Below, piece after piece: positions 1 to 64,000 of a DNA stretch of 64,000 nt. How positions within the stretch are numbered: the stretch's first letter is position 1; every line of letters starts with the position of its first letter. Source of the DNA: Desulfatiglandales bacterium (GTDB lineage: Bacteria; Desulfobacterota; DSM-4660; Desulfatiglandales; Desulfatiglandaceae); assembly GCA_963662465.1 (NCBI GenBank), contig OY759599.1:4544001-4608000 (forward strand), written 5' to 3'. The position numbers were made by a program, and so were the translations under genes. The notes beneath the pieces are model-generated. The model had not been told where the DNA came from. It made no database searches and saw only the letters and a program-made list of their open reading frames with translations.

Positions 1-244
1 TCAGGACGCTTCTTACCAGACCCAGAACCGTATCGGTTCCGACCTTATCAGGATCGAAAAGCAGAATAAGGCTTCCGCTCTTGGGTCTGGCTTCCGCGCG
101 ATTTACGAGTTCATGGCGTAAAAGTTGATCCTCCAGGATATTGGCCCTCGCGTTGGAAAACCGGATGGCCGGGATTTTCAATCGCAAACGCCCGGGGATA
201 CGATTTTTGATGGTAAACTTCTTTGCAGTCACATTTATAACCAT
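1..244 (-). CDS. N-terminus (runs off window) of HMA2-domain protein, probably a P1B-type heavy-metal ATPase
   Basis: Hand translation from ATG at 244: MVINVTAKKFTIKNRIPGRLRLKIPAIR...VNRAEARPKSGSLILLFDP; PGRLRL and SGSL-x-L-x-FD are HMA2-like; AAGGA RBS; not in ORF track. Confidence 0.65.
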   Translation of the reverse strand, partial: MVINVTAKKFTIKNRIPGRLRLKIPAIRFSNARANILEDQLLRHELVNRAEARPKSGSLILLFDPDKVGTDTVLGLVRSVL

Positions 245-256
245 AATACCGGTTCC

Positions 257-1012
257 TTAAAAATTCATTTCATTGGCTTCAACCTTTATCAATTCGAATA
301 GGTTATTGCCCAGATTCTTCAGTTCGACTTCATATTCCGTCCCGCCGGATGCGAAGCATGCCGGGATACGCAAAACTCCGTCTTCCCCATAGAGGGGGAC
401 CATCTGCACATGGAACTTGTCGATCATCGGCAGGAACTCCATATTAGCAACAGCCTGGGGCCGAAGAGCATTTTGGAAAAATATAATTTCTTCTTCGGTC
501 GCGCTTTTTGTTTTAATCGACGTTCGGTAGGAGAAAAAAGCTTTTGGATAAAGACCCTCCCTTGCCGTAACTTTCCAGGCCCTGCCCGTTGATTTTTGAA
601 CAAAAAAGAACACGGCATCCTGAAGGGTCAGAAGGGTGGGTTCCGTAGCGTTTGCCATAAACAAAATGTCCGAATGAGGCCAGCCCATCACCTCCACAAA
701 AAGCTCTTCGGGTCCATCGGTTGTCCAGCCCGTAACGATTTTGATGTCATCCCTTGGGATCACGCCGTCAGCAAACCGGGATGCCAGCATCTGAAGCGCC
801 CTGAAGCAGAGGCATCGGCAAATGCAGACCTTTGTTTTTCCATTTTCCACTTCCGTTTTAACTTCATCAAAATCATAGACCACGACGGTCTCCCCGGACT
901 TGACAAGCACCTGGTTATGAACAAGGGTATCCGCGTAAACAGTGGCAACCATACAAAGAACCATGGCTAACATGGCCAAAACGGCCCATTTTATTTTTAT
1001 CCTTTTTTTCAT
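257..1012 (-). CDS. exported Cys-rich protein, FmdE-like (tentative)
   Basis: Signal peptide ending VYA; VCICRCLCFRALQ...IPRDDIKIVT resembles the FmdE-type core. Confidence 0.45.
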   Translation of the reverse strand: MKKRIKIKWAVLAMLAMVLCMVATVYADTLVHNQVLVKSGETVVVYDFDEVKTEVENGKTKVCICRCLCFRALQMLASRFADGVIPRDDIKIVTGWTTDGPEELFVEVMGWPHSDILFMANATEPTLLTLQDAVFFFVQKSTGRAWKVTAREGLYPKAFFSYRTSIKTKSATEEEIIFFQNALRPQAVANMEFLPMIDKFHVQMVPLYGEDGVLRIPACFASGGTEYEVELKNLGNNLFELIKVEANEMNF

Positions 1013-1051
1013 TATCGATCTCCTTCAGTATCAATAAGTTATTCTATAAAA

Positions 1052-1909
1052 TCACTCCGACGCATCTTGAGCAACGGGAAGATACACCGAAAATCCGGCG
1101 CCCATTCCCACTTTGCTTTCAACATCGATCCACCCGTTGTGCCGCTGAACGATGGTATAGACGATGGCCAGGCCGAAACCGGTATTGCCTTTTCCTTTTT
1201 TGGTTGAAACAAAGGGGTCGTAGATTCCGGGCAAAACGTCGCGGGGTATCCCCGGGCCGGAATCGGAAACCGTGAGCGACATGAATTTCCCCGGTCTGGC
1301 GTTTCCGTGTTGCAAACAGTCACGAGCCTTCAGAGTTATTTCCTCGGTCGAAATGGAGATAACCCCTTCGTCTTCATCAATGGCCTCCTTTCCGTTATTC
1401 ACCAAGTTTGTGATCACCTGCCAGATCTGAATGGGATCAGCCGCAATCAAAGACGCATGCTCTGAAAATACGGTTTCAATATGAATGTTTTCCGGCATTG
1501 TCTCTCGTAAAAGGGAGATCCCCTTTTTCAGTTCCACATTCAGATCCACCTTCTCCGTCGGGTTCTTGCCGGTCCTGGTCAAATTCATCATGTTTGCCAC
1601 CAAATCCGATGCCTTACGGCAAACCTGGATAATCTGTTCGCATCGCCGGACATTTTTTTCGTTTTTCTCGGAATTCTTGATCAAACCGGCATTTACAGCA
1701 ATAACATGTATGAAATTTTTAAAATCATGGGCAACGCCGCCGGCCATCAAGCCGATGGATTCCATCTTTCGGTCATGGGTATATTCCGCGAGGATATGTC
1801 CCACCGAATCCATATGGCTGTTGACTTCCGCCAAAGACCCGTTAATAGCGCGGGACAGCGTTTCCAGATTGTCCCTCACTTTGCTGATCTGATATTCAAT
1901 ATGCTCCAT
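1052..1909 (-). CDS. cytoplasmic histidine kinase (HisKA + HATPase), no sensor or receiver domain
   Basis: H-box AGGVAHDFKN, NLVNNG, DSGPG, FVSTK..GTGFGL. Confidence 0.9.
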   Translation of the reverse strand: MEHIEYQISKVRDNLETLSRAINGSLAEVNSHMDSVGHILAEYTHDRKMESIGLMAGGVAHDFKNFIHVIAVNAGLIKNSEKNEKNVRRCEQIIQVCRKASDLVANMMNLTRTGKNPTEKVDLNVELKKGISLLRETMPENIHIETVFSEHASLIAADPIQIWQVITNLVNNGKEAIDEDEGVISISTEEITLKARDCLQHGNARPGKFMSLTVSDSGPGIPRDVLPGIYDPFVSTKKGKGNTGFGLAIVYTIVQRHNGWIDVESKVGMGAGFSVYLPVAQDASE

Positions 1910-2024
1910 TCATAATGTCCTTCATCCATGGGAAAAAGCTCACGCCACCGGTATGGAACCGCAACCTCTCACTTGAACCCCGGAGTTGTGAGAGGAAGGG
2001 GCGCGCCGCCATTCCAGCGAATTG

Positions 2025-2055
2025 CCCCGATCCCCTCAGGCCGAGGAGAGAGTTA
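2025..2055. repeat. 31-bp dispersed repeat, copy 1
   Basis: CCCCGATCCCCTCAGGCCGAGGAGAGAGTTA; 28/31 identical to 15568-15598. Confidence 0.8.
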
Positions 2056-2077
2056 TCGGCCTAACTTAAAAATTCAT

Positions 2078-3214
2078 TTAAAATTCCGCCGTTGCCCGCA
2101 GACCGAAAATCCAGCCACTCGGGCTGTCGCCCACATTCATGGAATCCTTCATGTACTGAACATCGCCCGTAATGGCGAAGATATCGTTTAAAGCAAAACG
2201 ACCGTAAACCTCGAATACGTCCGTGTGATCCACGTCCAGGTTGCCGCCCCGCAGATGACCGTAACCGATGCCGAGATTGTCCTGTTCCCGGCCCCAGAGA
2301 TTTCCGCTGATGTTCAGGCCGCCGGTATAAACATCCTTGTAATCAATGGCCGCCTCATCGTCCTGAAAGCCGAACCGGAGCCAGGCCCCCAGGATTTCCC
2401 CCAACTGCTGGTCAAAGGAAAAAAGAACCGCGCTCATGCGTTCCTTTTTATCGCCTTTCACATTGCTGAAATCGCTGCTGCTTGTGTCAACAATTAACCG
2501 GTAGTTTCCTTCGCCCAAGCCGAAATCCACATTGTACCCGAACTGCATGCCGTAAAAATTATAGGGCTCCTCAAATTCCCCTTCCTCGCCGTTGGTCCCC
2601 ATGGCCATGGCCACGCCTTTGATGGAAAATGCACCCAATTCCCACTCGACGGCGCCGCCGATGTCGTAGGACGGCAAAAAGGCGTTGGGACCGTTCACCA
2701 GGGCCTCGTTCATAAACTGACTGAATTCGTCGTTGGCAAAGGCGTTTTCATCCATATAATCGCACGCATCGATAATACCGCCGGTCAGTCCCAGGGAGTG
2801 GTCCTCGCTGAAACTAAAGGTATGCTTGTACCAGACAGTCATCAGATAATCGCGGTTCCTGCTGTTGATATCTTTATAGTCGTCCTGCACGTCCGCACCC
2901 CAAGTAGCCAGAATGAAAGGGGACCTTCCTTCCTCCATCAATCCATTTCCCGCACCGAAACCGAATTTGGCAAACAGTTCGTCGCTGTCGGTTGGCGTAA
3001 AACTGATCTCCGGCTGAAAAACCATGGCGCCCCGACCCTCGGATTCAAACCCTTCGGCATCGCTTAAGTTCTGATACTGCCATTCACCGGCGATAATGCC
3101 GCCAATACTCAATTTATCGTTAATCTCATAACCGAAACCGGAGTTTGCCAGCAAAAAAAACCCACAAATCGCCGGCAAACAAATCAAACCCAACTTCTTC
3201 ATTATTCTCATCAT
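2078..3214 (-). CDS. outer-membrane porin, OprB/carbohydrate-porin-like
   Basis: Signal peptide, alternating beta-strand pattern, GREQDNLGIG, EVYGRF, C-terminal GLRATAEF. Confidence 0.8.
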   Translation of the reverse strand: MMRIMKKLGLICLPAICGFFLLANSGFGYEINDKLSIGGIIAGEWQYQNLSDAEGFESEGRGAMVFQPEISFTPTDSDELFAKFGFGAGNGLMEEGRSPFILATWGADVQDDYKDINSRNRDYLMTVWYKHTFSFSEDHSLGLTGGIIDACDYMDENAFANDEFSQFMNEALVNGPNAFLPSYDIGGAVEWELGAFSIKGVAMAMGTNGEEGEFEEPYNFYGMQFGYNVDFGLGEGNYRLIVDTSSSDFSNVKGDKKERMSAVLFSFDQQLGEILGAWLRFGFQDDEAAIDYKDVYTGGLNISGNLWGREQDNLGIGYGHLRGGNLDVDHTDVFEVYGRFALNDIFAITGDVQYMKDSMNVGDSPSGWIFGLRATAEF

Positions 3215-3462
3215 TGACTTCTTTCCTCCTTCAAAACATTTCGGTGGATACTCTAATCCACATCATTCAGAAATACGGGCAGTTACGGCGCTATTTCCGC
3301 CTGCCCCGAACCTTTTTTCACCTCCTCCCAGGTTCAAATAAAAAGGCGCATACAGGTGCATCTCCATAAACCCATGGCCCTGTCGCGCCTTCACTTGCCC
3401 CGCCTTTTATCGGGACCCGTAAGACATTCACATACCGTTACCGGTCAATCGTTAACGGCTAT

Positions 3463-3648
3463 TCAGTTTTTTCCGCCCTCAATGAGCGCTAAGGAACATT
3501 CGCTGCATCGACTTTCACCACTTCGGCGGACGCCGCGGCATCCACCACAGGTTGAAGCCCTACCATTTTGCCTGAACATTGAAAGGACATACCTAAAGAT
3601 ATAGCGCGCCGCCAGCAGGAAAATGATGCCTATTATGACGTAATCCAT
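3463..3648 (-). CDS. FeoB-associated Cys-rich small membrane protein
   Basis: MDYVIIGIIFLLAA transmembrane segment then CGGC...CSEC; downstream of feoB; start moved to ATG 3648. Confidence 0.7.
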   Translation of the reverse strand: MDYVIIGIIFLLAARYIFRYVLSMFRQNGRASTCGGCRGVRRSGESRCSECSLALIEGGKN

Positions 3649-3726
3649 AACCTTGTTTTCATCATCCGGATAAGGGTTGCTTTTATTCAATGGGGGTTGC
3701 CGGCAACCGGCAACCGATAACCGCCG

Positions 3727-4539
3727 CTACTTCATATCCACGGCCTTGATCCAGATCACAGCGTCCCTAGAGCATTTCTTCCCTTTGTACTTGTAGGAGG
3801 GATCCAGATCCAGGGCCGCAAACCCCCACCAGCCCGCCTTGGGAATGCCGAAAGTGAAGACCCCGTTACTGTCGGCGAAAATGGTCTGGAGCACAAAGGC
3901 ATCCTGAGGCGCTGTTGCATTGGCCTCCTTTGCAAAGGAATTTTTGTCCAACAGGGGCTTGTGGTTCATGTATTCGATCTCGATTTCGGCGCCCGGAACA
4001 ACCTTGCCATTACACAACACACGGCCCTGAAACACATTGCCGGTCCATCGGTCGTAAGGTTTCGAAAGGGGAACGATCTCCGTGGGAAGTCCTACCGGAT
4101 CCATCCAGGCCCCGGGTTCGCCGCCCACATTGACAATCACCTTGGTGTTCTGTTTGATATAGAATGCTTCATTCGCTTCCCAATAGGGTTCCGGAATCAA
4201 ACAAAAGATATGATCCCCTCCCCTGGCAGTATATTCCGTGGCCCAAGCCTTGCCCGAATTGGTCAGGCTTTGCCAGGTGATCGGTTTCAGGGTGTTGAGG
4301 AGATCGGTTTTTTTGGGTTCGTTTTCCCCTCTGGACCGAACCGCGAAGAACTGCTCAGGTTTGCCCATATCCATGGTATGACCCGCCTCAAAGGGATGGG
4401 TAAAAACCAAAACCACGGGGATCTTGCCCCCCTTGTTCATAGCCGCTTCCGGGGTATAAATCATCTGGAAGTGGGCAAACGCGGGAATGCTCATGGCCAT
4501 CACGGCCAGACCCAACAACATCGCTGTCAATTTCTTCAT
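3727..4539 (-). CDS. DUF4198 periplasmic metal-binding protein (Co/Ni uptake-associated family)
   Basis: Signal peptide AFA followed by HFQMI, FTHPF, PYWE, EIVPL, GWWGFAAL. Confidence 0.85.
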   Translation of the reverse strand: MKKLTAMLLGLAVMAMSIPAFAHFQMIYTPEAAMNKGGKIPVVLVFTHPFEAGHTMDMGKPEQFFAVRSRGENEPKKTDLLNTLKPITWQSLTNSGKAWATEYTARGGDHIFCLIPEPYWEANEAFYIKQNTKVIVNVGGEPGAWMDPVGLPTEIVPLSKPYDRWTGNVFQGRVLCNGKVVPGAEIEIEYMNHKPLLDKNSFAKEANATAPQDAFVLQTIFADSNGVFTFGIPKAGWWGFAALDLDPSYKYKGKKCSRDAVIWIKAVDMK

Positions 4540-4668
4540 AAGAAAAACTCCTTTCTTGATTCATGCCTCAAAGTATGAGAGCATCGAATCTATCCTTAAT
4601 TCATGTTAGGGACACCATCGGGGGTGGACTTGGGTCTCAAGGTCAAGCCCACCTCCACTTTTTTAAAA

Positions 4669-4998
4669 TCACTCGGTAATTTTTTTTCCCTCCACTTCCA
4701 CCAGATGCCCGGGGCCCGCGTCAAACTGGACCTTGAAGGGGCCGGAAGGCCTTTTAAACGTAAACTCGCTGTCCTCATCCATCTTGCCCTCGATCAAAAC
4801 TTTTCCGGGCTTGTCCACCACCCGCAACGCAACGCCGGCGGCCGAAGAGCCGTCTGAAAAACCGCCCTCGCAGGTAATGGTGCCATCCCCGTTGTCATAG
4901 CAGGAACAGAGGGGCGTATGGGCAAAACCGAGACCCGCCGTGAGAACGCAAACAGCGGATAGAAACATTATTAAAAACACCCTTTTCATTTCTTTCAC
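4669..4998 (-). CDS. small periplasmic protein (CbiL/NikL-like, carboxypeptidase-regulatory-like fold)
   Basis: Signal peptide then HTPLCSC...EGGFSDGS...DAGPGH; adjacent to DUF4198. Confidence 0.6.
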   Translation of the reverse strand: MKEMKRVFLIMFLSAVCVLTAGLGFAHTPLCSCYDNGDGTITCEGGFSDGSSAAGVALRVVDKPGKVLIEGKMDEDSEFTFKRPSGPFKVQFDAGPGHLVEVEGKKITE

Positions 4999-5009
4999 CT
5001 CCTTTCTTT

Positions 5010-7481
5010 TTAGTTTAAATCAGGGGTTTTTCTGACAAAACCCATCATGACGGTAAAACCCAGGGCAAGCCCGAAAAATGCAACCATTGCTTCAGTTCCA
5101 GTCAATCCCAGGGCGCTTCCCCCCGAGAACACCAGGGTCGCCACGAAGATGCCCAAAAACATGGGATAAATCATGGAAAAGAGCATCCATTTGATAGAGC
5201 CCGACTGAATTTTCACCATAATGGCCGTTGCGATACAGGGAGGATACAGCACCATGAAAAGCATCAGGGCCAGGGCATGCAGGGACGTAAATCCGGTTGC
5301 ACCTTCATCCATCCGTTCTTCCAGGGTCTCGGCCCCTGTTTCGCTCTGATCATAAAGCGCCCCAAGGGTGGCCACACTGCTCTCCTTGGCCGCGAAAGCG
5401 CTTAATAAAGCCACGTTGACCTTCCAGTCAAAACCCGCATATTGGGTGACGGGAACCAGGAATCGACCCATTCGGCCCAGAAAACTGTTGTCGATCTTTT
5501 CCTTTTTGATTTCCCGAAGCAGTTTCTTCCTGGCCTTGGAGAGCTTCTTAAGCGCACGGTTCACCTTTTTGGCTTCCTTATCCTTGCCGGGGTTTATGAT
5601 TTTAAAAAAATCCGGATTCTTTTCTTCAAATTCCTTGTTCAAGGCCAGGGACGCTTCTTTCCCCTTTACACCCATTTTTTCGTTCTTGTATTCGTCCTGA
5701 TAAAGGACCAGGCTCATGAGGTTTTCCCCTTGCAGTTGCTCGGCATAGGGGCTCCCCTCAATTTTGTGGTAAAAGTCCGAAACCACCCTCTCTTTCTGCC
5801 CGGCGTAGTAGGCCTCCCGTTCTTCACTGAGCCCCGGAAACTGGAGCAGCACGAAAATCACCACGGCCACGGCGGCCACGATGGTGACGATTTTTCGGAC
5901 AAAGAGCCAGACCCGCTCCACGGCCCGGCCCAACACCCCCCGAACAGTGGGCAGATGATAAGGGGGCATCTCCATAATAAAGGGCGCCGTAGACTTTTTT
6001 TTGAGCACCGTAAGGGTCAGGAGCTTGGCGATGGGCAGAACCATCAATAAACTGATGGTGGAGATAAAAAACATGGCCATACCCTTGTGCCCGACAAAAT
6101 AGATGTTGATCAAAAGGACATAGAGCGGCACCTTGGCCAGACAGTTCAACAATGGAATGATCAGAATCGTGGCCAACCGGGATCTTTCGTCCGGGATTCC
6201 CTTGGTGGACATGACGGCCGGCACCGCGCATCCCCCTACATAAATGCCCCCCAGCACCATGGGAAGGGTGGAAGAACCATGCAGCCCGAACCTGGAAAAA
6301 AGCCGGTCCAGAATAAAGGCCATTCGGGGCATATAGCCGCTGTCTTCCAGGATGGCGATGAGGCCGAACAAAATAAAAAAAATGGGGATATAGTTTAAGA
6401 GCGCATTGATGCTGTCCACGAACCAGAGGGAAAAGGCGCGGATCAGGGGAACCTCGATGAACCCGGGGGAAGGCGCAAGGGCGGCCGTGATGTTCCTGAG
6501 CTTGGCCAGCAGGGGCCAGGTGTAGTTGGTCAGATTGTAGCCTTGAACAATGGACAGGTAGTAAAGCAGATAGAGAACACCCACCAGAATCATGGGACCC
6601 AGGAAACGGTTGCACACCACCCCGTCAATCTTGTCGGACATGGGACGTCGGTTGCCCGTTTTGGGGGCCACGCAAGCTTTGCCGATAGTCTCGGCATGTT
6701 GATAACGGCAATAGGCGATATGCCTGGCGGGCAAGTCCTCAAATTGCAATTCAAAGGCTTCCCTTTTTTTCGCCGCAAATTCCAGAAAAGGGTCAGGATT
6801 CGAGAGCTTGTCCTGAATATATTTCAGCGTTTCATCATCCCCCTCCATAATTTTTACGGCCAGCCATCTGAGCGGGTAGTCCATGACTTCCGGAACATCG
6901 CTTGAAAGCCTGGTTTCAATTTCCTTTATGAAGGGTTCCATGGGACCATAATCAATATGCATGACCCGGGGGACGGCTTTGGAACGGCCGACCCCGGATA
7001 TGGCCGACAGCAATTCCTTTCTACCCCGTCCGGTCTTGATGGCCGTCTGCACGACGGGTGAATCCAACCGCCCGGCCAATTCCTCGGGGTCGATCCGGAT
7101 GCCCCTTCGCTCCGCCACATCCATCATATTGAGATCAACCACCAGAGGGATCTCCATTTCCAGCAACTGGAGGGTCAAATAAAGATTCCGGGTCAGATTG
7201 GCGGCATCCGCCACATTGATCACGACCGACGGCTTTTCCTCCAGCAAAAACCCGCGGGTTACTCGCTCCTCAAGAGAATATGACGTCAGGCTGTAGGTGC
7301 CGGGAAGATCCACCACCTCCACCGTAAAGCCGTCATGAGTGTAGCGACCGGTCATCTTTTCCACGGTGACGCCGGGATAATTGGCCACATGCTGGCTCGC
7401 CCCGGTTAGGGCATTAAACACCGTGGACTTTCCGCAATTGGGCTGACCAGCCAAGGCGATCAGGACGGAAGCCTGCTTCAT
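5010..7481 (-). CDS. feoB: ferrous iron transport protein B
   Basis: GQPNCGKS, NYPGVTVE, DLPGTYSL, LNMMD, LEDSGYMPR, AKE, LYPPC. Confidence 0.97.
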   Translation of the reverse strand: MKQASVLIALAGQPNCGKSTVFNALTGASQHVANYPGVTVEKMTGRYTHDGFTVEVVDLPGTYSLTSYSLEERVTRGFLLEEKPSVVINVADAANLTRNLYLTLQLLEMEIPLVVDLNMMDVAERRGIRIDPEELAGRLDSPVVQTAIKTGRGRKELLSAISGVGRSKAVPRVMHIDYGPMEPFIKEIETRLSSDVPEVMDYPLRWLAVKIMEGDDETLKYIQDKLSNPDPFLEFAAKKREAFELQFEDLPARHIAYCRYQHAETIGKACVAPKTGNRRPMSDKIDGVVCNRFLGPMILVGVLYLLYYLSIVQGYNLTNYTWPLLAKLRNITAALAPSPGFIEVPLIRAFSLWFVDSINALLNYIPIFFILFGLIAILEDSGYMPRMAFILDRLFSRFGLHGSSTLPMVLGGIYVGGCAVPAVMSTKGIPDERSRLATILIIPLLNCLAKVPLYVLLINIYFVGHKGMAMFFISTISLLMVLPIAKLLTLTVLKKKSTAPFIMEMPPYHLPTVRGVLGRAVERVWLFVRKIVTIVAAVAVVIFVLLQFPGLSEEREAYYAGQKERVVSDFYHKIEGSPYAEQLQGENLMSLVLYQDEYKNEKMGVKGKEASLALNKEFEEKNPDFFKIINPGKDKEAKKVNRALKKLSKARKKLLREIKKEKIDNSFLGRMGRFLVPVTQYAGFDWKVNVALLSAFAAKESSVATLGALYDQSETGAETLEERMDEGATGFTSLHALALMLFMVLYPPCIATAIMVKIQSGSIKWMLFSMIYPMFLGIFVATLVFSGGSALGLTGTEAMVAFFGLALGFTVMMGFVRKTPDLN

Positions 7482-7702
7482 GACAGGGAAACCTCCACAT
7501 ACCTGGCCTCATCGTGGCGCAGACTCACAAAAAACCCTCCCAGGGATATCTCCATGGGATCCTTAAGGGGGGCGTTGCGGATGACCTTGATGGTCAAACC
7601 CGGATAGACGCCCATGTCCAAAAGGCGTTGCCCCAATTGATCGTGAATCATCAGTTTTATAATTCGACATTTATTTCCCGGTTGCAGTTGGTCCAATGTC
7701 AT
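7478..7702 (-). CDS. feoA: ferrous iron transport protein A
   Basis: RLLDMGVYPG...APLKDP...SLR; ATGA overlap with feoB. Confidence 0.95.
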   Translation of the reverse strand: MTLDQLQPGNKCRIIKLMIHDQLGQRLLDMGVYPGLTIKVIRNAPLKDPMEISLGGFFVSLRHDEARYVEVSLS

Positions 7703-7804
7703 GAATCTTTCCTCCTCGCTTGAGCGACGACTTCAGCTTCCTTTTCGAATTAGATCTTATTCTTAAATATCGTTATTGCGAATTTCATTCCAATACAAAC
7801 ATAA

Positions 7805-7822
7805 CGATAGAAATACCTAACT
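7805..7822. promoter_or_regulatory. putative DtxR-family operator upstream of feoA
   Basis: CGATAG-N6-CTAACT, degenerate version of AGTTAG-N6-CTAACT at 10835 and 11527. Confidence 0.55.
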
Positions 7823-7861
7823 TCAAAAGCGAAATCTAATTATCACAACAAAAAAAAATTA

Positions 7862-8248
7862 TCAAGGTTTTTGTTGCGATAAAACAGCTTTTTTCCCGAC
7901 GGCGCAACGGCAGTGGACGCAATCTCCACTGCAACCACAAGGGCGTTGTTTGGAAACCACCAGCACCTTGCTCCCGTCCGGGGCCATCTTGAACCCATTT
8001 TCACCTTTGAAAAACAGGCGGTGAGTCGGCACCCCGCCCTGTTGAAACCGGCATCGAAATGTACTGCAGCCAAACCCATGCATCTTTTTCAGATGGTTGG
8101 TATCAATAAACACCCGGCCCTTTCCATCGTATTTGTCCCGCATAAAATGGATCAATTCCCAAGCCGAAGTACCGTCAAAATCACCTTTCGGCATTAGGTG
8201 TAAATTCCCGTTGCTCTTTTTGCATTGCACCTGAAAATTGCTACTCAT
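7862..8248 (-). CDS. STAS-like protein with C-terminal Cys cluster
   Basis: GGAGG RBS before ATG 8248; LHLMPKGDFDGTSA..RVFIDT..L STAS-like pattern; CGCSGDCVHCRC tail. Confidence 0.6.
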   Translation of the reverse strand: MSSNFQVQCKKSNGNLHLMPKGDFDGTSAWELIHFMRDKYDGKGRVFIDTNHLKKMHGFGCSTFRCRFQQGGVPTHRLFFKGENGFKMAPDGSKVLVVSKQRPCGCSGDCVHCRCAVGKKAVLSQQKP

Positions 8249-8283
8249 GCAAATTCCTCCTAAAATAGTATCAATACTAAGCA

Positions 8284-8463
8284 TTAGTCTTTATATATAG
8301 TCAATTTTTCTGAAATAATACGATCAATATCCTTGGACACGGAATTCTTGGCCTTCAGCCTGGAGCCCATATTGATGACGCCAAAACCTTTTGATTTGAA
8401 TTCAGCACGTCTTTCCGCCGACCAAATTCCCGCAAAAGGAGCTGTACCTACATTTTTCTTCAT
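8284..8463 (-). CDS. small hypothetical protein
   Basis: GGAGG RBS before ATG 8463; 59 aa; co-oriented in cluster. Confidence 0.45.
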   Translation of the reverse strand: MKKNVGTAPFAGIWSAERRAEFKSKGFGVINMGSRLKAKNSVSKDIDRIISEKLTIYKD

Positions 8464-8711
8464 ATTGTATACCTCCAATTAAGAAAATGTTTCCCCCCAA
8501 ACACACTGCCTGCAAGCGCTGATTGCCCCCTTGAACCATGAATGCCTCCTCTAAGACTTTTCAGGAATGCCTCGCAGGCACCATGGTTCTCTTTTGCAGC
8601 AGGCGCCATGCCTCCTTAAATTGCGAATACTTGCTTCTTGCCCGATCAGACTCGGACGACAGAGAAATGCTGCATTTTGGCATGGCCGTCTGAGGAGTAA
8701 TGAAATAGGTT

Positions 8712-9128
8712 TCATGACAATCCCGTTTCAAATCGTCGTTTTTTTTCAAGGGTCTTCAATTTTCCGTGATTTTCACCGTAGGCACATCCGTAAAGTTTTC
8801 GGTACACCTGCCGTGCATATTCCCTTGAAAAGCCGAAATAATCACCCGCATCAGTCAGGTTTTTTTCTGGATTTTCAATGGTTTCCTTAAACCTCATCAC
8901 GGCGCCCGGGCCGTATTTCCGATCAAAACGGCCCGGAAAACCTCTCGTGCGATCAAGGCCCAGCCGGCGCCGCAATAACCCGACATGATGGTGCTTCACA
9001 TGCAGCATATCCGCTACTTCATAATCCCAAGCGCCTTCCACCTCAATTTTTTGCCTCAATAAATTGTTAAGATCCCTTCCAAAATACGCTTTTGCGCGTT
9101 CATTTAGATCCGTTTTCGTCATAACCAT
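8712..9128 (-). CDS. putative double helix-turn-helix DNA-binding protein
   Basis: AGGAGG RBS; DYEVADMLHV..VGLLRRRLGL and LTDAGDYFGFSREYARQV HTH-like segments. Confidence 0.6.
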   Translation of the reverse strand: MVMTKTDLNERAKAYFGRDLNNLLRQKIEVEGAWDYEVADMLHVKHHHVGLLRRRLGLDRTRGFPGRFDRKYGPGAVMRFKETIENPEKNLTDAGDYFGFSREYARQVYRKLYGCAYGENHGKLKTLEKKRRFETGLS

Positions 9129-9227
9129 TTCCCTCCTTTCATTCAAAACATTGAACCGAACAGAAATAGGGCGCCCATGGCTGAAAGGCACGAAATAAAC
9201 ACGGCCCACTCCAAAACCCGTGATGGT

Positions 9228-10496
9228 TCAGTTTCCCGATGCATAGACGCCCCCCCCCTTCCCGGTCAGGGCCTCGCCCACGGCGCTCAAACTGGCGCCG
9301 GCCAGCAGACGGACCGGCTTTTTATGCTTTTTCCCCAGCTTTTTAACCAGAGTGCAGGCCGCGTGGCTGTTGCAGGTCACGGGGCAAAGCACCATGTCGG
9401 CCCGCCTGACCCGGCTTTCAAGCGTTTTGGCGCCTTTTTGCATATAGCCGTCATGGTACTCAAAAATGCCGTTTTGCCCTTCGATGACATCCCGATACAG
9501 AGCTGCCATCTTTGTAAGTCCACCGACCATGAGAACTCGTCTCTTACAAAGGTCGTATGAAGGACAAGTTTTGTCACAACGTTCGGCCCGAAACGGCGCA
9601 TGCACCAGCATTTTCAATTCCCGTTTCAGGGAAATACCGGCCGCCTTTTCCTTGTTAAGGGCATCGGAAAGCTGCCGGTTTTTCCGGATAAACACCGCCA
9701 ACATGGCGTCCTTTTCCTTCATGGCCTTGCTGTAATGCGATAAATCCCACCCCATGCACTTTTTTTCCCTTTCCGGGGCATGGCTTGCAATTTTGGATTT
9801 CTCTTTTGAAAGCAGCTGGTTCAATTGGTTGATATCCTCTTCCCGGACGGCCAGCTGCCTGCGCAAATCATCCCCATCCCGCTGTAGTTTCGCATTTTCT
9901 TTTTGCAGATTTCTCCGGGTCCGAACAGCTTCATTTGCCTTTACGTTCATTTTGACGGCCTCTTCCCGGTAAAAGGCCAATTGCTGCTTTATGCGGGCGA
10001 TGTGTTCCACGTTTTTGTGCATGGCCATATGGATGTCTCCAAAAATCAGGCCCCTGGATTCGGCGGAAAGATCAGGCTTCGTGGCGGCGGCCCAGAAAAC
10101 CCCGGCGAATTCGCCGCCGAAAAAACAGGACGCCCAGTGCCCCATAAAGACCTTTTCATTCAACTTCAACAAAGGCTCGATCTCCGCACAGTACTTTCGG
10201 TTCATCCGCCGATCCACTTGCCTGGATAAGCGGTTTTCATTTTCGGAACACCCCACCAGAATCTCATGAATTTCAAACGGGCTCTTCCCTTTGAAAGAAA
10301 CTCCCGCCTTTTTGAGTATCTGCTTCTGTTCCGAAAGGGTAAGACATATGCCCACCGCCGGACACTTGAAAAACGATTCGATTTCCCAGAACTTGAGTAT
10401 GGAAAGACATCCGGAATCCGGTTTTTCATCAAGGGGGTTGCAAAGTTTTTTCATGGCCTTGACATAAGGTTTTCGAATTTTCATGCTTTTCATCAA
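9228..10496 (-). CDS. DUF2325 domain-containing protein
   Basis: N-terminal CPAVGICL, central coiled coil, C-terminal VLMVGG...HDG...ADMVLCPVTCNSH.AC..VK. Confidence 0.8.
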   Translation of the reverse strand: MMKSMKIRKPYVKAMKKLCNPLDEKPDSGCLSILKFWEIESFFKCPAVGICLTLSEQKQILKKAGVSFKGKSPFEIHEILVGCSENENRLSRQVDRRMNRKYCAEIEPLLKLNEKVFMGHWASCFFGGEFAGVFWAAATKPDLSAESRGLIFGDIHMAMHKNVEHIARIKQQLAFYREEAVKMNVKANEAVRTRRNLQKENAKLQRDGDDLRRQLAVREEDINQLNQLLSKEKSKIASHAPEREKKCMGWDLSHYSKAMKEKDAMLAVFIRKNRQLSDALNKEKAAGISLKRELKMLVHAPFRAERCDKTCPSYDLCKRRVLMVGGLTKMAALYRDVIEGQNGIFEYHDGYMQKGAKTLESRVRRADMVLCPVTCNSHAACTLVKKLGKKHKKPVRLLAGASLSAVGEALTGKGGGVYASGN

Positions 10497-10514
10497 CAGA
10501 CCCTCCCTTTCTTT

Positions 10515-10844
10515 TTACCGATCGAAATCGATCAGTGCTTTGGTAAGCTTCCTGCGGAGCATCTCCAGCCGTTTGGATTTAAAGGCTTTTCGACTTTCCT
10601 CCAAAACCTCTATGGCTTCCAGAAGCGCCTCCCTCAGCAACTTTTCCCGGGATTGGGGAGAATTCAGGCAAAAGATCGTTTCCTTTTGCAAGTCTTTTTC
10701 CCCTGGCCCGCGGATGGAAGCCATCACGTCAAGATGGGACAGAACGGCAACGTACAAAGCCTGTATGCTTCGGTCAACGGCCTTCAGGGATTCCGCATCC
10801 TTTATCAGCCCTTCATATTTTATAGTTCTATATAAGTTAGACAT
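10515..10844 (-). CDS. helical hypothetical protein upstream of DUF2325 gene
   Basis: EAIEVLEESRKAFKSKRL motif; start uncertain because the ATG lies inside the operator. Confidence 0.65.
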   Translation of the reverse strand: MSNLYRTIKYEGLIKDAESLKAVDRSIQALYVAVLSHLDVMASIRGPGEKDLQKETIFCLNSPQSREKLLREALLEAIEVLEESRKAFKSKRLEMLRRKLTKALIDFDR

Positions 10845-10852
10845 AGCTAACT
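10835..10852. promoter_or_regulatory. putative DtxR-family operator
   Basis: Perfect inverted repeat AGTTAG-acatag-CTAACT. Confidence 0.75.
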
Positions 10853-10953
10853 ACAACCCCCAAAAAAATTCCCGGCCCCGACCATCAATCCATCAGGGGG
10901 GAAAACTACGGTTTAAGCCAAACGTATTTTAACGATGCGCACCTTAGGCATCT

Positions 10954-11514
10954 TTAATTTTCAGACGATGTTCCCTCCTTTAACCCATGGGTCCGTTTGC
11001 TAAATTCACAGGAAAACGCTTCCGATTGGAGAACACATTTTTCAGCCGTCCAGTCATCACGTCGATATTCCGCAAAATGATCGAGCCAGTTTTCTCCTAC
11101 CCGAGGACATACCTGTATAAAGGCCATAAAATCCGTTAAACTGTCCAGGGTTTCGGCGCTCAGGGAATGCTCCATCTTACAGGCCTCTTCATCGGCTGTT
11201 TTGTCGTCAACTTTCAGAATTTCGGTGAGGAACCGAGCCAAAATGCCGTGTCTTCGCCTCATTTCACGTCCCACCTCAGCCCCTTTTTGGGTCGGTTCCA
11301 CATACTCGTATTTTTCGTAATAAACCAACCCCCGCTTACTCAGGGTCTTGAGCATGCTGGTAACCGTAGGCATCTTTACGTTCAGCCGTTTGGCAATATC
11401 CTTTACCCGAACCACCTTTTTTTGGCGGTCCAAATCAAAGATGGTCTCCAGATAATCTTCCATGACGGAAGTCAGAGGTTTTTCCGCCGGTTGCTTTGTT
11501 TTTTCCTGCACCAT
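10954..11514 (-). CDS. DtxR/IdeR/MntR family metal-dependent repressor
   Basis: MEDYLETI, KDIAKRLNVKMPTVTSML, RRH...FL, EACKMEH. Confidence 0.95.
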   Translation of the reverse strand: MVQEKTKQPAEKPLTSVMEDYLETIFDLDRQKKVVRVKDIAKRLNVKMPTVTSMLKTLSKRGLVYYEKYEYVEPTQKGAEVGREMRRRHGILARFLTEILKVDDKTADEEACKMEHSLSAETLDSLTDFMAFIQVCPRVGENWLDHFAEYRRDDWTAEKCVLQSEAFSCEFSKRTHGLKEGTSSEN

Positions 11515-11526
11515 CTCTACGCCTAA

Positions 11527-11544
11527 AGTTAGAAACCGCTAACA
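11527..11544. promoter_or_regulatory. putative DtxR-family autoregulatory operator
   Basis: AGTTAG-aaaccg-CTAACA just upstream of the regulator start; minus-strand TTGACA at 11580-11585. Confidence 0.7.
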
Positions 11545-11728
11545 CTACTTGAAGCCTTTTATCATTCAAACAAAAAGGATGTCAAGTTAATTTTTTAAAA
11601 AAATAGTTCAGACAGATACATCAAACTTGTTCAATGCCGGGATATTGGAGGAAATTTATTTTGAAAACTAATTTTCTGACGGAGCTTGTAAATATAAGCT
11701 CCCTAAATGTAATTAAATACCGTAATAA

Positions 11729-12436
11729 TTATATCCTCACGTAACATTTATTAACCCACTTTTCAGCGATAACACGAAATCGGTTCAAATCTTCTTCCTG
11801 GTAAAGGTTTTTTCTTTTTCCATCAAAAAAGTCCGGATAAAGGATTTCTCCAGGCACAAAGGGTTGAAGGACATATAAACGGGCGTTTTCAATGAGACGC
11901 GCGATTTTTTCAATCCCATTTGTCGTTATCATGGGTTTTGCGCAGGTGGTTCTAAATTCATAGGGCTTGCCGGAAGCCATAATCAATCGCATGCTGTCCA
12001 AAACCGGCTGCGGATCAACGCCTTTTTTAATGTAAACAGGGTAATTTTCGGGAAGGGTTTTGATGTCCATGGCAATATAATCCACCAGGCTTTTCTCAAT
12101 CAAGCCGGCCAGCACCTTTGGCCGGCTTCCGTTGGTATCCAGCTTGACGGGATAGCCCATTTGTTTGATGCGACGGCAGAACCTGACAAGATCACCATGA
12201 AGGGTCGGCTCGCCGCCGGATATAACCACGCCGCCCAGAAGGCCTTTTCGCCGATGGAGGAACGCCATGACTTCTTCTTCCGCGATTTGCCCCCGTTTTC
12301 CTTTTCCGGAAGGGATCACCAGAGACGGATTATGACAATAGGGACAACGAAAGTTGCAGCCGCGGGTGAATAAAACGCAACTCACAAGGCCAGGGTAGTC
12401 AATCAGGGAACTTTTTTGAATGCCCGCGACAATCAT
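11729..12436 (-). CDS. nrdG: anaerobic ribonucleotide reductase activating radical SAM enzyme
   Basis: SLIDYPG, CNFRCPYCHN, SGGEPT, KLDTNG, EFRTT; follows nrdD. Confidence 0.93.
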   Translation of the reverse strand: MIVAGIQKSSLIDYPGLVSCVLFTRGCNFRCPYCHNPSLVIPSGKGKRGQIAEEEVMAFLHRRKGLLGGVVISGGEPTLHGDLVRFCRRIKQMGYPVKLDTNGSRPKVLAGLIEKSLVDYIAMDIKTLPENYPVYIKKGVDPQPVLDSMRLIMASGKPYEFRTTCAKPMITTNGIEKIARLIENARLYVLQPFVPGEILYPDFFDGKRKNLYQEEDLNRFRVIAEKWVNKCYVRI

Positions 12437-12452
12437 GGATCAATGCCAAACA

Positions 12453-14546
12453 TTATGAGGCCAGTTTAAAAGATTTTCGAAGTCCGAATTCCGCTTGTTT
12501 TCCGGGATTCCATTGCTTGATGGGCCGCAGATATCCCACGACCCTCGAATACACTTCCGTTTCCCTGTTGCAACGAGGACACAGGGGTTGACGCCCTTTC
12601 AAATAACCGTGGGAAGGGCATACGCTGAAGGTGGGGGTCAAGGTAAAATAGGGAAGCTTGAAGCGGTCGGAGATTTTTTTAACCAAATCTTTCATGACCG
12701 CCATGTCGCTGATTTTTTCACCCAGATAGACATGAAGCACCGTTCCCCCGGTATAGCGCGTCTGCAGTTCGTCCTGCAGTTCCAGGGTTTCAAAAATATC
12801 ATCCGTATAGTTGACCGGCAACTGGGTGGAATTGGTGTAAAAAGGATCTCCCCCGCCCTCAACCAAGCCTTCATTTGCACAGGCGATATTCGGATACGCC
12901 CGTTTATCCAGCATGGCGAGCCGATAGCTGGTTCCTTCCGCGGGCGTGGCTTCCAGGTTGAAGATATCGCCGGTTTCCGTTTGAAATCGACTGAGCATAT
13001 CTCGAATGAAATCGAGTGTTTCAATAGAAAAAGCCCGTCCCGATTCACTACCAATGTCTTCTCCCATAAAATTCAGGCAGGCTTCATTCATGCCGATAAT
13101 GCCGATGGTGGAAAAATGGTTTTTCCAGTAAAGGCCGGTTCCCGTTTTGATATCCCGCAAATAGAATTTTGAGTAGGGATAGAGATTCTGCTCCGTGAAC
13201 TTTTCAAGGATTTTCCGTTTGATGGAAAGACTGTCCCTGGCCAGAAGCACCAGGTTTTCCAGCCGCTCAAAGAATTCGGTTCGGGTATGCGCCAGATAGC
13301 CGATGCGAGGCATGTTAAGGGTCACTACCCCGATGGAACCGGTGAGTGGATTGGCGCCGAAAAGACCGCCGCCCCGTTTTAGAAGCTCTCGGTTATCCAG
13401 CCGCAACCGGCAGCACATGGAGCGGGCGTCTTCGGGGGACATCTCGGAATTGACAAAATTGGAAAAATAGGGAATCCCATATTTCCCGGTCATTTTCCAT
13501 ACCATGTCCAGGTTGGGGTTATGCCAATCGAAATCGGGAGTGATGTTGTAGGTGGGAATGGGGAAGGTGAAAACCCGGCCGCGGGCATCTCCTTCCATCA
13601 TGACTTCGGCAAATGCCCGGTTGATCATGTCCATTTCGGGCTGAAATTCTCCGTAATGAGCCTCCCGTTCCTTCCCTGCAATGACAACCGGCAAATTCTT
13701 CAGGGTGGCCGGGGGATTCAAGTCCATGGTGATGTTGGTAAAAGGCGTCTGAAAACCAACCCTTGTGGGAATATTGATGTTAAAAACAAATTCCTGCAGG
13801 GCCTGCTTGACGTCCGAATAGGCTAAGCCGTCATGGCGAACCAGAGGCGACAGCAGGGTATCGAAATTGGAAACTGCTTGAGCGCCCGCGGCTTCTCCCT
13901 GCAATGTATAGAAAAAATTTACGATTTGCCCCAAAGCCGCCCGAAAATGGCGCGGGGGGCGGCTTTCCACTTTGCCTTCAACCCCCTTAAATCCCTGCTT
14001 GAGAAGGTCTTGAAGGTCCCATCCCACACAGTAAACAGAAAGCAGACTGAGATCATGAATGTGAAAATCACCCCGCTTGTGGGCATTTCGAATGGTAGGG
14101 GGATAGATGCGGTGAAGCCAGTATTCTGAAGTGACCTCCGAGGATATGAAATTGTTCAACCCTTGAAGGGAATAGCACATATTGCTGTTTTCCTTCACCT
14201 TCCAGTCCAGGTGATTAACATAATGTTCCACCAGGTCGCAATTGGCGCCGGTGGCGATATTTCGAATCTGAGCATGCTGCTCCCGGTAGAGGATATAGGC
14301 TTTGGCCGCTTCATAAAATGGAGAATCGAGCAATACCCGCTCCACCACATCCTGGATTTCCTCCACTTCGGGAATGTTGCCCATCCCCAACTCATGGGCA
14401 AGCGTCAGTACTCTCAACGTCAACCGTCTGGATTCCCACTCCTGGAAGTCGCCGGTGGCTTTCCCGGCTTTGGCGATGGCGCCGGTAATTTTGGATGAAT
14501 CAAATTTAACAATTCTACCATCACGTTTCTTAATGGTTTCAAACAT
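12453..14546 (-). CDS. nrdD: class III ribonucleoside-triphosphate reductase with ATP cone
   Basis: IKKRDG ATP cone, HIHDL, SMCCRL, EATPAEG, YTGGT, CPSHG...CPRC, glycyl loop SRVVGYLRP. Confidence 0.97.
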   Translation of the reverse strand: MFETIKKRDGRIVKFDSSKITGAIAKAGKATGDFQEWESRRLTLRVLTLAHELGMGNIPEVEEIQDVVERVLLDSPFYEAAKAYILYREQHAQIRNIATGANCDLVEHYVNHLDWKVKENSNMCYSLQGLNNFISSEVTSEYWLHRIYPPTIRNAHKRGDFHIHDLSLLSVYCVGWDLQDLLKQGFKGVEGKVESRPPRHFRAALGQIVNFFYTLQGEAAGAQAVSNFDTLLSPLVRHDGLAYSDVKQALQEFVFNINIPTRVGFQTPFTNITMDLNPPATLKNLPVVIAGKEREAHYGEFQPEMDMINRAFAEVMMEGDARGRVFTFPIPTYNITPDFDWHNPNLDMVWKMTGKYGIPYFSNFVNSEMSPEDARSMCCRLRLDNRELLKRGGGLFGANPLTGSIGVVTLNMPRIGYLAHTRTEFFERLENLVLLARDSLSIKRKILEKFTEQNLYPYSKFYLRDIKTGTGLYWKNHFSTIGIIGMNEACLNFMGEDIGSESGRAFSIETLDFIRDMLSRFQTETGDIFNLEATPAEGTSYRLAMLDKRAYPNIACANEGLVEGGGDPFYTNSTQLPVNYTDDIFETLELQDELQTRYTGGTVLHVYLGEKISDMAVMKDLVKKISDRFKLPYFTLTPTFSVCPSHGYLKGRQPLCPRCNRETEVYSRVVGYLRPIKQWNPGKQAEFGLRKSFKLAS

Positions 14547-14692
14547 GTATACCTCCTTTTTTTAATCCGTGCCTAGTGAAACATGATGACTTAAACCCTG
14601 TTTAAAAATTATCTCGTCGCGAGGTTGAGCGAGGTTTTCGAGGGCAAGAAAGCGATAAAATCCTTTCCCCTTATGGGGTTGTCCAAAAATCA

Positions 14693-14726
14693 TGTCCGGG
14701 CTTGGAAAAACTCACAAGCCCGGACA
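14693..14726. other. 12-bp-stem hairpin upstream of nrdD (possible terminator/attenuator)
   Basis: TGTCCGGGCTTG-N10-CAAGCCCGGACA, followed on the minus strand by TGATTTTT. Confidence 0.5.
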
Positions 14727-14907
14727 CGCTGAAAATATTAGCGGAACAATCAGCTGATTAAAAAATTCAGTGAACCAGCCGGCTTTCAAGATTCATTATA
14801 GTTCAAAGTTTTTTGCCTCAATGCTGAAAACTTCCAAAAGGCCTTTCACATTTTTTCCCAGAATCATTTGATTAACTCCCGCTTATAGATCATTTGAATT
14901 GGGTCAT

Positions 14908-15168
14908 TTATCCACATAATCGGAGGCTTCTATTTTTCATTTGAAGGCCGCCCGCGGCGTTGATTTCCCCGACCATGCAGATAATACGCTGCATGCCTTT
15001 TACCGTGAGCGCCCACCAGGCATCGGCAATGTCAAAATGCCCATCGTTTTTAGCCACCACCTCCACACGATCCGTCTTCGGCTCGATTTTCCTGATTTCC
15101 GTTCCAATGTCGGTGGTTTCCCGTATAAGGTTTTCACCGACCACGTAAAGAATAACGCCCGTCTTCAT
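14908..15168 (-). CDS. 86-aa hypothetical protein, degenerate CbiX-like
   Basis: GGAGG RBS; first gene after the cobalamin riboswitch; MKTGVILY...VEVV...DIADAWWALTVKGMQRII. Confidence 0.6.
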   Translation of the reverse strand: MKTGVILYVVGENLIRETTDIGTEIRKIEPKTDRVEVVAKNDGHFDIADAWWALTVKGMQRIICMVGEINAAGGLQMKNRSLRLCG

Positions 15169-15226
15169 AACATTCCCTCCCTAAATTAAAGACCTGAAAA
15201 AGCATCGGCAAAACTCAGCCGCCCAT

Positions 15227-15262
15227 AAAAAAAGCCCTTCAAGCCTAATGACTTGAAGGGCT
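15227..15262 (-). terminator. intrinsic terminator, riboswitch expression platform
   Basis: AGCCCTTCAAG-N8-CTTGAAGGGCT followed by a U run on the minus strand. Confidence 0.85.
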
Positions 15263-15329
15263 GCACCCAGTTTCTTGGCCCTTTTTATATTGTGCCGAAA
15301 CTCCGTAACACCGCAGAGTTCAAACATAA

Positions 15330-15492
15330 CGCAGGCAGGTCTTCTGGCTCTCGGATCAACCTAATCTCCACACCTTCCCATTCCGATTTATCGAAACAGT
15401 GGCATTCGTGGATTTCGTCCCCGATCACAGCGGCGGGACCGCTCCCGGTTTTCACGGGATTCCCTATTAAGCCCTAAAAGGCACCTTGTTTT
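15330..15492 (-). ncRNA. cobalamin riboswitch
   Basis: Minus strand: GGTGCC..TAATAGGGAA-TCCCGTGAAAACCGGGA-GCGGTCCCGCCGCTGTGA..GCCACTG..GGGAAGG..GAGCCAGAAGACCTGCC (B12 box); TTGACA at 15517-15522. Confidence 0.95.
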
Positions 15493-15567
15493 CTTTTATT
15501 CGAGATCTTCAGGAATTGTCAAGCGCTTAATTGCAGGATAGGGACGCATCGGCGTCCGTCGAAGCGT

Positions 15568-15598
15568 CCCCGATCCTCTCAGGCCCCGGAGAGAGTTA
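15568..15598. repeat. 31-bp dispersed repeat, copy 2
   Basis: CCCCGATCCTCTCAGGCCCCGGAGAGAGTTA, preceded by hairpin GGGACGC...GCGTCCC. Confidence 0.8.
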
Positions 15599-15679
15599 AG
15601 TGAAATAATAGCATTGACAGGGTATTTGACTTGTGATTAAAAACCATCAGTCGATTCGCTGCCGTTATGGAGGTCAATT

Positions 15680-18600
15680 TTGCCGGAAAAACATCAACCC
15701 CTGTTCAGCACCGCCTATCTTCGTTCCATCTGGGCAAAGGACTATGAAACCTTTAAAGGCTCTCCAGAAGCGGAAGCCCTTCATGTCCGACTGAAAACCT
15801 GGGCCAACAAAGACTGGCAAAAAGAGACCACATCGGAAGCAGCGTTCATCCATCTGTTTTTCAAGCAAACCTGGGGCTATTGCGCCAGCGGAGAAAGCGA
15901 AAGGGATTACGGCTACACCCTCCAGCAACAATTTCCCGTCAAGGGCGCCGGGCAGAGAGGCAGCACGGGCGCGGCCGACGTGGCGCTGGGTTGCTTCGGC
16001 CGGGATGACATGGCGGAAGTCCCCCAAGTGCTGGGCGAATTCAAGGATGATCGCTCCGGGCTTGACAAACCCCAAACAAGCCGTCCCAACGCCCGCTCGC
16101 CCGTTGACCAGTGTCTCGACTATCTTCGCGAGTCCCGGACAGGCCTGATTTCCCCGATTCTGCCGACCTGGGGGTTTGCAACGGACATGAACGAATTCAG
16201 GCTCTATGTTTACGGCAACAAGGCGCAATACCAACGTTTTGTCATCAAACCCGAAGAGGGCGACCTGGCTGTTTCCCTTCTGGGGGACGGCGCGGAAGCT
16301 TTATTTCAGCGGTTTCTCTTCTACCGCACCCTTCATGCTGACTGGCTGCTGACCACCGGTGGAAAATCACGACTCGAAAAACTCTTGGGCGAACAGATCA
16401 CCCATGAACAAGTTTTGGAGAACGAGTTTTACGGTGAATACCACGCTTTTCGCGAAACACTTTATCAGGCGTTGCGCGAACACAATCCGCAATACGATCA
16501 GGAGGGTCGATTGCGCCGGCTGGTCAAATTTACACAGCGAATCCTTGACCGCTGCCTGTTCATCCTTTATTGCGAGGACATGGGCCGCGAGTTGGGCTTT
16601 CCACCCAATGTTCTGCGCGACGTGTTAATCGAGGTGGGGGCGAGCAAGTTCTACAATCCGGAATCCAATCAAGCCTGGAACATGCTCAAGCAGTTGTTCG
16701 CCGCCATGCGGGAAGGTTCGCCCTTCGGCGCGGACCGTATCAATAAATTCAACGGCGGGCTGTTTGCGAAAGACCCGGGAATGGACATCCTGAAAATTCC
16801 GAACCGTGTTTTTTGTGAGCAGAACCAGGGGCAGAGTACCCAAAGACTTCTGCGGTATCCCAAAACCCTGCTTTATTTCTCGGCCAAGTACAACTTCGGG
16901 ACAGCGGATGACGGTGCGGGACGTACGCTTACCCTCACCGCCCTGGGCCGAATCTTTGAGCAGAGCATCACCGACCTGGAAGTAATGGAAGCCCACGCCG
17001 AGGGCCGGGAATCTCTGACCGAAATCACCAAGCGCAAGCGCGACGGGGTGTATTACACGCCGGAGTGGGTAACCCATTATATCGTCGAGGAGACTGTGGG
17101 CGCCCGGCTGTGTGAAATCCGCAAAGAACTTGGCCTCGACAAGTTCTCGACTGTGAGCAATGAACAGATCGAAGCGTACCGCAAAGATGGCCGTTCCGCC
17201 AAGATAGTTGGTGAATATGAAAAGGGCTTGCGGCAATACCGCCAACGGCTGGACGAATTGAGGGTCGTGGACCCAGCCTGCGGCTCGGGCGCCTTTTTGA
17301 TTCAGGCATTCAAGTATCTCTACGAAGAACGGCAATGGATCGCCAAAGAGTCGGAGCGCATAACCGGCGTTATGGGACTTTTTGACACCCATTCCGCCAT
17401 GCGCGCCGTACTTTCGAAAAACATCTATGGCACGGACATCAACGCCGAGTCGGTGGAGATCACACGGCTGGCCCTCTGGCTGCATACGGCCCTGCCGGAT
17501 CAACCGCTCACCTCCCTGGACCGGAACATCCGCTGTGGAAACAGTCTGATCGGGCATGATTTCTACCGCCAGGCAAGCATCAACCGAGACCTGTTCGGCG
17601 AAGATGAACAGGAACGCGTCAATACCTTCGATTGGGAAGAGGCCTTCCCGGAAGTCTATGAACGCGAAAGCTCCGGCTTTGATTGCGTTATCGGCAATCC
17701 GCCGTATGTCAAACTGCAAAATTTTCGCAAAATGCAGGAAGATGTGGCAGGATACCTGATAAAAGCCAGGGCCGAAAACGGCGGGCCATTGTATGAAAGC
17801 ACGCAAACGGGCAACTTCGACATGTACCTACCCTTCATCGAACGTGGGATTGAATTGCTAAATTCGAAGGGGAAAATGGGATATATTGCCCCAAATGTTT
17901 GGATGGTAAACGAATATGGCAAAGGTCTGCGGCAAAAGCTCAAACGAACACGCAGTCTGGACCGTTGGATTGACTTTAAGAGCTTCCAGGTGTTTGATGA
18001 AGCGATTACCTACACCGCCTTGCAGTTTTTCACCGGCTCCGGCCAGGACCGCATCCGTTGTGTGTTCGCGCCCGAAGGAAAAGAAGGCATCGCCTCTATA
18101 GATTGGCGCGAAGTGAAGGATGCTGTTTTTTTCTATGACTTGCCGGAGAAAGATAGCTGGCAATTGATTCCAGCAAAAGAGAAAAAACTGATGGCATCGC
18201 TTTCATTAAAAAATGAGCTACTTGGTTCGATAGCCGAATCCATTTCGCAGGGATTGATTTCAGGTGCCTTTTGGATATTCGCAAACGAGAGGCTATCGGA
18301 GGGAAAATATCTGCACTCTCCAAAACAGCAAGTTCGGAAAAGCTCCCCTCATGAAATTGAAGTCGAAGAAATGATAACACTCAGATTGGCGACTGGCGAC
18401 CATATCAAACGCTATCAGTCAGTAAAAACGGAATTAGGAATCATCTTTCCATACACAAAAGGCGGCAAAGCAAAGTTGTATGAACCTTACGTTATGGAGC
18501 GAGATTTCCCTAAAGCATTTGAATTCCTATTAATATATGAAGAATTCTTACGCCAAAGAGATGGCGGAAAACTGAATGACGAACACTGGTATCGCTATAG

Positions 18601-19528
18601 CCGCAATCAGAATCTCGACAAACAGCCGCTTCCAAAGCTAATGATCGCAGGGACAGCCCAAAGTGTTCTCTGCGTGGTTGATGAAAATGGAGAAATTGCA
18701 GCAAACGATAAGCGAGTCTATAGCATCTTCACCACTTCTATCGACGACCTGTGGTTTCTCGCAGGGATGTTGAATAGCTCAGTGATTTCTTTCTTTTTCC
18801 AAAGAATCGCTCGGCCCAAAGCAGGCGGCTTTTTCGACATCGAAACCCAGTTCCTCGCCCCTCTCCCCATTCCCCACACCACAGACGACGAAAAGACCCA
18901 AGTGGCCGAGAAAGCAAAGAACCTGCAAGACCTGCACACCCGTCGACGTGATCTTCTGTCGATGATCGACAAACGACTTGAAAGCGCTCAATGCGAAGAC
19001 GACAAGCGAGACGAGGGCTGGTTCTGGGCCGACGTCAAACCGCTGAAAGACTTTAAACAAGACGCCCCACCCGAATTGAAAGGCCGCGAGTTAACCACCT
19101 GGGCCAAACTGCAGCGAAATTTGAAACTGGCAGCCCACCTGGAACAAATTAACCCCATGCTTCGTCCGGGGGTAAAGCTCACTGTGACAAACGATTACGG
19201 CGAGTTGAAGGTTATGGCCGATGGCGCGGCGCTGATCGAGGGTATTTTCCTGGACGAAGACGAAGCGACATTCATCGCGGCCCAATGGCGACACAAGGCT
19301 CGTCGCACCAATGTCACCCAGAAATTTGATGCCAGCCGGTTGATATCACTCCTCCTCAAACTCCGCAAGACGAACAACCCGGCCATCATAAAACAGGTGC
19401 TGGGAATTGACGCCGATATCGAGACATTGGATTCTGAAATCGCCAAGGCTGAAGACGACATGAATCAACTCACCTACCGCCTCTACAAACTCACGAAAGA
19501 AGAAATCAGGCTGGTAGAGAGAGGATAA
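15680..19528 (+). CDS. type IIG/Eco57I-like restriction-modification fusion (nuclease + N6-adenine MTase + TRD)
   Basis: N-terminal AD..LG...GEFK PD-(D/E)xK; GVYYTP, DPACGSGAF, GNPPY; TaqI-C-like region GMLNS..; GGAGG RBS before TTG. Confidence 0.9.
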   Translation: MPEKHQPLFSTAYLRSIWAKDYETFKGSPEAEALHVRLKTWANKDWQKETTSEAAFIHLFFKQTWGYCASGESERDYGYTLQQQFPVKGAGQRGSTGAADVALGCFGRDDMAEVPQVLGEFKDDRSGLDKPQTSRPNARSPVDQCLDYLRESRTGLISPILPTWGFATDMNEFRLYVYGNKAQYQRFVIKPEEGDLAVSLLGDGAEALFQRFLFYRTLHADWLLTTGGKSRLEKLLGEQITHEQVLENEFYGEYHAFRETLYQALREHNPQYDQEGRLRRLVKFTQRILDRCLFILYCEDMGRELGFPPNVLRDVLIEVGASKFYNPESNQAWNMLKQLFAAMREGSPFGADRINKFNGGLFAKDPGMDILKIPNRVFCEQNQGQSTQRLLRYPKTLLYFSAKYNFGTADDGAGRTLTLTALGRIFEQSITDLEVMEAHAEGRESLTEITKRKRDGVYYTPEWVTHYIVEETVGARLCEIRKELGLDKFSTVSNEQIEAYRKDGRSAKIVGEYEKGLRQYRQRLDELRVVDPACGSGAFLIQAFKYLYEERQWIAKESERITGVMGLFDTHSAMRAVLSKNIYGTDINAESVEITRLALWLHTALPDQPLTSLDRNIRCGNSLIGHDFYRQASINRDLFGEDEQERVNTFDWEEAFPEVYERESSGFDCVIGNPPYVKLQNFRKMQEDVAGYLIKARAENGGPLYESTQTGNFDMYLPFIERGIELLNSKGKMGYIAPNVWMVNEYGKGLRQKLKRTRSLDRWIDFKSFQVFDEAITYTALQFFTGSGQDRIRCVFAPEGKEGIASIDWREVKDAVFFYDLPEKDSWQLIPAKEKKLMASLSLKNELLGSIAESISQGLISGAFWIFANERLSEGKYLHSPKQQVRKSSPHEIEVEEMITLRLATGDHIKRYQSVKTELGIIFPYTKGGKAKLYEPYVMERDFPKAFEFLLIYEEFLRQRDGGKLNDEHWYRYSRNQNLDKQPLPKLMIAGTAQSVLCVVDENGEIAANDKRVYSIFTTSIDDLWFLAGMLNSSVISFFFQRIARPKAGGFFDIETQFLAPLPIPHTTDDEKTQVAEKAKNLQDLHTRRRDLLSMIDKRLESAQCEDDKRDEGWFWADVKPLKDFKQDAPPELKGRELTTWAKLQRNLKLAAHLEQINPMLRPGVKLTVTNDYGELKVMADGAALIEGIFLDEDEATFIAAQWRHKARRTNVTQKFDASRLISLLLKLRKTNNPAIIKQVLGIDADIETLDSEIAKAEDDMNQLTYRLYKLTKEEIRLVERG

Positions 19529-19576
19529 GTATTTAAAAATGAGAGGGAAAAACGGTTACCGGTTCCGAATTTTACC

Positions 19577-20164
19577 TCACCCCACCATCACCAGACCGGC
19601 AACCCATGACATGGATTCATCAGGGTAATCGGCCCGAACAGGGGTCTTGTCCATGGGGATTCCGGCATTTTGCAACAATTTTAAGACGCTGATGCCAAAC
19701 CCGGACATGGAAGGACGTGCATATTGGGGGTTTCGACATTCCCCCTGTCCTGAAAGCACACGGCATGCCGCATGTTCACGGCAAAAGATTTTCTTGCATG
19801 ACCCACCCGCAAAGCCCTTTGATTCAGCGTAACCCATGCGAACGGCTGCCCGCTCCACACCCGAAACGATTTCATGAAGCAGTTGCATGACTTCATTGCA
19901 TTCATTTGAAAACATGATCGAAGAGGGGACATCAAGCCGAATCACCACGGCATGGCGCGTCTTCCGAATCAATTTTCGAAAGCCGGCGGGTCCCGAAACA
20001 TGGGGGGGACAGCTTAGCGAGAGTCCATAGGCTTCGCATGGGGTTTCCCGGCAAACCTTTGCCAGATCATCGTCAACAGGAACATCGCCCGCCCCTATAA
20101 TCCCAACCGCGCCGGCCCCCAGTCGAAAAGCCAGTTGCATGAGTTCATTCAATTTCAGCGACAC
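19577..20164 (-). CDS. DUF2284 Cys-rich metal-binding protein
   Basis: C-x4-C..YG..SCPP, GGSC...C...C...C, ARPSMSGFGI. Confidence 0.8.
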   Translation of the reverse strand: MSLKLNELMQLAFRLGAGAVGIIGAGDVPVDDDLAKVCRETPCEAYGLSLSCPPHVSGPAGFRKLIRKTRHAVVIRLDVPSSIMFSNECNEVMQLLHEIVSGVERAAVRMGYAESKGFAGGSCKKIFCREHAACRVLSGQGECRNPQYARPSMSGFGISVLKLLQNAGIPMDKTPVRADYPDESMSWVAGLVMVG

Positions 20165-20173
20165 ATTTTCTCC

Positions 20174-20503
20174 TCAAAATGCAAACAGTTCTTGCAAACA
20201 ATCAATGGTTCGAGCCTGTACGCTTCTTGAAACGGCGCCCAGCTTACGAACCAGCCTTGTTTTGTCGACGGCTCTTATCTGATCTAACAAAATCAATCCC
20301 GTTTTCCCTTGAAAAGTACATGAAATTCGGGTCGGGAAACCGAACCCCTTGGAAGTCATCGGCGCTACAATGACTGTTTTTAATGGGGACATTTCATCCG
20401 GTGAAACAACAATACATGGCCTGGTCTTCTTAATTTCAAAACCTTGGGCAGGGTCTAACTGAACCAGCCAAATGTCAAACCGCTTAATCTCTCGTTTCAC
20501 CAT
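20174..20503 (-). CDS. mazF: MazF/PemK family toxin
   Basis: RFDIWLVQLDP.QG.EIKKTRPC.VVS, VAPMTS, DQIRAVDKTRL. Confidence 0.93.
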   Translation of the reverse strand: MVKREIKRFDIWLVQLDPAQGFEIKKTRPCIVVSPDEMSPLKTVIVAPMTSKGFGFPTRISCTFQGKTGLILLDQIRAVDKTRLVRKLGAVSRSVQARTIDCLQELFAF

Positions 20504-20751
20504 TCCCAATCCTCATCATCAACCAATGGGGCATCCAGCCATTCATGGTCCATTGCATCAGATTCTTGGGATTGAAGCGCTTTTTCGAATTGTTTTTTCC
20601 AACCTTGCCTCGGCTTTTTGACCGGCTGGATTAAAAGCCCGTCTTCAACCACCTTCAATGTTAATTCCTTTTCATCCAACTGCGCTTGTTCGATAATGGC
20701 CTTTGGAATCCTCAAACCCTGTGAGTTTCCAATCCGTATTAAGGTCGTCAT
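20497..20751 (-). CDS. mazE: AbrB/MazE family antitoxin
   Basis: IRIGNSQGLRIPK, acidic C-terminal EDWEW; overlaps toxin; GGAGG RBS before ATG 20751. Confidence 0.9.
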   Translation of the reverse strand: MTTLIRIGNSQGLRIPKAIIEQAQLDEKELTLKVVEDGLLIQPVKKPRQGWKKQFEKALQSQESDAMDHEWLDAPLVDDEDWEW

Positions 20752-20773
20752 ATCTGCCTCCATTTTTCGGCTG

Positions 20774-20812
20774 ATGTAATTACATTATAATTACAATGCA
20801 GAAAACCGTCAA
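20774..20812 (-). promoter_or_regulatory. sigma70 promoter and operator of mazEF
   Basis: TTGACG-N17-TATAAT on the minus strand; palindrome ATGTAATTACAT at 20774-20785 overlaps the -10. Confidence 0.8.
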
Positions 20813-21049
20813 ATGAAAATAGCGTCGCATTTGCATGCAGTTTCAGCAAAATACTGGTTTGCCCTTACTTACGCCCACCCACGTTTGAACCGCTCAAATC
20901 TCATTTCAAGAAAAAAAACACCTTGACCTCAGTTAATTCAAAGCAATAGAAGAGGACTTCCTGGTGGATCATTCCCTCCAGGAATGCGAAAAATGCCACG
21001 ATTTACGGTTTACCTGTAATCACAATTCTAAAACGGAGGATGAAAAACG

Positions 21050-21961
21050 ATGAAAAAGAAATCGAAGATCGTTCTGCTTGCCATGTCCCTGTCCTGCCTG
21101 TTGAGCATATCTCTCCCGGTCCCCGCCCCGGCGGGAGACCGCCTGCCGGTTATCGTGAGCATTCTCCCCCAGAAGTATTTTGTTCAAAAAATCGGAGGCG
21201 ACCGGGTCGATATTTCCGTGATGGTGCTTCCGGGCGCCAACCCCGCAACCTATGAACCCAAACCGCAACAGATGGTCAACCTAACAAAATCAAAGCTATA
21301 CTTCGCCATAGGCGTTCTGTTTGAAACGCACTGGTTGAAAAAATTTGCGGGCTTCAATCCCCAAATGACGATTGTTTCCACTCAATCGGGAATAGAGAAA
21401 ATCTCCATGAAAGCCCATCTCCACAATGAGAATGAGGGAAAGGAGGATGCCAAAACAGCGGCTCACACGGAAATCAAAGACCCCCACATCTGGCTTGCGC
21501 CGCCCCTCGTGATGCTGCAGGCCCGGAATATCCTTGAGGGTCTTCTGAAGGTTGATCCACAACACGGAGAAACATACAAAGCTAACTATGGGAGATTTGT
21601 CCGTGAGCTGGTAGATCTGGACCTCAAGCTCATCAAGCAATTTAAAGACTCGGCGGAAGGCACACAGTTTATGGTCTACCATCCCGCGTGGGGATATTTT
21701 GCATGGGCCTATGGCCTGGAACAAATACCGATCGAGATGGAAGGAAAAAATCCAACGCCAAAAGAACTGCAGGCGTTGATCGGTATGGCCAAAAAAAATA
21801 GCATCAAGGTTATTTTTGTTCAACCGCAATTTTCAATAAAAAGCGCCAACACCATCGCAAAAGAGATTGGGGGTCAGGTGATGTTCGCCGACCCTTTGGC
21901 GTTGAATTGGGCTGAAAATCTCGAAAAAGTCGCCGCGGGATTCGAATCGGCGATGAGATGA
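21050..21961 (+). CDS. ZnuA/TroA-like metal ABC substrate-binding protein
   Basis: Signal peptide, VSILPQ, PGANPATYEP, DPHIWL, HPAWGYF. Confidence 0.9.
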   Translation: MKKKSKIVLLAMSLSCLLSISLPVPAPAGDRLPVIVSILPQKYFVQKIGGDRVDISVMVLPGANPATYEPKPQQMVNLTKSKLYFAIGVLFETHWLKKFAGFNPQMTIVSTQSGIEKISMKAHLHNENEGKEDAKTAAHTEIKDPHIWLAPPLVMLQARNILEGLLKVDPQHGETYKANYGRFVRELVDLDLKLIKQFKDSAEGTQFMVYHPAWGYFAWAYGLEQIPIEMEGKNPTPKELQALIGMAKKNSIKVIFVQPQFSIKSANTIAKEIGGQVMFADPLALNWAENLEKVAAGFESAMR

Positions 21962-22103
21962 AAAAAGCCGCTTTTGCCGATAGCAAGGACCTGATTCACG
22001 GGAGAAATCAGTTTTCTGTTGACAAGAAATCTCGTCACATCTATTCCTTATCTTGGAAGCGTTAGTTTTTCACCTTAACACCCAAAGAAAGGAGGATGAC
22101 GTA

Positions 22104-23507
22104 ATGGAAAAGAAGCAAACCAGGTTCCGCGTTGCAGTGCTGGGAGGGGTTTTCCTTTTTTTGATCATTTCGAGCGTAGCTCTTGCCGAAGAGATGGTCA
22201 AAAGCAGTTACAGCCCCGTTGTCATGACGGAACCATTTTCCAAAACCATGACCCGGATGGAAAATCAGAAGGATGAGGTCATGGCGCGCCAGATGGACCT
22301 GCTTAACGAGCGCTATGACATGAGCAATCGGCCCGCCGAAGGTCAGATGATGTCCGGCGGAACAAAGGCTATTCAGGAAGGGGTGCGGGTGAAACTGCCC
22401 GCCGGCGTTACCTGGAAACAGCTTGCTGCCATGACCCCGGAAGAAATCAAGGCAAAAGATCTCTGGCCCAATGGATTTTATCCCCTCCCCCACCCCAACC
22501 ACCCCGAGGGCGGCATGGTGTTCCCCAAATACCATATCGAAGAAATCAAAAAACTGGAGGGCAGGGACCTCACCCGATTTGATCTGGACTATGACCTGCC
22601 CGATCATTTTCTTCCCGAATACCCACCCCCCATCTTTCTGACCACCCGGCCGGACCTGGGGGATGTGTCCAAAGGGAAGGTGGTTAACATGATGAATTAC
22701 TTTGAGCTGTTTAACGGGATTCTGAACCCCAAACAGATCGAGGGCCTTCGCCTCCTGCTGACCGCCTTTCCGCAACAGCAGTTCAATCAGACGGATGATC
22801 GGCGCTCGAAGCTGCCCCATCGGGGGGTGACGTGTTTTGACTGCCATGTGAACGGACACACCAATTCAGCTACCCATCTGGTGGGGGACATTCGGCCCCA
22901 GGAGTTCAGGCACGGACTGGATACCCCGACACTTCGAGGTGTAAACGTCCAACGGCTTTTCGGAAGCCAGCGCGCCTTGAAGTCCGTGGAAGACTTTACC
23001 GAGTTCGAGCAACGGGCCGCCTACTTTGATGGAGATCCGGTCATCGGCACCAAAAAGGGCGTCAATATCCTGGACCGGGGAAGCCAGGTCCACTTTATGG
23101 CCGAATTTCAGGCCCTTCTGGACTTCCCCCCCGCCCCCAAGCTGAACATCTACGGCAAGCTGGATCCGAAAAAAGCCACAAAATCGGAGTTGAAGGGCCA
23201 GGAACTCTTTTTCGGAAAGGCCCAGTGCGCCGTTTGTCATCCAGCGCCTTACTATACGGATAACTCAATGCACAACCTCAAGGCGGAACGCTTCTTCAAA
23301 CCCCGCATGATCAATGGTCGGATGGCATCGGCTGACGGACCCATCAAGACCTTTCCCCTCCGAGGCATCAAGGACTCGCCGCCCTATTTTCACGATCGGC
23401 GTTTGATGACGCTGGAAGATACCGTGGAATTTTTTAACCTGATCCAGGAACTTAATCTCACCACCCCGGAGAAAAAGGAATTGGTGGATTTCCTCAGAAC
23501 CCTGTAA
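22104..23507 (+). CDS. periplasmic diheme cytochrome c, bCcP/MauG superfamily
   Basis: Signal peptide; CFDCH and CAVCH; DTPTLRG, KTFPLRG...PPYFHD; AGGAGG RBS before ATG 22104. Confidence 0.85.
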   Translation: MEKKQTRFRVAVLGGVFLFLIISSVALAEEMVKSSYSPVVMTEPFSKTMTRMENQKDEVMARQMDLLNERYDMSNRPAEGQMMSGGTKAIQEGVRVKLPAGVTWKQLAAMTPEEIKAKDLWPNGFYPLPHPNHPEGGMVFPKYHIEEIKKLEGRDLTRFDLDYDLPDHFLPEYPPPIFLTTRPDLGDVSKGKVVNMMNYFELFNGILNPKQIEGLRLLLTAFPQQQFNQTDDRRSKLPHRGVTCFDCHVNGHTNSATHLVGDIRPQEFRHGLDTPTLRGVNVQRLFGSQRALKSVEDFTEFEQRAAYFDGDPVIGTKKGVNILDRGSQVHFMAEFQALLDFPPAPKLNIYGKLDPKKATKSELKGQELFFGKAQCAVCHPAPYYTDNSMHNLKAERFFKPRMINGRMASADGPIKTFPLRGIKDSPPYFHDRRLMTLEDTVEFFNLIQELNLTTPEKKELVDFLRTL

Positions 23508-23526
23508 TCTTCAAGGGCGCTTCATA

Positions 23527-23565
23527 AAAGGGGCAGGCCAAAAATGGGCCTCGCCCCTTATTTTT
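23527..23565 (+). terminator. intrinsic terminator
   Basis: AAGGGGC-AGGCC..GGCCT-C-GCCCCTT then ATTTTT. Confidence 0.7.
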
Positions 23566-23584
23566 ATATTCTTATCAAGAAGTA

Positions 23585-24451
23585 ATGAAGTTTGTTTCAC
23601 CAGGGGGTGGCATGAACCATGAAAAAGGGTTTTTGAACCCACACAGCAATGAAAAGATTTTTTATCAGTGCTGGCTTCCCGAAGGTCCGGTCAAAGCCGT
23701 GCTGCTGCTGGTGCATGGGCTCGCCGAACATTGCGGACGGTACATGAACCTGGTCAACCGGTTTGTCCCCCTGGGTTACGGGGTTTATGGGTTCGATCTG
23801 CCGGGTCATGGAAAATCCCATGGCAAACGGGTATATATTGATCGATTTGAATATTATACCCGAATTTTGGCGGCTTTTCTGGACAAGGTCCGATCCTTAC
23901 ATGAAGCCCCCCCCCTCTTTCTGGTGGGTCACAGCATGGGCAGTCTGGTGAGCGCCGTTTTTCTGCCGGATCACCAGGAAGCATTTGCGGGCGCCGTTCT
24001 TTCCGGATCCGGGGTCATCAAGATTCCGGACGGCATTTCATCAGCTACCATTTTTGCGGGCAGGGCGTTTTCGGTGTTGATGCCCAAAATGGGGCTCATC
24101 GGACTGGATGTCAACGGCGTCAGCCGTGATCCGGCGGTGGTGCGGGCCTATGTGGAGGATCTGTTGGTCTATACGGGAAAAACAACGGCCCGGCTGGCGG
24201 CGGAGATCCTCAAAGCCATGCGGCGTTTCCCGGAAGAGGCGTCCCGGATTACCCTTCCAATCCTGCTGCTTCAGGGCGGCGCGGACCGGCTCGTGGACCC
24301 GGCCGGCGCTCAAATGCTCTTTGACGCAGTCCATTCCCATGACAAAACCCTGAAAATCTATGAGGGGTTGTATCACGAGATATTTAACGAGCCGGAGCAT
24401 GATCAGGTGCTGGCACATGTGGAGGACTGGCTGGAAAACCATATTCACTAA
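23585..24451 (+). CDS. alpha/beta hydrolase, lysophospholipase/monoacylglycerol lipase family
   Basis: VHGLAEH, DLPGHG, GHSMG, GGAD, YHEIFNE; true start may be 23612. Confidence 0.92.
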   Translation: MKFVSPGGGMNHEKGFLNPHSNEKIFYQCWLPEGPVKAVLLLVHGLAEHCGRYMNLVNRFVPLGYGVYGFDLPGHGKSHGKRVYIDRFEYYTRILAAFLDKVRSLHEAPPLFLVGHSMGSLVSAVFLPDHQEAFAGAVLSGSGVIKIPDGISSATIFAGRAFSVLMPKMGLIGLDVNGVSRDPAVVRAYVEDLLVYTGKTTARLAAEILKAMRRFPEEASRITLPILLLQGGADRLVDPAGAQMLFDAVHSHDKTLKIYEGLYHEIFNEPEHDQVLAHVEDWLENHIH

Positions 24452-24520
24452 TAACAACAGGAATTCATTGGTAGAAAAACGTAAAACTTAAAATCTAAAA
24501 CCCCAGACACCGGATAATCC

Positions 24521-25390
24521 ATGAAACGATTTACCTTTTCCCCAAAACTGGGCTGGTCGGTAAGCCGATACAGCCTGTTTGAAACCTGCAAGCGGCAATA
24601 CTACTACAACTACTATGCCAAATATGATCCGGTCCACCCCGTCAAAAAGATCCTTGCGCTGAAAAACATGACATCCATCCCCCTTGAAATCGGAAATATT
24701 GTCCACGACGTCAACAAAACCCTTTTGGAGAGACTGCAAAAAACAGCAAAAGCCATCGACAAAGTACGTTTTTTTGACTATGCAAGAAAAAAAACCGTAG
24801 CCTATGTTCACGCAAAAACATTTCAGGAAGTCTATTACGGCCAAATGAAATCCGTCAGCTCGGATAATCTTTTTGAGAGAGTTCGAATCTCCCTTGCAAG
24901 TTTTTTAAACAGTGATCGGTTTCCCTGGTTGATTGACCATGCGATAATAAATAAAGATGAATGGCTCATCGAGCCCCCCGGATATGGAGAAACCCGAATC
25001 AGCGGCACAAAGGCCTACTGCAAGGTGGATTTTCTATTCCCGGTGGAGGACCAACTCTTCATCATGGATTGGAAAACCGGAAAGCCCGACGCCGCAAAAC
25101 ATCACCGGCAGATGGTGGGATACACTGCCTGGGCCTGCTATCATTTCGAGAAGGATCCTGACAAAATCTCTCCCATTGTCGCCTACCTGTATCCTGGGTA
25201 CAAAGAAATTAAAATCACGGCAAAACCATCCGACATTGAGGCATTCGCAAAGCAGGTCAGAAAAGAAACAGCCGATATGAACAAATTCTGTCAGGATATA
25301 CAGAAAAACATTCCCAAGGACAAAACGGTCTTTACCCCGCAAAAGAGCAGGCTCTGCCATTACTGCAACTTCCGGGAGATCTGCGATTGA
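24521..25390 (+). CDS. PD-(D/E)XK nuclease, Cas4/AddB-like with four Cys
   Basis: WSVSR..TCKRQYY, GNIVH, KVD...DWKTG, QMVGY, CHYCNFREIC. Confidence 0.85.
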   Translation: MKRFTFSPKLGWSVSRYSLFETCKRQYYYNYYAKYDPVHPVKKILALKNMTSIPLEIGNIVHDVNKTLLERLQKTAKAIDKVRFFDYARKKTVAYVHAKTFQEVYYGQMKSVSSDNLFERVRISLASFLNSDRFPWLIDHAIINKDEWLIEPPGYGETRISGTKAYCKVDFLFPVEDQLFIMDWKTGKPDAAKHHRQMVGYTAWACYHFEKDPDKISPIVAYLYPGYKEIKITAKPSDIEAFAKQVRKETADMNKFCQDIQKNIPKDKTVFTPQKSRLCHYCNFREICD

Positions 25391-25417
25391 AGCGGAAGCG
25401 ACCCGCAAACTTTCACC

Positions 25418-27697
25418 CTATTGACTGTCGATTTTGTAATAGGAGTTGCTCAAATGCTTGTCGAACTTGAAAGATTCATTGAAAATCTCAAGCAATTTGA
25501 TGTTCTGCTTCCCGATCATGATGCAGTTCCCCACAATGGCATAGAAAAGAATGCTGAGGCGTGTTTTGCTTTCTTCGGTCCTGATCCTTTCAATCTGATT
25601 CTGGTTGAACTGATCCGCCAGTTTTCGCATGTACAGATACTGGTCAACGATGTTCTGGTAATCCACGATTTCTTTCCGGGTAAAAGAGGTTTCCGCCTTC
25701 AAAATGATATCCAGGATGCAAATCTTGATCTTCTTGAGTTCATCGATTTGGACATCCAATAACCCTTTGTGTTTATTGCCGATATGTTTATAGGACCGCA
25801 CCACGATATCCCTGTGTCCATCGGATATTTTCTGCAGGCGTCTAATGGTCTGCGCGTATTTGTACGATATTTTAGCGTCCCCTTTATGTTGAAGACGCAA
25901 CACCTTGAAAACGTTGGCCATGATAATATTGGTCCACAATTGAATCTGGTCGACTTTTTTCCGCTGTTTTTTCAGTTCATCAATATCCTGGTTAATCAAA
26001 GCGTCAAAGGTCAGGTCAAAGGATTCCCGAATGGCGCCCAAAAGGTGCGCCAGATGGTCAAATGTACTGGAAATGGCCATGTGCGCATCCTTGATTTTCT
26101 TCAGGTTAAAAACCCGTTCCTCCTCTTTTTCCTTGACGCGGCCCTTGTGTTTTTTCTGATTGTTCCAGATGACCAATCCCGCAAGCAGCAGAATACCGGC
26201 CACCCCCGGCGCCTTAAAAAAATAGATAACGGTTGCGAAGGCGCCGGAGACCACAAAGGCAATCAAAGCCGTCATAAACCATCCGCCGATCACCGTGAGA
26301 ACCCCGGTGACGCGATAGACCGCCGTTTCCATGCCCCAGGCCTGATCCGCAAAAGAGGCGCCCATGGCTACCATGAAGGTCACATAGGTCGTTGACAGGG
26401 GGAGTTTCATGGAGGTGGCAAAGGAGACCACGGCGCCGGCCACCATCAGGTTAACGGATGCACGCACCAGGTCAAAGGAAGGCTTGGGGCCCGGAACCGG
26501 CGCCGGCTTGTAGCTGTGGGGGTCTATTCGCCTGGCGATATTTTTTCTGAGATTGCGGGGAATAACGCTGCTTAACGTTTTAAAGAATGCATCCGCCATG
26601 TTCACAATGATCCGGGAAAGCCAGATGGACTCAAAACGCTCCGTGGTCTCTTCCTGATGACCCAGCCTGATCTCAGTCTCGGTAACCGTGCGGGCCTTTT
26701 TGCTAAACCACAGGGTCGCCACCATGATGATGCCCGCAATGAGCAGCACGCCGGTCTGGGAGTGAACCTTTCCTCCCAGGGCGCTCATGGCAACACTCAG
26801 CGGATCTCCCGCGGCCATGGCCGTCTTGTAGGCACTCAGTCCCGCCAAAGGGACGCCGATGAAATTGACCAGGTCATTGGCCGCAAAGGCCATGGCCAGG
26901 GCAAAGGTGCCCACCAGCACAATGGGTTTAAAGATATTAACCCTGAAAAAACAAATGGCCGCCTGCAACAGAACCGCCGAAATAACGAAAATACAAGCCA
27001 GGATCAGCAAGGAATGGGTGTTGACCCATAAAACCGCCTCAGACGTCATAAAAGAGGCGCCCTTGGCCCCCTTGATCAAAATGAAGAAGGCGATGGTCGC
27101 CATGGCAACCCCGCCCCAGAGAGCCCCATACCGTTTGAGTCTTTTCTGATAATCAAAGGTAAAGATCAACCGGGTAACGAACTGAACCGCGGCGCCGCAG
27201 CAAAAGGCCACGACGATGGAAAGAAGAATGCCGAACACAATCATCATGGCCTTTCCCGTGTTGATATATTCTCCAAGCGCCATGGCGCCATCCGGACTTT
27301 GCATGATCTTGATGGCGGATGCCGCCACCGCGGCCCCCAAAAGTTCAAACACAATGGAAACGGTGGTGGAGGTGGGCAGGCCATAGGTATTAAAAAGATC
27401 CAGGAGAAGGATGTCCGTCAGCATAACGGCCATGAAGATGGTCATCAATTCCGGCATGGTAAAAAACTGGGGATGAAATATGCCTTTTCGCGCCACCTCC
27501 ATCATTCCGCTTGAAAAGGTCACTCCCGCAAGGATGCCAAGACTTGCAATGATCATGATCACAAAAAACGGCGCCACCCTTGAACCGATGGAAGAATTCA
27601 GAAAATTAACGGCATCGTTGCTAACCCCCACCACCAGATCGAGAACTGCGAAAAGCAGAAGAATCACGACAGCGATCAGAAAAATTTCAGTTCCCAT
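25418..27697 (-). CDS. PiT-family inorganic phosphate transporter with C-terminal PhoU-like helical domain
   Basis: GVSNDAVN, PTSTT, FAANDLVN, LPLSTT; many TM segments. Confidence 0.88.
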   Translation of the reverse strand: MGTEIFLIAVVILLLFAVLDLVVGVSNDAVNFLNSSIGSRVAPFFVIMIIASLGILAGVTFSSGMMEVARKGIFHPQFFTMPELMTIFMAVMLTDILLLDLFNTYGLPTSTTVSIVFELLGAAVAASAIKIMQSPDGAMALGEYINTGKAMMIVFGILLSIVVAFCCGAAVQFVTRLIFTFDYQKRLKRYGALWGGVAMATIAFFILIKGAKGASFMTSEAVLWVNTHSLLILACIFVISAVLLQAAICFFRVNIFKPIVLVGTFALAMAFAANDLVNFIGVPLAGLSAYKTAMAAGDPLSVAMSALGGKVHSQTGVLLIAGIIMVATLWFSKKARTVTETEIRLGHQEETTERFESIWLSRIIVNMADAFFKTLSSVIPRNLRKNIARRIDPHSYKPAPVPGPKPSFDLVRASVNLMVAGAVVSFATSMKLPLSTTYVTFMVAMGASFADQAWGMETAVYRVTGVLTVIGGWFMTALIAFVVSGAFATVIYFFKAPGVAGILLLAGLVIWNNQKKHKGRVKEKEEERVFNLKKIKDAHMAISSTFDHLAHLLGAIRESFDLTFDALINQDIDELKKQRKKVDQIQLWTNIIMANVFKVLRLQHKGDAKISYKYAQTIRRLQKISDGHRDIVVRSYKHIGNKHKGLLDVQIDELKKIKICILDIILKAETSFTRKEIVDYQNIVDQYLYMRKLADQFNQNQIERIRTEESKTRLSILFYAIVGNCIMIGKQNIKLLEIFNESFKFDKHLSNSYYKIDSQ

Positions 27698-27806
27698 GCT
27701 GTTTTCCTTTAAAAAAACAAAAAAATTTCATTGCCTGACCAAAGGGGTGTAATGTTACTATGACAAAGGTTGTTTTGTATAGAATTTTTCGAAGGAGCGT
27801 AATCAA

Positions 27807-29081
27807 ATGAAAGATACCCTGGCATTCATTATGGCCGGCGGCAGGGGAGAGCGACTGATGCCCCTAACCCGGGATCGAGCCAAACCCGCTGTTCCCTTCG
27901 GCGGCATATATCGACTCATAGACTTCACTCTGACCAATTGCGTCAATTCCCAGATTTACAAGATCATCGTTCTTCCCCAGTACAAATCCCAATCCCTCAA
28001 TGAACATCTTGAAGCGGGATGGAATATTTTCTCCCATAAATTCGGCCATTTCCTGAAAATCGTCCCCCCCCAGCAGCGGACCGGGCCCGACTGGTACATG
28101 GGAACGGCCGATTCCATCCGCCAGAATATTTATCTCATAAAACAGGTTAAACCGCAGCACGTCCTGGTCCTTTCCGGTGATCATATTTACAAAATGGACT
28201 ACGGCCTTTTGCTGAAATACCATCTGGAAAAAAAGGCCCATATGACCCTTTCCCTTCTGGAGGCGGGTAAAGACCTGGCCCCTGAAATGGGGGTTGCGCA
28301 GGTGGATGATGATTTCCGAATCAGAGGGTTTCAGGAGAAACCCAAGGAAAATATCCAGACCATACCCGGCGATCCCCACCATGTGCTGGCCTCCATGGGA
28401 ATTTATCTCTTTGAAACGGAAACCCTTCTGGAGCTCCTTCAATCGAAGCTGGAGGAAGATTTCGGCAAAGGCATCATCCCTTCTTCCCTGGAAACCCATC
28501 GGGTGTACGCCTATCCTTACAACCGGTGCAACCAGATCAAAGACTACGTCCACGTCACACGGGAAGACGGCATCCGGGAAGAGAAGCTGGAACCTAAGAT
28601 GCGTGATTCTTCTTACTGGCGGGACGTGGGAACCCTGGATGCCTACTGGAATGCCAACATGGATCTCACGGGACTGGACCCCCATTTCAACCTCTATGGC
28701 CGAAAGTGGCCCATTCACACCAACCTGATCCCGGCCCCACCCGCCAAATTCGTCTTTGCCAATGAACGTCAGGATGGTTTCCGGGTCGGCAAGGCCCTCG
28801 ATTCCATCGTGGCGCCGGGGTGCATCGTCAGCGGCATTGTCCGGGATTGCGTACTGAGCTATCGTGTGGTGGTGAGAAGCTGGGCGACCGTGGATGAATC
28901 GGTCATTCTGGACAATGTGGTGGTAGGACGACATTGCCGAATCAAAAAGGCGATTATCGATAAAAACAATATCATCCCCCAAGGCCTGGAAATCGGATAT
29001 CACCCCGAAGAAGACCGCAAACGGTTTACGGTAACCCCCCGGGGGATCGTGGTGGTGCCCAAGGGGTACTTCGGCGGTTAA
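27807..29081 (+). CDS. glgC: glucose-1-phosphate adenylyltransferase
   Basis: AGGRGERL.PLT..RAKPAVPFGG, GTAD, SGDHIYKMDY, EKP, ASMGIY, YWRDVG. Confidence 0.96.
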   Translation: MKDTLAFIMAGGRGERLMPLTRDRAKPAVPFGGIYRLIDFTLTNCVNSQIYKIIVLPQYKSQSLNEHLEAGWNIFSHKFGHFLKIVPPQQRTGPDWYMGTADSIRQNIYLIKQVKPQHVLVLSGDHIYKMDYGLLLKYHLEKKAHMTLSLLEAGKDLAPEMGVAQVDDDFRIRGFQEKPKENIQTIPGDPHHVLASMGIYLFETETLLELLQSKLEEDFGKGIIPSSLETHRVYAYPYNRCNQIKDYVHVTREDGIREEKLEPKMRDSSYWRDVGTLDAYWNANMDLTGLDPHFNLYGRKWPIHTNLIPAPPAKFVFANERQDGFRVGKALDSIVAPGCIVSGIVRDCVLSYRVVVRSWATVDESVILDNVVVGRHCRIKKAIIDKNNIIPQGLEIGYHPEEDRKRFTVTPRGIVVVPKGYFGG

Positions 29082-29199
29082 AATCGCTCCCGCCCCTCGT
29101 GGAGATTACGAATCTGCAGGCGGGCCGGCGGGACAGGACCCGTCCGACCGGACTTTTGAGAGATATAACATCGACACGCCAATGGATAAGGAGTACATC

Positions 29200-30822
29200 A
29201 TGACCGCCTCCCTTAAAAAAAACCTTCGATTCCTCGGTTACGCAATCGTCGCATTATTGCTTTTATGGATGCCCTTTGGCGCCGGCGCCGCGGAACCGGA
29301 AGCCGCCGTCCCTTCCCCCGGCGGAGAACTGGTGGTCAGTCTCTATGCGTCCCCGCACCATTTGAACCCGGCTATTCAGTCGGGATTGGCCACGGCTTTT
29401 CCGGGCGCCCAGATCTTTGCCGGGCTGGTTCGATTCGATAACGAGTGGCATCCCCATCCCTACCTGGCTGAAAAATGGGACATCTCAAAAGACGGATTGA
29501 CGGTAACGCTTCATCTGGTGAAAAACGCCCGGTTTCATGACGGCAAACCCATTACCAGCGAGGATGTGGCCTTTTCCATCATGACCGTAAAGGCCCTGCA
29601 CCCGTTTCAGTCCATGATGGCGCCGGTTACGCGAGTGGACACGCCGGATCCCTACACAGTGGTCATTCACCTGGAAAAACCGCATCCGGCCCTTCTGCCG
29701 GCCATGTCGCCGGCCCTTCTGCCCATCCTTCCCAAGCATGTGTATGGCAGCGTGGAAAAGGTCAAAAACCATCCCGCCAATATGAAGCCCATCGGCTCCG
29801 GTCCCTTCAAGCTGGAGGCCTTTGTTCCCGGAAAGGAGATCCGGCTTGTGAAAAACACGGATTTCTTCATCAAAGGCCGTCCCTATATGGATCGCCTGAC
29901 CATCAAGATTATCCGCAATACCCTGGAAGAAGGCATGGGCATGGAAACCGGGGATATTCACATGATGGTGAGCTTTCAGGACCTGGATGAATTCAATCAC
30001 CTGCGAAGCCTGGATTACCTGACGGTGGACCGAAACGGTTTCAAGGGCATCGGACCCATTTACTGGCTGGCCTTCAACCTGCAAAAAAAACCCTTTGATG
30101 ATGTTCGGGTTCGAAAAGCCATTGCCTACACCGTTGATCGCAAATTCATTATCAACGCACTCTTTGGAGGGGAAACCCTCGTCGAAACAGGCCCCATCTC
30201 ATCGGGCAGCCCTTTCTACTCATCCGATGTCCATCTTTACGAACAGAATTTTGAAAAGGCCAATCGTTTGCTGGACAAGGCCGGATATCCCCGCGACGAT
30301 TCCGGCAAACGATTCACCTTTCACATGACCTACATTCCCGATAGAGCGGCCAGCAACCAGAAAATGCTTGGATACCTGCGCGAGATTTTACTTAGAAAGC
30401 TGGGCGTGGAAGCCATCATCGATCATCCGAAAAACTTCGTTGAATGGGCCGAAAAGGTGTCCAACTGGGACTTTGATCTCTCCCTGGATGATGTTTTTAA
30501 CTGGGGAGACCCGGTCATCGGCGTTCACCGCACCTATCTGAGCAACAATATCCGCAAAGGCACGATATGGTCCAATACCCAGGGGTACCAAAATCCCAAA
30601 GTCGACGCGCTCCTGGAACAGGCCGGTTCGGAACCTGATTTTGAAAAACGCTATGCCCTGTACCGGCAATTCCAGAAGATCATCACCGATGAGCTTCCGG
30701 TTTACCCGATCTTTCAACCCCTGTTTGCCATCGCCTGCCACAAGGACCTCGGGGGGACCAACCAAAGCATCTGGGGATTGATGTCGCCCCTGGACACGGT
30801 TTACTGGAAAAAAGGTCATTAA
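29200..30822 (+). CDS. peptide/nickel ABC substrate-binding protein (family 5), orphan
   Basis: PYLAEKW, FHDGKPITSEDV.FS, PIGSGPF, VRKAI; AAGGAG RBS before ATG 29200. Confidence 0.9.
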   Translation: MTASLKKNLRFLGYAIVALLLLWMPFGAGAAEPEAAVPSPGGELVVSLYASPHHLNPAIQSGLATAFPGAQIFAGLVRFDNEWHPHPYLAEKWDISKDGLTVTLHLVKNARFHDGKPITSEDVAFSIMTVKALHPFQSMMAPVTRVDTPDPYTVVIHLEKPHPALLPAMSPALLPILPKHVYGSVEKVKNHPANMKPIGSGPFKLEAFVPGKEIRLVKNTDFFIKGRPYMDRLTIKIIRNTLEEGMGMETGDIHMMVSFQDLDEFNHLRSLDYLTVDRNGFKGIGPIYWLAFNLQKKPFDDVRVRKAIAYTVDRKFIINALFGGETLVETGPISSGSPFYSSDVHLYEQNFEKANRLLDKAGYPRDDSGKRFTFHMTYIPDRAASNQKMLGYLREILLRKLGVEAIIDHPKNFVEWAEKVSNWDFDLSLDDVFNWGDPVIGVHRTYLSNNIRKGTIWSNTQGYQNPKVDALLEQAGSEPDFEKRYALYRQFQKIITDELPVYPIFQPLFAIACHKDLGGTNQSIWGLMSPLDTVYWKKGH

Positions 30823-33012
30823 ATGCGCGGCCTTAAAAAAAACATTTTCTCCGGAATCTCTTTCAATGTAAGCCTGGGACTCGTATTGATCATCCTGGTA
30901 GCGTTTGTTATGAGCGGCGTTTCCAAACGCTATTTTGACAAGTTCGCGGGCCTGTTTCAGACTATTTCCGCACAACAGCTCCCCCTGCTCATTAACGCCT
31001 CCAAACTGGCAAAAGAAGCCGAGGGGCTCATCTCCGCCACATCGAATCTCGTTCTGACCAAGAGTCCGCTTCTCCTTGAATCCCTGTCGTTGAACATGGC
31101 GACAAACCTACAGGAAATCCAGACCCTCATTGCCGACATAAAAGCGGCCGGGATGGATGAGACCCTGGTTTTGGCCAAACGATCTCAACAGATTTCTGAA
31201 AATATTCAGGGCCTCGTGAACCTGATCATGGCCGATATGGAACTTGACCGGCGCATCCTTCAACTCTCCATTTATATGCGGCAAACAATGGATACGCTGA
31301 TCACCGCAAAGGAACCGGAGGCTGAAACATGCCCTCGTCCCGTTCGCGAGATGTTCATTCAGACATTCAGCCTGTTGCGGGACATGCCGAACATTTCGGA
31401 CAACCAAAGGCTGGAAGAATATGAAAGCCAGATCCTTGATCTGAAAACAATGATTGATGACGCCGGCAAGCGTAAATCCCTTGAGACCGGTACTTTACGG
31501 CGCTATTACCGGATACTGGCGCGTTACGGCCTGGGAGATAAAGGGCTGCTGGTCCTGACGAAACGCCATTTGAAGCAGAAAACACGCATTCAGGACAAGC
31601 TGATCCAAAATGCATTTTTATCCGATGAACTGGTCGAACAGACCGAACGGGTATTCTTGACCATTTCCGGAACGATCCGCCGGCAAAGCCAAAAAGCGAC
31701 GGATGAGATAGAATGGATTGGAAGACTCTTCCTGGTGATTCCCGCGGTCATCCTCATGAGCGCCATACTGATTTTTCTGTTTATCCGCCATTCGGTCATC
31801 GGTCGCATTTTGACCCTTAAACAGGTGATGAAGGCCCATGTTCAGGGAAATCCCCTTCCCATTCCCAGCGATGGAAAAGACGAAATCGCCGACATGGCCC
31901 AATCCGTTGCCTATTTCGTCAAGAAACGGGATGATGATGATGCCAGTCTTCGAGAGGCCCGGGAGACGGCGGAAAAGGCCAACCAGGCCAAAAGTATATT
32001 TTTGGCCAACATGAGCCATGAACTCCGCACCCCACTCAACGGCATTCTGGGATTTTCCCAGCTCCTGGCCCGAAGTAGTGCCCTTTCCTCCCATGACATG
32101 GAACATCTTGACATTATCCGCCGAAGCGGCGAACATCTCCTCGCCCTGATCAATCAGGTCCTGGATTTTACCACCATCGAAGCGGGGCGAGAGACCCTGA
32201 AGGAAGCTGATTTCAATCTTGACGGACTGCTGAACGAAGTGAAAAGCATGTTTAAAATCCAGGCCGATCGAAAACAACTGAACTTTTTCTTCGAACGGGG
32301 TAAAAAGGCCCCCCGGTATATCCGTTGTGATCCGATCAAACTCCGGCAGGTGCTCATCAACCTCCTGAACAACGCCTTTAAGTTTACGGAAAAGGGGCGC
32401 ATCACCCTGCGAATGGACATGGAGAAAAACAACGGCAAACTGCTCGGAAACAAAAACGAATTGCCGAGTCTTGTTTTTGAAGTGGAAGACACCGGCAAAG
32501 GGATCGCCCCCGGAGAACTCAGCAAAATTTTCGACCCCTTTGAACAGGCGGAAGCCGGTCGCCTGGAAACCGAAGGCACCGGACTGGGACTGGCCATCAG
32601 CCGACGGTTTATTGAACTGATGGGCGGCCATATCACAGTGGAAAGCAACCTCGGCCGAGGGTCGTTGTTCAGATTTGACATTTGTATCCATAAAGTCCGA
32701 TCCCTCAGAGAGTCGGATATGCATGTGCCTCTGAAAATACATTTGGGGATTCCCTGGATTCATGAAACGGATCACGACCCCATAAGCGAACCTGCGCCCA
32801 CCGGCCCGGAGAGCTGGATGGGGCGGTTCAGGACGGTTCCAGCCCCGTTACAGAAGCAGCTTAAAGACGCATTGCTACGTGCCGACATGGAAGCCATTGA
32901 TCCGTTGATCGTCCAAGTAGCCGGGCATGACCCTCTTCTCGGAGCGAAGTTTAGGGAATTGGCCCATGAATTCGAATATAAAACCATTCTGTCCCTGATA
33001 AAAGGGGCATAA
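30823..33012 (+). CDS. membrane sensor histidine kinase (TM-periplasmic-HAMP-HisKA-HATPase)
   Basis: Two TM segments, [30 protein letters not shown]; no REC domain. Confidence 0.92.
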
Positions 33013-33028
33013 AAGGAGTAATGACATC

Positions 33029-33664
33029 ATGGCCGAAAGTTGTGGCAATATCCTGGTGGTGGACGACACCAAAATGAATCTCAGAATCCTGGCGGAGGCC
33101 CTGGGAGCTGAAGGATACCGGGTTCGACCGGCCCTGAACGGTGAAATTGCCCTTGAAGCGGCACAAAAAGAGGTGCCTGATCTCATCCTCCTGGATATCC
33201 TCATGCCCGGCATGAACGGCTACCAGGTATGCGAAACCCTGAAAGAGGATGCGCGCCTCAAAGACATACCGGTGATTTTCATCAGCGCATTGGATGAAGT
33301 GGGCGACAAAATGAAAGGGTTCAGGGCGGGGGGCGTGGATTATATCAGCAAGCCCTTTCAAACGGAAGAAGTGCTGGCCCGCGTCAGGACGCATCTGACG
33401 CTCAGAAATCTTCAAAAGGATCTTCAGGAGAAAAATATCCATTTACAAAAATTAAACAGTGATCTTCAAAGCGCCCTGGATGAAATCAAAACCCTGCGCG
33501 GCATCATTCCCATATGCTCGCACTGCAAGAAAATACGGGATGATGACGATAGCTGGCAACGGATCGAAAAATATATCGGGGAACATTCCGATGCGGAATT
33601 CAGCCACGGCATCTGCCCTGAGTGCCTGAAGAAGTACTATCCCGAATTCGATTTGGGTAATTGA
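33029..33664 (+). CDS. response regulator with C-terminal CxxC/CxxC domain
   Basis: ILVVDD, LLDILMP, KPF; IPICSHCKKIRD...W..IE.YI..FSHGICPEC. Confidence 0.92.
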   Translation: MAESCGNILVVDDTKMNLRILAEALGAEGYRVRPALNGEIALEAAQKEVPDLILLDILMPGMNGYQVCETLKEDARLKDIPVIFISALDEVGDKMKGFRAGGVDYISKPFQTEEVLARVRTHLTLRNLQKDLQEKNIHLQKLNSDLQSALDEIKTLRGIIPICSHCKKIRDDDDSWQRIEKYIGEHSDAEFSHGICPECLKKYYPEFDLGN

Positions 33665-33685
33665 TTCAAGGAACCCAAAAAAGCC

Positions 33686-36600
33686 ATGTTTCGAAAAAAC
33701 CAAGATGGGTGGACATCCTCCACCAAGGTGGTCATCATTGCCGCCCTCATCTGGACCGGTCTGGTGGTTGTCTCCTGCTACTGGAACTGGACTCAAGTAA
33801 AACAATCCATGATGTCCCTGGCCGAATCCGAAGCCCAATCCAGTTTCAACAAGGACGTGGTCTATCGGAGGTGGGTAGCCCAGCAAGGGGGGGTATATGT
33901 CCACCCCTCTGAAAAAACCCCTCCCAATCCATATCTGGCCCATCTTCCCAACCGGGACCTGGTCACCACGTCAGGCCAAAATCTAACCCTGGTCAATCCG
34001 GCCTACATGACGCGCCAGGTCCATGAGATGGGAAAGGCGCAGTACGGGCTGAGAGGCCACATCACCAGCCTGACCCCCCTGCGTCCGGGAAACGCCCCGG
34101 ATATTTGGGAAAGCAAGGCCCTTCACGCCTTTGAGTCCGGCGCCCCGGAAGTGATTTCAATTGAGACCATTGAAGGGAAACCGTTTCTAAGATTCATGCG
34201 ACCGTTTTATACCGAACGATCCTGTCTGAAATGTCACGGCCACCAGGGCTACCGGGAAGGGGACATTCGGGGCGGCATCAGCCTTGCGGTTCCCCTTGGA
34301 CCCCATTTTGAGGAAATGAAACGGCAAAGGGCCCTGTTATTGACCGCCCATGTAGTGATCGGCCTTCTGGGTCTTTTCGGTCTGTGGATAGCAAACAGGC
34401 TGCTCTCTAGCTCGGAGATCAAAGTTCATGGATCCCACCACAGGCTCCACCAGATCATCGAGTTTCTACCCGACGCCACATTTGTCATCGACCGGGAAGG
34501 CCGGGTGGTGGCTTGGAACCGGGCCATTGAAGACTTGACCGGGGTCAAGGCGGAGGAGATGCTCGGCAAGGGCGATCATGAATACGCCCTCCCCTTCTAT
34601 AACAAACGCCGGCCGGTGATGATCGACCTGGTGATCGCGGACGATCATTCCCTGGATCACATGTACGCCTATGTCAAGCGGGATAAAGAGCGTTACGAAT
34701 CCGAATCCTTTATTCCCCACCTGAAACCCGGCGGCGCTTATCTATACAATACGGCCCGGGCCCTCTACGATGACGAGGGTCGCCTGATGGGCGCCATCGA
34801 GTCCATCAGAGACATCACGGATCAGAAAAAGGCCGAGGCGGCACTGGAAGAATCACGTCGTCAGCTCGCTGAGATCATAGACTTTTTTCCGGACGCCCTT
34901 TTTGTCATTGACAACCGGTCACAGGTGGTGGCATGGAACCGGGCCATGGAAGAATTAACCGACATTCCGGCTGAAACCATCATCGGCAAGGGGGACTACG
35001 AACATGCCCTGCCTTTTTACGGGGAACGAAGACCCATCCTCATTGATCTGGCCCTTTCCTGGGATGAACGTTATTTGGAAAAATATATCTCCGTCAAAAG
35101 GCGGGAAGACGGCGTGCTGATCTCCGAATCCTACCATCCCCATCTCAAAGGCGGCCTCTATCTTTCGGGAACGGCCCGTTTGCTTCGAAACGCTCAGGGG
35201 CAACCCCGGTGGGCCATTGAAAGCCTTCGGGATATCACGGCCATCAAAAAAGCGGAAATCACACTAAAAGCCGCCCGGCAGGCCGCCGAGGAGGCCAACC
35301 GCGCCAAAAGCGAGTTCCTGGCCAACATGAGCCACGAAATCCGAACGCCCTTAAACGGCGTGATCGGCATAACCAGCCTTCTGTTGGATGAAAACCTCAC
35401 GGACCAGCAACATTACTATGCTGAACTCGTGTACAAGAGTGGAGAAGCCCTGCTGACCATCATCAACGAAATCCTGGATTTTTCCAAGATTGAAGCGGGA
35501 AAGGTGGACCTGGAAACCCTTGATTTTGATCTTTACAGCCTCATGGACGATTTCATCTCGACCCTGGCCCCGCGCGCTCACGAAAAAGGTCTGGAACTGC
35601 TGTGCGGCATCGATCCCGAGGTTCCGGCCCTGCTTCGGAGCGACCCCGGACGTCTGCGGCAGATCCTCACCAACCTCGTCGGCAACGCCATCAAATTTAC
35701 CGAAAAGGGCGAGGTAGCGGTTCGGGTAGCCCTTGAATCCCAGGATAACGAATCGGTGACCCCGCGGTTCACCGTTCGGGATACGGGGATCGGCATTCCC
35801 GAAAACAGGATGTCATCGATCTTTGAAAAATTTACCCAGGCCGATGCCTCCACCACCCGCCGGTATGGCGGCACGGGCCTGGGACTTGCCATCACCCGCC
35901 TGCTGGTGGAACGTATGGGAGGCCGGATCGGAGTGGAGAGCAAAAAAGGCCAAGGCGCCACTTTCTGGTTTTGCCTGCCCCTGGCCCTACAACCCGGGAA
36001 AGCGAAAATTCAACTGCCTGGACCGGCTGAGATCCGGGGGCGCCGGATCCTGGTGGTGGATGACAATGCCACCAACCGCGAAATCCTCGTCCTGCGCCTG
36101 GGCGCCTGGGGCATGCGGCCCGTGGAAGCAGACGACGGCCTAGCGGGGCTTCAGGCCCTTGCCGATGGGCTGGCGGAGAAAGACCCCTTTAAAATCGTCC
36201 TGGTGGATATGCATATGCCCGGCATGGACGGGGCCGACTTTTGCCGGGCCGTCAAGGCGGACGCACGGTTCACGGACGTGCCCCTGGTACTCCTGACGTC
36301 CGTGGGGTTCCGGGGAGAAGCACGCCGGGTTCGGGAACTAGGCTTTTCAGGGTATCTCACCAAACCCGTCAGCCATTCGGATCTCTTTGACGTGCTGAAC
36401 CAGGTGATGATCGGCCGGAATGTCACACCCAAACCCCTTGTCACGCGCCATTCAACCCGGGAACTCAAGCGACTGAAAAACGTAACCGGGGCACGCATCC
36501 TTCTGGTGGAGGACAATATCACCAACCGGCAGGTAGCGTTGGGCATCCTTGAAAAACTGGGCCTGCAAACCGACACGGCGGAAAACGGCTTGGAGGCCCT

Positions 36601-37315
36601 AAAAGCCCTCGAGACCATCCCCTACGACCTGGTCCTCATGGACATCCAGATGCCGGAGATGGACGGGCTCACCGCTACCCGGAAAATTCGAAGCACGAAT
36701 ATGGAAATTCGAAACCTGCCCATCATCGCCATGACCGCCCATGCCCTTTCAGGCGACCGGGAAAGGTTCCTCGAAGCCGGGATGAACGATTACCTGGCCA
36801 AACCCATCAGCCCCCAGGGACTGGCCGATGTTCTGAGCCGATGGTTGCCGGAGGTCGGAGGTCAGAGGTCGGAAGACAGAGGTCGGAGGTCAGAGGTCAG
36901 AGGTCAGAGGTCGGAGGACGGAGGTGGGAAGTCGGAAGTCGGAGGGCGGGGGGCGGACGACGGAAATGCGGTATTCGATTCGGAGAGTTTCATGAAACGG
37001 GTGATGGGAGATGAAGCGCTCGGGCGTAAGGTAATGATCGGCTTTCTGGACGACATGCCCCGGCAGATGGCGATGTTAAAAGAATATATCGCGGCAAAGG
37101 ACAGCGTGGCGATTGAGCGTCAGGCCCACACCATCAAGGGCGCCATGGCCAATATGGGGGCGGAGACGGCACGTGGGTCGGCCTTTCAGATTGAAAAGGC
37201 CGGAAGGGCAAAGGACCCGGCATCCGCTGAAAAACATCTGAGTACACTGGAGACCGCTTTTGAAGCCCTAAAAAAAGAACTGGAACGGAAAATCAAGGAC
37301 TTTGATAACCGATAA
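33686..37315 (+). CDS. hybrid histidine kinase: periplasmic heme-c (DUF3365-like), 2 PAS, HisKA, HATPase, 2 REC, Hpt
   Basis: CLKCH; duplicated PAS (PDA.FVID..VVAWNRA); SHEIRTPL; two REC; AHTIKG. Confidence 0.93.
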   Translation: MFRKNQDGWTSSTKVVIIAALIWTGLVVVSCYWNWTQVKQSMMSLAESEAQSSFNKDVVYRRWVAQQGGVYVHPSEKTPPNPYLAHLPNRDLVTTSGQNLTLVNPAYMTRQVHEMGKAQYGLRGHITSLTPLRPGNAPDIWESKALHAFESGAPEVISIETIEGKPFLRFMRPFYTERSCLKCHGHQGYREGDIRGGISLAVPLGPHFEEMKRQRALLLTAHVVIGLLGLFGLWIANRLLSSSEIKVHGSHHRLHQIIEFLPDATFVIDREGRVVAWNRAIEDLTGVKAEEMLGKGDHEYALPFYNKRRPVMIDLVIADDHSLDHMYAYVKRDKERYESESFIPHLKPGGAYLYNTARALYDDEGRLMGAIESIRDITDQKKAEAALEESRRQLAEIIDFFPDALFVIDNRSQVVAWNRAMEELTDIPAETIIGKGDYEHALPFYGERRPILIDLALSWDERYLEKYISVKRREDGVLISESYHPHLKGGLYLSGTARLLRNAQGQPRWAIESLRDITAIKKAEITLKAARQAAEEANRAKSEFLANMSHEIRTPLNGVIGITSLLLDENLTDQQHYYAELVYKSGEALLTIINEILDFSKIEAGKVDLETLDFDLYSLMDDFISTLAPRAHEKGLELLCGIDPEVPALLRSDPGRLRQILTNLVGNAIKFTEKGEVAVRVALESQDNESVTPRFTVRDTGIGIPENRMSSIFEKFTQADASTTRRYGGTGLGLAITRLLVERMGGRIGVESKKGQGATFWFCLPLALQPGKAKIQLPGPAEIRGRRILVVDDNATNREILVLRLGAWGMRPVEADDGLAGLQALADGLAEKDPFKIVLVDMHMPGMDGADFCRAVKADARFTDVPLVLLTSVGFRGEARRVRELGFSGYLTKPVSHSDLFDVLNQVMIGRNVTPKPLVTRHSTRELKRLKNVTGARILLVEDNITNRQVALGILEKLGLQTDTAENGLEALKALETIPYDLVLMDIQMPEMDGLTATRKIRSTNMEIRNLPIIAMTAHALSGDRERFLEAGMNDYLAKPISPQGLADVLSRWLPEVGGQRSEDRGRRSEVRGQRSEDGGGKSEVGGRGADDGNAVFDSESFMKRVMGDEALGRKVMIGFLDDMPRQMAMLKEYIAAKDSVAIERQAHTIKGAMANMGAETARGSAFQIEKAGRAKDPASAEKHLSTLETAFEALKKELERKIKDFDNR
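36851..36948 (+). repeat. heptamer tandem repeat (GAGGTCR, 14 units) inside CDS
   Basis: gaggtcg/gaggtca/gaggtcg/gaagaca/... encodes EVGGQRSEDRGRRSEVRGQRSE linker. Confidence 0.9.
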
Positions 37316-37331
37316 GGGAGAATCAAAACAA

Positions 37332-37934
37332 ATGAAAATTCTCATTGCGGAAGATGACCTGACGTCGAGAACCCTGCTCAGTGGGATATTGGAGAAGTGG
37401 GGATATGAACCCATCGAGGCCACGGACGGGGAGACAGCATGGTGGATCATGCAACAGACGAATGCCCCGCCGCTGGTTATTTTAGACTGGATCATGCCGG
37501 GGATGGAAGGTCTGGAGGTAGTGCGCCGGGTCAGGGAGGTTGAAACGGAACGCCCGCCTTACATTATTCTTTTGACCAGCAAACAGGGAAAGGAGAATAT
37601 CATCACCGGGCTTGAGGTCGGCGCCAACGACTACATGGTCAAACCCTTCGATCCCGACGAACTTCGCGCCCGGGTACAGGTGGGACAGCGCATGGTGGAA
37701 ATCCAGGAACGGCTTCTGGCAAAGATGCAGGAATTGCAAAAGGCAGTGGATCATATCCAGAACCTGGAAAAGATACTCCCCATTTGCTCCTTCTGCAAAA
37801 AGATACGCGACGATGCCGGAAAATGGGAACAGGTGGAAGCCTATGTCTCCAAGAGATCAGGGGCGCTTTTTTCCCACGGCATCTGCCCTGAGTGCATGGC
37901 GAAACATTATCCCGATATAGACATGGATGCTTGA
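37332..37934 (+). CDS. response regulator with C-terminal CxxC/CxxC domain
   Basis: MKILIAEDD, LDWIMP, KPF; LPICSFCKKIRD...FSHGICPEC. Confidence 0.92.
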   Translation: MKILIAEDDLTSRTLLSGILEKWGYEPIEATDGETAWWIMQQTNAPPLVILDWIMPGMEGLEVVRRVREVETERPPYIILLTSKQGKENIITGLEVGANDYMVKPFDPDELRARVQVGQRMVEIQERLLAKMQELQKAVDHIQNLEKILPICSFCKKIRDDAGKWEQVEAYVSKRSGALFSHGICPECMAKHYPDIDMDA

Positions 37935-38023
37935 TCAGATGCTTATGAGTATCTATCGCGGCGCTTGACAAACAGCCGGAATCCAAACAAATTCACCTCC
38001 ATCAAAAAATACTCACGTGTGTT

Positions 38024-39313
38024 TTAACATGGCGCTTCGATACTTTCGGAACATTGATGCCTGGGAAGCCGAAGGCGAAAGCAGGCGCCCTGGTTTTCCT
38101 CTGAATCCACCGTGATGGAACCCTTGTGCTTATCCGTGATGATTTGATAGGCCAGGCTCAACCCCAGGCCGGTACCGCTGCCCACCGGTTTGGTGGTAAA
38201 GAAAGGATCAAAAATCTTATCTCGAATATTTTCGGGAATGCCGGGACCCGTGTCCTGAAATTCCAGGACCAGCCATTCTTCATCCTGCCGCCCACGAATG
38301 GTCAAGTCTCCGCCCGACGCCATGGCTTGGGCCCCATTGACAATGAGGTTCATGAACACCTGATTCAGGTCCGACGGATAACAGTCCAGGGGATCGAGAG
38401 GGTCCAGTTCCAGATGAACCCGTATCCCTCTTTTTCGCAGTTCCGAATCCGCGAGAGAAAGGGTGGAACAAAGGTTTTCCGCCACGTCAACGGTCTTTCG
38501 CTCGGCCTCATCCAGACGGGAAAAGGTCCTCAGATTCTGAACAATCTCTTTGACCCGCACGGCGCCTTCAAGGGACCCTTTGATCAGATCCGGAAAATCC
38601 TCCAGAACGAATTCCAGATCATGCGCCTCCCGCAAAGCGTCGAGGACCTGCCCCCCCTGCTCTCCCACCTTTTCCAGAAAAAGAGATTCCAGGCCCCCGT
38701 AGGCCGTAGAAAGATCGGAAAAAGATTCCTTCAGGCTGTGCAGGTTACTGATCACAAACCCAATGGGGTTGTTCACCTCGTGGGCCACTCCCGCCACCAG
38801 TTGACCCAGGGCCGTCATTTTCTCCGCATGAATCAACATGGCCTGGGTTTCCCGCAGTTCTTTAAGGGTTTGTTCCAGGAGGGTATTCTTCTTGATCAAC
38901 TGACGCTGAAGGTTGTTGATTTCCCGGTTCATGGCCGTCATCCGGGTATTGATCATATCCAGCTCAGCCACGTCATACTCCGCGGCAATCAGAACCTGGT
39001 CCCGGCGTCGATAGACCCTTGCCCGCGTACTTCGAGATTGCTCCAGGCCGTTCCCGGTGGTGAAAAAGCCTTCGAAAACGGGTCGGTCCCGAGCCGGTTC
39101 CGCGACCAGCTTTTCAAAGGACGGGTTCACCAGGGATTGGGCGGGAACTCCCGTTTCGCCGTCAACAGCCAGAAGATCAACCATCCCGTCGTTGGCGTAA
39201 ATGAGCCGTCCCGTCAGGTCAAAAACCCCAAGTGCCAGTGAGGTTGTTTTCCGGAGCAGCTCGGGAAGCAGATCAATCCAAATCCCGGGCAGTGGCGTCA
39301 TGGAAAGAGGCAT
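38024..39313 (-). CDS. cytoplasmic histidine kinase (PAS-like, coiled coil, HisKA, HATPase)
   Basis: [38 protein letters not shown]. Confidence 0.92.
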
Positions 39314-39324
39314 GTGGTTTTCTC

Positions 39325-39552
39325 GTAACCGTTCACGGTTGCCGGTTCACGGTTTTTCAATAAATTATGGGTTTCCTTCATACAGATTTACACTTTCTTG
39401 ATGAATCGTTTTTTCAATTTTAATGAAGGATGCGGAATTATGTTGGGATTGATAACCGCAATTTTTTAAATCTTCACAAGAGGACCCCATAATCTTCCGT
39501 TATCCTCTGTTTTTCAACCGTAAACCGGCAACCGTAAACCGTGAACGGTTAC
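39325..39552. mobile_element. 228-bp MITE with heptamer-built terminal inverted repeats and 8-bp target duplication
   Basis: 16-bp perfect TIR GTAACCGTTCACGGTT; GTTTTCTC at 39317-39324 and 39553-39560; AT-rich non-coding core. Confidence 0.9.
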
Positions 39553-39566
39553 GTTTTCTCTCGGCA

Positions 39567-40034
39567 TCAGGGGGTGTGGGACACATCCATCTCATCCATC
39601 CGCACGTCTGAAAGAATCGTAAAATCGGGAATATGAACAATAAACCAATGGTAGAGGGGGTACACCGCCGCCGCGGCGGATGGCGTGAGGGTCTTTTTCA
39701 AAACATCCACCCAGGTGTTGAGCTGGGCCGACCAGTAGGTGCTGTGGAACCCCCGGGACCGATAGGCCCGGAATACCCACAGACAGGTTTCCACCAGGGT
39801 CTGCGCATCCGGTTTTTGCAGGATGGCCGCCACAAACCGTGCATGGTTGGCATGGTTGTCCTTCATGACATCCAGGTTGTTTTCCCCCACCAGCGCCATA
39901 ATATCGGAACGTTCCAGCATGAGCTCATTGATCATGCCCACCATCTGCTCCCGCCTCTCCGCATATTCACCCAGCACCTCGGGAGATACCTTCGGGATTT
40001 CTTCCGCCGTTGCCAATAGTTGTTCCTTGTTCAT
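39567..40034 (-). CDS. all-helical globin/phycobiliprotein-like protein (putative bilin or heme binder)
   Basis: AGGAGG RBS before ATG 40034; DNHANHARFVAAIL..D...L....W....Y.SRG pattern; next to B12-domain gene. Confidence 0.6.
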   Translation of the reverse strand: MNKEQLLATAEEIPKVSPEVLGEYAERREQMVGMINELMLERSDIMALVGENNLDVMKDNHANHARFVAAILQKPDAQTLVETCLWVFRAYRSRGFHSTYWSAQLNTWVDVLKKTLTPSAAAAVYPLYHWFIVHIPDFTILSDVRMDEMDVSHTP

Positions 40035-40056
40035 ACCTGATTCCTCCTTGAGAGAT

Positions 40057-40734
40057 TCATTTTGAATCCGGATCCATCCCATCTGTTTTTAAAATGAACT
40101 GTTTCAACTCTCCCAGCGATGAAAGATGAATTACATCAGGATAAGGGTCCACCACATTTCCGCCCCCGTGGCGAAAAGCCTGCCCCCCGATGAGAACGGG
40201 AAGCTTCGGGAAACGCTTCCGCAATGCATTCAACATTTTTTCCAGATCTCCCATGTGAAAGTATACACTCAGGGAGATACCCACCAGGTCCGGTTCCACT
40301 TCATCAATAAACCGCACCAACTCAAAGGTTGGCGTGTTGGCGCCCAGATAAAGGCTGTCCCATCCCTGCATCTCAAATACATCGGCCGCCATCTTCGCGC
40401 CCACCTGGTGCATTTCATTTTCAGCGGATGCCACAATGACCTTTTTCCCCCTGCGGTGGGGCGAAATCACCCGGCTGTAGAGCTGGTTCATGAACCCCTC
40501 GGTAATGGAGGTGGCCATATGTTCCGTGGCTACGGAAATCCGGTTCATTTCCCACAGTTCACCCACCCGGTATAGAGAGCGCTGGAACAGACCTTCGTAA
40601 AGGGGGATAATGGGCCGGTTTTCGCGGTTCTCTTCCGCCAGAATCCGTGCGCATTCCGCCCGATCCCCTTGAATCAGGGCCGAAAGATATCGCTGATAAG
40701 CTTCATCTGAAACAAACTTCTCCCGTGCCGTCAT
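40057..40734 (-). CDS. stand-alone CarH-type cobalamin-binding domain protein
   Basis: W-x9-EH (WEMNRISVATEH), E-x-H-x2-G (EMHQVG), LGANTP, GISLS, LIGG. Confidence 0.92.
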   Translation of the reverse strand: MTAREKFVSDEAYQRYLSALIQGDRAECARILAEENRENRPIIPLYEGLFQRSLYRVGELWEMNRISVATEHMATSITEGFMNQLYSRVISPHRRGKKVIVASAENEMHQVGAKMAADVFEMQGWDSLYLGANTPTFELVRFIDEVEPDLVGISLSVYFHMGDLEKMLNALRKRFPKLPVLIGGQAFRHGGGNVVDPYPDVIHLSSLGELKQFILKTDGMDPDSK

Positions 40735-40740
40735 CTCACC

Positions 40741-42897
40741 TTAACTCCCTTTTCCTGCTTTATCAAAAACCCATTTCTCCAGCATTTCGTACACCAGTTC
40801 CCGTTTCACCGGTTTGCTCATGTAATCATTCATGCCCGCCTCCATGCAACGGGCGCGGTCCCCCTCCATGGCGCCGGCGGTCATGGCAATAATGGGGAGA
40901 TCATTGAACCCGGCGTCACGAATGGCGCGCGTCGCCTCCAGACCGTCCATTTCAGGCATCATGACGTCCATGAGAACCAAATCAAAAGCCTGGGGTTGTT
41001 CCAGGACCTTTTCCACCGCAATCTTTCCGTTTTCAACCACGGTTACCTGGTAACCGGCCTTTGACAACATGATTTTTGCCAGTTTCTGGTTTACGGGGTT
41101 GTCTTCGGCCAGGAGAATCCGTGCGGCACGCTTGGCGTCTTCCCGTACGGAATACTGGGTCATGATGACGTGGGGTTGCGCACCGGTCTTTTCCTGTTCC
41201 GGGAGTTTCCACTTTTCCCCGAAAATCCGCCGCAGCATCTGGAACAGTTTTTTTCGCTGAAGGGGCTTGTTGAGGAACCCGTCAAAGCCGGCCTCCGCAC
41301 ATCTTCTGGCATCCCGCTGCATAACCGAGGAGAGGGCAATCAGGGGCAGGCCTTTGAAATCCGCCACTTTTCGAATCCCTTCGGCCACCCCGTAACCGCT
41401 GATCTCGGGCATCTGGATATCGATGATACAGAAATCATAGGGAGATTTCCTTTCGCGTCCCTCTCTAAGGACATCCACCACCCCGCTGCTCCGATCCAGT
41501 GCCGTCACATGAATCCGCGCCATTTCCAACACATATCTCAGAATATCCAGGTTGCTCTGGTTATCATCCACAATGAGCGCCTTCTTACCACTCAGGGAGA
41601 CCGTTTCAAAACGCGGGGGTTCCGCCGCTTCGGCAATTTCCATTTGCGCCGTAAAATGGAATCGGCTCCCCTTCCCCGGTTCGCTTTCCACCCAGATATC
41701 GCCGCCCAGCAACCGTACGATCTGTTTGCAGATGGCGAGGCCCAGGCCCGTCCCCCCGAACCGGCGGGTGGTGGAACCATCCGCCTGCCGAAAGGGTTCA
41801 AAGATACTCTCAAGCTTATCCACGGGAATACCGATGCCCGTATCGCGCACCACCACATGCAGGGTTAATCGATCCTCCCTTTCCTCCCGAACCTGCAGAC
41901 GCAATTCAATTTCACCTTCTTCGGTAAATTTGGAGGCATTGCCCATGAGGTTCACGATCACCTGGCGGAGGCGGCCTGGATCCCCTTTGAGTCGGTACGG
42001 CAGGTTGTTGTCAATGCGGCACAGAATCTCCACTGCTCCCGAGCCGACCCGCGGACGAATCATGTGGCACACGTCATAGGCCAGAAGTTCGGGGTCAAAC
42101 TCTATGAAATCCAGTTCCATCTCCCCGGATTCCACCTTGGAAAAGTCGAGGATATCATTGATCAGCGTCAGGAGCGCCTCACCGCTCTTTTTGATGGTTT
42201 CACCATAATCCACCTGTTCCTCATTGAGAGACGTATCCATGAGCATTTCCGTAAATCCGATAACCGCATTCATGGGGGTTCGAATTTCATGGCTCATGGT
42301 GGCCAGAAAACGGCTTTTTGCCTGAGCAGCCATATCCGCCGCCCGCTTGGCCGCCCGCAAATCCACTTCCACCTGCTTACGTCTGTCAATCTCCGATTCA
42401 AGAACCCGGTTGGCGGTGACCAGTTCCGCGGTCCGATCCGCCACCCGCTGCTCCAGTGTTTCATTGGTTTTTTGGAGTTCCGCCACCAATGTTCGGTTTT
42501 CCTGAACCAGACGGTAGTGTTCAAAGGCCTGCTGAACCACCGTTTCCAGCTCGGTGGGTTCCCAGGGTTTTCCCAGGTAATGAAAGACGTCCCCGTCGTT
42601 CACCGCTGAAATAACAGCCTCGATGTCAGAATAGCCGGTCAGGAGGATGCGGACGGTATCGGGATAGTCTTTTTTCAGACAGTAAAACAGTTCCGCCCCC
42701 GTCATACCCGGCATGCGCTGATCGGAAATAACCACCTGCGCCGGCTTTTCCCTCATGCGCAAACACGCCTCTTCGGCACTTTCCGCCATGACAACACTGT
42801 ATTTTTTTCGAAAAAGCCGGCGAAGGGACCGCACCACTTCCTTTTCGTCATCCACCAGAAGCAAAATTTTCGGATCAGCTTGGGAAACATCAACCAT
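40741..42897 (-). CDS. hybrid histidine kinase REC-HisKA-HATPase-REC-REC
   Basis: LLVDDE/SDQRMP, SHEIRTP, GTGLGL, two more REC domains; start reassigned to ATG 42897. Confidence 0.92.
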   Translation of the reverse strand: MVDVSQADPKILLLVDDEKEVVRSLRRLFRKKYSVVMAESAEEACLRMREKPAQVVISDQRMPGMTGAELFYCLKKDYPDTVRILLTGYSDIEAVISAVNDGDVFHYLGKPWEPTELETVVQQAFEHYRLVQENRTLVAELQKTNETLEQRVADRTAELVTANRVLESEIDRRKQVEVDLRAAKRAADMAAQAKSRFLATMSHEIRTPMNAVIGFTEMLMDTSLNEEQVDYGETIKKSGEALLTLINDILDFSKVESGEMELDFIEFDPELLAYDVCHMIRPRVGSGAVEILCRIDNNLPYRLKGDPGRLRQVIVNLMGNASKFTEEGEIELRLQVREEREDRLTLHVVVRDTGIGIPVDKLESIFEPFRQADGSTTRRFGGTGLGLAICKQIVRLLGGDIWVESEPGKGSRFHFTAQMEIAEAAEPPRFETVSLSGKKALIVDDNQSNLDILRYVLEMARIHVTALDRSSGVVDVLREGRERKSPYDFCIIDIQMPEISGYGVAEGIRKVADFKGLPLIALSSVMQRDARRCAEAGFDGFLNKPLQRKKLFQMLRRIFGEKWKLPEQEKTGAQPHVIMTQYSVREDAKRAARILLAEDNPVNQKLAKIMLSKAGYQVTVVENGKIAVEKVLEQPQAFDLVLMDVMMPEMDGLEATRAIRDAGFNDLPIIAMTAGAMEGDRARCMEAGMNDYMSKPVKRELVYEMLEKWVFDKAGKGS

Positions 42898-42960
42898 GAC
42901 GTTTCTCCCCCAAAGAGGTTTCGAAAAAACCGGCAAAACAACAAAAGGCCATTACGTTAT

Positions 42961-44070
42961 TCAAGGCGCCGCCTTAATGGTCTCGATAAAGCTGTTGTAA
43001 AAACGCTCGGCGTCAATGTCGAAGCAGACATCCACTTCATTTCCATAGGGGCTTTCGACGGTTGTCCCGAATGTCTGGTCGTCGCCGATCTCCACCATGA
43101 CCTTCACCTTCCGGCGGTTGGTGCAGATTGCCGGATCAACCACCATGGACGCGGCCACCGGATCCCAGAAATAGGTGGGCACTTGCTGATCCAGCAGCGG
43201 TTGAATGACGCCCACAATAAACCGGGCCACCAATCGGTCAAGATTTTTCAAGGGATCCAGCACCGTATCGGAGACCGGGGCCTGAGTGGACGCATTGAGG
43301 GGCGATATCAGGACGGAAACACCCGATTGCAGGATCACGGAAAAGGCCTGAACATCCAAAAGAACATTGTACTCCGCCGTGTTTTCCTCCTCCGACAAAG
43401 CGGCCAGGGTCCGGTAAGAGGCTGTTTCCTCAATGGTGGTTTGGGGCGGTACGGTCACGATATTGCCCAGATGGGGAGCAAAAGCGCCGGCGCTCATGAC
43501 GATCCGCTCAATATTGTCGGCAATATCCGGCGCCATCTGAAGGGCCAGGGCAATATTGGTCATGGGTCCAAGGCCCAGAATGGTGACCTTGTCAGGCGCG
43601 TTCCGTATTAATTCCACCAGGAGCTGAGCCGACGACAGGGGATCCGGCGGCGCTTTGATATCCGGGAGACCTGCATCCGCATAAAATTTCAGGGCGCTCT
43701 CCCGCCACTCGTCGGGAAATCCGCCAAACGGAAGGATAGCGGTGTTGGCGCCGTAGGACACCGGCGTCTCGGTTGCCCCTCCCAAATCGACCAGCTTCAA
43801 CGCCACGGGGACCCCGTCCACCTGAAGCATAAAACCCGTGCCCGTAACCGTGAGCGCGTCAAGCTTCACGCCGGCGGCGTTCATGAGATACAAAATGGCC
43901 ATGGCGTCATCCGAATCCACGTCCGTATCCACAATCACATGTTTGATTGATGACGCAGGCGCCGGAGCGCTTGAATTGTCGTCGGAACAGGCGCCGATAC
44001 AGAGTATAAACCCGGCGCAAATGGTTACGAAAAGCTTCTTTAACAACGGGACTACGGATTTGTGTTGCAC
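42961..44070 (-). CDS. nucleoside hydrolase (IUNH family), probable lipoprotein
   Basis: DTDVDSDD, LGPMTN, AEYN, FWDP; IGAC lipobox; GTG start at 44070 inferred. Confidence 0.85.
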   Translation of the reverse strand: MQHKSVVPLLKKLFVTICAGFILCIGACSDDNSSAPAPASSIKHVIVDTDVDSDDAMAILYLMNAAGVKLDALTVTGTGFMLQVDGVPVALKLVDLGGATETPVSYGANTAILPFGGFPDEWRESALKFYADAGLPDIKAPPDPLSSAQLLVELIRNAPDKVTILGLGPMTNIALALQMAPDIADNIERIVMSAGAFAPHLGNIVTVPPQTTIEETASYRTLAALSEEENTAEYNVLLDVQAFSVILQSGVSVLISPLNASTQAPVSDTVLDPLKNLDRLVARFIVGVIQPLLDQQVPTYFWDPVAASMVVDPAICTNRRKVKVMVEIGDDQTFGTTVESPYGNEVDVCFDIDAERFYNSFIETIKAAP

Positions 44071-44232
44071 GATATCCCTCCTTAACCTCTCATAAACTGC
44101 GGTAACACGGCTTTTAAGCAATAAGACATTGCTTTTTCAAGGGAAAATATAGGGGAAATAACATTATGGGTCAAGCACAAAGGGGTTCCCGTCAGAGAAT
44201 ATCGCCGTTCCAGATTTTTTCACGACATGATA

Positions 44233-45162
44233 TTACGTTAAACCGAGTTTCCTGAATCTCTCATGGAGGAGATCCATGTATTGCGTTTTCATGGCATTAG
44301 ATAAAAAACATTTTTGAATCAGATCAGTCCATATGGGAAATGCCTTTACGATGCGACCTATCGTTTGTTCTATGGATTTTTGGGATAAATCGAGGCGTGT
44401 TTTTGCGAAGTACACGAAAAAATCATCCTTCTTCAGTTTATTTTTCTTGCCGCCCAGCGGCAATGCAAGCTCTTCCCGAGCATTTAAAATAATCGTTGTG
44501 TTCAAGAGATCATAAGCCGGTGAGAGTTCGACTTTCAGATCGCGGCAGATCACGGAGAAATTTTTTAGATGCATATCTTCATTTCCAACGAGATAATTAA
44601 AAAGGGTTAGCGTAAACAGTTTTAATTTTTCAATGGCCGGAAATGTGCAGAACTGTTCGATAAGGGATATCACCTGCTCCATGGACGAATCATATTTGGT
44701 GTTTCGGTCTTTTCCGGAAAGCTGAGCGAAATCTTCGACCGGTATTTTTTTGTTTCTGCCCACTCGATCAAAACGCCGGATGAAATAGGTCATGGCGCCA
44801 TCTTTAGAATACACCAAACCCTGCAAGGGGGTCTCAATCCCAATGAGTTTCGCCAACCGCATGGTCACATCTTCATTTTCCGGAACTTCCCTGTAATTCT
44901 GCGTTTGCGGTTTAAAAATATAGCGTCCGCCTGTGTCCACAATCTCAAAAATCTCATTTCTTAAATTCAAGCGCACACTTAATTTGGGTTGAACCCCTTG
45001 AATTGATATTTTGGCGGCCCTGGCAATTGCCTCTCTAACCTGCTCCTCGGCGGAAAAGGGGAAATCTTTCAATGACTTCAATCTGGGTGAGAGTTTTTTC
45101 AAACCCTTAAGAGAATACTTGCCGCCTTCACATGCCTCGTAGGTAATGGGACATCGTCTCAT
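44233..45162 (-). CDS. HipA-family kinase toxin, C-terminal-only (HipT-like)
   Basis: SIQGVQPK, RRFDR, EDFAQ, GNEDMHLKN, LSPAYD. Confidence 0.9.
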   Translation of the reverse strand: MRRCPITYEACEGGKYSLKGLKKLSPRLKSLKDFPFSAEEQVREAIARAAKISIQGVQPKLSVRLNLRNEIFEIVDTGGRYIFKPQTQNYREVPENEDVTMRLAKLIGIETPLQGLVYSKDGAMTYFIRRFDRVGRNKKIPVEDFAQLSGKDRNTKYDSSMEQVISLIEQFCTFPAIEKLKLFTLTLFNYLVGNEDMHLKNFSVICRDLKVELSPAYDLLNTTIILNAREELALPLGGKKNKLKKDDFFVYFAKTRLDLSQKSIEQTIGRIVKAFPIWTDLIQKCFLSNAMKTQYMDLLHERFRKLGLT

Positions 45163-45473
45163 TCTTTTTTCTCCTGAACGGTAACAGCGCCCACCAGATC
45201 ATTTCCCACTGCGATTAACTGACTTAAATAATTAAATTTATCAATTTTCCGCTGCCTCAAAAGACCTTCAAGAAGCGGTCCCTCCGGCAGCAGGCCATCG
45301 AAAAACGGCGGAAAACGGTCAAACATAAATTCTTTTCCGTCCGTCGGCATGGTTAACGCAATTGAAGGCCCCCTATATTTTTCAAAATATGCAAACCGGT
45401 ATTTTTTTCCGGCTTCTATTTCCTGTAAAATACCGGCCGGCACACCATGCATCGATACCTCAGCGCTTTTCAT
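45159..45473 (-). CDS. HipA N-terminal (couple_hipA) domain protein, HipS-like
   Basis: AGIL..YRF.Y...IALTMP..FPPFFDGLLPEG...VGAV; ATGA overlap with kinase. Confidence 0.88.
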   Translation of the reverse strand: MKSAEVSMHGVPAGILQEIEAGKKYRFAYFEKYRGPSIALTMPTDGKEFMFDRFPPFFDGLLPEGPLLEGLLRQRKIDKFNYLSQLIAVGNDLVGAVTVQEKKE

Positions 45474-45684
45474 TTGGCGCCTCCATCAGCGGACTTGTAA
45501 AGGTAATTTTTATATTCAGGGTCTTAAGCACTTTTTGCAAGGTTGAAAACCGAATGGTTTCTTTTCCTTTTTCAATATCGTAAATAACGGTATTCCCCAC
45601 ACCCGCCAGATCAGCCAATTGATTTCGCGTCAGCCCACTTTTTTTACGATGAAACAGAATCATGTCGCCTATCCCGTAATCCAA
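45460..45684 (-). CDS. XRE-type HTH regulator, HipB-like
   Basis: HRKKSGLTRNQLADLAGVG..IYDIEKG; AGGAGG RBS, TTG start. Confidence 0.88.
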   Translation of the reverse strand: MDYGIGDMILFHRKKSGLTRNQLADLAGVGNTVIYDIEKGKETIRFSTLQKVLKTLNIKITFTSPLMEAPNEKR

Positions 45685-45699
45685 AGCCTACCTCCTAAA

Positions 45700-45860
45700 T
45701 TGCCGCCTTGACGGCAAAAACATACAATTTATGCTTCAAATTGTCAGCAAGAACAATTGAATACAATTTTTTACCGCGATAAAGGTAAATATTGGCTTCT
45801 TTGTTTTAGGAAAATCGAGGTTTTCATATAGTATGGGTAACTTTACCGCTATGACGGTAA
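45700..45860. promoter_or_regulatory. three 18-bp operators of the hipBST-like operon
   Basis: TTGCCG-N6-CGGCAA (45700), TTACCG-N6-AGGTAA (45771), TTACCG-N6-CGGTAA (45843). Confidence 0.75.
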
Positions 45861-45875
45861 AATTTCAAGGGGATA

Positions 45876-47261
45876 TCAAATGCCATGGACCGCCATTCGT
45901 TTTCCCTCTTCCATTAACCTGTCAAGGCATTCAGTCAAATAAACGGGGATGGAAAGGAGACGGTATGAAACGGCTTGTCCTAAGGTGGTTTTCAGGCTGA
46001 TATCTTCCACAGTGGGCAAATTGAAATTGCATCGGACCGCAAAATCAAGACGTTTTTCCGCCATAAATTGATGGAGAGACTTCATGCTGCCCGCCGGGCC
46101 GGATTTTACCTCTAGTGGGACGACCTGTCCCCCGTGCCGCAAGAGGTAATCGATCTCCCCCTGCCTTCCCCCGGTCCTTTGCCAATAGAAAAGAGAGGCC
46201 TCCATCAGTGGACTTTGCAGTGCCCGCAATTGCTGCCCCACAAATTGTTCCGCCAGACCACCTTTATTCGAAAGAATGAGGTTTGCGGCCTCCCGTCGTC
46301 TGGTTGATGAAATACCCAGCTGGACGGAAATGAATCCGATATCCACCATTAGCGCCTTAAAAAATTTCTCGTTTGACTCAGCCCCCAGCGGCAACCCGTT
46401 TCCAGCGGAGTGGGCGACCCTGGTGCAAACTTTTGCCTGACAGAGCAAATCAAAGGCCTTCTTAATGGGACCGGTTTTGCTCGAAAGATCAACCCGGCTG
46501 TAAACAAATTTACTGCCCATCTGATTGGCTACGGACAACATGATTTTTTGTAACACGGCGGCTTCCATTTCCCCGCCGTATTTGTGGAAATCATCTCGAT
46601 AGGTCGCCAACAGGTCGTGTTGAATCTTCATGCAGGCATCCAGATCTTCAGAACTGATCCATTCCTGAACGACTTCGGGCATTCCCCCCGTGAGACAATA
46701 GGCCTGGTACAACCGGAGACATTTCTCATGGAGGGATTCGGGCATTCCCGATGTCTGTGAAAAGGAAGACAGTTTCCGGTAAAGGGCATCATGGCCGGAT
46801 GCTCGGACGAATTCAAAAAAGGAGATGGGTTCAAGATAAAAATAGGTAATCCGCCCCACCGGCATGCTGTATTGATATTTGCCAAGAGCAAAATCCAGCA
46901 ATGATCCGGCCGCAATGACCGGCAATTCCGGCATATCCTCCTTGAACCATCTGAGTTTTGCAAACAATTCCGGCACAGCCTGGATTTCATCCAGAAAAAG
47001 CAATGAGGATTCACATTTTACGGGAGTGGAAATTTCCGCTTCAATGTTTTTTAAAACCGCTTGAGGACGGTTTTCCGAAAAAAGATCCGCCAGATTGGGA
47101 AAACGTTCCAGGTTCATCTCGATCAATTGAAGATTGTGACGTTTTGCCAGGTCTCTCACAAGCCAGGTCTTGCCCACCTGCCTGGCGCCTCTGAGTACCA
47201 TGGGTTTCCTGTTGGGGTTTTCCAGCCACTGATCGAGGTTACGGGCAACGGACCGAATCAT
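45876..47261 (-). CDS. AAA_14 ATPase with DUF4143 (PD-(D/E)XK-like) C-terminus
   Basis: GARQVGKT, LDEIQ, AAGSLL, GGMP, EQFV.Q, EIDY...LEVKSG. Confidence 0.9.
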   Translation of the reverse strand: MIRSVARNLDQWLENPNRKPMVLRGARQVGKTWLVRDLAKRHNLQLIEMNLERFPNLADLFSENRPQAVLKNIEAEISTPVKCESSLLFLDEIQAVPELFAKLRWFKEDMPELPVIAAGSLLDFALGKYQYSMPVGRITYFYLEPISFFEFVRASGHDALYRKLSSFSQTSGMPESLHEKCLRLYQAYCLTGGMPEVVQEWISSEDLDACMKIQHDLLATYRDDFHKYGGEMEAAVLQKIMLSVANQMGSKFVYSRVDLSSKTGPIKKAFDLLCQAKVCTRVAHSAGNGLPLGAESNEKFFKALMVDIGFISVQLGISSTRRREAANLILSNKGGLAEQFVGQQLRALQSPLMEASLFYWQRTGGRQGEIDYLLRHGGQVVPLEVKSGPAGSMKSLHQFMAEKRLDFAVRCNFNLPTVEDISLKTTLGQAVSYRLLSIPVYLTECLDRLMEEGKRMAVHGI

Positions 47262-47288
47262 GCGTCTTCCTCACACCATGCGATAAAC

Positions 47289-47369
47289 AACAACACGTTG
47301 TTTTTATTCAAGACACATTAAAACAACGCGTTGAAATTGTCAAACAACAAAAAAACAACGCGTTGTTTT
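47289..47369. promoter_or_regulatory. three phased palindromes over a minus-strand promoter
   Basis: CAAC(A/G)CGTTG cores at 47291, 47324, 47356; TTGACA(47338-47343)-N17-TAATGT. Confidence 0.75.
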
Positions 47370-47494
47370 GTCATGGGGTCACTCCGGCACTTGAAAACGT
47401 CAAATGCCGCAAGAAGGCGCCGATCTCCTCACAGCGCAAACCTCTCTAAAAGATTTATCGTTGACTGATCAAAGAAAGCTGCTAATATTGCTTC

Positions 47495-47689
47495 ATGACC
47501 CTATTTGAGAAAAACAGGAACGATCTTTCCAAATCCAAATATTGTTACGATTTGAGCAAAGCGATATTGATCTCCATGATTGCTGTTCCGGTTTTCAAAA
47601 AGGAGCTTGACCTGTTAAGCATCACGGTTGGAAGTGTGGCTTCTGCCCTGTTTCTTTTTCTGGGCATGATTTTAAAAGGGGAGAAGTGA
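47495..47689 (+). CDS. small two-TM membrane protein (DUF6722-like), apparently leaderless
   Basis: SKYCYDLSK motif plus two hydrophobic segments; ATG 6 nt after TAATAT. Confidence 0.6.
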   Translation: MTLFEKNRNDLSKSKYCYDLSKAILISMIAVPVFKKELDLLSITVGSVASALFLFLGMILKGEK

Positions 47690-47691
47690 AA

Positions 47692-47790
47692 ATGCTGACC
47701 ATATATCTTGTTCTCGGTCTGATGGCGTTGGTTGGAATTATTTCGGTCATTATTTATGATAAGAAGAAAGGCGCCGGCAAACAGGGTTAA
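47692..47790 (+). CDS. 32-aa single-TM peptide
   Basis: Hand translation MLTIYLVLGLMALVGIISVIIYDKKKGAGKQG; GGGGAG RBS at the end of the previous gene. Confidence 0.55.
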   Translation: MLTIYLVLGLMALVGIISVIIYDKKKGAGKQG

Positions 47791-47791
47791 T

Positions 47792-47990
47792 CTCACACCG
47801 GTTTCGCTCTTGACCGTGATCACCCCTTTGCATCCATAAACAATCCCTTTGATCACAGATAATCCCAAGCCGGTTTCTTCTCCTTTACCCTTGGTAGTGA
47901 AGTACGGATCAAATATTTTCTCAAGGATCGCCGGGCTGATCCCGCAACCGGTGTCTTCAACGCATAACTGCAAATAGCGGCCGGGCAATA
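47792..47990 (-). pseudogene. histidine kinase HATPase fragment
   Basis: PGRYLQLCVEDTGCGI..IFDPYFTTK..TGLGL without HisKA or normal ends. Confidence 0.8.
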
Positions 47991-48040
47991 AGGTTGGCGA
48001 CGGTCAGAAGAATGCCGATTAACCCACCGGAGCATTGCCT

Positions 48041-48085
48041 TAAAATGCATTTTATGATAGATACTGACGTCTAAAATGCATTTTA
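48041..48085. promoter_or_regulatory. two identical 14-bp palindromes upstream of the ATPase gene
   Basis: TAAAATGCATTTTA at 48041 and 48072. Confidence 0.75.
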
Positions 48086-48096
48086 CGGGAGAAAAT

Positions 48097-49431
48097 ATGA
48101 TTTATCTGATCAATACATTCAACCCGCACTGGGAAGGACATGCGTTGCCTGAATGGACATGGCCAAAACGGCGTGTTTTTGGGTATATGCTGAAGCTGAT
48201 GGATGGCCCCCTCTCATTGGGCATTGGCGGGTTACGGAGAATCGGAAAAACAACCCTTTTGAAACAATTAATGGGAAATCTGAATGAAAAAAGGATCCCG
48301 GCCAAGCGGATATGCTACTTTCAATTTGACCGGGATATTGTTCTGAAAGAAGACAGCGTTTTAGAAAGGGTGCTGGATGCCTATATTTTGGATTTTCTGG
48401 ATGAATCCATTGGGCGTATCCAGGAGAAAACATACATCTTTTTAGATGAAATCCAGCTTGTTCCCCGCTGGTCCGACATTATTAAACGGTATTTAGACAG
48501 GGATCCCCCGCTTACGTTTGTGGTTTCCGGGTCATCCTCTTTACTGCTGGAATCGGAATCAGCGGAAAGCCTGGCCGGAAGGCTCGATATGCTGCGTCTC
48601 TCCCCGCCGGATTTCAGGGATTACATGACCATCAATGGATTTGAACCACCGCCTGAATTTAAAATTGATCCCGGTTTGGGAAAGATTCCCACTGAAACCG
48701 CCCTCTATTACGGCGCGAACAGGCCCCGTCTCACGAGGTCATATCTTGACTATTTAAGGTGGGGCGGTTTTCCCCAGTTAAAAGAACTCCACGATGAGGA
48801 ATCGAAACACCGATATATTAAAGAAGTGGTTGTAGAAAAGGTATTGAAATACGATCTTCCGGCCCGGTTTCAACACGAAAATTCGCTTGACCTGGAAATG
48901 CTTTACGGAATCTATGCCGGTGAATATGGACAAATCGTAGAATACAATACCCTTGCCAGGGACATCGGGGTTTCCGTAAACAAACTCAAGAGGCTTACCG
49001 AAGCATTGATGGCCGGGTATCTTGTGCAATACTGTTTCAACCATACCCGCTCTAAAAGAAAATCCGGAAGGACAGGGAAAAAAGTATATTTGAGTACGCC
49101 CTCTCTTGCCGCACACCCCTATGGACCTCTGGATCTTTTTCCTGAAATATTGGGGAGGATCGTAGAAAATGACGTGTTTCTTCGTCTGAGAGAAATGGAT
49201 GAAACCCTGACATTCTGGAGGGTTGGCAGGCAGGAAATTGATTTCATCTTTCACGTACGAAATGTGGTGTTCCCCGTGGTATGTAAAACCGGGCGTTTAA
49301 GATCCAATGATACCCGTTTAATCCGATCTTTGGCGGAGAAATGGGGGGCGCCCTTTTCAGTGATGGTTACAGCCGACACATTCTATTTTTCAGACCCAAC
49401 GATCCTGCGTGTGCCGGCCTTTATGCTTTAA
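48097..49431 (+). CDS. AAA_14 ATPase with DUF4143-like C-terminus
   Basis: GLRRIGKT, LDEIQ, SGSS, SLAGR, GGFP, GRIVEN, EIDF; GGAG RBS before ATG 48097. Confidence 0.88.
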   Translation: MIYLINTFNPHWEGHALPEWTWPKRRVFGYMLKLMDGPLSLGIGGLRRIGKTTLLKQLMGNLNEKRIPAKRICYFQFDRDIVLKEDSVLERVLDAYILDFLDESIGRIQEKTYIFLDEIQLVPRWSDIIKRYLDRDPPLTFVVSGSSSLLLESESAESLAGRLDMLRLSPPDFRDYMTINGFEPPPEFKIDPGLGKIPTETALYYGANRPRLTRSYLDYLRWGGFPQLKELHDEESKHRYIKEVVVEKVLKYDLPARFQHENSLDLEMLYGIYAGEYGQIVEYNTLARDIGVSVNKLKRLTEALMAGYLVQYCFNHTRSKRKSGRTGKKVYLSTPSLAAHPYGPLDLFPEILGRIVENDVFLRLREMDETLTFWRVGRQEIDFIFHVRNVVFPVVCKTGRLRSNDTRLIRSLAEKWGAPFSVMVTADTFYFSDPTILRVPAFML

Positions 49432-49441
49432 AGCTCGCTAA

Positions 49442-49537
49442 AAACCGGGCAAAGTGACTGTTTCGCATCCCGAAAAAGACATTCCTATCGGAACACTACG
49501 CAATATTTTTCGGCAAGCAGGATGGGATTGGAGGTAA
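49442..49537 (+). pseudogene. hicA: C-terminal remnant of HicA toxin
   Basis: Hand translation KPGKVTVSHPEKDIPIGTLRNIFRQAGWDWR*, preceded by in-frame TAA; directly before hicB. Confidence 0.85.
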
Positions 49538-49541
49538 AAAA

Positions 49542-49943
49542 ATGCGATATTCTATTGTAATTCATAAAGACCCCAACTCTGATTATGGTGTTACCATTCC
49601 AGACCTTCCCGGTTGTTTTTCCGCTGGATCCACAATAGAGGAAGCCATAAATATGGCACAAGAAGCGGCTGAGTGTCATATAGAAGGTTTATTAATTGAC
49701 GCTGAACCTATCCCCACACCCAATAACATTGAAGTTCATAGAAATAATCCTGAGTTTAGAGAGGGTTTTTGGGCCTTGGTTGGAATCGATATCAGCAAAC
49801 TTTCTCTAAAATCCAAACGGATCAATATTACCATACCGGAAAGACTCATAAGGACGGTTGATCAATATGCCAAACGGTACGGCGCCAGCAGATCGGGGCT
49901 TTTGTCGGAAGCCGTTACCGAATATATGGCCTCGCATCCATAG
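49542..49943 (+). CDS. hicB: HicB antitoxin with RHH domain
   Basis: YGVTIPDLPGCFSAG.T.EEA...EA, RINITIP...SRSG. Confidence 0.93.
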   Translation: MRYSIVIHKDPNSDYGVTIPDLPGCFSAGSTIEEAINMAQEAAECHIEGLLIDAEPIPTPNNIEVHRNNPEFREGFWALVGIDISKLSLKSKRINITIPERLIRTVDQYAKRYGASRSGLLSEAVTEYMASHP

Positions 49944-50076
49944 CATCGATAGATGGTGGAGACACGCTCCAGGGCCGAGAGACTGTCGACGATCACTGTC
50001 CACAATATCAGCATAAACCAAGTGTAACGGCCTAACCAATAGGATCCCCTCTTGTTTGGTTCAGGTCTATTCTTAA

Positions 50077-52107
50077 TCAGCTTCTCACGCCATCCAAAAC
50101 TTCCCTCACCTTCCGAGCCAGGCTATCCGACATAAAGGGCTTTTCAATGAAGTTGACCCCTTCATCCAGGATGCCGTGGTGGGCGATGGCATTGGCAGTA
50201 TAGCCCGACATGAAAAGCGTCCCGATTTCCGGCCGAATCTTCATGACCTGCTCTGCCAGATCCTTTCCATTCATCTGGGGCATTACCACGTCCGTCATGA
50301 GCAAATGGATTCTGCCGGAGTGTTCCCCGGCTATCTCCATGGCCTCATTCGGGCTGTTTGCCGTGAGTACTGCGTACCCGAGCTTTCCCAGCATCATCCT
50401 TGCCATCCTCAAAATACCCGCATCGTCCTCTACCAGCAAGATCGTCTCACCATCACCTCTGGGAGGTTCCTCAAATCCGGTCAAAGTTTTTAAAGAGGCG
50501 TCTCCTTGATACCGGGGCATGTAAATTTTGAAGGTGGTTCCTTCGTTGGGTTCGCTGTAAACGCTGATGAAACCGTTGTTCTGCTTGACGATACCATAAA
50601 CCGTGGAAAGCCCGAGACCCGTCCCTTTTCCAATCCCCTTGGTGGTGAAAAACGGCTCAAAGACCTGATCCAGGATCGTTTTTTCCATACCACAACCATT
50701 ATCAGTCACCGTCAGCATGACAAATTCACCGGGTACTGCGCTATCGTGTTCGGCACAATAGGCATCGTCCAAGACCCTGTTTTTCGTCTCAATGGTGACC
50801 TTCCCCACGCCGACAATAGAATCTCGGGCATTGACAGCCAGATTGGCCAGTATCTGGTCAACCTGGGCAGGGTCCATTTTTACCGACCACAGATTCGTAT
50901 CCGGCTGCCATGCCAGATCAATGTCTTCACCGATCAGGCGCCTCAGCATTTTGAGCATCCCCGCTATGGTTTCATTGACGTCCAGTTCCCGTGGCGCGAT
51001 GGTTTGTTTCCGGGCAAAGGCCAGAAGCTGCCGGGTCAGGTCCGCTGCTCCTTTGGCCGCATCCTGAATCTCTTCAAGATCTTCATAAACGGGATTCTCC
51101 GGTTCCATATCCATGAGTACCATTTGCACACACCCCAGGATCACACCCAGTTTGTTGTTGAAATCATGGGCGATTCCTCCGGCCAACCGACCTATGGACT
51201 CCATCTTCTGAGCCTGGTTCAACTGCTCCCGCAATTTTACCTCTTCGGTGATATCAGCGAAGATACAGGCAAATTGGCCGGGCACGGGACGGAAGGCTGT
51301 TATCTGAAAGTATTTATTCAGTTCCTTGGAAAAATTTTCGAAGAAGGTCGGCTCGCCGGTCAAAGCGACGCAGCCGTAGGTATCGATCCAGTACGCCTCG
51401 GTGGCCGGCAAAACTTCGAGGACAGTTCTGCCCACAATGTCTGTGGCTTTCAGCCCGGTCATTTTTTCGAATGCAGGATTTATGGTGAGGAAGCGGTAGT
51501 CAACCGGTTGGCCCTGGCCGTTGCAAATGATCTCATGCAACGCGAATCCGTTTATCATTTCGCGAAAGAGCGTTTTGTATCTTTCTTCACTCTCTTTTAA
51601 CGTCTCCACCGCTTTCCTTCGTTCTTCTATTTCACGTTTCAGTTGTACGTTTGCATTCACCAGATCGGAAGTTCGTTCAGATACCATCTCTTCCAGTGAA
51701 TCCTTTTGCCTGCGCAAAAGATCTTCCGCTTCTTTCATGCGCAAAGCTGTCTTTACCTGCGCTATGAGAATATGCTCATCAACGGGCTTGGCCAGATAAG
51801 CATCCGCACCGGCATCAAGCCCTTTAACGAGATCTTTGGGCCCCGTTAAAACAGCCGAAATCAAAATAACGGGGATCGCGCTGGTGGCTTGGTCCTCTTT
51901 GAGTTTTCCGCAAACTTCATACCCGTCCATCCCGGGCATCTTGATATCCAATAAAATCGTATCAGGAGAATGAATCTTTGCCTTTTCAAGACCTTCCGGT
52001 CCCGATTGAGCGGTTATCACATGGCACTCGAGAAAATGATTCTTCAGTATGGCGGACAGTGTAATCAAATTATCCTGTTTATCATCAATCGCTAATATCT
52101 TTGGCAT
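50077..52107 (-). CDS. hybrid kinase REC-PAS-HisKA-HATPase-REC
   Basis: MPKILAIDD, DYRFLTINPAFE, AGGIAHDFNN, GTGLGL, LLVEDD. Confidence 0.93.
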   Translation of the reverse strand: MPKILAIDDKQDNLITLSAILKNHFLECHVITAQSGPEGLEKAKIHSPDTILLDIKMPGMDGYEVCGKLKEDQATSAIPVILISAVLTGPKDLVKGLDAGADAYLAKPVDEHILIAQVKTALRMKEAEDLLRRQKDSLEEMVSERTSDLVNANVQLKREIEERRKAVETLKESEERYKTLFREMINGFALHEIICNGQGQPVDYRFLTINPAFEKMTGLKATDIVGRTVLEVLPATEAYWIDTYGCVALTGEPTFFENFSKELNKYFQITAFRPVPGQFACIFADITEEVKLREQLNQAQKMESIGRLAGGIAHDFNNKLGVILGCVQMVLMDMEPENPVYEDLEEIQDAAKGAADLTRQLLAFARKQTIAPRELDVNETIAGMLKMLRRLIGEDIDLAWQPDTNLWSVKMDPAQVDQILANLAVNARDSIVGVGKVTIETKNRVLDDAYCAEHDSAVPGEFVMLTVTDNGCGMEKTILDQVFEPFFTTKGIGKGTGLGLSTVYGIVKQNNGFISVYSEPNEGTTFKIYMPRYQGDASLKTLTGFEEPPRGDGETILLVEDDAGILRMARMMLGKLGYAVLTANSPNEAMEIAGEHSGRIHLLMTDVVMPQMNGKDLAEQVMKIRPEIGTLFMSGYTANAIAHHGILDEGVNFIEKPFMSDSLARKVREVLDGVRS

Positions 52108-52133
52108 CGCAGCCTCCCTGCGGTCGGGTTGTT

Positions 52134-55100
52134 TCAAACTTCCAGCCATTTCCCGATTTTTTGTAATACGTCCTCAGGTTCAATGGGTTTGGATATATAG
52201 TCGTCGCATCCGGCCTCAATAATCTTTTCCCTGTCGCCCTTCATGGCTCTGGCAGTCAGCGCAATCACAGGGATATGGCCTGTTTTTTTGTCTTCCTTCA
52301 CCTTGCCAACCACCGTAAAACCATCCATTTTTGGCAGGGACATGTCAAGAAGGATCAAGTCGGGCAGTTCTGTTAAAGCCATATGCAGGCCTTCCTCACC
52401 GTCTGTGGCTTCTATGATGTTATAGTCGTTATGCAAAACGGCTCTCATTGTAAACATGTTGTCAGGATTGTCTTCCACCACCAGGATGGTCGGCTTTCCT
52501 TCCGCTCGGACCTTTTTCAGGTATTTTCTCTTTTGAATTTCAGGGGCTCTGGTTTTGTCCAGCGGTTCTATCATTGATGGTTCACCCAGCATCAGCCGGG
52601 TTTTGTGTATCAGGATTTCGCGAGGCACGTCTCCTTTTTGAGCCAGTTGCTGTACGTTATTGCACTTCAGTTCCTTGAGATCTTCCTTTGTCAGATCTTT
52701 TGCCGTGAGGATCAATACCGGAATTTTTTGTGTGGTTTCATGAGCACGGATGCTGTTCAACACCGCAAAACCATCCACTTTAGGCATCATCAGATCCAGG
52801 ATAATGCCATCGGGAATCGTGTCTTTCACATAATCAATCGCCTCCTGACCGCCACTCGCTGTATCCACCAGATACCCCTCGCTTTCCAAAACTGTCTTGA
52901 TCTGAATCATAGCAGTCTGATTGTCTTCAACCACGAGAACCCTCTTGGCGGCTTTTCGTTTTCTGGATTCCGTGTATTTATGCGGCTCTCCAATGTCATC
53001 AAGAATTTTTCGGATCTCTTCAAGCAAGGCGGTTGAAGTGGTCTCACTTTTCGCGAGAACGGAGGTGGCATTCCCGGTCAATTTTCTTCTATCTTCAGCC
53101 GTAAGTTCCTTAGCCGTGACAACGATCACCGGCAGGTTCTTGGTTGCGGGATCGTTGCGGACCCGTTCCAGCACTTCAAACCCGTCCATATCCGGCATGA
53201 TCAAGTCCAACACAAGGACATCCGGAATCGATTTCGCGATGATCTCCATACATTGCAGGCCGTTAGCCGCAACAACCGCCTGCATTCCCTCCTGGTTAAT
53301 CATTTGTGATATTTCTCTACGTTCGAACTCATTGTCATCCACAACCATAATTGCGTGAGAAGATCTCCCGCCAATCTTATTAATTTCCGCAATCAGCCGG
53401 TCCTTATTGACAGGCTTGGTGATATAGCCCACAGCGCCCAGGGCAAATCCGACCTCCTTATCATCCTTCATGGAAATAATGATTGTTGGAATATCGCGGG
53501 TTACTGGATTTTCCTTTAACTGCTGAAGTACCTCAAAACCATCCATTTCAGGCATAATCACATCCAGAGTGATGGCAAAAGGCCGATGTTTTTCGGCCAG
53601 CGCAAGGGCCTGCGCCCCGGATGTGGCGATTATGGGAAAATATCCCATCTGAGAAAGGTAATCAGCAATCATGCCCGTAACCTTAGGTTCATCATCCACA
53701 ACCAGAATGGTCTTTTGCTTCGGCGAGATTAGAGCAGGTTGCCACGGGATAAAAGGGTCAAATTCGGGAATGATGTTCTGCTGCTTCAAGGGTAAAGTTA
53801 AAGTGAATGTGGACCCCTTCCCGAGGACGCTTTCAACCGTAAGATCTCCACCCAGCATTCCGGCCGCCTTATGGGCGATGGTTAACCCCAGGCCGGTGCC
53901 TTCGTATTGTCTTGCGGTTGTTCCGTCAACCTGCCTGAATTCTTCAAAGATATGCGGCAGATCTTTTTCCGATATACCGATACCGCTGTCTGAAATCTCA
54001 ATATGGACATTTTCAGCATCACTGCGGACGGTAATCGCCACATGCCCTTTTTCAGTAAACTTGACCGCATTTCCCATAAGATTCTGGAGGATCTGATCCA
54101 CTCTGATTTCATCACTTTCAATTTCAGGGAGATTGTCAGGGACCTCCACCTTTATCTGAATCCCTTTTTCTTCAGCAATGATCTCAAGGCGCTCAGTAAC
54201 GGCCTCAATAGCGGAACTGAGGGAGAATCGTTTTGAGTTTACGTCCATTCTCCCGGACTCAATTTTGGCAAGATCGAGGATGTCGTTAATCAGTGTGAGC
54301 AGATTCTTTCCGTTCCGTGCAATGACATTCAGATAATTCAGCTCCTCTTCGGAAAGTTTGTCTTTTGCCTGGCGGATAAGGACCCGGGACAAAGCCATCA
54401 CCGAGTTAAGAGGGGTTCGGAGTTCATGGCTCATGTTGGATAGAAACTCACTTTTCAAACGATTGGCCTCTTCAACCTGCTCACGCTGGACCGTCAGTTC
54501 CACATTCTGTTCCTGCAGCTCCTCTGATGTTTGCCGGAGTTCTTCAGCTTGGGCTTGCAATTCTTCCGCCTGGGCCGCTAACTCTTCGTTGGCTGCCTGG
54601 GTTGCTTCCAGAAGATCTTTAATCTGCATTCCTTGTAATGCAGTGTACAGGCCTGTGGATATCATGGGAGCCGCCAGGCTCAGAAACTCAATTTTAAGCG
54701 GGTTGATTTCCTCGAAGGCAGCTACTTCCAATACGCCGTACAAGCTTTTTTCGTATACCAGAGGCAGGGCATAGATACTCCTGGGGGGTTCGTTCACCGT
54801 GCCGGTTTTCCCCATCGCATCTTCCCTGGTGATGCCTTTGAGCAAAATCGGTTTCTTTTCAACGGCGACCTGGCCCACAATTCCCTCTCCGAGAGCAAAT
54901 TCACTGGAAAAGTGTCTTCCCTCCACAAAGGCATAGGATGCCTTCAGTTCACACAGAGAATGCTTTGCATCATAAGCGTAGAGAGCGCCGGCGCATGCGT
55001 CCACATATCTTGAGATAAAATGGGTGCTTTTTGTGACCAGGTCATCGTAGGCGAGATCGCCGGCCATCTCTTCACTCAGAGAATTCTGCCCGTCCTTCAG

Positions 55101-55895
55101 CCAGAACTGGTCTTGCAGCCGGTCTACCAATCTGTTGAAATGAGCGGCCATGTCCGATATTTCGTTTTTTCCGGTGAGCGTTGATTTGATCAGGGTGCCG
55201 GTCTTCGTCACCTCGCTCATGGTATCTTTCAGCGCGGATACATTGGATAAAATACTTTTTGTGACAAAATAGGCAACCAGCAGGGACAGGAATATGGTGG
55301 CAATGATAAATAAAATCGTATGCCTCAGGACCTGTTGTTGTACAGCCCGTGCCTCCTCCATGAAACCATCCGCCTTGTTTATGGCATAAGCGGTAAGTTC
55401 CATCATCTTTCGTTCCAGACGTAATACGTAGGCGGCGCCTGTTGTTCGGGTAATATCTCCGGCAGCCGCCTTGTCACCCTGGATGGCCAGCTGTTCCACC
55501 TCCACCTGGATCGGTCTCCAGCCGGCAAACAGTTCAATGGTCTCTTGAACAAGTTTTTTCCCTTCTTCTCCCAGAATCAGGTTTTTTACGATATCAAGAT
55601 TCTGGTAAACAAGCTTTTCTTCAGACTGCACCGTTTGAATGGCCTGGTGTATTTCCATTTCCGTCTTTGACATGGCTACATCCTTCATGCTCCTGTGCAT
55701 ACGGACAACGCCGGCTTTGGCTTTCAGCGCCGCGGTGGATACCTTCAGCGGGTGGTCGTACAAGGTGGAGGTTAATTCCCCCAGTTCATTCATTCCCCTG
55801 ATGGAAAGCATCGCAAAAACCATGAAAAAAAACAGCACAAGCGCAAAAGAGAGAACCATTCTGCTTTTGATCGTAATTCTGTTCAGTAAATCCAT
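52134..55895 (-). CDS. membrane hybrid kinase: 4HB sensor, HAMP, GAF, HisKA, HATPase, 4 REC
   Basis: Two TM segments, GEGIVGQ GAF, EEL heptads, SHELRTPL, four REC domains. Confidence 0.92.
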   Translation of the reverse strand: MDLLNRITIKSRMVLSFALVLFFFMVFAMLSIRGMNELGELTSTLYDHPLKVSTAALKAKAGVVRMHRSMKDVAMSKTEMEIHQAIQTVQSEEKLVYQNLDIVKNLILGEEGKKLVQETIELFAGWRPIQVEVEQLAIQGDKAAAGDITRTTGAAYVLRLERKMMELTAYAINKADGFMEEARAVQQQVLRHTILFIIATIFLSLLVAYFVTKSILSNVSALKDTMSEVTKTGTLIKSTLTGKNEISDMAAHFNRLVDRLQDQFWLKDGQNSLSEEMAGDLAYDDLVTKSTHFISRYVDACAGALYAYDAKHSLCELKASYAFVEGRHFSSEFALGEGIVGQVAVEKKPILLKGITREDAMGKTGTVNEPPRSIYALPLVYEKSLYGVLEVAAFEEINPLKIEFLSLAAPMISTGLYTALQGMQIKDLLEATQAANEELAAQAEELQAQAEELRQTSEELQEQNVELTVQREQVEEANRLKSEFLSNMSHELRTPLNSVMALSRVLIRQAKDKLSEEELNYLNVIARNGKNLLTLINDILDLAKIESGRMDVNSKRFSLSSAIEAVTERLEIIAEEKGIQIKVEVPDNLPEIESDEIRVDQILQNLMGNAVKFTEKGHVAITVRSDAENVHIEISDSGIGISEKDLPHIFEEFRQVDGTTARQYEGTGLGLTIAHKAAGMLGGDLTVESVLGKGSTFTLTLPLKQQNIIPEFDPFIPWQPALISPKQKTILVVDDEPKVTGMIADYLSQMGYFPIIATSGAQALALAEKHRPFAITLDVIMPEMDGFEVLQQLKENPVTRDIPTIIISMKDDKEVGFALGAVGYITKPVNKDRLIAEINKIGGRSSHAIMVVDDNEFERREISQMINQEGMQAVVAANGLQCMEIIAKSIPDVLVLDLIMPDMDGFEVLERVRNDPATKNLPVIVVTAKELTAEDRRKLTGNATSVLAKSETTSTALLEEIRKILDDIGEPHKYTESRKRKAAKRVLVVEDNQTAMIQIKTVLESEGYLVDTASGGQEAIDYVKDTIPDGIILDLMMPKVDGFAVLNSIRAHETTQKIPVLILTAKDLTKEDLKELKCNNVQQLAQKGDVPREILIHKTRLMLGEPSMIEPLDKTRAPEIQKRKYLKKVRAEGKPTILVVEDNPDNMFTMRAVLHNDYNIIEATDGEEGLHMALTELPDLILLDMSLPKMDGFTVVGKVKEDKKTGHIPVIALTARAMKGDREKIIEAGCDDYISKPIEPEDVLQKIGKWLEV

Positions 55896-55900
55896 TGGTC

Positions 55901-56731
55901 TCAATCCTTTTTCTGGTAGATATGGCAGCATTCATTCACTTTTCTGAAACGCCTTTGATATTTTGTGGTTGGGATCTCTGCTTCACCCAATACCAAATAG
56001 CCGTTTTGGGCCAGGGAACGATATAGCTTATCGAATATTTGATTCTGATGTTCGTTATCAAAGTAGATTAAAACATTCCGGCAAAACACCATATCAAAAC
56101 CGCCGAAAATACTCTCAGGGGGGGCATAGCTCTTCTTGTCAAGAATATCATATACCGAAAAGGATACCATATTCCGAATAATCGGGAGTAATTGAAACGC
56201 TTCGCCTTCGGACGTGAAATATTTTTTCAACAGCCTGTATTTCATACTTTGAATGCTGTCAAATGGGTAGGCTTCCTTTTGTGCCTTTTCCAGTATCTTG
56301 CCGTCAATATCCGTTGCAAAGATCCTTGTATTGATTTTCAAGGCTTCTTTCTCTACTAATTCATGGATCAGGATCGCGATGGAATAAGGTTCTTCTCCCT
56401 TCGCACAACCGGCCGACCAGACCCGTATGGAATCATCAGCAGCCTTCTTTTTTTCATAAACAATAGCGGGGAGGACTCTGTCGGCAATGTATTCAAACGT
56501 CAGGGTATCCCTGAAAAACCGGCTTACATTGATGGTCAAGGCATCGATGAGATGATCGAATTCATTGGGATTTCCCTTCAGATAATGAAGATAATCGAGA
56601 TAGCTCTCACATTTTATGGAAGCAAATCGTTGCTGGATTCGGCGTTCAACCATGGAGATGCGATAGCCGGAAAAGTCAACGCCTCGTTTTTCATTCAAAT
56701 AATGTAAGATGAGTTTTACATTTTCATCCAT
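55901..56731 (-). CDS. cheR: CheR-type protein-glutamate methyltransferase
   Basis: TINVSRFFRD, VWSAGCAKGEEPYS, ATDID, FCRNVLIYF. Confidence 0.93.
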   Translation of the reverse strand: MDENVKLILHYLNEKRGVDFSGYRISMVERRIQQRFASIKCESYLDYLHYLKGNPNEFDHLIDALTINVSRFFRDTLTFEYIADRVLPAIVYEKKKAADDSIRVWSAGCAKGEEPYSIAILIHELVEKEALKINTRIFATDIDGKILEKAQKEAYPFDSIQSMKYRLLKKYFTSEGEAFQLLPIIRNMVSFSVYDILDKKSYAPPESIFGGFDMVFCRNVLIYFDNEHQNQIFDKLYRSLAQNGYLVLGEAEIPTTKYQRRFRKVNECCHIYQKKD

Positions 56732-56870
56732 TGGTCTTTTCCAGCACTTCTCTGACGCTGTATCCCAAGTGATTCATAGAAAAAGGTTTTTCGATAAAAT
56801 TAACCCCCTCGTCAAGAACTCCGTGGCAGACAATGGCGTTCATTGTGTAACCGGAGCAGAAAAGATAAAT
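56724..56870 (-). pseudogene. C-terminal remnant of a receiver domain
   Basis: Hand translation IYLFCSGYTMNAIVCHGVLDEGVNFIEKPFSMNHLGYSVREVLEKTNG*; stop overlaps cheR start. Confidence 0.85.
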
Positions 56871-56887
56871 CTAATGCCCTTACTGCA

Positions 56888-58972
56888 TTACCTCAGAACT
56901 TTTTTCAAAACATGTTCAAGATCAGCTATTTGATAAGGCTTTGCCATGGCCCCCCGAAAACCGTGTTCCTCAAAATGGGCCATGGCCGGGTCATTGAAAT
57001 ACCCGCTGCATACGATGGCCTTTACACCCGGATCGATCTTGATCAATTCCTTGATGGCCTGAGCCCCGCCCATGCCACCCTTGATGGTCAGATCCAGGAT
57101 GACCCCGCCAAAGGGCTCTCCTGAACCCATGTGCTTCTTGTAAGTTTCGATGGCTTCCGCACCATCCTTTACGGTCTCGACTTCATACCCCAACCGCTCC
57201 AACATCTTTTGAGCCAGGGTCCTCAACATCTCCTCATCGTCCATGACCAGAACCCTTTGGATTGATGATTGTTGATTGATGATTGTTGATTGGGGACCCA
57301 GTTCAGGGCGCTCTGCTCTTTGCACATCGCTCTCTGCGGCAGAGGCCGGCAGGTATATGCTTACGGTTGTTCCTACACCGGTTGTGGAATTCACCATGAT
57401 ATGGCCACCATGTTTTTCAACAATCGCATAGGCCGTCGCCAAACCCAGCCCCATTCCCTTTTGAACCCCTTTTTCCTTTGTAGAAAAATAGGGATCAAAG
57501 ATTCTGTTCAGATGTTTTTCTGGAATACCTCTCCCCTCATCTTTGATGGAGATCTTCACATATTTCCCTTCTTTGAGAGGCGATGCGGAGTCTTTGTCTT
57601 GGTTCTCGATGATTTTGTTTTCGGCCTGAATGGTAATGGTTCCCCCCTGGGGCATGGCCTCCACGGCGTTTGTAAGCACATTGTTTATGGCGTAATGCAT
57701 CTGTCTTGAATCAAATTCCACCGGCCGGAGATCATCCTGGATGGAAAAGACCGTCGATGCCTCATGCGCCTGGGCCTGTCCCTGGATCTCCTTTAGCAGA
57801 CTCTGGATAGAACCCCGTTCTTTTCTGGGATGCCCTCCCTGGGAGAGGGTCAGAAATTGATGGGTCAAATCCCTTGCTTTTAATGATGCCTGTTCAATCT
57901 CATGGAGGAGTCCTCCCATGAGTGAATGGGGGTCAATATCCTCTTGGGCCATGGAGAGGTTCCCCATGATAATGGCTAAAAGATTGTTGTAATCATGGGC
58001 AATGCCGCCTGTCAGCGTACTGATGGCCTCTATTTTATGAATCTGCCTGAGTTGCTGCTCGATCTGTTTTCGCCTGGAAATATCCGTCAAATTCACGATA
58101 CATCCGACTACCTGTTCGGAACCGTCCAAAAGCGGTGTAGCACTCAGTAGTGAAGGGGTGGCGGAATTTCCGGACTTTTCAACAGACACTTCACAGAAAT
58201 GAAAGGTCTCGCCTTTGATCACATGATCAATGGTGAAAGATTCGAATTCCGGAGGATTGTTCGACAGTTTCTCCTTGCATTTGTCGATATGGATACGAAA
58301 AACATCATCAAATCGTTCGTTTAAACAATTACGACCCACCAGGTCAAAAACGACCCGGCTTACGCGGATAATCTTGCCCCGTGCGTCGCAAACAATGATG
58401 ACGTCTGTTGACTGGTCGATAATGGACCGACTCAGGCGCTCCTCGACCAAAATCTTTTCATGTTGCACTTTCATGACAAAATCTGTGCCCACCAGACAAA
58501 AAATGGACATGTTTTCATTGGAAATACGATTGGCGGAAAGGTATACGGGTACGAATCCGCCATCACCGGTTTTGAATCTTACTCCGGCGAATGAACATCC
58601 TGTTTCGCTCCTTTTTAAAAGGGCTTCATAAGCGGGGACATCGTGCTCATGAATATACTGATCCAGCAAACTGCCGATGATTTTTTTAAGCGGCACACCC
58701 AGCATGCCTGCCATGAATTTGTTGGCATACATGATGGTGCCGTCTTTGGCGAGAGAGATCACCCCCTCATGCATCTCTTCAATCAACATGCGGTAGCTGT
58801 AGTCAACGCCCTGGAGGACAAAGATCTGTTGTCCCTCCGGTCCATCCACCACCAACCCGTCCACCTCGCCGCTGCGAATGGCATCCAGGGTTTCCTGCGC
58901 TTCCTGCAAACGCGCAAGCAATTCTTCCTTTTCCAGCGTCAGTTGTTCAATCCGACGTTCCAGATCCGTCAT
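56888..58972 (-). CDS. Kai-associated hybrid kinase (coiled coil, 2 PAS, HisKA, HATPase, REC)
   Basis: ATG 58972 is 2 nt after the kaiB stop; LDAIRSGEVDGLVV; GGIAHDYNN; LVMDDE. Confidence 0.92.
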   Translation of the reverse strand: MTDLERRIEQLTLEKEELLARLQEAQETLDAIRSGEVDGLVVDGPEGQQIFVLQGVDYSYRMLIEEMHEGVISLAKDGTIMYANKFMAGMLGVPLKKIIGSLLDQYIHEHDVPAYEALLKRSETGCSFAGVRFKTGDGGFVPVYLSANRISNENMSIFCLVGTDFVMKVQHEKILVEERLSRSIIDQSTDVIIVCDARGKIIRVSRVVFDLVGRNCLNERFDDVFRIHIDKCKEKLSNNPPEFESFTIDHVIKGETFHFCEVSVEKSGNSATPSLLSATPLLDGSEQVVGCIVNLTDISRRKQIEQQLRQIHKIEAISTLTGGIAHDYNNLLAIIMGNLSMAQEDIDPHSLMGGLLHEIEQASLKARDLTHQFLTLSQGGHPRKERGSIQSLLKEIQGQAQAHEASTVFSIQDDLRPVEFDSRQMHYAINNVLTNAVEAMPQGGTITIQAENKIIENQDKDSASPLKEGKYVKISIKDEGRGIPEKHLNRIFDPYFSTKEKGVQKGMGLGLATAYAIVEKHGGHIMVNSTTGVGTTVSIYLPASAAESDVQRAERPELGPQSTIINQQSSIQRVLVMDDEEMLRTLAQKMLERLGYEVETVKDGAEAIETYKKHMGSGEPFGGVILDLTIKGGMGGAQAIKELIKIDPGVKAIVCSGYFNDPAMAHFEEHGFRGAMAKPYQIADLEHVLKKVLR
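57260..57292. repeat. heptamer tandem repeat (GATTGWT) inside CDS
   Basis: gattgat/gattgtt/gattgat/gattgtt/gattg; encodes QSTIINQQSSIQ linker. Confidence 0.8.
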
Positions 58973-58974
58973 GG

Positions 58975-59322
58975 TTAAGCACCCGGTTCCCTTTCTCTCA
59001 AATCCAGGCCCACCAGCACACGTTCCGTGTTGGACAGGTCGCCGATAATGCGCCGCAACGGAAGCGGCAATTCCTTGATCAGGGTAGGCATGGCCACGAT
59101 CTGTTCCTTTTTCAGTATTCCGGGTTCTTGAAAGGTGTCGATGACCTCCAGCTCGAAACGGCCCTTCAAGTGTTCCTGGCAGATCTGTTTGATATTGCTG
59201 ATGGCCAGCATCGATCTGGGCGTGGTGCCGGTCACGTACAATCGCAGAAGGTAGGTCTTTAGGCTTTTCTGCTTCACGGCGTTTTCGAAATCTCTGGATA
59301 CATCCCTGGGTTGTTCGACCAT
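58975..59322 (-). CDS. kaiB: KaiB family protein
   Basis: YLLRLYVTG.TPRS..A...LEVID..P......I.AMPTLIKELP.PLRRIIGDLS. Confidence 0.95.
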   Translation of the reverse strand: MVEQPRDVSRDFENAVKQKSLKTYLLRLYVTGTTPRSMLAISNIKQICQEHLKGRFELEVIDTFQEPGILKKEQIVAMPTLIKELPLPLRRIIGDLSNTERVLVGLDLREREPGA

Positions 59323-59339
59323 GACAGGACTCCTTCCTT

Positions 59340-59672
59340 CTATAATTTTTGTTTTCTAAGATCCAGCCCCACCAGAACACGTTCCGTGTTTTTTAGAGAA
59401 CCGATGATTCTTTTCATCGGCGGCGGCAGTTTCCTGACCAGTGTGGGAATGGCGAGAATCTGGTCGCCTTTGGCCAATTCGGGGTTTTTCAAGAGATCGA
59501 TCACCTCGATTTTGTAACGTCCTTTCAGCTCCTGTTCACAGATCTTTTTGAGGTTTTCAAACGCCTTCACGCAGTTGGGGGTTTGGCCGGCCACGTAAAG
59601 CCGCAGGGACCACTTATTGCCATTATCCATGTCTTCCATCACTGTTTCCGGTTCCTGTTGTTTCATGACCAT
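59340..59672 (-). CDS. kaiB: KaiB family protein
   Basis: [10 protein letters not shown]...[42 protein letters not shown] before ATG 59672. Confidence 0.95.
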
Positions 59673-59685
59673 CGGGTTCTCCTTT

Positions 59686-61386
59686 CTAATCCGCACCTCT
59701 CATTTTCGTGAGTTTGCGTATGTTCTGGTTCAGGGAAGTTTTGCTGACGTCCAATTCGGCAAGGGCATGCTCAATCTCTTCTTTTTCCGATTGAAAGGCA
59801 TCCTTAATTTCCTGCATACGGCTTTCCATGGCATTTTCCCTGCGCTTCAAATCCCGTCGCAGGCGCTCCAGCTTCTGCTGTCGCAACTGTTCTTCGGCCG
59901 TTTCGACCGCCTCCTGGTTGATCCGGCTGGTACCGGTGAGCACACCGCCGGGTCCGATGTACGCATCCACCAGTTGGAGGCCGTCGTCGGTGATCAGAAA
60001 TTCACGGATCTGGTTGGAATGGGCCATGCCCCTTGATTTCAGGACATACATGCCCCGGTTGCGCTCACCGTTGAGCTCGATGTCTCTGAGCAGAATCCAG
60101 GTGTCCATGAGCGAGGATATGGCGTTTTGGGTTTTTTCCAGGGCGTTTCCGCCGAAGGTCAGGTCGGTAAAGAAGGAGGTGATCCCTTTCACCTTCATAT
60201 AATCGATCAAACGGGTGAGGGTTTCTTTGACTTCCTTTTCGTCGCCCACGCTGCTTAAATTGGATATGGGATCAATGGCCACCACCGTCGGATTAATATC
60301 GTTAATGGCTTTCACCATCATAGAGAGATGAATCTCCATCCCAAAGGAACTGGCACGCACGGATCTAAAATGCAGCAGCCCATTTTCAGCAGGGGACCTG
60401 AGATCAATCCCGATACTGCCCATGTTGCGCATGATCTGCTGTGGGGACTCTTCAAAGGAAAAATACAACGCCTGCTCGCCGCGGTTGCAGGCGGCGGCCG
60501 CAAAACGGGCTGCCAGAGAACTCTTGCCGGTTCCGGCGGTCCCGGATACCAGGATGCTGGACCCTCGGAAAAAGCCCTGCCCGCCTAACATGGTATCGAG
60601 ACGTTCGACCCCTGTTGGTATTCTCTCTGTTGAAACCGGGTAATCCAGGTTCAGGCTCGTGATGGGGAGAATTGAAAATCCTTTTTCCGTAATCAGAAAC
60701 GGGTATTCATTGGCGCCGTGAGAGGTGCCCCGGTACTTGACGACCCGAATGCGACGGGTAGCCAACTGGTCATTCATGCGGTTGTCCAGAAACACCACAC
60801 AATCCGAAATGTATTCCTCCAACCCGTTGCGGGTAAAGGAGCCTTTGCCCTGCTCACCTGTAATGACCGCCGTCAGACCTTTTTCTTTGAGCCAACGGAA
60901 CAGACGTCGTATTTCGGCGCGCAAAGTCATTTCGTCGGAAAACCCGCTGAAGAGCGCTTCCATGGAGTCGACGGCGATTCTTTTTGCATTGACGGCACTG
61001 AGAGCACTTTCGATGCGGATAAAAAGCCCTTCCAGGTTGAACTCACCGGTCTCTTCAATTTCGCTTCTTTCAATATACACATGGTCCAGGAAGATTTTCT
61101 TCTCCCGGCTCAGGGCTTCCAGATCCCAACCGAGGGAGGCGACGTTTTCAGCCAGCTCACGTTCGTTTTCCTCAAAGGAAATGAATATGCCGGGCTCATT
61201 GAACTGTGTGGCGCCGTTTAATAAAAATTCCATGGCAAAAAGGGTTTTTCCACTCCCGGCACCGCCGCACACCAGTGTTGGCCGGCCTTTAGGGACTCCG
61301 CCCCCTGTAATTTCATCAAACCCTGAAATGCCGGTCCGGCACTTTTCCAAAGCGATGGATGTCTTCTGCTGAGTTTTATGGCTCAT
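59686..61386 (-). CDS. kaiC: double-domain KaiC with C-terminal coiled coil
   Basis: [16 protein letters not shown] and [17 protein letters not shown]; phosphosite region ISSLMDTW. Confidence 0.96.
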
Positions 61387-62302
61387 AATTGCCCTCCAAA
61401 ATGAATGCTGATTGATTATGGCGTTTGCATAAAGTTTACCCTGCGTGCGTGATGAACTATCGGAAGGAATTTCGCTTCACACTAAAAAGCGTTTTTGGTA
61501 ATTATGCTTTTAAGTTATGCACCCATACATAAAAGCGGAGAAGAAACGACAGGTTGAATGAATGCAAAGACACAATACTTTCGCTTGATTATTCCGTTTA
61601 AGATTCAACTGGCGATTGAATCATAAGGTCATTATTGGGGCCGCATCTTGGATCAACTTCCTCCACAAACAGCGGAGGTCATTAATTGCTGAGATTACTA
61701 TTAAATCCATTAGTTAGTCTAAACCAGTTTTCAAGCACCTGTAAAGCAAAATAAAACAATCATTTGCCAGTCACGAAACCATTGCCTTCGTTTTCACAGA
61801 CCAATTTGCCGGTAACCCAACTGAGAATGGTAGATATCTTCAACAATAATGAAAAATCGGAAAAAGAGTGCCGCTGATACAAGATATGCCAGATATCAAG
61901 TGGGCTTTTCAAAGTTCAAGAAATTTGTGTGATCTTGACAAAGGTCCAGTATGTTGGCAGGTCAAAAAACGTGTAAGATATTCAAGTCTGAGGAATTTGT
62001 AAGACTGATATATCTATTCGATATTAAAACGATTTATATCTTTTAGAGGGCTGCAATACATAGCACAGGTTTTTGTATTATCAAAACTTATTGGGTAATC
62101 CACAAAATTTAATCGCAATATCAGCATTTTCTTCTCCACAAAAATAATTGTGCATAGGTCGCTTTTTTCAAAAAAACTTCTCCACCTGTGACCGTATATG
62201 TTAATCACCTCTGTTATCATAGTCCCAAAAAAATGAATTCCTATCACCCCAGTACCATCTTGCGGAGCTCTCCCGGAGGAATGGACTTCGTATTCCACAT
62301 AG

Positions 62303-62725
62303 CACCGCATAAAACATACCAGCCGGGTAAGGGAAAACCTTGAAGAGATACGGGAAACAATCGACCTCGCCCAACGGGAATTCGCGACAACCGTGGAACA
62401 GTACAGGCGATTAGCATCCAGAGAGATTAACAGCGCCGATCTTGTAAAATATGTAAGGCTGGTATTCGGGCTCAAAGAGCGGAAGTTGAGTCCTGCCCAG
62501 GAAAAACAGGAAAAAATCATACCCAGTGTGACATGGTTGTTTGAAAATGGAAGAGGGAACCGAACCGCCGGCAGGAATTATTGGGGTGCCTACAATGCGG
62601 TCAACGAATACCTGAATTATTTCCGCGGGAAAACTCAGGACAACACCCTGAGCAGTCTCTGGTTCGGTAAAGGCGCCCAACTCAACAAAAATGCTCTCGA
62701 TGTGGCCATGAAATTAGCAGCATAA
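62303..62725 (+). pseudogene. C-terminal fragment of DUF932-type phage/plasmid protein
   Basis: In-frame RIKHT...WGAYNAVNEY...SLWFG.G..L..AL; TAG immediately upstream, no start. Confidence 0.75.
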
Positions 62726-63093
62726 GGTATGGAATTAAGAATAAGCCATCCCTTCGATTCCAGTGAACACGAGAGGAATAGTTTCGATGTGACTGCATTT
62801 CACAAAAGCCTGGGCATCACCTATTTTATCGGGAAGGAAGCTGTCCCTCCAGGGGAGATGCGGCAGACAGTACTGCAAGCATTTTATTGCTTGAAATACG
62901 CCTGTGCATCAGTTTTTTTTCGGCACCTCTATTTTCTATTAAACGGAGTAGCAGGTTGAGACTGATACTAAAAATAAAGTGTTTTGATTGATTTTATCCT
63001 CATTTTGCGATATAAAATTGTGCAACCTATAAACGTGACGCAGTAACAACCTTTTTCGGCAGAGTAAGGATGGCGTATGGCTCACGGATAAAC

Positions 63094-63138
63094 AAAACCC
63101 CGATTCTTTAATATGTGAAGAACGGGTTTTTTTTCTTT
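63094..63138 (+). terminator. intrinsic terminator-like hairpin
   Basis: AAAACCC..TTCTT..AAGAACGGGTTTT then T run. Confidence 0.6.
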
Positions 63139-63249
63139 GGAACTCAGGGATGGATTAGAGCAAGGCCGGTGGCCCCATTTCCCAGAACAGGATTGACTTA
63201 CTCACACCAGAGATGAATATGAACGAACATCAATGGAATTTTGAAAAGC

Positions 63250-63732
63250 TGGTGGTGTCAAATTCGACCAAACCGTTGCCTTGACAGGTTTTTACAGCAA
63301 GAAAGACTATCCGGAAAAGCTACGCTGAATAAAATACTTTGATGCGGAAAAAGGCAGATCATTTATCTTTCTCACGAATCAATTCACCCTACCAGCCATA
63401 ACGATTGCAGAACTATATCGATACAGGTGGCGAGTGGAGATTTGTTTTCAAATGGATCAAACAATATTTGCAAATCAAGAGTTTCTGTGGCACCTTGAAA
63501 AACGCTGTGAAAACGCAAATCTGGATTGCGGTATCAACGTATGTTTTGGTCGCCATAATGGAAAAGCGGCTGAAAATCGATTTGACTCTCTATACTATTT
63601 TACAAATTTTGAGCATCACGTTATTCGAGAAAATGCATATTTTAGAGGCTTTCACGGTAAAAGATTACAGGAGCTAGTTCGCTACTGGACCTATCCAATT
63701 GAAATTATTTGAATCTTAACCGGATATAACTG
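63250..63732 (+). mobile_element. IS4-family transposase remnant with right end
   Basis: DQT..LTGFYSKKDYPEKLR*...FLTN...IAELYRYRWRVE / FKWIKQ.L.IK.F.G...NAVKTQIW; in-frame stop and frameshift; TTAACCGGA-type end at 63716-63732. Confidence 0.85.
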
Positions 63733-63869
63733 ACAATTTACTAAACATGATGAGATCTATTAATCATTGGCGTTGAAACATAATTTGGGCGGATAAATCG
63801 CGTATAATCAGGCTCACAGGCTCAAAAGTATCCCTTTATGTTAACAACAACTAATCCTGGAAAATTTAT

Positions 63870-64000
63870 ATGAAAAAAAAGGTCTTACAACATATTTTTT
63901 CACTTAGAATTTGTGTCGGTTATCTCGGCGAGGCCGATCAATATTCCTGGTGGTCCAGCGGGTTCTTTTCTTCTACGAGCACTGCGTTTCTTTCACCGGT
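63870..64000 (+). CDS. brxE: N-terminus of BrxE-like protein (runs off window)
   Basis: Hand translation MKKKVLQHIFSLRICVGYLGEADQYSWWSSGFFSSTSTAFLSP; LR..VG.LGE...WW..F pattern. Confidence 0.7.
   Translation, partial: MKKKVLQHIFSLRICVGYLGEADQYSWWSSGFFSSTSTAFLSP

Follow-up and report, generated by a model that had tools for sequence, protein, structure and literature searches.

We identified, within the 64-kb stretch of DNA analysed in this study (the window), a conserved cassette of a B12-binding protein and a photoglobin-like globin. With a probability of about one half, the two proteins constitute a two-piece version of a photocobilin, which we predict to regulate the neighbouring PAS kinase in trans. 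Sensors of this split B12/globin kind are already in print (Schneider et al. 2021; Rockwell et al. 2023; Zhang et al. 2024). The idea of a split photocobilin came from an earlier, sequence-only reading of the window and survived in part: the globin fold of the small protein and the conservation of the B12/globin pair were borne out and fused relatives of the pair exist, whereas the Asp which holds the bilin in photocobilins aligns with an Asn and the closest fusions have their domains in reverse order.

Organization of the cluster

The four ORFs which that reading had described as a minus-strand cluster (hybrid kinase, B12 protein, 155-aa protein and soluble kinase) were all found at the positions given below, together with a repeat.

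40741..42936, minus strand: hybrid histidine kinase HK2, 731 aa; REC1, coiled coil, HisKA (H216), HATPase_c, REC2, REC3 (Pfam)
40057..40734, minus strand: stand-alone B12-binding protein of the CarH/photocobilin type, 225 aa; four-helix cap and Rossmann domain (Pfam)
39567..40034, minus strand: stand-alone globin-fold protein, photoglobin-like, 155 aa (AF2 model, Foldseek/VIA)
39331..39552, no strand assigned: MITE-like repeat, ~222 nt; 32-nt terminal inverted repeats at 39324-39355 and 39522-39553
38024..39313, minus strand: soluble histidine kinase HK1, 429 aa; divergent PAS (about 10-112), long helix (115-164), HisKA (H178), HATPase_c (Pfam, AF2)

The B12 and globin ORFs are separated by the stop codon plus 22 nt, and a ribosome-binding site (AAGGAGG) precedes the ATG of the globin gene at position 40034.

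B12-binding protein

The Pfam analysis detected only B12-binding_2 (PF02607, 1.8e-12) and B12-binding (PF02310, 3.3e-18) in this protein, both exceeding the Pfam cut-offs, which bears out the view that it has no output domain. The two motifs attributed to it, W-x9-EH and E-x-H-x2-G, are indeed present (W61-x9-E71-H72 and E107-x-H109-x2-G112). All six motif residues are identical in each of the 79 aligned B12 proteins of the module, so the motifs are not a product of chance; G131 is likewise invariant and P135 is conserved in at least 90% of these proteins. The best NCBIfam match is CarH, with a score under the CarH cut-off, and the closest solved structures are photocobilins (8J2W, 8J2X and 8J2Y; E 5e-18), followed by MetH (8e-10) and CarH (9e-10). 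The protein is predicted to bind AdoCbl through H109 and a pocket formed by W61, E71 and H72, and the genome contains CobA/CobO adenosyltransferases for the supply of this cofactor. To our knowledge, light sensing is the sole regulatory use of the Wx9EH adenosyl pocket.

The light signature reported for SignatureFinder comprises GxxW, EH, GxxH and GxxxP (PMC11796333). When these motifs were assigned to positions (the mapping is ours), GxxW (G58..W61), EH and GxxxP (G131..P135) were seen in the window protein; in the case of GxxH, position 106 is Asn here and Gly in 12 of the 79 proteins.

Globin-fold protein

No family was matched by the 155-aa protein in Pfam or NCBIfam. Its AF2 model (pLDDT 94.9) was compared with known structures, and the Foldseek and VIA matches (globins, phycobiliproteins and the photocobilin globin domain) substantiate the suggestion that the protein has a globin/phycobiliprotein-type fold. 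Among the 50 VIA matches listed, numbers 1-49 are globin-type folds (globins, phycobiliproteins and designed relatives). The model aligns with the globin domains of the photocobilins SasPcob and AbDPcob at Z 10.6 and 8.9; in the former alignment (8J2W_B, rmsd 3.0, 117 aligned) model residues 17-141 lie on residues 227-345 of the chain. The sensor globins matched were DosC (Z 12.6), RsbR (12.3), a Thermosynechococcus globin domain (8h17, 11.9), Geobacter GCS (11.6), Bordetella GCS (11.0) and AfGcHK (10.8). In these model-based comparisons photocobilin, sensor globins and phycobiliproteins match about equally, and structure does not tell a photoglobin from a sensor globin.

The globin family has an invariant D59-N60-H61-x-N63-H64 (DNHxNH) motif, as well as W86; H61 and H64 are invariant both in the close family and in 20/20 globin-B12 fusions. 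The histidines of the window protein are located at positions 61, 64, 97, 129, 134 and 153. None lies within residues 77-93, the helix corresponding to helix F of globins, nor is any His conserved there in the family alignment (A1), which means that the proximal His typical of heme sensor globins is lacking and that the protein resembles photoglobins in having a globin fold without heme-ligating histidines. None of the 112 family members examined is covered by a Pfam model or matches Protoglobin, and a single one gives a weak match to Globin (E 0.026). In an ESM-Atlas neighbour cluster PF00502 occurs on 19% of members, which we treat only as a lead.

The A1 family profile found no matches in the PDB. 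A wider profile, which included fused relatives and also matched AerR (7TE2), gave a second stretch on the globin domain of 8J2W (9.7 bits, independent E 2.6, not significant alone). Its register, which agrees with the structural ranges, places N60 on Asp270 and W86 on Trp296. The segment which had been described as photocobilin-like, H..F.AA.....D........W......SRG, is present (H64, F67, A69, A70, D76, W86 and S93-R94-G95), except that the spacing from D to W is 9 and not 8. The resemblance to photocobilins is seen in the weak HMM alignment to 8J2W, which extends over this segment and matches its DP..L...W......RG portion. D76 is not the biliverdin-binding Asp, whose counterpart is N60.

The biliverdin-holding Asp (D270 of SasPcob, D87 of phycocyanin) thus aligns with N60, in a register that could be off by one residue. 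Position 60 is Asn in 103/110 stand-alone and 20/20 fused relatives, and D59, next to it, shows invariance only within the close family; where photoglobins have their characteristic Asp, on core helix three, the aligned residue here is Asn60. At the attachment site of phycobiliproteins, the globin-fold protein lacks a Cys. Neither heme oxygenase nor bilin reductase was found in the complete genome, and of 50 genomes bearing the module just two have a heme oxygenase. The globin probably carries no bound biliverdin. It is more likely to act as a cap or adapter, or to bind another ligand through the histidines of DNHxNH.

Distribution and conserved neighbourhood

The globin family comprises 298 relatives in species genomes and 576 representative clusters, the latter including globin-B12 fusions. 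We surveyed the neighbourhoods of 80 loci, to which all synteny counts refer. In 78 of them the B12 gene precedes the globin gene on the same strand (the remaining two have no upstream DNA), and in 72 of these 78 the two are directly adjacent, which corroborates the expectation that the two genes are kept as neighbours and agrees with the occurrence of photoglobins beside, or fused to, B12-binding_2/B12-binding domains. Bacteroidota dominate among the carriers of the module, which include aerobic Flavobacteriaceae (e.g. Lutibacter, Gelidibacter and Gillisia); judging from record titles, the module is also common in sediment anaerobes.

Among the best 150 representative hits there are 20 proteins of 300-382 aa with an N-terminal globin. 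All ten relatives of 366-382 aa that were tested contain B12-binding_2 and B12-binding, and the fused relatives have Wx9EH in 18/20 and ExHxxG in 19/20 cases. The order of the genes in the window had been said to match that of the fused domains, but these closest fused relatives run globin-B12, which is the reverse.

Kinases

The B12/globin pair had been placed between two kinases, and both proved to be recurrent partners. A kinase with the same divergent PAS as HK1 starts from -60 to +400 nt downstream of the globin gene in 64/80 loci, and in 19/80 this PAS kinase is directly followed by a REC which shares 45% identity or more with REC1 of HK2.

The H-boxes are HEVNNP at 178 in HK1 and HEIRTP at 216 in HK2. 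Residues 1-165 of HK1 were modelled with a pLDDT of 84.8, and nearly all Foldseek matches of this part are PAS domains. The N-terminal 160 aa of HK1 share 27-43% identity with 63 of the 64 downstream kinases and 75% with that of the closest relative (locus L001). This identity persists where the kinase catalytic core is only ~20% identical, and in the short-kinase class the PAS is more identical than the core. We predict that the B12/globin pair acts directly on HK1. A paralogous locus of the same genome lacks a globin: its B12-binding protein shares the motifs and 46% identity with that of the window, and the kinase which follows has a PAS of the type seen in HK1 (hhalign 94.7%, E 6e-8). This arrangement suggests that the core of the module is the pair formed by the B12-binding protein and the PAS kinase.

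In locus L016 the gene after the PAS kinase encodes a REC-HK-REC protein with which HK2 shares 41% identity over 576 aa; with a REC-HK of L077, HK2 shares 36% over 417 aa. REC1 of HK2 is a recurrent fourth partner of the module. HK2 is predicted to be the second kinase of a cascade, in which REC1 would be likely to accept phosphate from HK1. The proposal of REC1 as acceptor is based on synteny, in the above 19 loci only.

Comparison with known systems

The photocobilins SasPcob and AbDPcob, the closest solved relatives of the B12 protein, likewise combine a CarH-type AdoCbl domain with a globin. This domain is N- or C-terminal in different forms and, in the case of a stand-alone photocobilin, an enzyme is regulated in trans (Zhang et al. 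2024, PMC10979010). Trp296, with which W86 of our globin aligns, contacts both corrin and biliverdin, and His at the position of Asp270 in AbPcob results in weaker biliverdin binding (PMC10979010). The system described here differs in that the two parts are encoded by separate genes and not by one polypeptide, in having Asn60 at the Asp270 position in a genome without heme oxygenase, and in its dedicated PAS histidine kinase, where photocobilins have a diguanylate cyclase output or no known partner.

The architecture found here is that of the stand-alone photoglobins which, in the account given by Schneider et al. (2021, PMC8717448; a survey of 5975 sequences), are almost always located beside B12-binding_2/B12-binding and two-component genes, fused photoglobins having the globin ahead of or behind the B12 domains. 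The lineages named in section 3.3 of that survey are actinobacteria, firmicutes, proteobacteria, chloroflexi and archaea, without the Bacteroidota which dominate in our set; none of the loci of that survey was subjected to experiment. A separate globin gene adjoining a separate gene of a B12-binding protein is also shared with the BBAG-2 clusters of Myxococcales, which contain in addition a pre-2 bilin reductase (Rockwell et al. 2023, PMC10151467). BBAG-2 proteins bind biliverdin and have bilin reductase and often heme oxygenase as neighbours, and photoglobins branch inside the BBAG-2 lineage in the tree presented there (PMC10151467). In our case kinases are the partners, and neither enzyme was found in the genome.

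CarH (Thermus/Myxococcus) and AerR have the same B12-binding_2 and B12-binding module with Wx9EH, and AerR works in trans on another protein. In contrast to CarH, the window protein has no DNA-binding domain and its partner is a kinase. In TtCarH, the His after Trp forms the bis-His light state (PMC11796333), whereas W61 is followed here by Glu.

Proposed mechanism and alternative explanations

In the two-piece photocobilin proposed above, AdoCbl would be held by the B12 protein, with the globin docked on the corrin edge via W86, in the manner of Trp296. Breakage of the Co-C bond, for which green/UV light is the likeliest cause, would alter the pair, and the altered state would be read by the module-specific PAS of HK1. 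HK1 might then phosphorylate REC1 of HK2, which would start a multi-step relay.

The same wiring could alternatively respond to a dark stimulus (corrinoid availability or form, the redox state of cobalt, O2, or a tetrapyrrole bound by DNHxNH), light playing no part. We regard this as possible, though rather unlikely; the caution of the sequence-only reading that the stimulus need not be light still applies. The genome carries dsrA, i.e. the host is a sulfate reducer, which makes its exposure to light uncertain. No photolyase or phytochrome PHY domain was found in this genome, and the dark stimulus is further favoured by the scarcity of heme oxygenase among carriers, the lack of both this enzyme and bilin reductase in the genome itself, the frequency of sediment anaerobes, the replacement of the bilin-holding Asp, and the invariance of H61 and H64, which suggests a non-bilin ligand. 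On the other hand, all 79 proteins retain Wx9EH, the pocket in which the light-labile adenosyl group sits, and the module is carried by aerobic Flavobacteriaceae; seven KaiB-family ORFs, two of them within the window, hint at a day-night lifestyle. A related and more doubtful possibility is a bilin-free B12/globin sensor, in which, with Asn in place of Asp, the DNHxNH histidines would reach the upper face of cobalamin or hold a non-bilin ligand, and the cassette would inform a dedicated PAS kinase cascade of the corrinoid/redox state, or of light sensed by B12 alone, in anaerobes unable to make biliverdin. Should it be true, B12-based sensing would here be linked to two-component signalling for the first time.

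It is very unlikely that the small protein is a heme gas/redox sensor acting in trans (a split globin-coupled sensor), with the B12-like protein serving either as adapter or as a SCHIC-type domain which binds heme. The best structural matches are sensor globins (DosC, 8h17, Geobacter GCS), two histidines are invariant in the family, and 3/112 members, with a fused B12 part, weakly match AppA_SCHIC; nevertheless, the helix F equivalent is devoid of His, Pfam Globin and Protoglobin are practically unrepresented in the family, and the B12 proteins all keep the cobalt-ligating His and the adenosyl pocket. We also considered the case, recognized in the sequence-only reading as one that would contradict it, of a corrinoid methyl-carrier of a methyltransferase system, the kinases being unrelated neighbours. 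Weak NCBIfam matches to MtaC, MtbC and MtgC (E 1e-7 to 1e-3) and the solved corrinoid proteins among the profile matches are in keeping with such a role, which we nonetheless judge extremely improbable: the MtaC/MtbC-type scores of 19-31 bits are far under the cut-offs (215-450), no methyltransferase gene occurs in 13 annotated neighbourhoods or in the window cluster, CarH and photocobilins are better family and structure matches, and both the invariant Wx9EH and the kinase partner conserved in most loci argue against it. Membership of the MtaC/MtbC type was accordingly rejected.

MITE-like repeat and transcripts

The MITE-like repeat, which has at least nine near-full-length copies (95-99% identity), plus fragments, elsewhere in the same genome, fills the 253 nt which separate HK1 from the globin gene. 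The corresponding gap in the closest relative (L001) is 18 nt, and at the other loci with a downstream kinase most kinases begin within ~60 nt of the end of the globin gene (maximum 992 nt, in L038). The insertion may uncouple the expression of the globin gene and HK1 in this strain.

Contigs from RNA libraries of one aquatic study cover parts of each of the four genes of a close relative, a weak hint of expression given possible DNA carry-over. One of these contigs bridges the junction from the stop of the B12 gene to the start of the globin gene.

The gene cluster

The sequence-only reading of this region had proposed a split photocobilin-like B12/bilin sensor wired between two histidine kinases. 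Our analysis upheld a split B12/globin sensor tied to kinases, but not the bilin part of that proposal. The cluster itself was confirmed as it had been described, both in its four open reading frames (ORFs) with their Pfam domains and in the motifs of the B12 protein:

40741-42936 (-), hybrid kinase HK2, 731 aa, Pfam REC-HisKA-HATPase_c-REC-REC (first receiver, REC1)
40057-40734 (-), B12 protein, 225 aa, Pfam B12-binding_2 and B12-binding, no further domain
39567-40034 (-), small protein, 155 aa from the ATG at 40034, with AAGGAGG 5' of the ATG
38024-39313 (-), soluble kinase HK1, 429 aa, Pfam HisKA and HATPase_c

Pieces of all four genes are covered (90-98% identity) by metatranscriptome contigs from two runs of one aquatic study, and one 186-nt RNA-library contig bridges the stop of the B12 gene and the start of the globin gene. 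These contigs come from a relative, may include carried-over DNA, provide no expression levels and are uninformative for uncovered stretches; they give a weak hint that the cassette is expressed.

The B12 protein

The six residues of the motifs W61-x9-E71-H72 and E107-x-H109-x2-G112 are identical in 79 of 79 proteins (the window protein and 78 orthologues from related loci). The best NCBIfam match is CarH (9e-17, under the cut-off), and models of corrinoid methyl carriers score 19-31 bits against cut-offs of 215-450. The top solved relatives are the photocobilins 8J2W, 8J2X and 8J2Y together with the CarH-like CtMerR (8JBS), at E-values of 5e-18 to 9e-18; CarH and methionine synthase rank behind them, both near 1e-9. 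Of the light signature set out in PMC11796333 (GxxW, EH, GxxH, GxxxP), all elements are present except GxxH (N106). The protein also differs from TtCarH, in which a His after the Trp gives the bis-His light state, whereas here W61 is followed by an invariant Glu.

The small protein

The small protein was matched by no model in Pfam or NCBIfam, and searches of the PDB by sequence (phmmer and the family profile A1) gave chance-level matches only. The first search for its family recovered 155 proteins, all of about 150 aa and either unnamed or named hypothetical; residues D59, N60, H61, N63, H64, W86, R89, Y91, Y100, W101, W108, Y128 and W130 are invariant across 39 diverse members.

The AlphaFold2 model, built with the family alignment as input, is all-helical (mean pLDDT 94.9). 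Foldseek matched it in the PDB to allophycocyanins and globins (TM ~0.6, E ~0.02), and an exhaustive VIA structure search returned almost only globin-fold chains in rows 1-49 of the best 50 listed. Among the matches listed were the DosC globin (Z 12.6), RsbR (12.3), globin-coupled sensors (~11-12) and phycobiliproteins (~11). The globin domain of photocobilin 8J2W_B scored Z 10.6 (rmsd 3.0, 117 residues, model 17-141 on chain 227-345), and 8J2Y_B scored 8.9. The model and both structure searches thus agree with the globin/phycobiliprotein type suggested earlier, and we regard the predicted globin fold as settled, while the subfamily is not, because the structure scores are tied. Since no histidine occurs in residues 77-93, the helix matching globin helix F, the small protein is not a classical heme globin.

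Relationship to photocobilins and photoglobins

When 1.84 billion representatives were searched with a profile of the small-protein family, 576 clusters matched at E <= 1e-3. Among the best 150 matches, 20 are proteins of 300-382 aa in which the small-protein domain is N-terminal; in all ten scanned proteins of 366-382 aa it is followed by B12-binding_2 and B12-binding, and the motifs Wx9EH and ExHxxG occur in 18 and 19 of the 20, respectively. Judged by their sequences, these long relatives are naturally occurring fused versions of the two window genes, with the globin ahead of B12. Photocobilin groups are described as carrying the AdoCbl domain at either end (PMC10979010), and fused photoglobins as having the globin before or after the B12 domains (Schneider et al., PMC8717448).

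The profile that includes the fusions matches 8J2W at 1.4e-41, and a second, weak stretch (9.7 bits, independent E 2.6) falls on its globin domain, placing N60 on chain-index D264 and W86 on W290. Judged from W61/E71/H72, the numbering of the photocobilin paper equals the chain index plus 6, and D264 and W290 therefore correspond to Asp270, which binds biliverdin, and Trp296, which contacts the corrin. The VIA ranges and the profile alignment give the same offset of 210.

Residues at selected positions of the small protein among its stand-alone and fused relatives
Position 59, Asp: 55/110 stand-alone, 14/20 fused
Position 60, Asn: 103/110 stand-alone, 20/20 fused
Position 61, His: 77/110 stand-alone, 20/20 fused
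Position 64, His: 80/110 stand-alone, 20/20 fused
Position 86, Trp: 104/110 stand-alone, 20/20 fused

Because of these counts, the corrin-edge Trp appears to be kept in the wider family and the pigment-holding Asp to be replaced. The sequence evidence for a link to photocobilin globins is not significant by itself; taken together, sequence, fold, register, fusions and synteny make a photoglobin-type ancestry of the small protein likely.

Conserved neighbourhood and kinases

The small-protein family was found in 298 species genomes, from which 80 loci were kept for analysis. The carriers are mainly Bacteroidales/Marinilabiliales and Desulfobacterales, with further ones among Flavobacteriaceae, Clostridia, Lentisphaerae, spirochaetes, Ignavibacteriae and Gammaproteobacteria. 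The neighbourhood survey showed the B12/globin pair to be conserved: in 78 of the 80 loci the B12 gene is found upstream in the same orientation (directly adjacent in 72, with gaps of 154-291 nt in three and with an intervening kinase gene in three), and the other two loci start 171 and 361 nt before the match, without upstream DNA. In two gammaproteobacterial loci (L015 and L008), the B12 gene is preceded by an Hsp70-like/DUF3731 "DnaK-related" gene pair and no kinase.

Of the 80 loci, 64 have a kinase gene resembling HK1 that starts between -60 and +400 nt from the end of the globin gene. In 63 of these 64 kinases, the first 160 residues share 27-43% identity with those of HK1 (75% in the closest relative, L001), and this identity persists in the short-kinase class, whose core is only ~20% identical, and at one locus with a HisKA_2 core. 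The region is barely seen by Pfam (PAS_9 in 9 of 38 members, best E 0.0013); in HK1 it is modelled as a PAS fold with a long helix (pLDDT 84.8), for which Foldseek matches are almost all PAS (best E 5e-4). What is specific to the module in this kinase is thus its PAS domain.

HK2 shares 41% identity over 576 aa with the REC-HK-REC protein encoded after the PAS kinase in a Desulfobacterales locus (L016), and 36% over 417 aa with the REC-HK at a Gelidibacter locus, where the MASE3 kinase upstream reaches only 35% over 411 aa with the REC not included. A receiver at least 45% identical to REC1 is encoded directly after the PAS kinase in 19 of 80 loci, all in the ~420-aa kinase class to which HK1 belongs, and in two further loci the receiver at this place is 42-43% identical to REC1 and belongs to a REC-PAS-HK or a REC-PAS-GGDEF protein. 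In the window, this REC-kinase partner lies upstream of the B12 gene instead. From synteny alone we infer that HK1 phosphorylates REC1 of HK2. The distance matrices of the globin, B12 and kinase parts correlate (Spearman 0.52-0.70), which is uninformative because shared phylogeny alone yields such values.

A globin-less paralogue

The same genome carries a paralogous locus at ~8.06 Mb (L099), with the gene order PAS-rich hybrid kinase, B12 protein, 384-aa kinase, response regulator and hybrid kinase. Its central genes are:

L099 5410-6069, B12 protein, 46% identical to that of the window, Wx9EH and ExHxxG kept
L099 6044-7198, 384-aa kinase directly after the B12 gene, N-terminus matching the HK1 PAS profile (hhalign 94.7%, E 6e-8)

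In or near this locus, no globin turned up in the ORF list, by Pfam or in one hhalign comparison, and the globin family has a single match in the whole genome. This suggests that the module has the B12 protein and PAS kinase at its core and that the globin is an accessory to them.

Bilin, light and signalling

The genome, a single contig of 8.16 Mb rated 100% complete, lacks heme oxygenase (PF01126) and ferredoxin-dependent bilin reductase, and its only matches to the HutW/ChuW anaerobic heme-degrading enzyme are HemN-like and under the cut-off; no biliverdin route through these enzyme types was found. Heme oxygenase was detected in only two of 50 module-bearing genomes, many of which are incomplete MAGs, and in none of the seven named isolates in this set.

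A module-bearing Desulfobacteraceae genome encodes a 426-aa protein (L097 1962-3242, minus strand) in which a heme oxygenase is fused to a conserved C-terminal domain of ~230 aa. This domain also occurs alone (~213 aa), and neither Pfam nor the PDB gave a sequence match for it; it is best described as an unnamed family tied to heme oxygenase. As a bridge to classical photoglobins this fusion proved a dead end, with no family-level relation: a DP...W...RG motif is shared in single-sequence hhalign (E 0.29), and the profile of the domain family (A5, 19 sequences) matches A1 with a probability of 1.9% and has no PDB match. The ORFs beside a second heme oxygenase (L098) also showed no relation to A1.

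We propose, with a probability of about 0.5, that the B12 protein would perform AdoCbl-based sensing, probably of light, with the globin as its cap or adapter, and that the PAS domain of HK1 would read the signal and HK1 pass it to HK2. The main rival, the same wiring with a dark stimulus, seems to us possible but rather unlikely. The genome encodes CobA/CobO adenosyltransferases and dsrA, and no photolyase or PHY domain was found in it. It also holds seven KaiB-family ORFs, unexpected clock genes in a sulfate reducer without photolyase. Two of these, both above the Pfam cut-off, lie inside the window (59002-59244 and 59361-59603, both minus strand).

To our knowledge, the B12-based photoreceptors characterized by experiment are all either transcription factors (CarH, AerR) or cyclase-fused photocobilins, and the literature searched contained no kinase-coupled example. 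Schneider et al. (PMC8717448) defined photoglobins computationally and noted that stand-alone forms almost always adjoin B12-binding and two-component genes, no such locus having been studied experimentally; Rockwell et al. (PMC10151467) reported that Myxococcales carry B12-binding and globin (BBAG-2) genes separately, and demonstrated biliverdin binding by BBAG-2; and Zhang et al. (PMC10979010) determined structures of fused photocobilins and demonstrated regulation in trans. Systems of this general kind are therefore already published. New here are the definition of a four-part cassette that includes a PAS kinase of its own and a REC-kinase partner that recurs, a globin pocket of the DNHxNH/Asn type, the finding that carriers almost all lack heme oxygenase, the paralogous locus without a globin, and a MITE insertion. 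Compact, spread over ~300 species of several phyla and offering a clear read-out (kinase autophosphorylation and phosphotransfer), the cassette is a practical test system, for which the paralogue in its own genome is a natural control. It is suited to asking whether trans signalling occurs in a split B12/globin pair, what role a globin plays where biliverdin cannot be made, and whether light is sensed by sulfate reducers and anaerobic Bacteroidota.

The MITE-like element and other nearby features

The 253-nt gap between the globin and HK1 genes (39314-39566) contains a MITE-like element of ~222 nt with 32-nt terminal inverted repeats. The chromosome holds at least nine further copies that are nearly full-length (95-99% identity), along with many fragments. 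It is a recent, mobile element that may bring a promoter or terminator with it. In the other loci with a downstream kinase, most kinase genes start within ~60 nt of the globin end (18 nt in L001, the closest relative); gaps reach 992 nt at most.

Converging on the cassette is a response regulator gene (37302-37934, plus strand), which overlaps the end of a gene for a 1209-aa Tll0287-like/PAS hybrid kinase with Hpt (33686-37315); the C-terminal ~80 residues of the regulator form a Cys-rich CxxC...HGxCPxC tail with no Pfam match. At 44233-45473 (-), two overlapping ORFs of 104 and 309 aa resemble, on inspection by eye, the N-terminal and kinase pieces of a split HipA-type kinase toxin.
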